Part shown: positions 1 through 32,000 of the stretch, in pieces
Layout of the letters: each line of letters begins with the position of its first letter
Position numbering within the stretch: the first letter of the stretch is position 1
Assembly (NCBI GenBank): GCA_030668875.1
Contig: DAOVER010000030.1
Span: 5,849 to 37,848 of the forward strand
Source: Candidatus Heimdallarchaeota archaeon
GTDB lineage: Archaea > Asgardarchaeota > Heimdallarchaeia > Heimdallarchaeales > Heimdallarchaeaceae
DNA length: 32,000 bases
Reading direction: 5' to 3'
Translations under genes and position numbers: made by a program
Notes under the pieces: generated by a model
The model's input: the letters and a program-made list of their open reading frames with translations, nothing else
What the model was told of the DNA's origin: nothing
Database searches by the model: none

Positions 1-89
1 TAAATTCACCCTCCATATCATGTTTTTTTTGTTGTTTAGACATCTTTTCCAAGACAAATTATATCAACAGCAAATAAACTTTTCGTAAG

Positions 90-177
90 ACTTGCAATTT
101 GCACACCATTTGCAAAACTTTATATGCGCTTCTAACAATTGTCACATAACTTGCAATTTGCACGTTCTGTGCAAAAC
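90..177 (+). promoter_or_regulatory. Promoter of the MFS gene: TATA-like box between two 29-bp direct repeats (candidate operators)
   Basis: ACTTGCAATTTGCACaccattTGCAAAAC (90-118) and ACTTGCAATTTGCACgttctgTGCAAAAC (149-177) are 24/29 identical, each with a near-palindromic TGCA-ATT-TGCA core. TTTATAT lies at 119-125. Confidence 0.55.
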
Positions 178-191
178 AAATACACGTTACG

Positions 192-1532
192 ATGATAAAA
201 ATGTCAAAAAACGAGAATAATTTACAATCAAAGAATAGCTATAAGCGGTTGATGCCTCTGTGGATAGCCATTTTCATGGATGTTTTAGGATATACTTTAT
301 TAATCCCCTTATTTCCCACTATAAAGGTACTTTTTAGCGCTACTAACTTTCAAGTAGCAGCTTTAATGTCAGTTAATGCATTTTTCACTATAATCTTTGG
401 GTTATTACTTGGAAAATTGTCAGATAAATTTGGTAGAAAACCCATACTTCTAATTTCACAAATTGGTACTTTAGTTGGATTTGTCGTCTTTGCATTTTCA
501 AATAGCTTAACCATGCTTTACATTTCGAGAATAATTGATGGCTGTTTTGGGGGTAATTTCCCCGTATGCAAAGCGATAGTTAGTGACTCTGTTCCCTTTA
601 AAGATAGGAGTAAACAAATGGCTAACATAAGTGTTGTTTTTGCTTTATCAAATGTTATAGGTCCCGGAATGTGTGGACTGTTATCAACTATTGGTTCAGG
701 TCTTATAGGTCCTGGAATGTTTGGTGTTGTCCTCTCGGCTATATCAATTATAATTACTATCTTTCTGATAAAAGAAACATCACCTATTAAAACTGGAAAG
801 TTATTACTAGGTGAAAAAACCATTGAAACGGAAAAAATAGACTTGCTAGTTTCAAGTGATAGACGTATTTCTAGAAACAAAACCGCGATGATATTACTCA
901 CTCAATTTGGATTTCACGCTCTTGCACTGATGATCATCTATTCAAATATGACCCTTTTTGGAAATGAAAAACTTGGCTTAACTACTGTCTATTTAGGAAT
1001 ACTACTTTCAATAGCAGGGTTATTTCAAATAGTCTTCAGGTTCACTGTTTTCCCTCTGCTTCTAAAACATCTGGGAGAAAAGAAATTTTCAACTCTTGGA
1101 TTAGGGTTGTTCATCATAGATTATGCTTTAATAGGATTTGTTAATAACGAATGGCAACTCGTTTTAGCTATTCTTGGACATTCACTTGCTGCAACTGTAT
1201 CAAGAGGAATACTAATTAGTTTCATTTCTCGCTCTGTAGACCCTCGTGATCAAGGTAAGATTCAAGGTTTGAGTTCTGGTTTGGATACTCTAGCACAATT
1301 ATTTGGCCCTTTAATAGGCGGGTTCATAATCTCAAATTGCAGTCTGTATTGGTATGGTTTAGTACCTGCTATCATAGCGATAATTCCTTTTGCAATGGGT
1401 TTTATTCCTTTAAGATTTAAAGGAGAAGAGACGAGATATGAGAAAGAAACAACCAAAATTCCTCAATCAGTAATTCCTAATGCTTCAGGATCTCAAGAAA
1501 GTACTGTTTCAGCTGAAGGAAGGAGTAAATGA
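192..1532 (+). CDS. Major facilitator superfamily transporter (TetA/DHA1-like efflux type)
   Basis: About 12 hydrophobic segments, MFS motif A (GKLSDKFGRKP), SRIIDG and GPGMCG/GPLIGG motifs. Confidence 0.92.
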   Translation: MIKMSKNENNLQSKNSYKRLMPLWIAIFMDVLGYTLLIPLFPTIKVLFSATNFQVAALMSVNAFFTIIFGLLLGKLSDKFGRKPILLISQIGTLVGFVVFAFSNSLTMLYISRIIDGCFGGNFPVCKAIVSDSVPFKDRSKQMANISVVFALSNVIGPGMCGLLSTIGSGLIGPGMFGVVLSAISIIITIFLIKETSPIKTGKLLLGEKTIETEKIDLLVSSDRRISRNKTAMILLTQFGFHALALMIIYSNMTLFGNEKLGLTTVYLGILLSIAGLFQIVFRFTVFPLLLKHLGEKKFSTLGLGLFIIDYALIGFVNNEWQLVLAILGHSLAATVSRGILISFISRSVDPRDQGKIQGLSSGLDTLAQLFGPLIGGFIISNCSLYWYGLVPAIIAIIPFAMGFIPLRFKGEETRYEKETTKIPQSVIPNASGSQESTVSAEGRSK

Positions 1533-1642
1533 GGTAGGAAGTTAAGCTTACACAATAGTCTGTTTAACCTACTTCTCCTCCCATTATTTGTATCCTAAAA
1601 ATCTAAAAATAGACGAAAGAGAAAAAAATTGATTTTTCTCCT

Positions 1643-3895
1643 TTATTCTTTCTTTTTCTTATATGTTCTAATTTGTAAATGTCCTACAGCTAGAACTGCA
1701 AGAGTTATAACGGTCATTAGGGGTGAAATTGGTATTGTTCCTACATTTAGTTCAACGATGATACTATCTGTTATGATGCAATTTCCCCAAGTATCAAAAA
1801 CGTATATTTGGTAGCTAAAGAAACTTATATTCTCTGGAATCTGAAGAGTGAATATATACTTATCTAAATCATCATCATAGATGGTTTCGTTTTTCCATCC
1901 TTCACCGAAATCATAAGATAAAATCACTTTGTCTATTCCAGATTCATCTGATGCTTCTACGGTTATTTCTACCTCCTCTCCACTTTTAGGTTTTTTAGGA
2001 TCAAGTTTGATATCTATTATTTCTGGTGCAAGTTCTTCATGAAAGATTAAACTCTTTGTAGCTGATATGCGACTGTTGCCTTCGTTATCTGTTGCATAAA
2101 TCTTATACATAAGACACCTTACTGATTCTTCATTAGATATACTTACAGAATATATATTTTCTCCTGATTCTGACATTGAAACATTTGTCCACCCTGAAGT
2201 TGTATTATATGACAGAATAACTTCTGCTAACCCATGTCCATCAATTATTTCACTATAAAAACCTACATTTGCACCAAATCCAGGACTTTCAGGTGTTGTT
2301 GTAATAGTGGAGAAGTAGGGTCTACTGTCAATATTTATCGATAATTCATAGCTATAGTTTAAGCTGTAACCATCTATAATTACGCCTAAATATGCTGAAC
2401 AATTTTCTGTAGCGACATATTGCACCTCTTTTGGATCATCTGATGTGTCGTCATAATCCACTATCCGTCCTAATGCATTGTACATATAGATGTTTAGTTC
2501 CCCTAAATCATCTGCAGTGAGCTCTGCAGTAATTTTGTCACCTGCAACAAGGTTTACTGCAAAATACTCATCTATTGTTGCTGTAACGATTTTTGTTTCA
2601 TCATCACTTAGGGTGTAAAGCGCATCTGGTAGGGCATCGCGCCAAGCGTAAATAAATTCTCCCCAACTACTGTTAATAGCGAAATCTAAACCATAATAAG
2701 GATTAGGACTCTGATTTACGTATTGATCACCACTATTAGCATAAAACTTTTGGTAGTCTTCATTAGGTATCCTTGGGAAATAAATCCACAACCCAAAGGG
2801 GTGCACCGGGTAAGAAGAATAACTCATGATATTAATGTCCTCAAGAGCTGTTTGAGTTTCTGATGCTTGTTGTACGATTTCTATTGAGGTACTATCTTGT
2901 AGGTTTACAACAAATTCGTAAAGTTCAGCACCATAGTTGGGATAACCGTCAGAATTCGCTAACTCACGCGCAAGACCTATTTCTTCTGCATAAGTATCCA
3001 GATTATCAATAAGTACTATAGCGAGTTCATCTATCTCTGTTTGAACATAAGTCATATCAGTTGTATTCCAGATGCCAAAAGCAACTCCTAAACCATATTG
3101 ATCCACATATGTTGTGCAAATATGTTCTCCCAAAACATCACCAGTCATGTAAGGATCAGCTAAGAGATAAGGTAAGAAGTTTTCATAGTCCCATCCATCT
3201 CCTGGTTCATTTAACAATGAAACACCAACATAATCGGCGCTAGGACTTATTTCATAGACAATTTCGTATTGACCCATTATACATGCATCCATACCAATGA
3301 AATCAAAATGATATCCATCAAGTGCTTCTTGGAGTTCATTAATGCCTATGCAATTATCATTGTTGTCCCAATCCCAACATATGCCCTCTAGACCACCACC
3401 ATGATCCCAAAGACTAAGACCATATCTTTCTGCAGGGTAATTAGTCATAACAAAATCAACAAAGTTGGTGAGTGTCTCTCCCTTACCCATATTCAATTCT
3501 CCCTCTTCGCTAATCAAAGTAGATTCTATCTCTATATCATCAGAACCTGCTTCAATGTAGTAAATTCTTGCCTCAGTCCACGTTACACCATACTCTGAAT
3601 CACCACCGCTATCGCTTTCACATAAGTCAACTAAAACTATGATATTAACATCAGCTGTTGACCCACCTGCTGCTTCCATCTCATTGATGTCATCAAGGGC
3701 TGCTGCTTCAAGATTGTTATCCCCATCTAAGTAAACCATAAAGGTCCATTCTTTCATTACAGGAGCATCATCTAGTCTAGACATTTCTCCTGAGCTAGTA
3801 TGATCAGCTGAATGAGCACTGATAGAACTTGTAGACGAAGAATGTAGTACTAATAAACCTAATAACATGAAATAAACTGCTTGCTTCTTAATCAT
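1643..3895 (-). CDS. Secreted, membrane-anchored clostripain-family (peptidase C11) cysteine protease with C-terminal beta-sandwich domains
   Basis: N-terminal signal peptide, WTFMVYLDGDNNLE, catalytic His in LWDHGGG and Cys in DACIMG, then PPC/Ig-like segments, a C-terminal TM helix and KKKKE tail. Confidence 0.9.
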   Translation of the reverse strand: MIKKQAVYFMLLGLLVLHSSSTSSISAHSADHTSSGEMSRLDDAPVMKEWTFMVYLDGDNNLEAAALDDINEMEAAGGSTADVNIIVLVDLCESDSGGDSEYGVTWTEARIYYIEAGSDDIEIESTLISEEGELNMGKGETLTNFVDFVMTNYPAERYGLSLWDHGGGLEGICWDWDNNDNCIGINELQEALDGYHFDFIGMDACIMGQYEIVYEISPSADYVGVSLLNEPGDGWDYENFLPYLLADPYMTGDVLGEHICTTYVDQYGLGVAFGIWNTTDMTYVQTEIDELAIVLIDNLDTYAEEIGLARELANSDGYPNYGAELYEFVVNLQDSTSIEIVQQASETQTALEDINIMSYSSYPVHPFGLWIYFPRIPNEDYQKFYANSGDQYVNQSPNPYYGLDFAINSSWGEFIYAWRDALPDALYTLSDDETKIVTATIDEYFAVNLVAGDKITAELTADDLGELNIYMYNALGRIVDYDDTSDDPKEVQYVATENCSAYLGVIIDGYSLNYSYELSINIDSRPYFSTITTTPESPGFGANVGFYSEIIDGHGLAEVILSYNTTSGWTNVSMSESGENIYSVSISNEESVRCLMYKIYATDNEGNSRISATKSLIFHEELAPEIIDIKLDPKKPKSGEEVEITVEASDESGIDKVILSYDFGEGWKNETIYDDDLDKYIFTLQIPENISFFSYQIYVFDTWGNCIITDSIIVELNVGTIPISPLMTVITLAVLAVGHLQIRTYKKKKE

Positions 3896-4169
3896 AAAGT
3901 GGATATTGTTTTGACCCTTTTATTTTTTTTGGAAGCACTCCAGCTGTTCATTCTATCATGAATTGAGCTTCAAGTCTCTTTCACCTAAAAATTGTGGTTA
4001 TTTCATTAAATACTTATTATTGAGTGGCCTAGTTATGATAGTTATTGTGTCATTCTATCTATGTGGAAAAAGAAGGGAGGATGAAATGTTTTAACAAAAA
4101 ATGTGCTTATTTTGCTTCCACTGAATTTTTGCTAATTTTACATTTCACCCTAGTAACGAAGGTTTTCAG

Positions 4170-4769
4170 TTATACTATGTAGAAAGTTACAGGGAATATT
4201 CCTATAGTTAGTAATCCCCAAGTAGGATCGTCTACTCTCCAATGAATCTCAAGACAGTATGTACCTCTAGCTAGTTCCTCAGGTTTGAATAATACACCTT
4301 GCATGTACCACCAAACAGCTCCAAATTCTGAAAAAATAGCTGTTTTAATAGCAGTTCGTCGAGTTTCTAGTTCAACACCATTAAGTAATATCCCCATTGA
4401 AAACCATGAAAGAGCTTCAATCAATCCCCAATTGTTTTGAGGGAGACCAAAATAAGGCAACCAAGCCAAATCGCTTTCTTGCATAGCGTCACCCTGATAG
4501 ATTCCATGAGCATCTTCATATCGGAATGATTCTCCGTCAGACTTCAAAGAAATTCTTCCAGCTGCACCGGCTATAGGAGCTGCCAAGGGTTCAAGCCACC
4601 ATTCATTTTCTCCAGGACTATATTGTATAGCCATTGTTCCTCCTAGAGTTGTTTGAAAGTTAGCTAAAATGTCACCATAAGTTATGATACCTGTTTTAGC
4701 TGTGGCAACAGGGAGTAAAGCAAATATTCCACATAACATTACAACATAAGTTAGTTTTCGTAGTTTCAT
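4170..4769 (-). CDS. Hypothetical secreted protein (~199 aa)
   Basis: Signal peptide MKLRKLTYVVMLCGIFALLPVATA. GGTGA RBS lies 5 nt before the ATG at 4769, so the start is moved from the ORF-track value 4784. Confidence 0.75.
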   Translation of the reverse strand: MKLRKLTYVVMLCGIFALLPVATAKTGIITYGDILANFQTTLGGTMAIQYSPGENEWWLEPLAAPIAGAAGRISLKSDGESFRYEDAHGIYQGDAMQESDLAWLPYFGLPQNNWGLIEALSWFSMGILLNGVELETRRTAIKTAIFSEFGAVWWYMQGVLFKPEELARGTYCLEIHWRVDDPTWGLLTIGIFPVTFYIV

Positions 4770-5191
4770 TCTTTTCACCACCAAAGCTCAATTGAACTTT
4801 AGTAAAGATAACTTACATCGTTTAACTGAAAAAGGATATGTGAAAAGTACTAATGCAACGATTCTGCAACTTTTAATTACAGCCCTATTTTCTCGCTGAT
4901 TTGTAATTAGAAGAGGTGAAATGCCTGTCTGGGTTTAATAATATGATTCTACAGAACATTAATATACTTTCCAATATATTATACTTTTAGAAAATTATGA
5001 AAAAAATATCCTAATCATGTATGGACCAAACATGGAGGAAGACACTTATACTCGCCAAAACGCTACAACGATGATTGCTCCTGTCATCATATTGACAATT
5101 GTAAGGATATAACCATGCGATTTCTTTCCTTCTATTATTTTCTTTTTAGAAAAAACATTTAACCCCATTCCTTTATTTATTATATGATAAT

Positions 5192-6310
5192 ATGAGTAAC
5201 ACTGATATTAAACCCAAACCAAAACTCTCTTTCTTTCTTAAGAATCTTAGATTGCTTTGGAAATTAAAACGAGCCAATAGGAAGGTTGGTGAGGATTTTG
5301 TTAATGCCAACAAGAAGCTTCTAGAGCCTATCTATCCTGTTTCTGAAGGTAATAAAGGACCCATGGAAGAGGGTATGATTTATGTTATGTTTAACTCTGA
5401 AGGAAAAGAAGATCCGATCAAGATTAATACTGTTTTCAGGTTTTTCTGGGTTGATTCTCCTTCTCTTCGTTTATCTGTTCTCGATTCTTATATTGTTTCG
5501 GAAAAATTTTCTTCTAGACAGTGGGAAACATTCTACCCCAAAGGAGTTCTATTAAATAAATCAAAAAATCGTTATCATCAAGAAGTTGCTGAACCTGAAC
5601 TTGATTTTCTTATCGATGGCACTTGGGAAGAAGGTTATACCTTTGAGTTCCATGATAAAAAACTAGATATGAAAGCTAAATTGACTTATACTCCTCTTAC
5701 CCCCAAGGGGATCTTAGTCTATTATAATGGTAGAATGGCTATTAGTCCTTCTATGGCACAAGAATTCTATGATAGTTTTGCTTTCAAAGTTACAGGAGAA
5801 TTTATTGTAGAAGGTAAGAAAGTAGAAATCAAAAATGGGCGAGGAATTATTGAGCATGGGACAGGTATATTTTCTATTCTAAATATATACGACTGGCGAT
5901 GGCTTAACCTTCAATTTCCAGAAGGATCTATTCATTTATTCTATCATTCACTAGATATAAAGGACGAAGGAATATTTGAAGCAGGAGAAGGTGCTTTAGT
6001 TATGAATGATGAATGGTTCCATTTTCAACCATATGACTTCATGATAGAAGAGCAAGGCTACTCTGAAGATGAGAATATCCCCTCCAAAGTGCCAACAGAG
6101 TGGAAAGTAACTGGAGGAAAAGATGAGACAGGCAAACCTCTCTTAGTCTTGAAAGTTACAACTAATGCTAAAATAACTTGGATTGGTAAACTTGGTAAAG
6201 AAAACCAATTTATCACTAATTATGTTTTAACTGCTGAAGGTACCTGGAAAGGCAAGAAGATTAAAGGAAAAGGAACTATGGAGAATATAATGCATAGAAT
6301 AATAGAGTAA
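5192..6310 (+). CDS. Lipocalin-like/AttH-CrtC-like beta-barrel protein, function unknown
   Basis: 372-aa beta-rich ORF. Motifs GRGIIEHGTG...WRWLNLQF, PTEWKV and C-terminal EGTWKGKKIKGKGTME resemble AttH/CrtC/tocopherol-cyclase-like folds (recognition only). Confidence 0.55.
   Translation: MSNTDIKPKPKLSFFLKNLRLLWKLKRANRKVGEDFVNANKKLLEPIYPVSEGNKGPMEEGMIYVMFNSEGKEDPIKINTVFRFFWVDSPSLRLSVLDSYIVSEKFSSRQWETFYPKGVLLNKSKNRYHQEVAEPELDFLIDGTWEEGYTFEFHDKKLDMKAKLTYTPLTPKGILVYYNGRMAISPSMAQEFYDSFAFKVTGEFIVEGKKVEIKNGRGIIEHGTGIFSILNIYDWRWLNLQFPEGSIHLFYHSLDIKDEGIFEAGEGALVMNDEWFHFQPYDFMIEEQGYSEDENIPSKVPTEWKVTGGKDETGKPLLVLKVTTNAKITWIGKLGKENQFITNYVLTAEGTWKGKKIKGKGTMENIMHRIIE
6241..6310 (+). repeat. Repeat A: last 70 bp of the 5192-6310 gene, duplicated at 8702-8771
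   Basis: 68/70 identical to 8702-8771. Both differences are synonymous (ACC/ACT, GAG/GAA). Confidence 0.97.
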
Positions 6311-6559
6311 ATAATCACTATTTACTCCGCTTCTATTGCGAACTTTCTCCTATGTTATTAATGAGACAAGGAGATAGAATGTATTCATTATACCTAAACT
6401 AATTTTTCTCTCATTTAATTCTTCTGTACAATTAACTCTTGTCAATCTATTTAATAATTCAATACTTCCTTTCTTAAAATTGAGGTTTTTTTCTCTTCCT
6501 AATCTATGACTACTAAATGTGAGTAATAATCTTACTAGATTGCAATTGAGAATTTATTT

Positions 6560-8551
6560 TTAATTGGGAAAATACTGACTATTCTTTCGTCGTATATGGC
6601 AAAGAGTAACAAAGGACGCAAATAAAATTACGAAATAACCTTTTAGAATAGTAAACTCACCTATTATTACTACTGTTGGTTCATTTAAGGGATAAGGATC
6701 AATAGAAGAAGAAGAGCCAGTTATTAGATAATCACCCGTTCCACTATAATCCGACCAGTAATTTCCTTCATTAGTTTCAGGGTCATACCAAGTATTATTG
6801 ATCCCATCATCATAAGCTTGTACGGGGTTACTATTATTGACGAATGTATTATGGTGAATAAGGTTGTTATCTGAACCAGTCAAATAAACACCATAACCAT
6901 TATCGATAATAAGATTCCAAGAAAGAAGATTGAAGTCAGAAGAAGCAAGACGGATACCATGGTTAGTATTCGAGCTAAATATATTGTCCGTCAAAGAATT
7001 ATTATTTGAATCATAAGTATCGATGCCCATCAGATTATTTGAGTTGCAGGTATTATTTGTTAAAAAATTAAAATTAGAAGAATAAACAAGATTGACGCCT
7101 ATATCATTATTTGAACAATCATTATCCATCAAAGAATTACTAGAAGATGAAGAAATATACATGCCTTGATGATCATTTGAATTGCATAAATTATCCGTCA
7201 TAGAATTAAAGTCAGAAGAAGTATAAAGACAAATGCCCCAGCCATTATTTGAACAATCATTATCCGTCAAAGAATTATTATTAGAATTGTAAAGGTGGAC
7301 GGCATAAAAATCATTTAAGGTGAATGTATTGTTCATTAAAGAATTACTAGAAGAAAAACGAAGAGAGGTACCATGACGATAATTTGAGGTACATATATTG
7401 TCCGTCAAAGAATTATTATTAGAATAATCATGAAGATAGATGCCATGGTAAGTATTAAATCTGCAAGTATTTTTCGTTAAAGAATTGTTATTAGAAAAAT
7501 CATAAAGATAAACTCCATGATAATTACTTGAGCAATTATTGTTCATCAAGGAATTGAAGTCTGAAGATTCAATATAGAATCCGTATTCTTCATTTAAGAC
7601 GCATGTATTATTCGTTAAAGAATTATTATTAGAAAGTTCAATATATATGCCTTGATAATTATTTGAATTGCAATTATTATTTATCAAAGAATTAAAGTTA
7701 CAAGAATCATAAAGACGGATGCCCCAGCCATTATCTAAACAATCATTGTCCGTCAAAGAATTATCATTAGAAGAATCATAAAGATAGATTCCATAAAAAG
7801 AATTAAAGGTACACATATTGTCTGTCAAAGAATTATTATTAGAAGAAACAAGATAGATCCCATAACCATTGTTTGTACATAGATTCCTTTCCAAAGAATT
7901 ATTATCTGAAAAATGAAGATAGATACCTTGATGAGGATTATCAGAACAATTATTGTCCGTCAAAGAATTGTTATTAGAAGAAGCAAGATAGATCCCATGG
8001 TAATCATTTAAGTTGCAGGTATTATTCGTCAAAGAATTGTTATTAGAAGAAGCAAGATGGATCCCATAGCTATTATTTTGGCAGAAATTATTTTCTATCT
8101 TAGCAGTACCAGATGCAACACTATCAATGTAAATTCCATAAATACTAGCTACTCCTCCTGTATCAATAGAATTATTGCGGATAAAGAAATGTTTAGTGGT
8201 ACCACTGATATAGATTCCATGGACACCAGAAGTATTTATTTCCCACCCTTCAATAATATATGGGTCTCCAGAAGTACCTGAACCACTTGCTACACCATTT
8301 GCAGAAGTGAAGTCAGTATTATTATTTATCTCAATAGGCGCATGAGCAGAATAAGAGTAATCTAAAGAAAGCTGATAATCCATTGAACCTAAGGTTAAAG
8401 AACCACCCACTTCTGTTGTAGAACAACTTTGTATTGTTGTTTGATTATCTTGTCCATAAGTCTGTGAAGAGGATAAAATTAACCCTCCTACCAAACATAG
8501 TACAAGAAGGTAATATCTGATTGATTTGTGAGATTCTAACATTGAAAACAT
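6560..8551 (-). CDS. Secreted right-handed parallel beta-helix (NosD/CASH-like) cell-surface protein with C-terminal anchor
   Basis: Signal peptide, APIEIN...GSGTSGDPYIIEG cap, many ~22-23-aa GIxLxxSxNNSLTxNxCxxN repeats, NTWY...GNYWSDY cap, then GEF plus TM helix plus RRK. Confidence 0.9.
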   Translation of the reverse strand: MFSMLESHKSIRYYLLVLCLVGGLILSSSQTYGQDNQTTIQSCSTTEVGGSLTLGSMDYQLSLDYSYSAHAPIEINNNTDFTSANGVASGSGTSGDPYIIEGWEINTSGVHGIYISGTTKHFFIRNNSIDTGGVASIYGIYIDSVASGTAKIENNFCQNNSYGIHLASSNNNSLTNNTCNLNDYHGIYLASSNNNSLTDNNCSDNPHQGIYLHFSDNNSLERNLCTNNGYGIYLVSSNNNSLTDNMCTFNSFYGIYLYDSSNDNSLTDNDCLDNGWGIRLYDSCNFNSLINNNCNSNNYQGIYIELSNNNSLTNNTCVLNEEYGFYIESSDFNSLMNNNCSSNYHGVYLYDFSNNNSLTKNTCRFNTYHGIYLHDYSNNNSLTDNICTSNYRHGTSLRFSSSNSLMNNTFTLNDFYAVHLYNSNNNSLTDNDCSNNGWGICLYTSSDFNSMTDNLCNSNDHQGMYISSSSSNSLMDNDCSNNDIGVNLVYSSNFNFLTNNTCNSNNLMGIDTYDSNNNSLTDNIFSSNTNHGIRLASSDFNLLSWNLIIDNGYGVYLTGSDNNLIHHNTFVNNSNPVQAYDDGINNTWYDPETNEGNYWSDYSGTGDYLITGSSSSIDPYPLNEPTVVIIGEFTILKGYFVILFASFVTLCHIRRKNSQYFPN
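6960..8070 (-). repeat. Intragenic tandem coding repeats (~66-69 bp period) of the beta-helix gene
   Basis: Recurrent GTCCGTCAAAGAATTATTATTAGAAG-like units on the + strand, matching the NNSLTDN protein repeats. Confidence 0.85.
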
Positions 8552-8636
8552 AAAATTATTCCAACCTACCTACCTTTAGTAAGTTACTTTTTCCTTTTAA
8601 GGATTATGGAAAATGGGCCTTTGAGATAATATATAC

Positions 8637-8771
8637 ATAAAAAAGGAGTTAATAAGATTTAACTCTTTATGCTTTTCTGCTATTTTTTCTGCCATTACGT
8701 CTACTTGGAAAGGCAAGAAGATTAAAGGAAAAGGAACTATGGAGAATATAATGCATAGAATAATAGAATAA
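8637..8771. repeat. Chimeric junction B'|A': copy of the fprA 3' end and T-tract (8637-8703) fused to a copy of the 5192-6310 gene 3' end (8702-8771)
   Basis: 8654-8703 matches 10008-10057 at 47/50, and homology extends through ATAAAAAAGG (8637-8646 vs 9989-9998). 8702-8771 matches 6241-6310 at 68/70. The two pieces share a 2-bp TA overlap. Confidence 0.95.
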
Positions 8772-8819
8772 TTTGCTGAATATCTTGGAATGATCATATT
8801 ATAGGTTGTGGATGTTTTT

Positions 8820-9689
8820 TTACATCTCTTCAAGAATTGTTTTTTTGATTGTTTGTGTGAATTCATATACACTTGGTTTGGTATGACAGTAATCATATGA
8901 TTGTATATCGATAAACTTGCTGTTTAATATTAATTCATGAATCATTTGAATTTCATCAGATTCATGATATTTATCATCTGGTGTTCTAACAATGAAAACA
9001 GGAATCTTCATTTTCTTAAAATCCTCTGTTGCATCCCAATAATGTAAATCTCTACAAGGTTTCCATCTTTGTAGATCAGCATTTTTGATTCTGTCATAGA
9101 AGACTTGTTTTTGAAACCCATCAGCTACTTTATTCCTAAAATATATTCTAGCAACCAGCTTTCCTAGAGAATTCAACACAAAAGCAGGAAATAAGGAAAA
9201 GATATTTATTAATTTACTTGGAGCTCGTGGTTTTCTAGCTGGGCCTGTCAAGAAACAACCTTTTGATGTAATCATGTTTTGCCCTACTAGGTGTGCAACA
9301 TAACTTGCACCAATACTAGAGCCAAAAAGAACTAATTTCTTTTCATCAAGCTTTAGAAATTTAATTGCTTCAGCTAAATCAAGAGCAATTCGATGAACTG
9401 AACACTCACTGCTTTTCATCAATTTATTAGACTTCTTCTCTCTTGGATCAACAATAACTAGATTGAATTCTTGATGTAAAGCATCCCAAAAGTCATTCCA
9501 AGTGAAATATCCTGATGCGAAACCTTGAACAAAGAAAAAGACAATATCAGATTTCGTTTTGTCACCTAAGGAATACTGACAAAAAATTTTTTGACCATCA
9601 GACATTTGGATATAAACTTTGCTTGATTCTTTAAGGAAAATAGTGTCCTGAGTTTCTTTTTCTACACATGAATTTCTTTTCATATACAT
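8820..9689 (-). CDS. Alpha/beta hydrolase fold protein
   Basis: VQGFASG oxyanion-like motif, nucleophile elbow GSSIG, DDKYH acid region and late His (YCH). Confidence 0.85.
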   Translation of the reverse strand: MYMKRNSCVEKETQDTIFLKESSKVYIQMSDGQKIFCQYSLGDKTKSDIVFFFVQGFASGYFTWNDFWDALHQEFNLVIVDPREKKSNKLMKSSECSVHRIALDLAEAIKFLKLDEKKLVLFGSSIGASYVAHLVGQNMITSKGCFLTGPARKPRAPSKLINIFSLFPAFVLNSLGKLVARIYFRNKVADGFQKQVFYDRIKNADLQRWKPCRDLHYWDATEDFKKMKIPVFIVRTPDDKYHESDEIQMIHELILNSKFIDIQSYDYCHTKPSVYEFTQTIKKTILEEM

Positions 9690-9821
9690 ACTTCCTTTAA
9701 GTCTATGTGAGGAAACAATGTAATCTAAAGCTTTTAACTCCTGTAGATAATATTACTTAGTGAGTGATTTTCCAATTTAAAACATTTTTTGTCTTTATTT
9801 CTTTCTTAGTTACATTTTATA

Positions 9822-9990
9822 TCAGAGGAAAGTGTTTTGTTCTAACAACAAGGCACACCATTAAAACAATCGAATCGATTTCTATGTTAATCTCTATATT
9901 ATTTTATCATTTTTGTCTCTCTTCTGTACAATCACATTTTCCAACTCAAGTTGCTTCAAGAATTTCATTATTCCGAGGGGTCTCAATGAT
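9822..9990 (-). pseudogene. Possible decayed fragment of a winged-helix regulator
   Basis: The minus frame reads MKFLKQLELENVIVQKRDKNDKII*RLT*KSIRLF*, which resembles a wHTH recognition helix plus wing (L..LE...I....YRLT.K) with in-frame stops. Confidence 0.35.
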
Positions 9991-10057
9991 AAAAAAGGGA
10001 TTTAAAGAAGATTTAGCTCTTTATGCTTTTCTGCTATTTTTTCTGCCATTGTGTCTA
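9989..10057 (-). repeat. Repeat B: fprA 3' end plus T-tract, duplicated at 8637-8703
   Basis: Encodes DTMAEKIAEKHKELNLL*. The copy at 8637-8703 encodes DVMAEKIAEKHKELNL. Confidence 0.95.
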
Positions 10058-11183
10058 ATGCTTTGAAAATTTCTTCTTTTGGATGACCTTTGGCATAAAC
10101 AGGTTCTAAAATCTCAACATCCTTTAATCCAGGTACCATACTGACAACTTGATCTATTGTCTTTGTAAACCATCCATACGAACCAATTACTGAAATTAGT
10201 TTAATTTTTGGTTTCAAGGCATTTAGTAGATAGGCTGCATATACTGCTAATGGATGGGGACCGCCATGAACTGTAGGAGTACCAAGAATCACTGTAGCAG
10301 CATCGACTAGAGTTATAGCAAGTTTTCCTATATCTACAACAGCTAAATCAAACTGATGGACAGTCACACCTTTTTTTGCTAATGCACCAACTAAGTATTC
10401 TACCATGATTCTTGTGCTTCCGTGCATGGATACATAAGGAATAACAGCAACATTTTTTGGTGTATCTGCAATCCAATCTTCATAAGCATCTATTATAAAC
10501 GATGGTTTGTCATAAATAGGTCCATGACTGGGAGCTATCAGTTGTATTTCCAATTGTTTTACTTTCTCAATGTTTTTTCGAATAATTTTGCTAAAAGGCA
10601 TCATTATTTCTGCAAAATATCTTTTAGCAGCTTCATAGACTAATCCTTCATCTTTAACATAGAGATCGGTTGTTGCAACATGTGAACCAAAGAAGTCACA
10701 AGAAAAGAGTATTTTATCTTCTATAAGGTAGGAAACCATTGTTTCTGGCCAATGAACCCATGGAGTATGGATGAATTTTAATGTTTTATCACCTAAACCA
10801 ATTTCCTCCCCGTCTTCTACAATCTGTATTTGTTCTAGAGAAATTAACAAATGATCTATCAACATCTCTTTTCCTTTTTTAGTTGCGAGAACTTTAGCTG
10901 ATGGATATTTCTTAAGAACAGCTGGTATTAACCCTGAATGATCTTGTTCTGTATGGTGAGATACAATGTAATCAATTTTTTCAACATCTTTCAATTGAAA
11001 GAAAAACGTATCTGTCATGCTTGGATCTACAGTGTCGAGCAAAACGGTTTTTTCACTTCCTTGAATCAAATATGAATTATAACTAGTTCCATCTGGAAGA
11101 GGTATAAGCGAATCAAATAACCTTCTATCCCAATCAATTCCACCTAACCAATAAACATTTTCGATTATCTTTCGTTTTTTCAT
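10002..11183 (-). CDS. fprA: Flavodiiron protein (A-type flavoprotein, metallo-beta-lactamase plus flavodoxin domains)
   Basis: GTSYNSYLI, SHHTEQDHSG, HTPWVHWPET, CDFFGSH, PSHGP, YVSMHGST and GSYGW motifs. The likely start is the ATG at 11183 (MKKRKII). Confidence 0.95.
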   Translation of the reverse strand: MKKRKIIENVYWLGGIDWDRRLFDSLIPLPDGTSYNSYLIQGSEKTVLLDTVDPSMTDTFFFQLKDVEKIDYIVSHHTEQDHSGLIPAVLKKYPSAKVLATKKGKEMLIDHLLISLEQIQIVEDGEEIGLGDKTLKFIHTPWVHWPETMVSYLIEDKILFSCDFFGSHVATTDLYVKDEGLVYEAAKRYFAEIMMPFSKIIRKNIEKVKQLEIQLIAPSHGPIYDKPSFIIDAYEDWIADTPKNVAVIPYVSMHGSTRIMVEYLVGALAKKGVTVHQFDLAVVDIGKLAITLVDAATVILGTPTVHGGPHPLAVYAAYLLNALKPKIKLISVIGSYGWFTKTIDQVVSMVPGLKDVEILEPVYAKGHPKEEIFKALDTMAEKIAEKHKELNLL

Positions 11184-11451
11184 GTGAAATAAAAAAAATA
11201 GGAGTATATAACTTATTCTTAAGGACAATTATATCTAAAATTGATCTCATACTTGGAAGAAAAAGTGATTGTAGAAACATTCTTCTTTATTCCATTATTT
11301 GTGGGAAATAGAAAGTTACATAGGTATACCTAATCTTCTAATCCTATTACACTTTACAAAACTCTTTCACTTGTGATTATCACTACATCCTTCATATATG
11401 TATTCAGCAATAAACTTAAGGTGAATATTGTACTATTTCACTTGAAAAATT

Positions 11452-12552
11452 ATGCGAAAAATCATGTTTGCAGCTTTAGTTGTGATTCATGGTTTCATTC
11501 ACCTTTTAGGATTTTTTAAAGCATTCAATTTAGCTGATATTAGTTTGTTAACACAAAGTATTTCAAAACCACTAGGGATTCTTTGGTTGCTTGCAGCAAT
11601 CATCTTTTTGACAGTAGTTGTTTTGTATTTGTTAAAGAGCGGATGGTGGTGGATTCCAGCAGTTTTAGCAATTATTCTCTCTCAAACATTGATCATATCT
11701 TCGTGGGTAGATTCTCAATTTGGAACATTGGCTAATATATTAATTCTTCCTGTTTCAATTGTTGGATTTGCTACTTGGCTTTTCAATTTAAAAGTGAAAC
11801 AGGAAAAGAAAGAGGTTTTATTGCAATCTTCCCCACAAGACAAAACTTTGATCACCGAAGAAAACATATCTAATTTACCAAGTCCTGTGCAAAACTGGCT
11901 TAAAAATTCAGGAATTGTGGTAAAAGAAAAGATACGAACAGCCTATCTCAAACAAAGTGGACTTATGAGATTAAAACCTAATCAAGAGAAATGGATTAAA
12001 GTAGAAGCTGAACAATATATTACAAATAACCCTTCATTTATTTGGAAGGCTAACTTGTCTATGATACCATTGATAAATGTCGTTGGTAGAGATCTTTATC
12101 TTCATGGTCAAGGAAGTATGAAGATTAAAATTGCTTCAATTATACCCGTCGTTAATGTTTCGAATAACGACAAACTCAACCAAGCTACACTACAACGTTA
12201 TTTAGGAGAAATTGTTTGGTTTCCTTCTGCTGCAATTAGTCCATATATTAGCTGGGAAGAAATAGATGATCTTTCTGCTAAAGCAACAATGACATTTAAT
12301 GATGTTTCGGGTGATGCAGTATTTCATTTTAATGAAAAAGGCGATTTGGATAAATTTACCGCACAAAGGTATTATGAAACTGATGAAAGTGCTGAATTGA
12401 AAGAATGGATTGCTGAAGTAAAGGAAACGAATATTGTAAATGGTGTTAGAATACCTACAAAATTAGAAATTTCTTGGGTTCTGGATACAGGTGTATTTAC
12501 TTGGTATAAATTTGAAGTGTTTGATATTGAATACAATCAAGACGATTCCTAA
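11452..12552 (+). CDS. DUF6544-like membrane-anchored protein
   Basis: N-terminal TM bundle (HGFIHLLGF, FGTLANILIL) followed by a soluble domain with P.PVQ.WL, W.....QY, F.W.A, GRD.Y..G.G.M and RYL.E..W.P motifs. Confidence 0.7.
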   Translation: MRKIMFAALVVIHGFIHLLGFFKAFNLADISLLTQSISKPLGILWLLAAIIFLTVVVLYLLKSGWWWIPAVLAIILSQTLIISSWVDSQFGTLANILILPVSIVGFATWLFNLKVKQEKKEVLLQSSPQDKTLITEENISNLPSPVQNWLKNSGIVVKEKIRTAYLKQSGLMRLKPNQEKWIKVEAEQYITNNPSFIWKANLSMIPLINVVGRDLYLHGQGSMKIKIASIIPVVNVSNNDKLNQATLQRYLGEIVWFPSAAISPYISWEEIDDLSAKATMTFNDVSGDAVFHFNEKGDLDKFTAQRYYETDESAELKEWIAEVKETNIVNGVRIPTKLEISWVLDTGVFTWYKFEVFDIEYNQDDS

Positions 12553-12751
12553 TTCTATTATGACAATGCAATATTTCTTTATTTTTTTAGTTAATAAAAC
12601 TGAGAACTTAATCAAATATTTAATTCTCCTGACTTAACTTCTATAATTGGGTTTGTAGTGCTAATTATAGTGACTATTGGTGTTATTTTTATGACTAGGT
12701 TTGTAAAAAATACAAACATAGAGATGAAAAAGGTTCGATTCTTGGGAATGT

Positions 12752-13216
12752 TTAATTTAGTTCTTCATTATATTCTGCTCTGGTAGAATCATATTTTTTC
12801 GCTTCATCTGGGTCTGTTAGATTATTCCAATACTCCTTATATCTGCTAGGGATGTCTTGAATGTTTTCGTGATTGAGTATATAATTAGTGGGCATAGGGT
12901 GAGTTCCTATCTCTACCTTAACTCTTATATTCTTCTCAATATGATTTTTGAAAACATCTATGTTAGGACATGGAGGGTATCCGGCTAACATACCAGTTGC
13001 AAAATGTATAACGTTTGCACCATAATTTTTCATTCCTGAAGCAACATATTCAATATTGCCTCCTGGGCACCCACCACAAGTTGAGTAACCAATTACTTCC
13101 ACTTCTTCTTTACCATACCTTTTAAAAGCGCCATCTCGTTCTCTAACAGCCCTGAAACATTTCCCTCCATTGCAAGTTTTATAACGATCACAAATAATAA
13201 TGCCTATTCTTTTCAT
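12752..13216 (-). CDS. CGGC-domain (putative metal/Fe-S binding) protein
   Basis: IIICDRY..CNGGKC, GYSTCGGCPG, PPCP and GTH motifs. Confidence 0.9.
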   Translation of the reverse strand: MKRIGIIICDRYKTCNGGKCFRAVRERDGAFKRYGKEEVEVIGYSTCGGCPGGNIEYVASGMKNYGANVIHFATGMLAGYPPCPNIDVFKNHIEKNIRVKVEIGTHPMPTNYILNHENIQDIPSRYKEYWNNLTDPDEAKKYDSTRAEYNEELN

Positions 13217-13458
13217 CTTAAATCGTAATGAAAATTAATTAAAATGATTTAAACCTTATTCATTGACTCTATTTGTTTGATATAGTAAAAAATGAAAATC
13301 ATTCCAGCTAAATCTTTTTTTTAGTTCTATAATTAGAAATTGTTTTTTTAATTTAAAAACTTATGATTTTTCCTTTTTTACTTTCCCAAATCTCAATGTC
13401 CTTCCTTCTGTAATTGCGTTTTAGATTATCTAATTAAAAAAAAGAAAGAGAAAAAAAA

Positions 13459-16102
13459 TTATTTTTTAGGTTTCTTAATTAGTTTGACAATAGTAAAAAC
13501 TCCCCAGATTGATGCTACTGCTCCTGCACCAACGAGTGTACCCCAACTTTGGAAAAATGAAACAAATGATGATGGAATTGTTAAGTCTATAGTAAAATTG
13601 TAACAATGGTTGTTTCCTGCATTATCATAAGCTACAACCGTGATGTTGTGTGGACCACTATCTTGTTGAATACTAGTGTCCCAGTTATATTCGTAGATAG
13701 TATCTTCTTGAGGTGTTGTAAGAGTAGCAATCAATTGAAGATTATCAATAACCTCAACCTTTTGTATACCACTTCCAATATCAGAAGCATTGATTTTGAT
13801 GTTTGTTATACCAATCGATGGAGAGGTTGCGAGATCAACTATTACCACGTTTGGTTCTATGTCATCTATTATTTCGTATGAATAAAATGCTCCTGAATTG
13901 TCATCTACTCTTAGATTCCCTTTTGTATCAAGTAATTCAAACCTAAACTGAACGTTTGTTCCATAGTCAAAAGCTGGTAGTGTAACCTCATAATTACCCA
14001 TATACGGAATACAAGGTAATCCGACCCAGTTTGATTCATACAGGTAGAAAAGGTTAATCTCTTCAATTTCTGATAGTAAATCTTCTGCAAAGATATCCAT
14101 CTTAACTTTATCGTAGTAGGTGGGGGTATCCAAAATTTCCCACGAGAGTAATTCTGGTCCATTTGTGTCTTTTACAAAGTTCATATCATCAAACATTACT
14201 GAAACATAACTACCTGTGCCATATGCTGCTGCAACTAATTCTACCCTAGTTAGATTCCAAAGTTCATCTCCAAAAGCATTAGAAGCATCTTTACTAATAT
14301 CTCGAACTAAATTATTCCATACTCCAGTTTGGTTAAATTGTTTAACCAAATAGCATTGGGTGCTACTTGTATTTGTAAAAGATGCTACTTGCCCAGCTCC
14401 AAGAATGTAGTGGATATTATAACCTCCTTCAAATGTTAATTTTATAGTGGAAAAGGAATTCGTTACTGCATCAATAGAGTTCAATTTCCACCAAAAATCT
14501 GTATAGAGATTGTCTCTGACGTAGAACATCAGATTTCTATATAGTGAAACTTCGCCATAATTTTCAAAGGATGTGAGATTAGCTCCCCAAATTCTGCTAT
14601 GGCTGTCATCTGTTGAAGATATGTGTGTTTCAGTAGAGCTAGTACTCCAGCTTGTAATAGGAACAGAAGGAGTTCTATACCATTCTTCTTCAAAAGAAGG
14701 ATCAGCTAAAGGATAAGTGTTGATTTGTAAATCATCGATTAATAAATTAACTGTGGAATTTGCATAGTATCCAGAATTAGTAATCAAACTAAGACTAGTA
14801 ATAACTTGATTACTTAAATTAAAGGCTTCGTAAAGCTCAAACATATCAATGTGAAAATGATTCCAAGCCCCTTTTACGCTAGATAAAGAGGTGTTCAAGT
14901 AATAATACTCGTAAGTTGGTTGGGAGTAATTTGACCAAGGAATTTCATCTTGACCACTTCCTAAAAACCAGTAAAAATAGCTTTGATAACTTTCATTTTG
15001 CCCTTGTAAATAGAAATATGCATATTGTTCAGTACCACCGTTTAAAACATCTGTATATTTCCAATCAAAGTCTATCTCCACCATTCCAGGTGATGAAGGA
15101 TAGTATCCCCTCCTAAACGTTTCATAGGATGACATAGAGTAAGAAATAGAACTTGATGAACTTGAACTTGCGTAGTAAGAATTTGCTGTCAAATTCAAAG
15201 ATTTATCTCCTTCTATTGAATCATCACTTAATCCAATGTACCCTCTTCCTTCTTTGTTACCTGCCCAACTTGATCCTGTCCCTGTTTCAAAATCTCCATT
15301 ATCAGCTAAATAGTTGAAGGAAGAATCATTTTGCATACTAACGTCGTCTATAACTAGTTCAGTGAAACCAGTACCATGATACGGTGAAGTTGAGTAGAAA
15401 TATATGTAATATACATATACTGTAGAAGAAACACTTCCAAAAGCTTGTTCAAAATCATTTGTAACATTTCTTTGTGCTAAATGTTGCCAACTAGCTGCAG
15501 GTCTAATCATATTGAAATATGCTCGATAAGTGTCATTCGTCATCGAAAAGGAAGATGCTGATAAATAATAGTTTATAGTATACCATTGAAAAATAGCTGG
15601 ATCAAATATTCTTAGTCTCGCATAAGAACTACCTCCAATAGTTATATCTGGATTAGCAACTGTATTCCACCAAAAATCTAAAGATATATTCTCAGCTAAA
15701 TTCGGTAAAAAAGGTTGACTATAATATCCCCAAATTATGTAATTAGTTGCACCACTAATTTTTGTTCCCTCACACGAAGAGTACCCTGAATATAAACCAT
15801 TATGTGTTAGTGATTGATAGTTAAGTTCACTGTAAGAGTTGCTGCTAATAGAATGGTCCATACGTTCAGGTAGGCCTTCAGGAGTTGACTCTTCAAAGTT
15901 CCCATTAGGAATAATATTCGTCCATAATTGTTCTTCTCCTCCAGCTCCTACTGCTGCAAAAATTTGATTTATTTTACTCTGCTGGGGAGAATTGTTTGTT
16001 GTGGATATTTGTTTACCTAATACTAGATCTGAAGTAACTGTTGAAATAAAAAAAAATCGTAAGTAGGAAAACTGCTAAAATAGTTTTACTTTTCTTTTTC
16101 AT
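13459..16102 (-). CDS. Large secreted surface protein (~880 aa; three CBM-like beta-sandwich repeats, Ig-like domains, C-terminal anchor), frameshifted in an A9 tract
   Basis: ATG at 16102 gives MKKKSKTILAVFLLTIFF. Removing one A from the 16048-16056 run joins it in frame to the 15861 ORF via ISTVTSDLVLG...IIPNGNFEE. Repeated NGNFE/NGDFE/DPSFE domain starts, then a C-terminal TM helix plus KKPKK. Confidence 0.85.
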
Positions 16103-16295
16103 TATATCGCCTTTTATTGTATTTAATTGGATAATTACCTTTTTAAGATAATCATCTAAAATATATAAAGTTTCTTTGTAACTGTTTTAAATCATGAAAA
16201 TTAGTTTTTAAGAAAAAAAAGGAGGAAAAATATTATATTATATTATTTTTCATTTCGATTCACTTATGACATGAATTGTGTACAAATTCTTTAGA

Positions 16296-16426
16296 AGTGC
16301 CTGAGCACATCATGGAGACGCCACATCCCCTCCTACACCGCCCACATCTTCTTTCAAAGGTGCTTACGGTTCGCTTTTGGATGTTCGTTGGATGTAGCCC
16401 CGAGGATCATCATGTAATTGATGCAT
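16296..16426. ncRNA. Candidate structured RNA or cis-element (GC-rich intergenic island), unassigned
   Basis: About half G+C against an AT-rich background. GCCACATCC (16320-16328) can pair with GGATGTAGC (16390-16398), with ACATCT/GGATGT nested inside. No known family recognised. Confidence 0.25.
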
Positions 16427-16540
16427 AGCTACAATCCTTAAATTTATAATCTACACTACCCTACTTAAACTCCAAAAAAATGTACAAAAAGTATGTTGTA
16501 AACAGATGAAATGAGCCTTAAATTTGAAGTTTTTGGTTTT

Positions 16541-16553
16541 CAAAAGTTTATAA
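16541..16553 (+). promoter_or_regulatory. Candidate archaeal promoter (BRE-like CAAAAG plus TTTATAA)
   Basis: A-rich element directly followed by a TATA consensus, about 420 bp upstream of the 16977 gene. Confidence 0.4.
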
Positions 16554-16604
16554 TTGTATTAACTGTTAATCTCAATAGATTAAAAACACAAGATAAATAA
16601 AGCA

Positions 16605-16620
16605 TAAAGAGAAAAAAAAG
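16605..16620 (-). terminator. Oligo-T tract, candidate terminator of the minus-strand micro-ORF transcript
   Basis: A-run (AAAGAGAAAAAAAAG on +) immediately after four hairpins in the minus-strand direction. Confidence 0.35.
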
Positions 16621-16626
16621 CAGGAA

Positions 16627-16718
16627 GTCTCTGTGCAAATTGTGTTTTAAGAGACAAAGGAATTTCGTCTCGAAATTTCACAATCTCCAAGAGATTAGGG
16701 GAGGATTAATCCTCTCCC
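16627..16718. repeat. Four back-to-back short inverted repeats
   Basis: GTCTCT/AGAGAC (16627-16655), GGAATTTCG-tct-CGAAATTTC (16659-16679), AATCTC-caa-GAGATT (16682-16696) and GGG-GAGGATTAATCCTC-t-CCC (16698-16718). Confidence 0.85.
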
Positions 16719-16729
16719 ACTCCTTCTAA

Positions 16730-16780
16730 TTATGGTGGCCAAAATTCTGGCTCGTCAGGGTCTCCACCGGGACTAAACAT
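16730..16780 (-). CDS. Putative 16-aa micropeptide MFSPGGDPDEPEFWPP
   Basis: AAGGAGGTG RBS 9 nt before the ATG, locally GC-rich codons, followed by hairpins and a T-tract. Confidence 0.45.
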   Translation of the reverse strand: MFSPGGDPDEPEFWPP

Positions 16781-16838
16781 CTTTCCATGCACCTCCTTAT
16801 GTCACTATTGTTTGGAAGACAACAAGGAGGGATCTTCT

Positions 16839-16886
16839 ATGTCAAAAAGGACGAAACTTGGCTTTTTACCCCTCTTCAGTCTGTAA
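16839..16886 (+). CDS. Putative 15-aa micropeptide/uORF MSKRTKLGFLPLFSL
   Basis: AAGGAGGGA RBS 6 nt before the ATG. The RBS can pair with CCTCCTT at 16792-16798. A 7-bp hairpin follows at 16903-16920. Confidence 0.35.
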   Translation: MSKRTKLGFLPLFSL

Positions 16887-16976
16887 GATGCTGTTTTAGC
16901 TGTCGGGTATTTTTACCCGATACTCCATCATATGAAGGAAAATCGTTAAATAAAACAAAAAACTCTATAGATTGCC

Positions 16977-18464
16977 ATGTCTGGCATTACAAATCAGAAT
17001 CTTGTAATTAGATTGGAGGAAGCGGAAAAAATCTTGGAGGATGATTATACTCAATTCCATAGTATTATAGTTGACAATTATATCCAGTATGAATCTCCAT
17101 TGTGGGACATAGCTTGCTTTCTGACCTTCTATGAACTTTCACCTAAATCAGTAAAAAGGCAGAAATGGGTGGAATACTGGTTCAAATTCAGTAAAACAAG
17201 AAGATACAAGAATCTAGTTTACATGGTTCCAGCCAGCTATGTTGCATTATCTGATTTGCGTAAAGCCAAAGACTTTTTCGTCGATCTTTTAGAACAAAGC
17301 AGAAAATCAGTGAAAGAGTTAGCTTGGGAAACTTTCCTATCTATTTTCTATCAATTCAGAGCATCTGTCAAACCCTCATTCAATAAAAGAGAATTTACAG
17401 TGTTTAAGACAATTCTAGATAGACAAACAATGGTTTCAAGCGAACTTAAAGATTACTTAGATATTGATCTCTCCAATATTTCAAAATATAAAACTATCGT
17501 AGAATACAAGAGAGTCTTACATCAAGGTATATCATTAAATTATCACAAACTTGATCTTTCAGTATATGGTTTGATGTTCGAATACCCTCTGACTAAGGAT
17601 ATTGACCTTTACTCTGAATTGTCAAATAGTGTGTTTTTTCATTCTTTGTATACTGGAAATGTTGGATGCAGATCCGCTCTCTCATATTTTGTTGCTCCTA
17701 GACATAAAAAGGTGGAAGAAGACTTCAATAAATTATCAAAGAGAATAAGTAAAAATAATCATATCCCTTACTCTCGTATTTTACGGTTTCTAACAGAAAC
17801 CAGATTAAAATCATTTAATTGTGGTATTTACGATTTTAAGAATGGACATTGGACACTCAATCCTCAAAATCTTCAGTTTACGCTTCAAGATTATGATTCA
17901 AGATTAATAGAAACAGTACCCATCCTAACACGTGATTTTGAGAACTGTGATTATGAAAAACTAAAATTGAATAAAACGGGTCTTGATATCTTAAATCACA
18001 TACTAGCAAATATGCATCTGTCGATAAGGGATATAGTCAGTGATCTTGGATTAACAGAAAAGGAAGTAAAGAAACAAGTTGATAATCTTCGAAAAAACGA
18101 GTTGTACAAATTAAGATACAACCCCTTATTCGTGTTTGGCTTAAAACATATTATCATATTTCTTCATGATTCTCATAAAAATCAGCATGAGATCCATAAG
18201 ACTCTATCCTTTTTCCCAGAAGTATATAGTGAACAATATGTATCTAAAGGAAAAAATGGTCTTTACATTGTTCTTAGGATCCCTTATGAGCTTGTAGTTG
18301 ATGCAATTGAGTCTCTTACTAACTTTTTCAAAGGAAAAATAGAGAATCTTTTCATTGTTGACCAAATGATTACAACAAGATATCAGTTGCCTGTAGATAG
18401 ATATGAAACAGTTTTTCAGGAGTGGAAATACTCTTCTGAAGATATTTTGGGAGTTGATTTTTGA
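16977..18464 (+). CDS. Large transcriptional regulator with two tandem Lrp/AsnC-like wHTH plus effector modules and an N-terminal extension
   Basis: HTH 1: REFTVFKTILD...SELKDYLDIDLSNISKYK...LNYHKLDL. HTH 2: GLDILNHILANMHLSIRDIVSDLGLTEKEVKKQVDNL...FGLKHIIIFL. Confidence 0.75.
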   Translation: MSGITNQNLVIRLEEAEKILEDDYTQFHSIIVDNYIQYESPLWDIACFLTFYELSPKSVKRQKWVEYWFKFSKTRRYKNLVYMVPASYVALSDLRKAKDFFVDLLEQSRKSVKELAWETFLSIFYQFRASVKPSFNKREFTVFKTILDRQTMVSSELKDYLDIDLSNISKYKTIVEYKRVLHQGISLNYHKLDLSVYGLMFEYPLTKDIDLYSELSNSVFFHSLYTGNVGCRSALSYFVAPRHKKVEEDFNKLSKRISKNNHIPYSRILRFLTETRLKSFNCGIYDFKNGHWTLNPQNLQFTLQDYDSRLIETVPILTRDFENCDYEKLKLNKTGLDILNHILANMHLSIRDIVSDLGLTEKEVKKQVDNLRKNELYKLRYNPLFVFGLKHIIIFLHDSHKNQHEIHKTLSFFPEVYSEQYVSKGKNGLYIVLRIPYELVVDAIESLTNFFKGKIENLFIVDQMITTRYQLPVDRYETVFQEWKYSSEDILGVDF

Positions 18465-19918
18465 TGAATGAAATCTATTTGACATTTTATCAATTTGTAC
18501 CATTAATAGAAATGACTTACTCACCAGAACTTCGAGATCACTTGAAATTCTTAGCTGAAGGAAACACTGCAGCTAAAACCATTGAAAAGAGTTATAAAAA
18601 CAAAAAGATAAGTGAAACGTCAGAAGACATCAAAACTGCTTTTCTTCCAACTTACAGCGATTTGAGATGGTCTTGGTATGATGATGGTTATAACTATTAC
18701 AGAAATTTTCGGAGTTTCATTTTTCAAAAGCAACCTCTGAGACCACTTGTTCCGCTAATATCTAGAACAATAAAATGGAAGGGAACGCCAACAATAGGTT
18801 CTAAAATTGTTTCCACAAAAAAAGCTGAATTATCTCCAATTCTAATTGGTCGCTCGATAAAAAAAATAGTCCTCACGAAAACTGGTAAGAATCTTCTAGA
18901 CTTTGAATCGAATCTGAAAATATTGCTCCGTTTCTGCAATAAGAGTAAAAACAAAGAGAAAATGTGTTTTCTAAATGGAGTTTTCAAAGAAACAGGAGCT
19001 ATAAGTATTCAAGATTCAGATATTATAACAATCATTGAGACAGATCCACAAACGTATAAGAATATTAATTTTACAAATCAGAAAATAAGTCGCATATATT
19101 ATGGTGGAATAGAGATCTTAGTACACGATATGAAACAAGTTTATATTATTTACAAAGAAAAACCACCAAAAATACTAAGGAAGAGAGTAGAGAAAATCGT
19201 TTCTTTGTTTTTCAGTTTGAAATTCCTTATTCAACGTGCAACATATTTATTGAGCACTGATTTATTGGAAAATATGGGGATTAGGGCTGTCTCAAACATT
19301 ATGGAATACTTTCTATCATCCTTAAATCCGTCAATCTATTCTTCTCAAAATATACCAAATCTGCTACCAAAACATTACCAAAGAATGCTATTCAAATCAC
19401 TTTGTAGAAAGATGAACCTTCTAAATAAATTTTCGTATCTTTTTGAAAAAATCAAGAAAAAAATACTCGATATGCCTGCTTATGAAGCAAGTTTCTTTTT
19501 CAAGAAGAAGAATATATTTACAAACGATCTGCGAGACAAAGTTATTCTTACTCTAGCTGAAGAGCCAGAACCAGAATTAACGGAGAAGGAAAGATTGATG
19601 TTGGACTTCTTTGTTTCTCAATATAAGAAAGAACTAGAAAATGATGCACTTTATGATTTCAAAATCCGACGAAAGAAAACTTTAGGTTCTATGTCTAGAA
19701 ATTTTATCAGGAAGAACATTAACCATTGGTTAGTGGTTAAGGGTTTTCCAACCAATACTTTTACAGATAACGAGTTGAAGAAAAACCCTGTAGCAGATGT
19801 ATTAAGTAGGCTAAATAAAAAGGACTTGATACTTATTGACCAAATGGAAAAAGGAAAAACAGATTTTCTTCTAAACCTAAATGACGAGAACAAATTTATA
19901 GTAAAATTATTGCTGTGA
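18464..19918 (+). CDS. Hypothetical cytoplasmic protein with probable C-terminal winged helix, translationally coupled to the upstream regulator
   Basis: TGATG stop/start overlap at 18462-18466. C-terminal LTEKERLMLDFF...VADVLSRLNKKDLILID looks wHTH-like. Confidence 0.7.
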   Translation: MNEIYLTFYQFVPLIEMTYSPELRDHLKFLAEGNTAAKTIEKSYKNKKISETSEDIKTAFLPTYSDLRWSWYDDGYNYYRNFRSFIFQKQPLRPLVPLISRTIKWKGTPTIGSKIVSTKKAELSPILIGRSIKKIVLTKTGKNLLDFESNLKILLRFCNKSKNKEKMCFLNGVFKETGAISIQDSDIITIIETDPQTYKNINFTNQKISRIYYGGIEILVHDMKQVYIIYKEKPPKILRKRVEKIVSLFFSLKFLIQRATYLLSTDLLENMGIRAVSNIMEYFLSSLNPSIYSSQNIPNLLPKHYQRMLFKSLCRKMNLLNKFSYLFEKIKKKILDMPAYEASFFFKKKNIFTNDLRDKVILTLAEEPEPELTEKERLMLDFFVSQYKKELENDALYDFKIRRKKTLGSMSRNFIRKNINHWLVVKGFPTNTFTDNELKKNPVADVLSRLNKKDLILIDQMEKGKTDFLLNLNDENKFIVKLLL

Positions 19919-20229
19919 AGTATACTGTTTCTTACCTATTACTGTTAATTATCATTACTTCGTTTTTATGGTAATTTCTCAGTGTTTTTTTATAATTTTG
20001 AGACAAAAAAATCTTCTTTATAATACCATTCATTCTCTGTAAATCAATAACGTGATTAAATGTTTGATATAACCCCAGTAGTTTATAGTCACAATTTCGT
20101 GACATGGAGGGAGTCATGATGATTATGGATAGTACTGGAAGAACTATATTAAAGAGAGTTTCATTTTTTTTTCAAAATGTGGAGCAATGAAGGTAGGTTG
20201 AGTTGATTGATTTAGAATGGAGAATGAAA

Positions 20230-20529
20230 ATGGGCAAAAGTTATCAGTTTTACTGTAAAGAATGCGAATTAAATATGATATTATATGAAGGTATCAAGTA
20301 CAAAACAGATGATACTTCAATAAACTATTATTGCTTTAAATGTAACAAAATATCTTATCATGATACTTGTTTAGATTGTGGAGATAAGCTATATTACTCT
20401 ATTGAGATACCAAAGGAAAAGCGAAAGATGCACAATTCTTCTGATCAACCTATTGAAATCAAACTAGCGTGTCCAAAATGTCGATCTAAAGAAACCATTC
20501 TTACAAAAATAGGTGAATGGGTGCTTTGA
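20230..20529 (+). CDS. Small zinc-ribbon protein with four CxxC motifs
   Basis: CKEC, CFKC, CLDC and CPKC. GGAG lies 7 nt before the ATG at 20230; the ORF track starts at 20203. Confidence 0.75.
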   Translation: MGKSYQFYCKECELNMILYEGIKYKTDDTSINYYCFKCNKISYHDTCLDCGDKLYYSIEIPKEKRKMHNSSDQPIEIKLACPKCRSKETILTKIGEWVL

Positions 20530-20665
20530 AGTTTGTAAAGAAGCTAGTATCTACCTTTCTAATGCTAGCAAACGGACTTGTAAATCAGCTGAAAACATAT
20601 TTGCAATATAGCGAAAGCAAATCATAAACTATACAAATCTGGTAAACTATCTGGCACTTCTATAA

Positions 20666-21544
20666 TTATCCTATTTTAAATTTCTCATAATTTGGATATA
20701 ATGTTACCATTGCTGCCCCTTTTCCTACAGAGTTAACAATCGCAGGAGGAATTTTCCAGACATAGCAATTTTCCACCTGTTTTACTTCTCTTACTTCCGC
20801 TTCTAACATCTCAGCTTTCTGTTTGTCGTTTGAATGGGATATGATTATGTCGTATACTAGTTCATCTGACATTTTCAATTCTATTTCTTTTATTATTTTC
20901 TTCAAAGTGCCTTTAAACCCTATTCCTCCACCAAACCCTATAACGCCTTCGTCTAGTGGTATATGATATATCGGTTTTAGCTTTAGTGTGTTGGTTAGTA
21001 AAGACATGTGAACACTTTTCTTCACTTTACCTGATTGGAATAATGTCGAGAAATCTTTTGAAAAACCAATAGTGTAAATATGTGGTTTAACTATATCAAA
21101 ATAACTCTTAATCTCTTCAATACTTTTGTTATCCTTCAGCAATTCTAGAGCATATAATACAAAAGCAGCTTGACTAGGTCCAGCATATTGAGTAGGATAG
21201 TATTCTATTTTGATTTTATCCTTCATCTTCTTTGCAGCAAGACGCACAGAGCTAACTTGATTTGATGTTTTTGGAGTCATAAATGGATAGAAAACTGTAT
21301 CATAATCGCTTTCTTCTGCTTGTTTTAATACTATCAATGCGTCACTTGGAGAGGCAAAACTAGTTTTAGGAGCTGGATTAATTGAATGTAGTTTTTCTGT
21401 AAATTCCTCTCTATCTATCTCTGTTATTTCCTTCCTATACTTATCTTTGTATTCAACTAATACTTCTAATAGAGCAATTCCTTGCTCTTCTAAGTATTCT
21501 TTTGGTATAGTTGAGGTTGAATCTGTTAGTATTATTGTTTTCAT
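20666..21544 (-). CDS. DegV family (fatty-acid binding) protein
   Basis: IILTDSTSTIP N-terminus, PKTSFASP, LKLKPI and C-terminal VGKGA motifs, ~290 aa. Confidence 0.9.
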   Translation of the reverse strand: MKTIILTDSTSTIPKEYLEEQGIALLEVLVEYKDKYRKEITEIDREEFTEKLHSINPAPKTSFASPSDALIVLKQAEESDYDTVFYPFMTPKTSNQVSSVRLAAKKMKDKIKIEYYPTQYAGPSQAAFVLYALELLKDNKSIEEIKSYFDIVKPHIYTIGFSKDFSTLFQSGKVKKSVHMSLLTNTLKLKPIYHIPLDEGVIGFGGGIGFKGTLKKIIKEIELKMSDELVYDIIISHSNDKQKAEMLEAEVREVKQVENCYVWKIPPAIVNSVGKGAAMVTLYPNYEKFKIG

Positions 21545-22044
21545 TTAAGACAAAAGTTGAAGAACACTGTTACTTTTAAACATATCTTATCAATTAAACA
21601 CTCCTCTAATCAATTCTATGTCTGTCCTATTGCTTTTTTGAAAAAAGTGAATCTAATTTACATATTAATGGATTTAGAAATAATTCTGTTCTTCTTCTTT
21701 AGGGATAAAACAATGGTGGAATAATGCCCCTATCTATTTTGTTTTCAATTTCACTCAAAACTACTAGTGAGGTAAAAAAGAAAAGAAGAGGAAGTAGTTT
21801 TTTCTCCTCTATTCTATTTGCTTCCACTTCTATAGTTTCATCTACTTTTGTGCGGTGTTTTTGCATTGTTTGACCTTTTTGAGATTTTAGTGCCCACATT
21901 CCAGGATTTCAAAGTCTGCAACAAAAGACCTTGACCACTAAAGTTTAAAGACTTACTAAAATATACTTAAACCAGTAACTACATGAATAATTGGTAGATA
22001 TTATTTTTGCAACTGTTACGCAACTATTCGCAAAACTATCCCTA

Positions 22045-22067
22045 CATGTATTCTACTTGAATACATG
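22045..22067. terminator. Perfect 9-bp inverted repeat downstream of the 22118-23581 gene
   Basis: CATGTATTC-tactt-GAATACATG. Confidence 0.4.
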
Positions 22068-22117
22068 CTCGGTATGGTTTGAATTTTCCTGGTATCATCT
22101 CCAAAAAAACGTAATTT

Positions 22118-23581
22118 TCAAGTTGTAATCTGCAAATTTGTTTCATATCTCTCTTCAATAAATTCTTTCCACTGTGTTTTATTTAGCATGAGATCAACAT
22201 TTAATCTTGTTGAAGGTGATTTTGTTATCAAACCTTGTAAACTAATACTAACCCATTCAAAAGAAAACTTAAAATTCATTTTACTCCATAAACGAATAAC
22301 GATATCGTACCAGATTATAGAATATAAAGACACCAGTAGAGCATAGGTCATCTTTCCATAACCTAGAGAATTAAGAAGAAAATTTACTCCAGTTATTTCA
22401 CCCAAAACCAGGTTTAGTGTCCATTTCGGCAATAAATCCAGAATCTCTAGACCATAGATTGACAAGGCAATCATTCCCCATCTGCGGCAATATCTAACAA
22501 ACCTTCTATTTGCGAAAATATGAGCTCTGGCTCTATATTCAACAAATCTAAGAATTGCAACTAAAGCTATAACTTGTCCCCCGAGTTGTATAAGATGAGT
22601 GCTTAGAGCAGTTCTTTGATTAAAAATAGAAAATGGCAACTCTAGTGCAATCAGAAGCCCTCCCATACCCATAGACACCATTCCTCCGATTAATCCAATA
22701 AGTGGTAGTTTTCTTGAAGGTTCTTTTCCCGATAAGACTATACCAAATATGGCACCTATAAAAGCAGTTGAAAGACAAGGAAAGAGAGGTTCTACCTCTC
22801 CTGCAATTATAGCCATAAACCATGCTTTGAATGATGCATTTGAAGCTTGAACATGGATGTTTGGCCAATAAGGAGTTTGGACAATTTCCATATAATCTGG
22901 GAAAGTGGTGGGAATTATCCAATTCATTGAATCTACCCAATTCTGTACGAACTGTGTTGATATTAAGATGGAAACAGCTAAAGTTACGTATATGATAATA
23001 TTTCTTTTGATTTTTTTATATCCATCATTACGAATAAGAAAATAGTTGATAACTGCTGTAATCATTATACTAAATGCAATAGTCTGTAAAGTGTGGATTT
23101 GGAACATTTTACTCCATATCTCATAAGTAGTGTCCCATGTATTTCTTTCTCTAATTGCTTGTCCAAAGTAGCCATAATATCCAAAGCCGTATATTATTGA
23201 ACCAAAGATATACAAAAGAAAACCAGATAATAATTGTTTAAAAAGCAATTTTTTCTCGTCCATACCTTTTGCAGCTTTTTTAAACATAACAAGAGTGTTT
23301 GCAGTTATTGATATCAATAGGAAGAAAGTATTCCATGTTCCAACGAATGCTACAAATAAACCTAAACCGACAAGAATTTTTGGATACTCAAACAATAATG
23401 AAGGATCTTCTACCACCCAGTCGTAATCAAAAACATGGTAGAAACAATGAGCGAAAGTCATTACAAGAATTGATAATCCCCGGAGAAAATCCAGAGTAAC
23501 GATTCTTTCAGATGATTTTTTTTCATCTAACTGTTCTTGATTGGTCCTTAACTCCATATACTTATTATTTGTAAATGACAT
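22118..23581 (-). CDS. Polytopic membrane protein of the DUF1624/HGSNAT-like (acyltransferase-3 clan) type
   Basis: RIVTLDFLRGLSILVMTFAH N-terminal motif, about 10 TM segments, PLFP.L and G...L.IY motifs. Confidence 0.75.
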   Translation of the reverse strand: MSFTNNKYMELRTNQEQLDEKKSSERIVTLDFLRGLSILVMTFAHCFYHVFDYDWVVEDPSLLFEYPKILVGLGLFVAFVGTWNTFFLLISITANTLVMFKKAAKGMDEKKLLFKQLLSGFLLYIFGSIIYGFGYYGYFGQAIRERNTWDTTYEIWSKMFQIHTLQTIAFSIMITAVINYFLIRNDGYKKIKRNIIIYVTLAVSILISTQFVQNWVDSMNWIIPTTFPDYMEIVQTPYWPNIHVQASNASFKAWFMAIIAGEVEPLFPCLSTAFIGAIFGIVLSGKEPSRKLPLIGLIGGMVSMGMGGLLIALELPFSIFNQRTALSTHLIQLGGQVIALVAILRFVEYRARAHIFANRRFVRYCRRWGMIALSIYGLEILDLLPKWTLNLVLGEITGVNFLLNSLGYGKMTYALLVSLYSIIWYDIVIRLWSKMNFKFSFEWVSISLQGLITKSPSTRLNVDLMLNKTQWKEFIEERYETNLQITT

Positions 23582-23856
23582 TTAAAAATACTTACGAAGC
23601 TAGCTGTTCTTTAGATTAGTATTGTTCGAAACCAGACAGAGGGTAGATGTCAAAGGAATTTGCACTTCCCGCAATAAGGTAATTTCCACATAAAAATTAA
23701 TTCATAATTCTGGTTATATTCTTCTTTTGAAGGTATTTTATAGGTTAAATGACTTGTAAATTGAATCGCAATATGGTTTTGAGTTTAGAAATAAAAAATA
23801 AAAATAAAAAATTCTAGAATTTCATCTAGAAAAAATAAAGTATGTTGAAAGTATTA

Positions 23857-24060
23857 TTATTCAACAATAGTTACGTTTACAGCTTGTTGTCCTCTATCGG
23901 TATCTTCTAAGTCAAAAGTAACTGTTGTCCCTATTTGAAGGGCGTAAAAGTCACCACTAACTCCAGAAGAATGAAAGAAAATGTCTTTTTCTGCATCTTC
24001 AGCGTTTTCTATAAAACCATAACCTTTATCGGTCATTACTTTTTTAATAGTTCCTTGCAT
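23857..24060 (-). CDS. cspA: Cold-shock domain protein
   Basis: 67 aa with GTIK...DKGYGFI (RNP1) and DIFFHSS (RNP2), ending G.QAVNV. GAGG RBS upstream. Confidence 0.95.
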   Translation of the reverse strand: MQGTIKKVMTDKGYGFIENAEDAEKDIFFHSSGVSGDFYALQIGTTVTFDLEDTDRGQQAVNVTIVE

Positions 24061-24267
24061 TTTAGTTTTCCTCTTATGGATTTTTCACGTTTTTTAACAG
24101 GAGTGAAGTCCTTCTTAAATAAAAAAGAGTAATATCAAATATTAAATTTAATTAAATCTTGAAGTTTCTAATTTATTTACGATAGTTCTTTTGGGAAATC
24201 ATTAATAAATTTGTGGATAATACTTATTTTTTGTAAAAATAGGTAGGAATGAAGTATGAGCGTAGTT

Positions 24268-24366
24268 TTAGAGGCTTCCTCTGTGATAAACTACTGATTT
24301 CATAGCTTCGTATTTCATCTTTTTGAGAGCTTTCTCGATTTTTAAGTTTTGTATTTTTTTACTCAT
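24268..24366 (-). CDS. Putative 32-aa basic small protein MSKKIQNLKIEKALKKMKYEAMKSVVYHRGSL
   Basis: AGGTG RBS 6 nt before the ATG. Below the ORF-track size cutoff. Confidence 0.45.
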   Translation of the reverse strand: MSKKIQNLKIEKALKKMKYEAMKSVVYHRGSL

Positions 24367-24538
24367 TTGTTACACCTAGCCTAACTTCAGTATCCCTTTT
24401 AAAAAGGATTGAACACACAAAGAGGTCACAAGTTGTGATATTAATAACAAAAAATTGTGAAAAACAGCCTGAGAGACTTTAGATCCTTAATTTTGTTCCT
24501 TATCTCCACAGCTCAAAATTATTAAAACCACAAGCTAA

Positions 24539-25759
24539 TTGTCTTCAGGTTTGAGTACATTGTTCGAACAGATAATCAAAACTATTGAATTTGAGCCAAT
24601 TTTAATTAACAAATCATTGGGTTCTTGGATATGGGATACTGAAGGTAAAAAGTATTTAGACTGTGAATCTGGCATGTGGTGTTTAAATCTAGGTCATAAT
24701 CATCCAAGAGTGATTCAGGCTGCAAAAAATCAGCTAGATGAAATTATACATCGCAATAAAAGTTTCTTAACTCCTATAACTCTCGAGACTGCAGATGTAA
24801 TCTTAAAGTTTATGCCTACATCTTTTGATAGAATCACTTTTCTAAATAGTGGGAGTGAAGCAATGGAATTTGCTATTAGTTTTGCTAAGAAGGTGACAAA
24901 ACAAGAAAAAATATTATCCTTACACGATTCATATCTAGGGGCATATGGCAAAGCCAAAGAATCTTCTTACACTTCCTTGGATCAATTAGAACTAAAAATA
25001 CCCTATCCTGTTTGTTACGATGAAAATTGCGACTGTTTAGAAAGTACTAGAAGTGCTATCGATAGTGTTCTTGATGGAATTATCCCTGAAATTGCTTGTT
25101 TTGTTCTAGAACCAGTTATGGTGAGTGGAGGAGTGTTTAAACCTTGTAGTCAATTTATTCAATATATTTGTGATAAAATCCAATCCAATGGAGGACTTGT
25201 TGTGGTTGATGAAGTTACAACAGGTTTAGGAAGAACTGGTAAAAAGTTTGGATATGAACATCTAGGGATAAATCCCGATGTTGTTGTTCTGGGGAAGGCA
25301 TTAGGAAATGGATACCCAATTAGTGCAATAATAACCTCTTCAGAACACGAAAGCAAGTGCTCTTCTTCTGAGTTATATTATGCTCAATCCCATCAACTTG
25401 ATCCTTTGGGAGCAGCTGTTGCAAAGGAAGTAGTTAAAATCTTTGAAGAAGATTCAATAATTGAGAGAAATCAAAGTGTTATCCTTGAGTTGGATCAATT
25501 TTTCAAATCATTGAATTATAGTTTTATTGGGGAAGTAAGATCTGTAGGAATGATATTTGCATTGAAACTAAAAGATTATGAAAATATAAACACTGTCGAG
25601 CTAGTAGTAAAACTCAAGAATGAACTACTAGCAGAAGGTGTTTTAGTAGGTTATAATATCGGTAAAGGTTTACTTAGATTGTTACCACCCCTAACAATGA
25701 ATGCTGAAGAAATACAATTTCTGAAAGAAAAAATGAGAAATGTTTTTTGTAATATTTGA
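24539..25759 (+). CDS. Class-III PLP-dependent aminotransferase (ArgD/GabT-like), substrate unknown
   Basis: WDTEGKKYLD, NLGH.HP, NSGSEA, EPV...G, DEVTTGLGRTG, GKALGNG (PLP Lys) and LRLLPPL. The start (TTG) is uncertain. Confidence 0.92.
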   Translation: MSSGLSTLFEQIIKTIEFEPILINKSLGSWIWDTEGKKYLDCESGMWCLNLGHNHPRVIQAAKNQLDEIIHRNKSFLTPITLETADVILKFMPTSFDRITFLNSGSEAMEFAISFAKKVTKQEKILSLHDSYLGAYGKAKESSYTSLDQLELKIPYPVCYDENCDCLESTRSAIDSVLDGIIPEIACFVLEPVMVSGGVFKPCSQFIQYICDKIQSNGGLVVVDEVTTGLGRTGKKFGYEHLGINPDVVVLGKALGNGYPISAIITSSEHESKCSSSELYYAQSHQLDPLGAAVAKEVVKIFEEDSIIERNQSVILELDQFFKSLNYSFIGEVRSVGMIFALKLKDYENINTVELVVKLKNELLAEGVLVGYNIGKGLLRLLPPLTMNAEEIQFLKEKMRNVFCNI

Positions 25760-25862
25760 GATGTTTATAATCAAGGAAAGAAAGATATTGAATAACTCAT
25801 TCATGATGTTGTGTTTCAGAAACCAAATGGTAAAATAGAAAAATAAGAAAAGAAGTTGAAAA

Positions 25863-26834
25863 CTAGTTCATCCTATTTCTTTTTTTCTTGTTATATAAAA
25901 TCACAGTTGGCACAATAAGGAAAGACAGTAGAACATAACTGAAGTTATAAGGAGCTCTAATAGCTGAGGAGCCACCTTTCCTGATCCTATGTTCCATCTC
26001 ACCTTTGTGTATAGTTTCATCAGTTGTTACTTCATACGATAGAGTGTAATCATATGCAATCAAAGTTCCACCATCAGAATAATCTAGGGTTATATCAACT
26101 AGGTATCTACTATAGGGGAAATATGAATATGTTTCTTCAATATAATCCCGTTCAGATTCATAGATATAATTAGATAAATCAAAAGTCATTGACCATTTTG
26201 TGGAGGAGTTAGAGATGCTGAAAGGTGTTTGTTTAGTATCACTTATTCCCATTATTTTATATGATGGTATGGCGTCCAAGAAGTCTCCTAAAGTTATTTC
26301 ATCAGTTGTATAATCGTGTGTTACAGTATCTACAACTTGGGTTCTATCTCCTAAAACCTCCAAATTTGTATTGAATAATTCCCAATCTGGTTCTACGAAG
26401 TAATTTATATTTCCAAAATCAGCATCAAATCCAATTAGTATAATTCGACTATTTTCCTCATCCCATCTGTAGTTGTGATAGAAGAAGGTGGTCGCGTAAT
26501 AAGTGCTTATTAAATCAGCATCAAAATAGAAAGTAAGCGTGTTTTCATTACCAGAATCGTATTTAGCTTCTACTTCTACTTCTTTTGTTGATTCAAAGAT
26601 TTCTGTTAGAGTGTACATCACTTCTGATTCATATATAGATTCAATTTTATATGAAAGATCTTCTGATAAGGATGTATAACTAATCTCTCCATTCATAACC
26701 ATCCCAAACACATATACATCATCCTCATACCAGTCTCTAACTATTGCCGCTGAACTAGGGAGTATTAAACTAACTGATAAAACAGTTAGAAGAGCACAGG
26801 TTATTGTCGTATGCGCGAATTTTTTCTTAAGCAT
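25863..26834 (-). CDS. Secreted membrane-anchored hypothetical protein (paralog 2)
   Basis: Signal peptide and C-terminal APYNFSY plus TM plus KKKRNR. Clear similarity to 26827-27810. Confidence 0.85.
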   Translation of the reverse strand: MLKKKFAHTTITCALLTVLSVSLILPSSAAIVRDWYEDDVYVFGMVMNGEISYTSLSEDLSYKIESIYESEVMYTLTEIFESTKEVEVEAKYDSGNENTLTFYFDADLISTYYATTFFYHNYRWDEENSRIILIGFDADFGNINYFVEPDWELFNTNLEVLGDRTQVVDTVTHDYTTDEITLGDFLDAIPSYKIMGISDTKQTPFSISNSSTKWSMTFDLSNYIYESERDYIEETYSYFPYSRYLVDITLDYSDGGTLIAYDYTLSYEVTTDETIHKGEMEHRIRKGGSSAIRAPYNFSYVLLSFLIVPTVILYNKKKRNRMN

Positions 26835-27810
26835 TTTTAATCACTCCTAGCTTTGGTCTTTTTTTCTTCTTCGAGAAATAGAGTAGAACAGGCAGAATCA
26901 TTAAAGACAATAGAGAATAACTGAAGTTAGAAGGTGTTTTAACTGCTTCAAATCCCCCTTTTTGAATAATTACACTATATACTTCTTCTTCTACTGCATC
27001 ATCTGTTGTCACTTCAGTAATAATGTTATATTCACGCAAATTGAGTGTTCCACCTTCTGTGAAATCTAAAGTGTAACTGACTGTATACGTACTATAGGGG
27101 AAGTAAGAATCGACATGAGTCCCACATTCTCTTTTATAAATGACGTTTGATAAGTCAAAACTGAAAGACCATTTTGTTGAAGAATTAGATAAAGTAAACT
27201 GTGAATCAACTGTATCTCTAACACCCATAATATCGTAAGAAACAATAGAATCTAGAAAATCACCAAGAGTTATTTCATAGGTTGTCCAAAGACCATCTGT
27301 TACTATATCAACTATCTGAGTCCTGTCAAGCAATCTTCCCATATTTGTATTGAATATTTCCCAATCAGGTTCTATAAAGAAGACCATATCGAAATAATGC
27401 ATGTCAAAATCTGTTAACACTAACCTATCACCTTTTTTATCCCATCTATAGTCAATATCGAAGAGGGAATCTGCTAATAAACCACTAATTACTCCTGCAT
27501 CAGTATATCCATCAAATTCTCCCGTACCAATACCTGCAATTGTCATGTTTGCAACTAGTTCATGGTTAATCGAATCAATACTTATTATATCAAATCTTAT
27601 TTCCATCTCCTCGGAACAATATCCAAAGCCCTCAAGTGCATCAATTGTTGTTATAGTTGTTACAGATTCTGACCAGATTAATGCATATTTGACAGAGGTG
27701 CCAACATACCAATCTCTAGTAGCAGCTGTGCTATGTAAACTACTGTTAATCATTAATATAGTTATTAAAATGGAAATGAAACTGATTTTCGTTAAATGTT
27801 TTCTATTCAT
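26827..27810 (-). CDS. Secreted membrane-anchored hypothetical protein (paralog 1)
   Basis: Signal peptide and C-terminal TPSNFSY plus TM plus KKKKR. Shares RDWY, YRWD, F..EPDWE.FNTN, EITLGDFLD.I, SNSSTKWS..FDLSN and YFPYS motifs with paralog 2. 8-bp overlap. Confidence 0.85.
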   Translation of the reverse strand: MNRKHLTKISFISILITILMINSSLHSTAATRDWYVGTSVKYALIWSESVTTITTIDALEGFGYCSEEMEIRFDIISIDSINHELVANMTIAGIGTGEFDGYTDAGVISGLLADSLFDIDYRWDKKGDRLVLTDFDMHYFDMVFFIEPDWEIFNTNMGRLLDRTQIVDIVTDGLWTTYEITLGDFLDSIVSYDIMGVRDTVDSQFTLSNSSTKWSFSFDLSNVIYKRECGTHVDSYFPYSTYTVSYTLDFTEGGTLNLREYNIITEVTTDDAVEEEVYSVIIQKGGFEAVKTPSNFSYSLLSLMILPVLLYFSKKKKRPKLGVIKNA

Positions 27811-27967
27811 TTCAAATACCTTGTTATGATACTGTATATTTACTGTATTGAATATTATTAAGAGTTGTGCAAAATTTGTTAGTTGTTTGAACGTAGATAC
27901 TTATGAATCAGGTCAAAAAAATTAACTTCAGACTTATGACAGCTTAACAGATAAAGGAAAAAATGGG

Positions 27968-29155
27968 CTATTTTCGCCATAAAGTCCAATAATATTCCCT
28001 TGCAATACTATTCATAATCTCACTTTGTAATAATTCTCCTCTAATACCATTTGTGATGATAATTGCACCTTGCCCAGTTTTAGCGCAAATGATTGGTAAA
28101 CATGTTGCTCCTGGCCAATTTGTTCCAGGATGGGTGAAAAACTTATTTTTTCCATTATCTATTATGAATGTCCCTAACCCTTGACCTGTCATACCAAAGT
28201 ACTTGGTAGGGTCTAGATCTAAAGTTGGAGTTATCATTTGTTCTATAATCTTAAGTGTAAAAAAGCTGTTTTCTTCTCCTCTCAAAGCATTCATAATATC
28301 AATATAAAATTTGCTCAAATCTTGAGCTGTTGTTATCAATCCTCCTTGAGCATAAGCAGTAGGTTGTAATCCTGTCTCTTTTGCTTTCCCTTCTTGATCA
28401 TGAGGAACAGCTAATCGCTGTTTAATTTCTTCTGTTGGATATTTGAATGAACTATTTTCCATGTTTAAAGGTTGGAAAATATGCTCATCAACAACATCTG
28501 GAAAGGATTTCTTAGTGATATCTTCTAACAACATCTGAACAAGGACATATCCATAATTCGAATAAGCGTGACTAGTTCCTGGTATGAACTCTACAGAGAA
28601 TGGTTCAGAAAGAGAAGGTTTTTCTCCATTGAACATCTGTGTCAACGTTGGTGCTGAATTAGGTTCTGAACTGAAACCTCCGTTTGGACCATTTATGCCT
28701 GATTGATGGGATAAAATGTGCTTTAATGATACTTTTGCTTTATCAGTAAATTCGTTATCTGGAATCTTCCAGGAGGTTAGTTTATTGTTTACATCCTCGT
28801 CCAATTCTAGCAATTTTTTATCTACAAAAATTAATGCTGTTGCAGCTGTAAATGATTTAGAAGTAGAACCAACTTCAAGTAACGTGTCAAGTGTTATTGG
28901 TTCTCCTGTTCTCACATCCTTTACTCCAAAGCATTTTATCCATTCTAATTCATAGTTGTTGATTACTGCAATGCAGACTCCAGGAACATTATATTGCTTC
29001 ATTTTTTCGAGAATGGTAACTTTTTCTCCAGAAAAAGAAAATCGACCATCAAAATTAGAATTTAAGATATTTTCATTTACTCTTTGAATTCTATTCTTAG
29101 TTTCCTCACTTGTACTATCAATAATTAGCAAGGTATTATCTTCTAGAGTGTCCAT
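27968..29155 (-). CDS. Serine hydrolase, beta-lactamase/AmpC-like (class C PBP fold), cytoplasmic
   Basis: SxxK (GSTSK), YxN (YSNYGY) and HPGT triad. No signal peptide. Confidence 0.92.
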   Translation of the reverse strand: MDTLEDNTLLIIDSTSEETKNRIQRVNENILNSNFDGRFSFSGEKVTILEKMKQYNVPGVCIAVINNYELEWIKCFGVKDVRTGEPITLDTLLEVGSTSKSFTAATALIFVDKKLLELDEDVNNKLTSWKIPDNEFTDKAKVSLKHILSHQSGINGPNGGFSSEPNSAPTLTQMFNGEKPSLSEPFSVEFIPGTSHAYSNYGYVLVQMLLEDITKKSFPDVVDEHIFQPLNMENSSFKYPTEEIKQRLAVPHDQEGKAKETGLQPTAYAQGGLITTAQDLSKFYIDIMNALRGEENSFFTLKIIEQMITPTLDLDPTKYFGMTGQGLGTFIIDNGKNKFFTHPGTNWPGATCLPIICAKTGQGAIIITNGIRGELLQSEIMNSIAREYYWTLWRK

Positions 29156-29218
29156 ACGGACGAGAAAGTATTGATATTTAAAAAACTAATCAAATAAATG
29201 AAAGAAAAAAAAAGAATA

Positions 29219-31243
29219 TTAGAGAAGTATCTCTATCCAATATGCAGGATGGTCAGACTGTCCTTCTTCAATATAATGTGCTTGGATGACTGTAAAACTT
29301 GGAATTGAGAAGGGGCGTAAGAAGATATGGTCTATTCTATCTTCTGTTGGTGTTCCATATCTTGTTTTCCAAGAATCAGCTAATCCTGCATTAATGGTTA
29401 TATTGTATTCAGCAGAGTAAGCTAGGAAATTGAAATCTCCCATATAAATAACATCAGCTAAACTCGCTGTTCTACTTACCATCTCTTGAGCTTGATAGAT
29501 TGTAGTAATGTCTTCACCACCAGAAGGATGATTAACAAACACGTTGAAAACCCGAGTTCCAACAGTGATTTGAGCTTGAGCTGATCCTACCTGTTCTTCG
29601 TCACTATAAGCGAAGAAGGAAAGAGCATTCGAAATAGGAAATTTGGAGAGAATTGCGCAACCATAAGTGTTCGTAACAGTCTTTGGACCATAATAAGAAT
29701 ACATATTCAGGTTTGAAGCAAAGTATCGAACCACATCCATATTTCCCCCTGAAATTCTTGTTGAATCACACTCTTGTAATCCAATAATGTCTGGGTTAAT
29801 TTCTCTGATAAGCTCCAGTTGCCCATCATAATTCCAATCTCCTGAAACATTGATTCCTTGCTGAATGTTGTAAGTTAATATTTTGAGTGATGTCTTCCCT
29901 TCAGCTGTATGATTGGGTCTGGGTGTTGTAAGAACAGCTCCTGTAATTGTTCCGATAAGAATAATTCCGAATATAACACTTACACCTATCTTTGAATTGC
30001 GTTTTTTAACCAACTTATCAAGTTTCAAAGAAGGTGAGCTAATAAGTAGCATTGTTGCTGAAATCAGAAAAGCAGGTATGAAGAAAGCTAACCAATATTG
30101 ATCCCTAAACCAGAAGCTGATTGGAGGGAGATAGCCCCATACATTAGGCAATACTTGAACAAAGAGCATTACAATGATAAACAATCCTCCAATTGTAAAA
30201 CTTCCACCTATTTGTGATGGTTTTGGTTTCAATTTGACAATCTCTCTAACAAGGAATATGAAGTTTATGTAGATAATTGGTGATGTAAGTATAGCAAAAG
30301 CTAATGGGATGTGATGGAACCACTGAGTTGCTGGAGCTAATAAAGGAAAAGAATCTGGATCATTTGTGAAGAATATTTGATGAACTAGTACGGTCATAGT
30401 AAGAGATATTGCAAAAACTGCATTCAAAATTGCAATCACCCAAGATTTTAGATAGTTGATGAGATCGGGTTTCCACAACATAATCCCACTAAAAACTCCC
30501 AACATACTAACTATCCCAACAACAATTCCAATATAATTGCCTTCAGTCCACCTAGCGATTACTGTAGGACTCATGAAAACAAACCAAATAAGCACGAAAA
30601 TACTGAATATTCCCATTGTTAAACCTAGGATTTTTCCGAAACCTCCTTTCTGAGTAGGTTCTTTAGTTGTATCAGTATCTTTGTTTGTTAGATATTCAAC
30701 TCGATCTCGTAAGTATATTCCAACAAGGATTACTGAAGCCAATATCCCTAGCGCCCATCCAATTATTTGATTCCATCCATATTGTGAGATGTCAACTGTT
30801 GAATTTGCTGTTCTGTAAAATATTGACATGGCCACTCCAATAGCCAGACCTATTGCCATATCTACACTTATCTTTTGTTCCTGTTTTCTCATCTTTGTAA
30901 GGAATCCACCAAAGAAAACAAAGAAGCTTCCAACAGCTATACCTGCCATTATGTATACTGCTTGTTTAGAGACTAATGGTTCAATCAGTCTTGAAATGAT
31001 CATTAGTTCTCCTGAGACCAGTAAAACAATATTCGGGGCATGTTTCCAGAATATTAACAAAACTAGAGGCGATAACAGAAAAAGCAAACCGAGTATGTTC
31101 TCATCAGGCTCCAAGTTAAGAAGCGCGTAAGCATAGATCCTTTCAACGAGACTTGAAAGCATCTGTAAGAAGAAAAGGAATAGAATAGAAAACAGAGCAA
31201 TAAGAGAATAATCTGTATTAGTGATTTTCTTAAAACCTAACAT
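29219..31243 (-). CDS. Multi-pass membrane protein with C-terminal endonuclease/exonuclease/phosphatase domain; Cwh43/PGAP2IP-like
   Basis: A dozen or more hydrophobic segments, then TYNIQQG, GLQECD, GDFN, DRIDHIF and SDH EEP motifs. Segment RISGGNMD...LNMYSYYGP...GCAILSKFPI. Confidence 0.8.
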   Translation of the reverse strand: MLGFKKITNTDYSLIALFSILFLFFLQMLSSLVERIYAYALLNLEPDENILGLLFLLSPLVLLIFWKHAPNIVLLVSGELMIISRLIEPLVSKQAVYIMAGIAVGSFFVFFGGFLTKMRKQEQKISVDMAIGLAIGVAMSIFYRTANSTVDISQYGWNQIIGWALGILASVILVGIYLRDRVEYLTNKDTDTTKEPTQKGGFGKILGLTMGIFSIFVLIWFVFMSPTVIARWTEGNYIGIVVGIVSMLGVFSGIMLWKPDLINYLKSWVIAILNAVFAISLTMTVLVHQIFFTNDPDSFPLLAPATQWFHHIPLAFAILTSPIIYINFIFLVREIVKLKPKPSQIGGSFTIGGLFIIVMLFVQVLPNVWGYLPPISFWFRDQYWLAFFIPAFLISATMLLISSPSLKLDKLVKKRNSKIGVSVIFGIILIGTITGAVLTTPRPNHTAEGKTSLKILTYNIQQGINVSGDWNYDGQLELIREINPDIIGLQECDSTRISGGNMDVVRYFASNLNMYSYYGPKTVTNTYGCAILSKFPISNALSFFAYSDEEQVGSAQAQITVGTRVFNVFVNHPSGGEDITTIYQAQEMVSRTASLADVIYMGDFNFLAYSAEYNITINAGLADSWKTRYGTPTEDRIDHIFLRPFSIPSFTVIQAHYIEEGQSDHPAYWIEILL

Positions 31244-31323
31244 AAATAAAGAAAAATCTCACTTCTTTAAAAATAATTTCAAAAAACTCTTTAACCACAG
31301 AAACATAAAACCTATTTTAGTTT

Positions 31324-31734
31324 TTACAATGCTATTAACAGTACGCACACTGTTATGTTTAATATATAGCCCAAGAACCTTGTAATTTTAAATATTTTTA
31401 ATATTTTCATGTGTTGAGTCTCAATATAAAACGTTCGGTACTTCGACACTCTCTCTTCTCCACGTACTCTGATACACTTACCTAATCTAAGTGCGCTCAT
31501 ATAAGAATAAACTAACATAATAAAAATTAATCCACTAAACAGAATTTTTGATTCTATTGGAGGTAGAGTTCTTTGAAACATTCTGATAAACAATAAACCA
31601 AGCAGTGAAAAGATAAATGGCGCTAATGTAGTTACAGAAACAAAGAATAATGTCCATTTAGGTTTTTCAATTGGGTGTTCTTCTCTCTGTTTATACCACT
31701 GTTTGAATCGAAATAGTTTTGATTGTTCAGACAT
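31324..31734 (-). CDS. Small hypothetical membrane protein (about 3 TM)
   Basis: 136-aa ORF with three hydrophobic stretches. Confidence 0.65.
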   Translation of the reverse strand: MSEQSKLFRFKQWYKQREEHPIEKPKWTLFFVSVTTLAPFIFSLLGLLFIRMFQRTLPPIESKILFSGLIFIMLVYSYMSALRLGKCIRVRGEERVSKYRTFYIETQHMKILKIFKITRFLGYILNITVCVLLIAL

Positions 31735-31927
31735 ATAGTAACCTCGTAAAAGTTAGATATAAACATTGGCTTGGCTTCATTTTATAATATCTCTTTTATC
31801 AAATTTTCTCTCTCACTATTTTAAAAACTAATTCCATATTGTCTCAATAAACACTTAATAATTCATCTAGAAAGAAATAAGTATAAGCCAACAAATAGAA
31901 TTGAACTGCACTAAGGAGATAAGTAAA

Positions 31928-32000
31928 GTGAATGAGAAATATGCAAAATACTCCATGGGTACAGAGGCAGAGTTTCAACCTTTGGAAGTAATTGATGTTA
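31928..32000 (+). CDS. 5' end of a gene truncated by the window edge
   Basis: AAGGAG followed by GTG AAT GAG... reads MNEKYAKYSMGTEAEFQPLEVIDV and stays open to the window end. Confidence 0.4.
   Translation, partial: MNEKYAKYSMGTEAEFQPLEVIDV

Follow-up and report, generated by a model that had tools for sequence, protein, structure and literature searches.

Do two unrelated genes that lie in series between one pair of conserved genes, with stray copies of both flanking gene ends between them, record a cassette system, a mistake of assembly or a recombination event? The question is raised by a 32,000-nt stretch of DNA (hereafter the window) from a Candidatus Heimdallarchaeota MAG (Asgard) recovered from marine sediment, which comprises 3.23 Mb in 99 contigs and is 92% complete with 4.4% contamination. 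The organism belongs to the archaeal lineage most closely related to eukaryotes.

On one side of the stack stands gene A (5192-6310, + strand), which is intact, encodes 372 amino acids and has orthologues of 78-83% identity in 7-8 species of the genus. It gave no sequence match in Pfam or PDB, and the label 'lipocalin-like' attached to it in a preliminary description of this DNA was not confirmed. On the other side stands a convergent gene (10002-11228, - strand; 408 amino acids, intact, 84-94% identical across the genus) whose ODP/metallo-beta-lactamase and flavodoxin matches fit a flavodiiron FprA-like protein. The interval between them holds gene X (6560-8551, - strand), encoding a NosD/right-handed beta-helix protein of 663 amino acids with 69-nt internal repeats, and gene Y (8820-9689, - strand), encoding an alpha/beta-hydrolase-fold protein of 289 amino acids with weak Pfam matches. 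This agrees with the preliminary description, according to which the two interiors were unrelated and neither flanking gene was broken. Between X and Y lies a short scar (8637-8771) composed of B', an orphan fprA end, and A', an orphan end of gene A.

Each of the two units brings its own upstream DNA, 85-300 nt in length; that of X, its promoter region (8552-8636), runs on into B'. The spacer from the A stop to the X stop (6311-6559) is unique in the genome and carries no transposon-like ends, and that from the A' stop to the Y stop (8772-8819) is conserved with the A-Y spacer of two relatives, G010 and G021. Neither X nor Y is flanked by repeats found elsewhere in the genome, and transposase and integrase genes are absent from the interval, so that the marks of a transposon or integrative element are lacking. 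Scans for sigma-70 promoters and hairpin terminators are not meaningful for an archaeon.

The scar was defined by a repeat search of the window and by BLAST against the whole assembly. The A arm (6241-6310, + strand), which comprises the final 22 codons of gene A together with its stop, forms a 70-nt direct repeat with A' (8702-8771, + strand) at 97% identity (68/70), and is the source or partner of that copy. The two differ only at 6244 (C/T) and 6307 (G/A), and both changes are synonymous, since the two 22-codon translations are identical. A second direct repeat of 53 nt and 92% identity links 8651-8703 with 10005-10057. BLAST widened it to 8637-8703 (B', - strand) and 9989-10057 (B arm, - strand), at 88% identity with small indels; 8/67 positions of B' differ from B. 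B' thus consists of the last 17 fprA codons followed by the hairpin and T-tract, and the B arm is the corresponding 3' end of the intact gene with its T-tract. E values in the 3.23-Mb assembly were 3e-18 for the fprA-end arm and 1.3e-27 for the A arm, and no third copy of either was detected there. The dinucleotide TA at 8702-8703 is common to both arms and marks the overlap of B' and A'. The repeat positions, TA overlap and synonymous A/A' changes given in the preliminary description therefore all held on reanalysis. No separate function attaches to the B'|A' joint; at most, Y transcripts may be stopped ahead of the X promoter by the B' hairpin and T-tract.

A structure of this kind could be produced by an assembler, or by a chimeric read, stringing together two haplotypes from the sediment, A-X-fprA and A-Y-fprA. 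The MAG is indeed fragmented into 99 contigs with 4.4% contamination, and a strain bubble of this sort is present in G021 at the corresponding position. The assembly was made with MEGAHIT at k=141, as judged from contig names and from 141-nt overlaps at contig ends, and de Bruijn assembly at this k cannot, without reads, join sequences that have only TA in common. Nor could the arms have collapsed into one k-mer node, because they differ from each other. An independent check was provided by Logan k=31 contigs and their depth in four sediment runs (X1-X4), all from one study, one of which may be the source sample; cold-seep runs with a small share (X5-X12) were left out. In runs X1, X2 and X4, k=31 contigs ended at 6274, 6277, 8692 (8683 in X4), 8738 and 10046. 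A k=31 graph built from the stacked sequence has to branch at exactly these points, which places the stack in one genome. In run X3 a contig started at 6245 rather than at 6277, which the stack does not fully explain.

Depth pointed the same way. In run X1 it was 36.3 for A, 38.2/36.7 for gene X, 34.2 for Y and 34.9 for fprA, and run X2 was similarly equal (about 35-38x in the two runs), whereas two haplotypes would give A a depth equal to the sum of X and Y. The run X1 contigs at 90% identity or more included neither a second A body nor an fprA body reached from B'; the only other fprA body was a 5x contig with a different downstream flank. Flank depth in run X1 was thus not the sum of the interiors, and the arms did not continue into second gene bodies. 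Further Y and fprA haplotypes do occur in runs X2-X4, and none of the contigs listed (a list that leaves out 119 short contigs) bridges 8693-8737, both of which favour a chimera. The depth of 74.2 in bin 8618-8768 agrees with a 69-nt joint unitig at about 36x on condition that contigs belonging to two places are counted once; otherwise it is ambiguous, 69 nt at 36x being equal to 34 nt at 73x, and it was used as weak support only. An assembly chimera is unlikely, and we would put its chances very low; for the joint itself, the support from reads is indirect and comes from depth book-keeping.

The same slot was compared across the genus. G010 carries A-Y-fprA only, and the segment 8703-10298 is colinear with it at 92% identity. 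Y shares 89% identity with the gene next to A in both G010 and G021. The conserved A'-Y spacer identifies A'-Y-fprA as the orthologous arrangement. Two G021 contigs (C61 and C328) have the first 67 nt of the A end in common and then diverge, Y following in one version and two other genes in the other, and in six other species of the genus different genes follow A. Unrelated content between conserved flanks was thus found in close relatives, as in a replacement-type flexible island, with A next to fprA only in the X and Y carrier (G000) and G010; in G001 the two lie 53 kb apart. The variability ascribed to the A-fprA interval in the preliminary description is borne out by these comparisons. Of the single-cassette strains that it named as support, A-Y-fprA is represented by G010; A-X-fprA was not found. 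No orthologue of X in the genus exceeded 38% identity. Its best public relatives were 56-60% identical over about half its length and had neither A nor fprA on their contigs, so that the parental A-X-fprA allele was not found there either. The exact X and Y proteins had no record in public assemblies.

The arms themselves carry the signature of two alleles. Both A' states (ACT and GAA-TAA) are those of G010 and G021, and A has a private C; 3/4 of the coding differences between B' and B are states present in the fprA of G016, G010 or G017. Since the arm copies carry allele states of other species, they derive from two different alleles and not from a tandem duplication, in line with the earlier suggestion that a second allele was involved. 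Identity to G010 along the window was 82% in A, 92% in Y-fprA, 85% in CGGC and 87% at 16.6-19.9 kb, with no clear break to mark the incoming allele. A'-Y-fprA is shared with G010, and the simplest view, a provisional one, is that the block made of the A end, X and B' (2461 nt) was added.

We consider it probable that the stack is a real, single structural variant in which A-X-fprA and A-Y-fprA alleles were joined head to tail in one recombination event. Homologous exchange would have taken place on one side, within a flanking gene common to both alleles. The other side would be an illegitimate join at the TA microhomology, linking one allele, 67 nt into its fprA end, with the other, 70 nt ahead of its gene A stop. 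Homology-facilitated illegitimate recombination is one candidate route, and a template switch at the border of the homologous region is another. Either would result in the gain of a gene with A and fprA unbroken, the orphan ends B'|A' being left as a scar. It is from the product that we infer both the route and the identity of the incoming allele.

Three other histories deserve consideration beside this single event. According to the preliminary description, a fragment from a sibling strain, consisting of the A end (70 nt), X and the fprA end (67 nt), or its Y equivalent, may have been circularised at TA and then inserted by a Campbell-style crossover through a ~70-nt arm. This route predicts exactly the gene order and the two repeat pairs seen here, the arm length being equal to the homology on the circle, and at other loci in the genome a single inserted gene has a gene-end repeat on either side, which is what insertion-duplication yields. 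It nevertheless calls for two rare steps, end joining to a circle and a 70-nt crossover, where one suffices, and it leaves unexplained the short arms of five loci (58-134 nt), which joining near the edge of homology explains. The joint from 10057 back to 8702 that a circle would contain is not among the contigs listed; contigs drop rare forms, so this speaks neither for nor against circles. We give the circle a modest chance. A linear one-sided event and a circle followed by a single crossover would leave the same product, which sequence cannot separate. The second history begins with a tandem duplication of A-end-Y-fprA-end at TA, after which the first Y was converted to X by allelic exchange. 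Spontaneous tandem duplications with junctions of 2 nt arise commonly, and the product would look identical. Against this, the 8/67 differences of B' correspond to allele states of other species and not to random decay, the replacement needs a crossover inside the 67-nt B' stub, and two events are invoked in place of one. We regard this history as improbable.

The remaining reading, raised by the description of the locus as an 'integron-like array', is that of a dedicated, integrase-free system which stacks cassettes by docking at gene ends. Remnants of gene 3' ends do lie beside small inserted genes on contigs C57, C95, C15 and, less certainly, C47, and on C3 a 58-nt repeat flanks a beta-helix gene. 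A single two-cassette stack was found, however, and neither the repeats nor the cassette ends share a motif. Pfam scans of 19 ORFs revealed no recombinase gene in the window, and tyrosine recombinases (PF00589) gave zero matches in the whole 92%-complete MAG as against matches in 14/14 control genomes. Repeat search and folding detected no inverted repeat and no attC-like site at 8637-8771, the joint folding only into the short hairpin of the fprA terminator (z -2.5 and -1.9). The reported absence of attC sites and of a nearby integrase was thus upheld; the array was not, as there are two units with one joint and no recurrence. A degenerate 25-nt pattern for the B'|A' joint had no match across the remaining 23 genomes of the genus, nor among JGI metagenome contigs, and the whole-genome search for further gene-end copies fused back to back, put forward as a check in the preliminary description, returned none. 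A dedicated stacking system is accordingly hard to credit: on its own the locus is one isolated structural variant rather than an integron-like system of a new kind.

Four or five further loci in the genome contain gene-end remnants or repeat-flanked genes, the clear case being C57. Here a gene of metallo-beta-lactamase fold is inserted beside a UvrA-like gene, and G002 and G021 have an empty site. The displaced downstream remnant keeps the ancestral end, and the intact UvrA-like gene has a different end beside the insert. The C95 locus was rejected as a clean further example; it sits in a paralogue array with repeated 5' segments and inverted repeats. We tentatively propose, as a doubtful generalisation, that gene-end-anchored capture might be a recurrent, integrase-free means by which Heimdall-group archaea gain single accessory genes. 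Incoming DNA would pair with a conserved gene end, bring its own copy of that end together with the neighbouring gene, and be closed off by a microhomology join 58-134 nt into the end of the resident gene. If so, cassettes should accumulate behind conserved genes, with a series of orphan gene ends marking their arrival, and the present stack (on contig C10) would be the case in which both flanks are shared and both scars are visible.

The joint, on our preferred reading of a single event between two alleles, is a natural record of a variable slot gaining a gene rather than swapping one, with both parental alleles side by side and the 2-base joint still readable. Should the other Heimdall gene-end remnants stem from the same process, they would represent integrase-free additive gene gain. 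For users of MAGs, the locus illustrates how independent k-mer contigs and depth separate a true allele stack from a haplotype chimera.

Among known processes, homology-facilitated illegitimate recombination combines a homologous anchor on one side with 3-10 bp of microhomology on the other, and is described for natural transformation of bacteria with no mention of anchor duplication (PMC6382021). The stack likewise shows foreign DNA beside a conserved gene with neither a dedicated recombinase nor a specific site, and has TA microhomology on one side, intact A and fprA flanks, and arms from different alleles. It differs in its host, an uncultured Asgard archaeon known only from metagenomes, in a microhomology of 2 nt, and in a joint lying 70 nt inside the homologous gene end, hence the short duplication. 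Campbell-type insertion-duplication similarly gives an insert flanked by direct repeats and leaves the flanking gene intact if the segment holds its end, but it is a matter of plasmids and laboratory constructs, whereas the present case would require a natural circle derived from a chromosomal allele, and the contigs listed include none.

In replacement flexible genomic islands, unrelated genes, often for exposed structures, occupy the space between conserved flanks in different strains (Lopez-Perez et al. 2014, PMC4033161). The A-fprA slot resembles them in its variable content at one place and in the synonymous changes of the bordering gene ends; by analogy with flexible-island genes, X may have a surface location. 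Such islands are gene clusters exchanged by a clean swap with crossovers in both flanks, whereas here there is one gene per slot, and one side would have failed, so that both versions were kept in tandem with a scar. Aloposons, large tRNA-targeting elements with giant genes (PMC8813620), are not relevant. With integron cassette arrays the stack shares unrelated single-gene units in the same orientation, in series at one place, but it has no IntI, attI or attC, its units have their own upstream regions, and its single boundary consists of two ordinary gene ends. Finally, the pairs A/A' and C57 recall the mobile-ORF (mORF) elements of fungal mitochondria, in which incoming DNA brings a host gene end and the old end is pushed downstream untranslated; insertion of those elements is driven by an endonuclease, whereas X, Y and the C57 insert encode a beta-helix protein, a hydrolase and a metallo-beta-lactamase-fold protein, none of them a nuclease.

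Two genes lie between gene A (5192-6310, plus strand, 372 aa) and the convergent fprA-like flavodiiron gene (10002-11228, minus strand): X, encoding a NosD/beta-helix protein (6560-8551, minus strand), and Y, encoding an alpha/beta hydrolase (8820-9689, minus strand). Between X and Y, an orphan copy of the fprA 3′ end, B′ (8637-8703), abuts an orphan copy of the 3′ end of A, A′ (8702-8771), the TA at 8702-8703 being common to both. A′ is identical to the corresponding arm of A (6241-6310) at 68 of 70 positions, and both differences are synonymous, as the preliminary description had stated. B′ is 88% identical to the fprA end, B (9989-10057), with small indels directly beyond the stop codon. 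The repeat comparison agreed in every testable detail with fused gene-end copies joined at a shared TA; neither repeat has a further copy in the assembly of this genome (G000). The label ‘lipocalin-like’ formerly attached to gene A was not confirmed, as A gave no Pfam or PDB sequence match.

The main risk for this observation is an assembly chimera, since G000 is a MAG (99 contigs, 3.23 Mb, 92% complete, 4.4% contamination; the window, C10:5849-37848, reaches the end of the 37.8-kb contig C10) and strain variants, which do exist at the slot, could have been strung together. In G000, many contig ends share exact 141-nt overlaps (100% identity), indicating that a de Bruijn graph with k=141 underlies this assembly too; MEGAHIT-style k141 contig names are found in many relatives carrying gene A. 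Such a graph is unable to join sequences sharing TA alone: any 141-mer spanning the 135-nt block has to come from reads and has to contain unique sequence on one side or both. Four runs of one marine-sediment study, X1-X4, contained 90-97% of sampled words of 6000-10300, and Logan contigs of these runs (independent assemblies, k=31) were aligned to 5900-10400. Breaks in a k=31 graph, computed from the G000 assembly, were predicted at 6274, 6277, 7987, 8029, 8692, 8738 and 10046. Contig ends in X1 were exactly these; those in X2 agreed at every predicted break reached by its listed contigs, and those in X4 agreed among the breaks reached, except for 8683 instead of 8692. A contig bridging 8693-8737 was absent among those listed, which leave out 119 short ones, and to that extent the case against a chimera is weakened. 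Mean contig depths in X1 were 36.3 (A body), 38.2 (X), 36.7 (X-upstream/B′), 34.2 (Y) and 34.9 (fprA), and in X2 36.8, 35.1, 36.2, 30.7-37 and 36.3, respectively. Depths are equal, whereas alternative X and Y haplotypes would give flanks at the summed depth. In the bin 8618-8768, the depth sum fits a 69-nt joint unitig at ∼36x only if contigs fitting two places were counted once, as the depth of 36.8 in bin 6202-6352 indicates they were. X1 held neither a second A body at ≥90% identity nor an fprA body continuing from B′; its sole extra fprA-end contig, at depth 5, had another downstream flank, similar to that of other species. Taken together, these data make a chimera very improbable.

Gene A is present in 10 of the 23 other genomes of the genus, full or near-full in seven. 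In one relative, G010, gene A is followed by Y (89% aa identity), fprA (93%) and a CGGC-domain gene; window positions 8703-10298 align with this stretch unbroken at 92% identity, and the alignment takes in the 47-nt spacer from the A′ stop to the Y stop. A′-Y-fprA is therefore the orthologous arrangement. Within the genus, X lacks an orthologue (best match 38%), and its best public relatives share 56-60% identity over only about half its length. Two contigs of genome G021 (C61, L014; C328, L026) start at the same base in A (codon 313). Their first 67 nt are identical, SNPs separate them from there on, and after A one continues into Y, the other into two unrelated genes. This pair is a strain bubble at the same place as the G000 stack. 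A contig of genome G011 (C46, L024) ends right after ‘AC’ of A codon 351, one base before the G000 A/A′ polymorphic site. Different genes follow A in six other species, and in G001 a distance of 53 kb separates A from fprA. The proposed variable slot was accordingly upheld as regards the DNA after A, which is variable across the genus; a conserved A-fprA slot is restricted to the G000/G010 lineage.

Further variation was seen around these genes. Contigs of X2-X4 carry Y with a different sequence past its stop (at 8818), and downstream of the fprA end they show two other flanks (at 10002 and 10009), one similar to the B′ flank, so further alleles of both genes coexist in the community. Downstream of fprA, additional indels separate G000 from G010 contig C129. 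A DUF6544/DUF6920 gene (11452-12552) between fprA and the CGGC gene is unmatched in C129, where the CGGC gene sits ∼100 nt from fprA; an 800-aa Ig-domain surface protein (13459-15861) is likewise unmatched there, an unexamined 2.7-kb gap of G010 lying in its place. Adjoining the surface-protein gene for which an A9 frameshift had been flagged, ∼240 nt (16263-16502) recur in more than eight copies each in G010 and G016 at 79-90% identity; this stretch is either a dispersed repeat or an upstream element conserved among members of a gene family.

The arms themselves carry the states of two alleles. B′ and B differ at four coding positions, and at three of these (A in TTTAACTC, AC in CATTACG) B′ has states found in fprA of G016, G010 or G017. 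B′ includes the stop region and, past it, a hairpin and T-tract resembling those of G010; it is contiguous with the X upstream region. A′ carries ACT and GAA-TAA, matching G010 and G021, and A has a private ACC, with GAG as in other species. From the B′ states and this contiguity, X must once have adjoined a complete fprA of another allele. This speaks against a tandem duplication of the resident DNA that later decayed, and favours a join of an A-X-fprA allele with an A-Y-fprA allele. We infer that a single recombination event suffices: pairing inside a shared flanking gene on one side would be homologous, and the other end would be an illegitimate TA join of position 67 in the fprA end of one allele to position -70 in gene A of the other. 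A template switch during break-induced replication could give the same product, and joins forming near the edge of homology would account for the short duplicated arms. The route first proposed, a circle closed at TA and inserted by single crossover through the 70-nt arm, is possible and predicts an identical product; it requires two rare steps, and the circle joint was not found among the Logan contigs examined. Synteny with G010 and a parallel on another contig, C57, favour A-end, X and B′ (2461 nt) as the putative incoming piece; the identity profile of the window against G010 showed no break marking an incoming allele.

Single gene-end remnants lie near their source genes on four other G000 contigs: C57 (134 nt), C15 (131 nt), C95 (71 nt) and C47 (175 nt). 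On C57 (L064), the 3′-terminal 134 nt (5350-5483) of a gene for a 1806-aa UvrA-like protein recur 907 nt downstream (6257-6390), with a 218-aa metallo-beta-lactamase-fold gene between. The site is empty in relatives (G002:C155 and G021:C400); the displaced remnant retains the ancestral end and downstream flank, and the intact UvrA-like gene has a different end beside the insert. C57 follows the A/A′ pattern. On C95 (L065, 82715-85014), an FtsX-like gene and a 71-nt copy of its end enclose a 529-aa gene of unknown family, which inverted repeats of 54 nt (82963-83016 and 84777-84830) also bracket. Its homologue on G002:C330 is inverted relative to the flanks, so the segment, within an array of paralogues, may be invertible. 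The C15 repeat (L066, 12265-12395 and 12989-13119), a 131-nt end copy of a 385-aa gene 724 nt downstream, encloses no ORF of ≥80 aa. On C3 (L067), a 58-nt direct repeat (97%; 54367-54424 and 56449-56506) surrounds another NosD-like beta-helix gene.

The B′|A′ joint was the only back-to-back fusion of two gene ends that a genome-wide scan of G000 for orphan gene-end copies found. The repeats share no motif, the X and Y flanks are unique, the window holds no integrase or transposase, and the joint has no attC-like fold. PF00589 (tyrosine recombinase/integrase) matched nothing in the MAG (92% complete) and was present in 14/14 control genomes, four of them archaeal; a XerA-type recombinase thus went undetected with this model. 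With no recombinase, motif, attC-like fold or second joint, the integron-like reading is unsupported. Recurrent recombinase-free, gene-end-anchored gene gain is possible but improbable. Of the original interpretation, the variable slot and the two alleles stand and the integron analogy falls.

The stack adds a new example, from an unusual organism, to a known type of event; alone, its significance is modest. The features of integrons tested here, among them integrase and attC-like fold, are all absent from the locus. Homology-facilitated illegitimate recombination, documented for transformable bacteria in an account giving joins at 3-10 bp (PMC6382021 and work cited there), follows the same logic as the event proposed here, a homologous anchor plus a short illegitimate join. 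In its sequence, the stack matches the product that this process or insertion-duplication would leave. In its behaviour, the locus resembles a small flexible genomic island of the replacement type (PMC4033161); unlike in a clean replacement, the swap would have gone wrong on one side, so that both versions were kept.

Follow-up and report, generated by a model that had tools for sequence, protein, structure and literature searches.

The window analysed here, 32,000 nt of a contig from Candidatus Heimdallarchaeota archaeon, carries on its minus strand, between 16850 and 16612, what its sequence suggests to be a small self-contained transcription unit with a Shine-Dalgarno (SD) element, a micropeptide ORF, a structured RNA domain, and a T8 terminator. 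The ORF (16730..16780) comprises 16 codons followed by TAA, starts with ATG at 16780-16778, stops at 16732-16730, and encodes MFSPGGDPDEPEFWPP. The SD element AAGGAGGTG (16790..16798, minus strand) is set off from the ATG by a 9-nt spacer. The RNA domain occupies the 110 nt after the stop codon (16620..16729), and the T8 tract (16619-16612) directly follows it. On the plus strand, divergent from this unit across a shared intergenic region of 196 nt, lie the gene for a 495-aa double Lrp/AsnC-type protein (16977..18464) and the overlapping gene for its 485-aa partner (18461..19918). The original prediction had placed a strong ribosome-binding site, a frame running from ATG 16780 to TAA 16730, and then hairpins and a T-tract at this site, all of which were confirmed on the minus strand. 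The ORF had also been described as GC-rich, and the GC content is indeed ~50% over 16720-16809 against ~32% for the whole window. Likewise, the guess that the genome was Asgard-like agrees with the naming of the homologues as Candidatus Heimdallarchaeota.

The micropeptide frame is kept in orthologues G016 (identical peptide, 3 synonymous changes), G010, G002, and G013. Across the five orthologues, start, stop, and length remain unchanged, change is mainly synonymous, and the variable columns number 3, 4, and 11 at the first, second, and third codon positions, respectively. Within codons 7 to 16 of the same set, 18 synonymous vs 8 non-synonymous pairwise codon differences were counted. The peptide is acidic and proline-rich: 9 of its 16 residues are D, E, or P, with DPDEPE at residues 7 to 12 and W-P-P immediately before the stop. 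Neither a signal peptide nor a hydrophobic segment is present in the 16-aa product. Its conserved core is P-D-[DE]-P-E-[FP]-W-P-P, and the form P-[DNG]-[DE]-P-x-x-[WFLVI]-P is common to 23 loci, while the N-terminus is variable; the distance from core to stop differs by 0 to 2 residues between loci (up to 8 in G294). An SD element of the type GGAGGTG(A), or a near variant (GAGGTGA in G042, G044, and G158; GTGGTGA in G012b), is located ~6 to 10 nt before the peptide start in nearly all loci, including those of a second Asgard family, f11. Two other ways of reading the region were rejected. The alternative minus-strand frame from ATG 16788, whose conservation would have spoken against the gene, is not conserved and has lost its ATG in G002 and G013, and an N-terminal extension from GTG 16792 is shut by a TAG in the aligned sequence of G016. 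Since frame, start, stop, and SD element are kept in 23 loci and are accompanied by covarying hairpins, the feature goes beyond chance. Judged from these alignments, the 16-codon frame is a real, previously unannotated small gene under selection. The check proposed at the outset, an inspection of the regions upstream of homologues of the 16977 gene, thus returned a conserved peptide frame with synonymous variation, and the claim of a real small gene with its own ribosome-binding site, 3′ UTR, and terminator holds.

The RNA domain was delineated by RNAalifold, pair counting, and a covariance model. On the minus strand, it folds into helix P1 (16724-16720 pairing with 16626-16622), hairpin P2 (16718-16698), P3/P3b (16694-16679 pairing with 16644-16628), and hairpin P4 (16671-16651). 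The RNAalifold consensus has 24 pairs, 14 of them with compensatory changes, and pair counting gave 93.5% paired vs 33 to 58% in slid controls. The folding energy of 16729-16620 is -38.8 kcal/mol (z = -4.5, 200 shuffles), and G-U pairs favour the minus strand. Strong matches to the covariance model (R1) occur at peptide loci only; weak matches elsewhere (22 to 28 bits) have no peptide beside them and were taken as chance. The P2 hairpin GAGGAG-AUUAAA-CUCCUC was found in nearly all loci of the Heimdallarchaeaceae, and in family f11 a covarying hairpin likewise follows the peptide stop. The architecture is reduced to one or two hairpins in the G011, G042, G044, and f11 loci, and the first helix begins 6 to 15 nt after the stop. 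In group A, the N-terminal half of the ORF is less conserved than the RNA domain. The hairpins are not a mere terminator: they form a conserved, covarying RNA domain, which goes beyond the dedicated 3′ UTR and terminator that had been predicted. A T-rich run follows the structured domain at every locus with downstream sequence (the contig breaks off in G185 and G042). Transcription in archaea terminates at oligo-T tracts, and on this basis the T8 tract is probably the intrinsic terminator of the peptide transcript. The 5′ arms AAUCUCU and GUCUCU are repeated and, to judge by their sequence, could compete for one 3′ arm. The window gave no Rfam match at gathering thresholds and only noise at E<=10 (e.g., CRISPR-DR63 at 18.9 bits vs a threshold of 37), and ARAGORN found no tRNA in it.

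The AF2 model of the 495-aa protein (pLDDT 88) consists of an N-terminal helical domain (residues 1 to 135) and two fused Lrp/AsnC-like units, each a winged helix-turn-helix (wHTH) followed by an alpha/beta domain. Residues 137 to 495 align structurally with NirDL (4czc_A; Z 15.4 over 286 residues, 11% identity), and each half aligns with single Lrp/AsnC proteins (PH0061, ST1022, AsnC, and others) at Z 6 to 7. The order that defines Lrp/AsnC proteins, a wHTH and then an alpha/beta RAM domain, occurs twice in the fold, whereas the Pfam HTH_24 score of 20.4 bits is under the cut-off of 21.9. According to the model, therefore, this protein has a fused double Lrp/AsnC fold resembling NirDL; it is restricted to Asgard archaea. 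The partner is translationally coupled to the 495-aa gene. Its residues 370 to 485 form a winged helix (AF2 pLDDT 83; VIA Z 8 to 9 to the winged helices of ORC/Cdc6 and MarR), while its N-terminal 370 aa gave no fold match by Foldseek or VIA-align, and Foldseek at E<=0.001 returned no match for the partner. Only 43 relatives of the partner were found among 1.84 billion representatives, and Arg, Lys, Tyr, and Trp are prominent among its conserved residues. PADLOC, NCBIfam, and Pfam found generic wHTH similarity only in the three cassette proteins, and the ESM Atlas gave no usable match.

The intergenic region holds several candidate control elements. A candidate promoter or operator for transcription of the peptide gene is the T-rich motif CCTTTTTGACATAGAAGAT (16832..16850, minus strand), which precedes the peptide ATG by 52 to 70 nt; most loci have a related motif, with a T run followed by G.C and AGAA, at equal distance. 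A possible anti-SD, CCCUCCUU (16823..16830, minus strand), could pair with the SD element if transcribed. The predicted 9-bp SD-sequestering hairpin is kept in group A, MG63, MG65, and G011; it is not predicted in G001, G005, G013, and G044 and is therefore not a family-wide feature. The palindrome TCGGGTA-TTTT-TACCCGA (16903..16920) is a candidate operator, at which protein may bind. In groups A and B it is conserved and precedes the 495-aa gene by ~60 to 75 nt; the MG65 copy shows a double change that is symmetric (TCAGGTA...GCCTGA), and other subfamilies have different palindromes at the matching position. A TATA-like box, TTAAATAAAA (16946..16955, plus strand), precedes ATG 16977 by ~27 nt, and TTAATAAA or TTAAATAAA is found at the matching distance before the 495-aa gene in most loci. 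A box at this position suggests that the mRNA of the 495-aa gene is leaderless.

At all 23 peptide loci, a peptide of the same kind lies divergently 150 to 245 nt upstream of the double-Lrp gene. Seventeen of these loci belong to the Heimdallarchaeaceae (5 orthologous and 12 with related peptides) and 6 to family f11. The partner is present at all 17 Heimdallarchaeaceae loci wherever the downstream sequence is known. In f11, the double-Lrp protein is 22% identical, and the gene downstream of it is a remote homologue of the partner (E 6e-14 to 2e-6 at the four loci tested). Every homologue of the 495-aa protein that also has the 485-aa partner carries the divergent peptide upstream, and paralogues without the partner are also without the peptide. 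The proposed tie between the small gene and a tandem-Lrp/wHTH pair is thereby extended to every partner-bearing homologue. From these gene neighbourhoods, the cassette appears as an Asgard-specific arrangement of the peptide unit, the fused double Lrp/AsnC protein, and the coupled winged-helix partner, of which our literature search found no description. The genome itself has one copy each of the peptide motif and the RNA domain.

The kind of gene found 3′ of the RNA on the peptide strand is not conserved between loci. This gene is co-directional with the peptide in 13/16 loci and convergent in G016 and G010, and a T7-T9 terminator separates it from the peptide ORF. Downstream of the T tract, the next gene has a separate TATA-like promoter in group B and G044. 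Where cas6 is the next gene, it is located 139 to 224 nt downstream; the cassette stands at the head of a type I-B CRISPR-Cas operon in some relatives, and no such operon was found in this genome. A frequent fourth cassette gene encodes a 108-aa protein with four CxxC pairs (double zinc ribbon; 20203..20529, plus strand), which has no Pfam or NCBIfam family and whose homologues stand directly after the peptide terminator in G012, G001, G005, G011, and G019. The 800-aa surface protein was rejected as a cassette member, as it is not a conserved neighbour.

As possible roles of the peptide, the original prediction had named a signal, a ligand, or an inhibitor of the neighbouring pair. Our best guess, held at somewhat less than even confidence, is that the peptide is an effector of the neighbouring double-Lrp/partner pair. 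Both DNA-binding proteins would sit on the palindromic operator in the 196-nt region and control the two divergent promoters. The peptide, made in the cytoplasm and lacking an export signal, would be bound by the complex in the way that ordinary Lrp proteins bind amino acids, altering its binding to DNA, and the outcome would be a peptide-gated feedback switch. The structured RNA tail may stabilise the tiny mRNA or set its dosage, and in relatives the switch would front variable cargo, namely the type I-B cas operon, zinc-ribbon genes, and surface proteins. This reading is favoured by the coding conservation in five orthologues, by the divergent linkage at 23 loci together with the lack of the peptide beside partner-less paralogues, and by a co-directional downstream gene that is not conserved and is preceded by a terminator. 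The double Lrp fold, the winged helix of the partner, the palindrome with its symmetric change in MG65, and the covarying RNA domain are also in line with it. On the other hand, NirDL, the nearest structural match, is an enzyme and not a regulator, the proteins proposed to bind the core are much less conserved than the core itself, and the complex RNA fold exceeds the needs of a stabiliser. Furthermore, pheromone-type peptides usually diverge into specificity groups, and we know of no Lrp/AsnC protein with a peptide ligand. The core is, besides, of the Asp/Glu/Pro-rich, Pro-Pro type that disturbs ribosomes (PMC5499558; 10.1101/2021.02.02.429294). A more far-reaching form of the effector reading, which we regard as possible but doubtful, would make leaderless proline-rich peptides of 15 to 24 aa the intracellular ligands of the Asgard double-Lrp/winged-helix pair, controlling adjacent variable genes (including type I-B CRISPR-Cas in some lineages), with a new RNA family setting the dosage; this would be the first archaeal peptide-gated transcription switch.

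The ribosome-disturbing character of the core is the starting point of the main rival, to which we likewise give clearly less than an even chance and which the original prediction had not considered, namely that the unit is a cis-acting translation sensor similar to MgtL, with no job for the peptide itself. The Asp/Glu/Pro-rich ORF ending in Pro-Pro-stop would stall or drop ribosomes depending on aIF5A, Mg2+, polyamines, or prolyl-tRNA, and the ribosome position would set the RNA folding and thereby termination at the T-tract vs read-through, or the lifetime of the RNA. N-terminal DE/P clusters abort translation in E. coli, which is how MgtL (MEPDPT...) senses (10.1101/2021.02.02.429294), and the motifs PPD, DPP, and PPW as well as termination after Pro depend on EF-P/eIF5A (PMC5499558). 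In the micropeptide, all six residues of DPDEPE, within the first 12, are D, E, or P, and the ORF ends in W-P-P-stop. The core persists in both Asgard families, between which protein identity falls to 22%, a conserved RNA domain and a T tract directly follow the ORF, and most of the next genes are co-directional, cas6 among them. However, the downstream gene is not conserved, is convergent in G016 and G010, and has its own TATA-like promoter in group B and G044. The variable distances from core to stop and from stop to first helix, as well as the single consensus fold returned by RNAalifold, also speak against it. To our knowledge, ribosome destabilisation by DE/P sequences has not been shown in archaea. 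The 17-codon leader ORF MgtL of mgtA (Salmonella, E. coli) is also very short, with an N-terminal Asp/Glu/Pro motif, and shares its DE/P richness with the cassette peptides (MEPDPT... vs ...DPDEPE... or ...PNDPEPLP...); in both, structured RNA and a termination site come after the ORF (10.1101/2021.02.02.429294). MgtL, however, is part of the 5′ leader of a single conserved gene and works via alternative stem-loops, whereas the cassette is archaeal, has a strong T8 terminator and an unconserved downstream gene, and in several loci leaves that gene a separate promoter.

The remaining explanations appear improbable to differing degrees. If the 110-nt domain were itself the product, as a small regulatory RNA or a platform binding the partner, the ORF would serve its expression or stability. 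The strong covariation, the greater conservation of the RNA domain than of the N-terminal half of the ORF in group A, the near-ubiquity of P2 in the Heimdallarchaeaceae with a covarying hairpin after the stop in f11, and the co-occurrence with a partner whose conserved residues are Arg/Lys/Tyr/Trp-rich would suit such a role. We nevertheless consider it unlikely: from one family to the other, the RNA changes in sequence and partly in architecture but the peptide core persists, and the codon-position pattern and strong SD element show selection on the protein sequence. About equally unlikely is a PqqA- or MftA-like role, in which the ORF would encode the precursor of a modified peptide or of a cofactor derived from it. 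The C-terminal core would then be the substrate and the winged helix the recognition element, and the modifying enzyme would be either the partner's 370-aa domain or the double-Lrp protein with its likeness to NirDL. A tiny gene with a very strong SD element, a variable N-terminus and an invariant C-terminal core, locked genetically to two proteins, would fit this, as would the enzymatic nature of NirDL as best structural match (Z 15.4) and a partner domain without a fold match. The identity to NirDL is only 11%, however, and Pfam shows no radical-SAM, YcaO, P450, protease, or transporter genes in the cassette or the window. Regulation accounts better for the divergent gene order and the palindromic operator, and the place of some cassettes at the head of a cas operon does not suggest biosynthesis. 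Hardly credible, finally, is a plus-strand reading, in which the 495-aa gene would have a long, structured 5′ leader here, containing a Leu/Phe-rich uORF (16787-17011). This 74-aa ORF exists, and the hairpins fold on the plus strand too (z = -3.65). But its ATG 16787 is ATA in G016 and missing in G002 and G013, indels break the frame in G002, the third-position variation fits the minus frame, the G-U pairs favour the minus strand, and the conserved TATA-like box 27 nt before ATG 16977 points to a leaderless mRNA.

Annotation pipelines overlook genes of 15 to 24 codons, of which very few archaeal examples are known; we know of none this small in Asgard archaea, the presumed lineage of origin of eukaryotes. 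The present gene is under clear selection, is conserved in at least two Asgard families, and is tied to a lineage-specific DNA-binding pair and a new structured RNA. If true, either main reading would be new for archaea, be it a translation sensor based on a proline/acidic sequence or a peptide effector acting on a switch of the Lrp type. The recurrent place of the cassette before CRISPR-Cas loci hints that archaeal immunity may have a new layer of control.

Among known systems, the RRNPP cassettes of Bacillota (Rgg/SHP, ComR/ComS) likewise place a peptide gene of ~15 to 25 codons beside, and often divergent from, a gene for a DNA-binding protein, and the cassette resembles them in standing in front of variable target genes. 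At 16 aa, its peptide is also about as long as the S. mutans ComS (17 aa). RRNPP peptides, however, are exported and then re-imported, with a signal or hydrophobic pro-peptide, whereas the cassette peptide is acidic and hydrophilic, without an export signal or hydrophobic segment. Inspection of family f6 loci likewise turned up no export-tagged forms of the peptide. The receptors differ as well, being HTH-TPR proteins in RRNPP systems and a double Lrp/AsnC fold with a winged-helix partner here; Pfam and fold comparison gave no TPR match in the 495-aa protein. A core that barely diverges between lineages and a conserved structured RNA after the ORF further set the cassette apart. Dual-function small RNAs combine a translated micro-ORF and a conserved structured RNA on one short transcript (PMC12612679; PMC11456600). 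The peptide unit, if transcribed and translated as predicted, would resemble SgrS/SgrT, RNAIII/delta-haemolysin, SR1/SR1P, SR7, and the spRNAs of Methanosarcina mazei in this respect; it differs from dual-function RNAs in having the ORF at the 5′ end and the structured part 3′ and in being locked to a specific regulator pair. With the siroheme decarboxylases NirDL and AhbAB, which are Lrp/AsnC-fold enzymes, the 495-aa protein has the fused double Lrp arrangement in common. In contrast to NirDL, it has an extra N-terminal domain of 135 aa and no visible haem-pathway context, and it differs from both NirDL and ordinary Lrp/AsnC proteins in always lying beside the micropeptide when the partner is present.

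The micropeptide ORF, MFSPGGDPDEPEFWPP, lies on the minus strand in the intergenic gap between the gene for an 800-aa surface protein (minus) and the gene for the 495-aa double-Lrp protein, which begins at 16977 (plus). As read from the sequence, it runs from ATG 16780 to TAA 16732-16730, with the Shine-Dalgarno element AAGGAGGTG (16798-16790, minus) 9 bases ahead of the start codon. The G+C content of this stretch is about 50%, compared with 32% for the whole window, and neither Rfam nor ARAGORN matched a known RNA family or tRNA in it.

When 40 related genomes were searched at the DNA level, four contained a conserved, single-copy counterpart of window 16576-16976 (89%, 84%, 77%, and 73% identity). 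The ATG, the TAA, and the 16-codon length are kept in all five aligned sequences (the window and genomes G016, G010, G002, and G013). The G016 peptide is identical to that of the window despite three synonymous changes, and G010, G002, and G013 encode MFDPIEDPDEPEFWPP, MFYPPEDPDEPEFWPP, and MYGPDGNPDDPEFWPP, respectively. Variable columns at codon positions 1, 2, and 3 number 3, 4, and 11 in this alignment, and codons 7-16 show 18 synonymous versus 8 non-synonymous pairwise codon differences. The preserved start, stop, and length, the mostly synonymous change, and the recurrence in distant loci bear out the original prediction of a real small gene.

Other readings of the stretch were rejected. 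The alternative minus frame, which the original prediction had named as the one that might be conserved instead, lacks its ATG in G002 and G013. A GTG extension of the minus ORF is closed by TAG in G016, and the ATG of a 74-aa plus-strand ORF is changed to ATA in G016 and missing from G002 and G013. A plus-strand leader was likewise discarded.

Upstream of distant 495-aa homologues, where the original prediction had proposed to look for a conserved ORF, a divergent micro-ORF is indeed present. It lies 160-245 nt upstream of homologues of 38-40% identity in six genomes (G012, G001, G005, G011, G015, and G019) and three metagenome contigs, with the peptides MDPEEWLPDDPSPWPP, MKGPIEFPPDDPEPWPP, MDPEEWLPDDPDPWP, MFGPIEFPPDDPGPWPPM, MDPINFPPDDPEPWP, and MFGPAWPPDDPGPWPPF. 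Longer peptides occur at members of 28-30% identity, namely MRYNGPPEPFPNDPDPVPPQ (G042), MKKDYYLPPPEDDEPNDPEPFPFP (G044), and MKSDNWICPPNGDPNDPEPLPVP (a second cassette in G012). A Shine-Dalgarno of the GGAGGTG type or GAGGTGA stands ~7-10 nt ahead of the start in all these distant loci except the second G012 cassette (GTGGTGA). No such micro-ORF was found at 495-aa paralogues without the overlapping 485-aa partner gene (G040, G043, G045, the second G044 copy, and the G042 tandem triple). A profile of the 495-aa family, run across 300 genomes of the phylum, recovered remote homologues in other families; direct comparison of one of them gave 22% identity over 486 residues. Six loci of a second Asgard family (f11) carry a divergent micro-ORF 100-175 nt upstream of the 495-aa homologue, encoding MALSSPPGDPHPIPPW, MQRPPDDPFPIPPWD, MYRPPDDPSPIPPF, (TTG)YHPPDDPHPIPPW, ..NPGDPWPIPPWRPA, and ..NPGDPYPIPPWVPDGPRA. 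Those with flanking sequence show the same Shine-Dalgarno, then a covarying hairpin and T tract after the stop, and their coupled downstream gene is remotely homologous to the partner (hmmsearch E 6e-14 to 2e-6, four loci). Taken together, these results show that the micropeptide gene is real and under purifying selection, and that the cassette (peptide gene with structured RNA tail, 495-aa gene, and partner) predates the family to which the window belongs, by source names Heimdallarchaeaceae of Candidatus Heimdallarchaeota.

Two further sets of double-Lrp genes have other surroundings. Remote homologues of another family, f6, have no proline-rich micro-ORF; a conserved divergent 58-aa Cys-rich ORF (..CILCNKEIN.., ending CGSGCSSCSGCG; L115 510-686 and L116 508-684, minus strand) lies ~500 nt upstream instead. 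The second copy in G001 (L043 16238-17700 / L061, G001:C16:140243-141722) is TAG-interrupted and adjoins a zinc-ribbon gene, and the peptide ORF is absent there.

The 110 nt 3′ of the stop codon fold at -38.8 kcal/mol with z = -4.5 on the peptide strand, versus a weaker -3.65 on the plus strand; G-U pairs also point to the peptide strand. A T8 run (16619-16612, minus) follows. In group A, a Heimdallarchaeaceae locus subgroup, these 110 nt show stronger conservation than the ORF does in its N-terminal half. From nine sequences of three subgroups, RNAalifold gave a consensus of four helices and 24 pairs. Compared with controls whose 3′ partners were slid 1-3 columns, 93.5% of cells were paired (controls, 33-58%), 14 pairs had compensatory double changes (0-4), and the covariation score was 0.57 (0.08-0.26), although few independent events underlie these values since most covarying changes separate two clades. 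The derived covariance model, run on 30 genomes of the family, matched strongly at 9/9 training loci and two new loci, each directly behind a peptide ORF; none of its weak matches elsewhere in these genomes had a peptide ORF. The first post-stop hairpin (stem GAGGAG/CUCCUC, loop AUUAAA-like) recurs in nearly all Heimdallarchaeaceae loci and covaries, being GAAGG/CCUUC in G044 and GGGAAC/GUUCCC in G013. Given an assumed transcription start, the window is predicted to form a 5′ hairpin that would sequester the Shine-Dalgarno, but this hairpin is not conserved family-wide.

The model of the 495-aa protein (pLDDT 88) comprises a helical domain (residues 1-135) and two wHTH plus alpha/beta units. 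This pair of units matches the fused Lrp-fold enzyme NirDL (Z 15.4, 286 residues), with the next match far lower, and single Lrp/AsnC regulators reach Z 6-7. The 485-aa partner (pLDDT 83) ends in a winged helix resembling ORC/Cdc6 and MarR domains (Z 8-9), a structure search with its model yielded no fold assignment for the first 370 residues, and a set of 1.84 billion representative proteins contains only 43 relatives. A frequent fourth cassette gene encodes a protein of ~103-108 aa with four CxxC pairs; the window copy is at 20203-20529, and in G012, G001, G005, G011, and G019 it stands just past the peptide terminator.

The region shared by the peptide and 495-aa genes contains a candidate operator, TCGGGTA-N4-TACCCGA (16903-16920). 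Its position is kept in group A and a second subgroup, B; both arms are changed symmetrically (a double change) at locus MG65, and other subfamilies carry different palindromes at the same place. The TATA-like TTAAATAAAA 27 nt ahead of ATG 16977 suggests that the 495-aa mRNA is leaderless. A separate motif, TACCAnnTTnnGAC, followed by a T-rich stretch and a TTTAAAT box, lies between the peptide terminator and a zinc-ribbon gene in G012, G001, G005, and G011 (loci L047, L043, L055, and L056). In G005 and G011 the motif also occurs, reversed, ahead of the double-Lrp gene, and it may be a shared operator.

Our preferred reading, held tentatively, is that the peptide acts as an effector of the neighboring pair. 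The 495-aa and 485-aa DNA-binding proteins would occupy the shared operator, and the cytoplasmic peptide would be the effector of both, comparable to the amino-acid ligands of Lrp proteins. We favor it because the three-way linkage is strict across 22%-identity distances, because partner-less paralogues lack the peptide, and because no downstream target is conserved. So conceived, the cassette resembles the peptide-plus-regulator pairs Rgg/SHP and ComRS; it is not a member, as it lacks their TPR receptor and export signal. No published description of the cassette was found in a literature search.

The main rival, a cis-acting sensor with a hard-to-translate core, seems to us somewhat less likely. 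The core is a textbook sequence of that kind, with Asp/Glu/Pro clusters close to the N-terminus and Pro-Pro ahead of the stop. Clusters of this sort destabilize the ribosome in E. coli, an effect used by MgtL (MEPDPT...) (10.1101/2021.02.02.429294), and EF-P/eIF5A is needed at PPD, DPP, and PPW motifs and at termination (PMC5499558). The extreme core conservation and the conserved RNA and T tract immediately behind the ORF would also fit a sensor. Against a sensor stand the putative separate promoters of downstream genes in some loci and the lack of a common target: the next gene varies in kind, although it is co-directional in 13/16 loci. The cassette resembles the leader-peptide sensor MgtL but does not seem to be a member, as no downstream gene is conserved. 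An RNA-centred function and a precursor of a modified peptide are lesser alternatives to the effector reading.

In G044 (L038/L086, G044:C1:944000-962000) and the second G012 cassette (L042, G012:C8), cas6 and then cas8b directly follow the peptide gene. G044 continues with the whole type I-B operon (cas7, cas5, cas3, cas4, and cas1) and a 71-repeat CRISPR array, beyond which lies a second double-Lrp paralogue. Peptides of this cas-linked subfamily end PNDPEP[LF]P[VF]P. CRISPR arrays with related 37-nt repeats also stand behind the peptide gene in the f11 genomes G158 and G173, starting ~340 nt and ~1.2 kb downstream (L110 2963-3678, G158:C13; L121 7665-9144, G173:C6). The cassette is nevertheless independent of CRISPR-Cas, since the window has no array and its 92%-complete assembly no detected Cas1.

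A GC-rich ~235-bp element (16263-16502) separates the peptide terminator from the surface-protein gene. At least six copies occur in this genome (contigs C10, C92, C39, C47, C95, and C3) and dozens across the genus, 77-90% identical and with unrelated flanks; the element has no Rfam match and no obvious terminal inverted repeat. The 800-aa surface-protein ORF (13459-15861, minus) apparently has its true start at 16102, where a 29-codon signal-peptide-like ORF (MKKKSKTILAVFLLTIFF..., 16013-16102, minus) lies out of frame with it. A nine-base homopolymer (~16047-16055) is situated between the two; phase variation, a frameshift, or an error in sequencing may explain the frame break.
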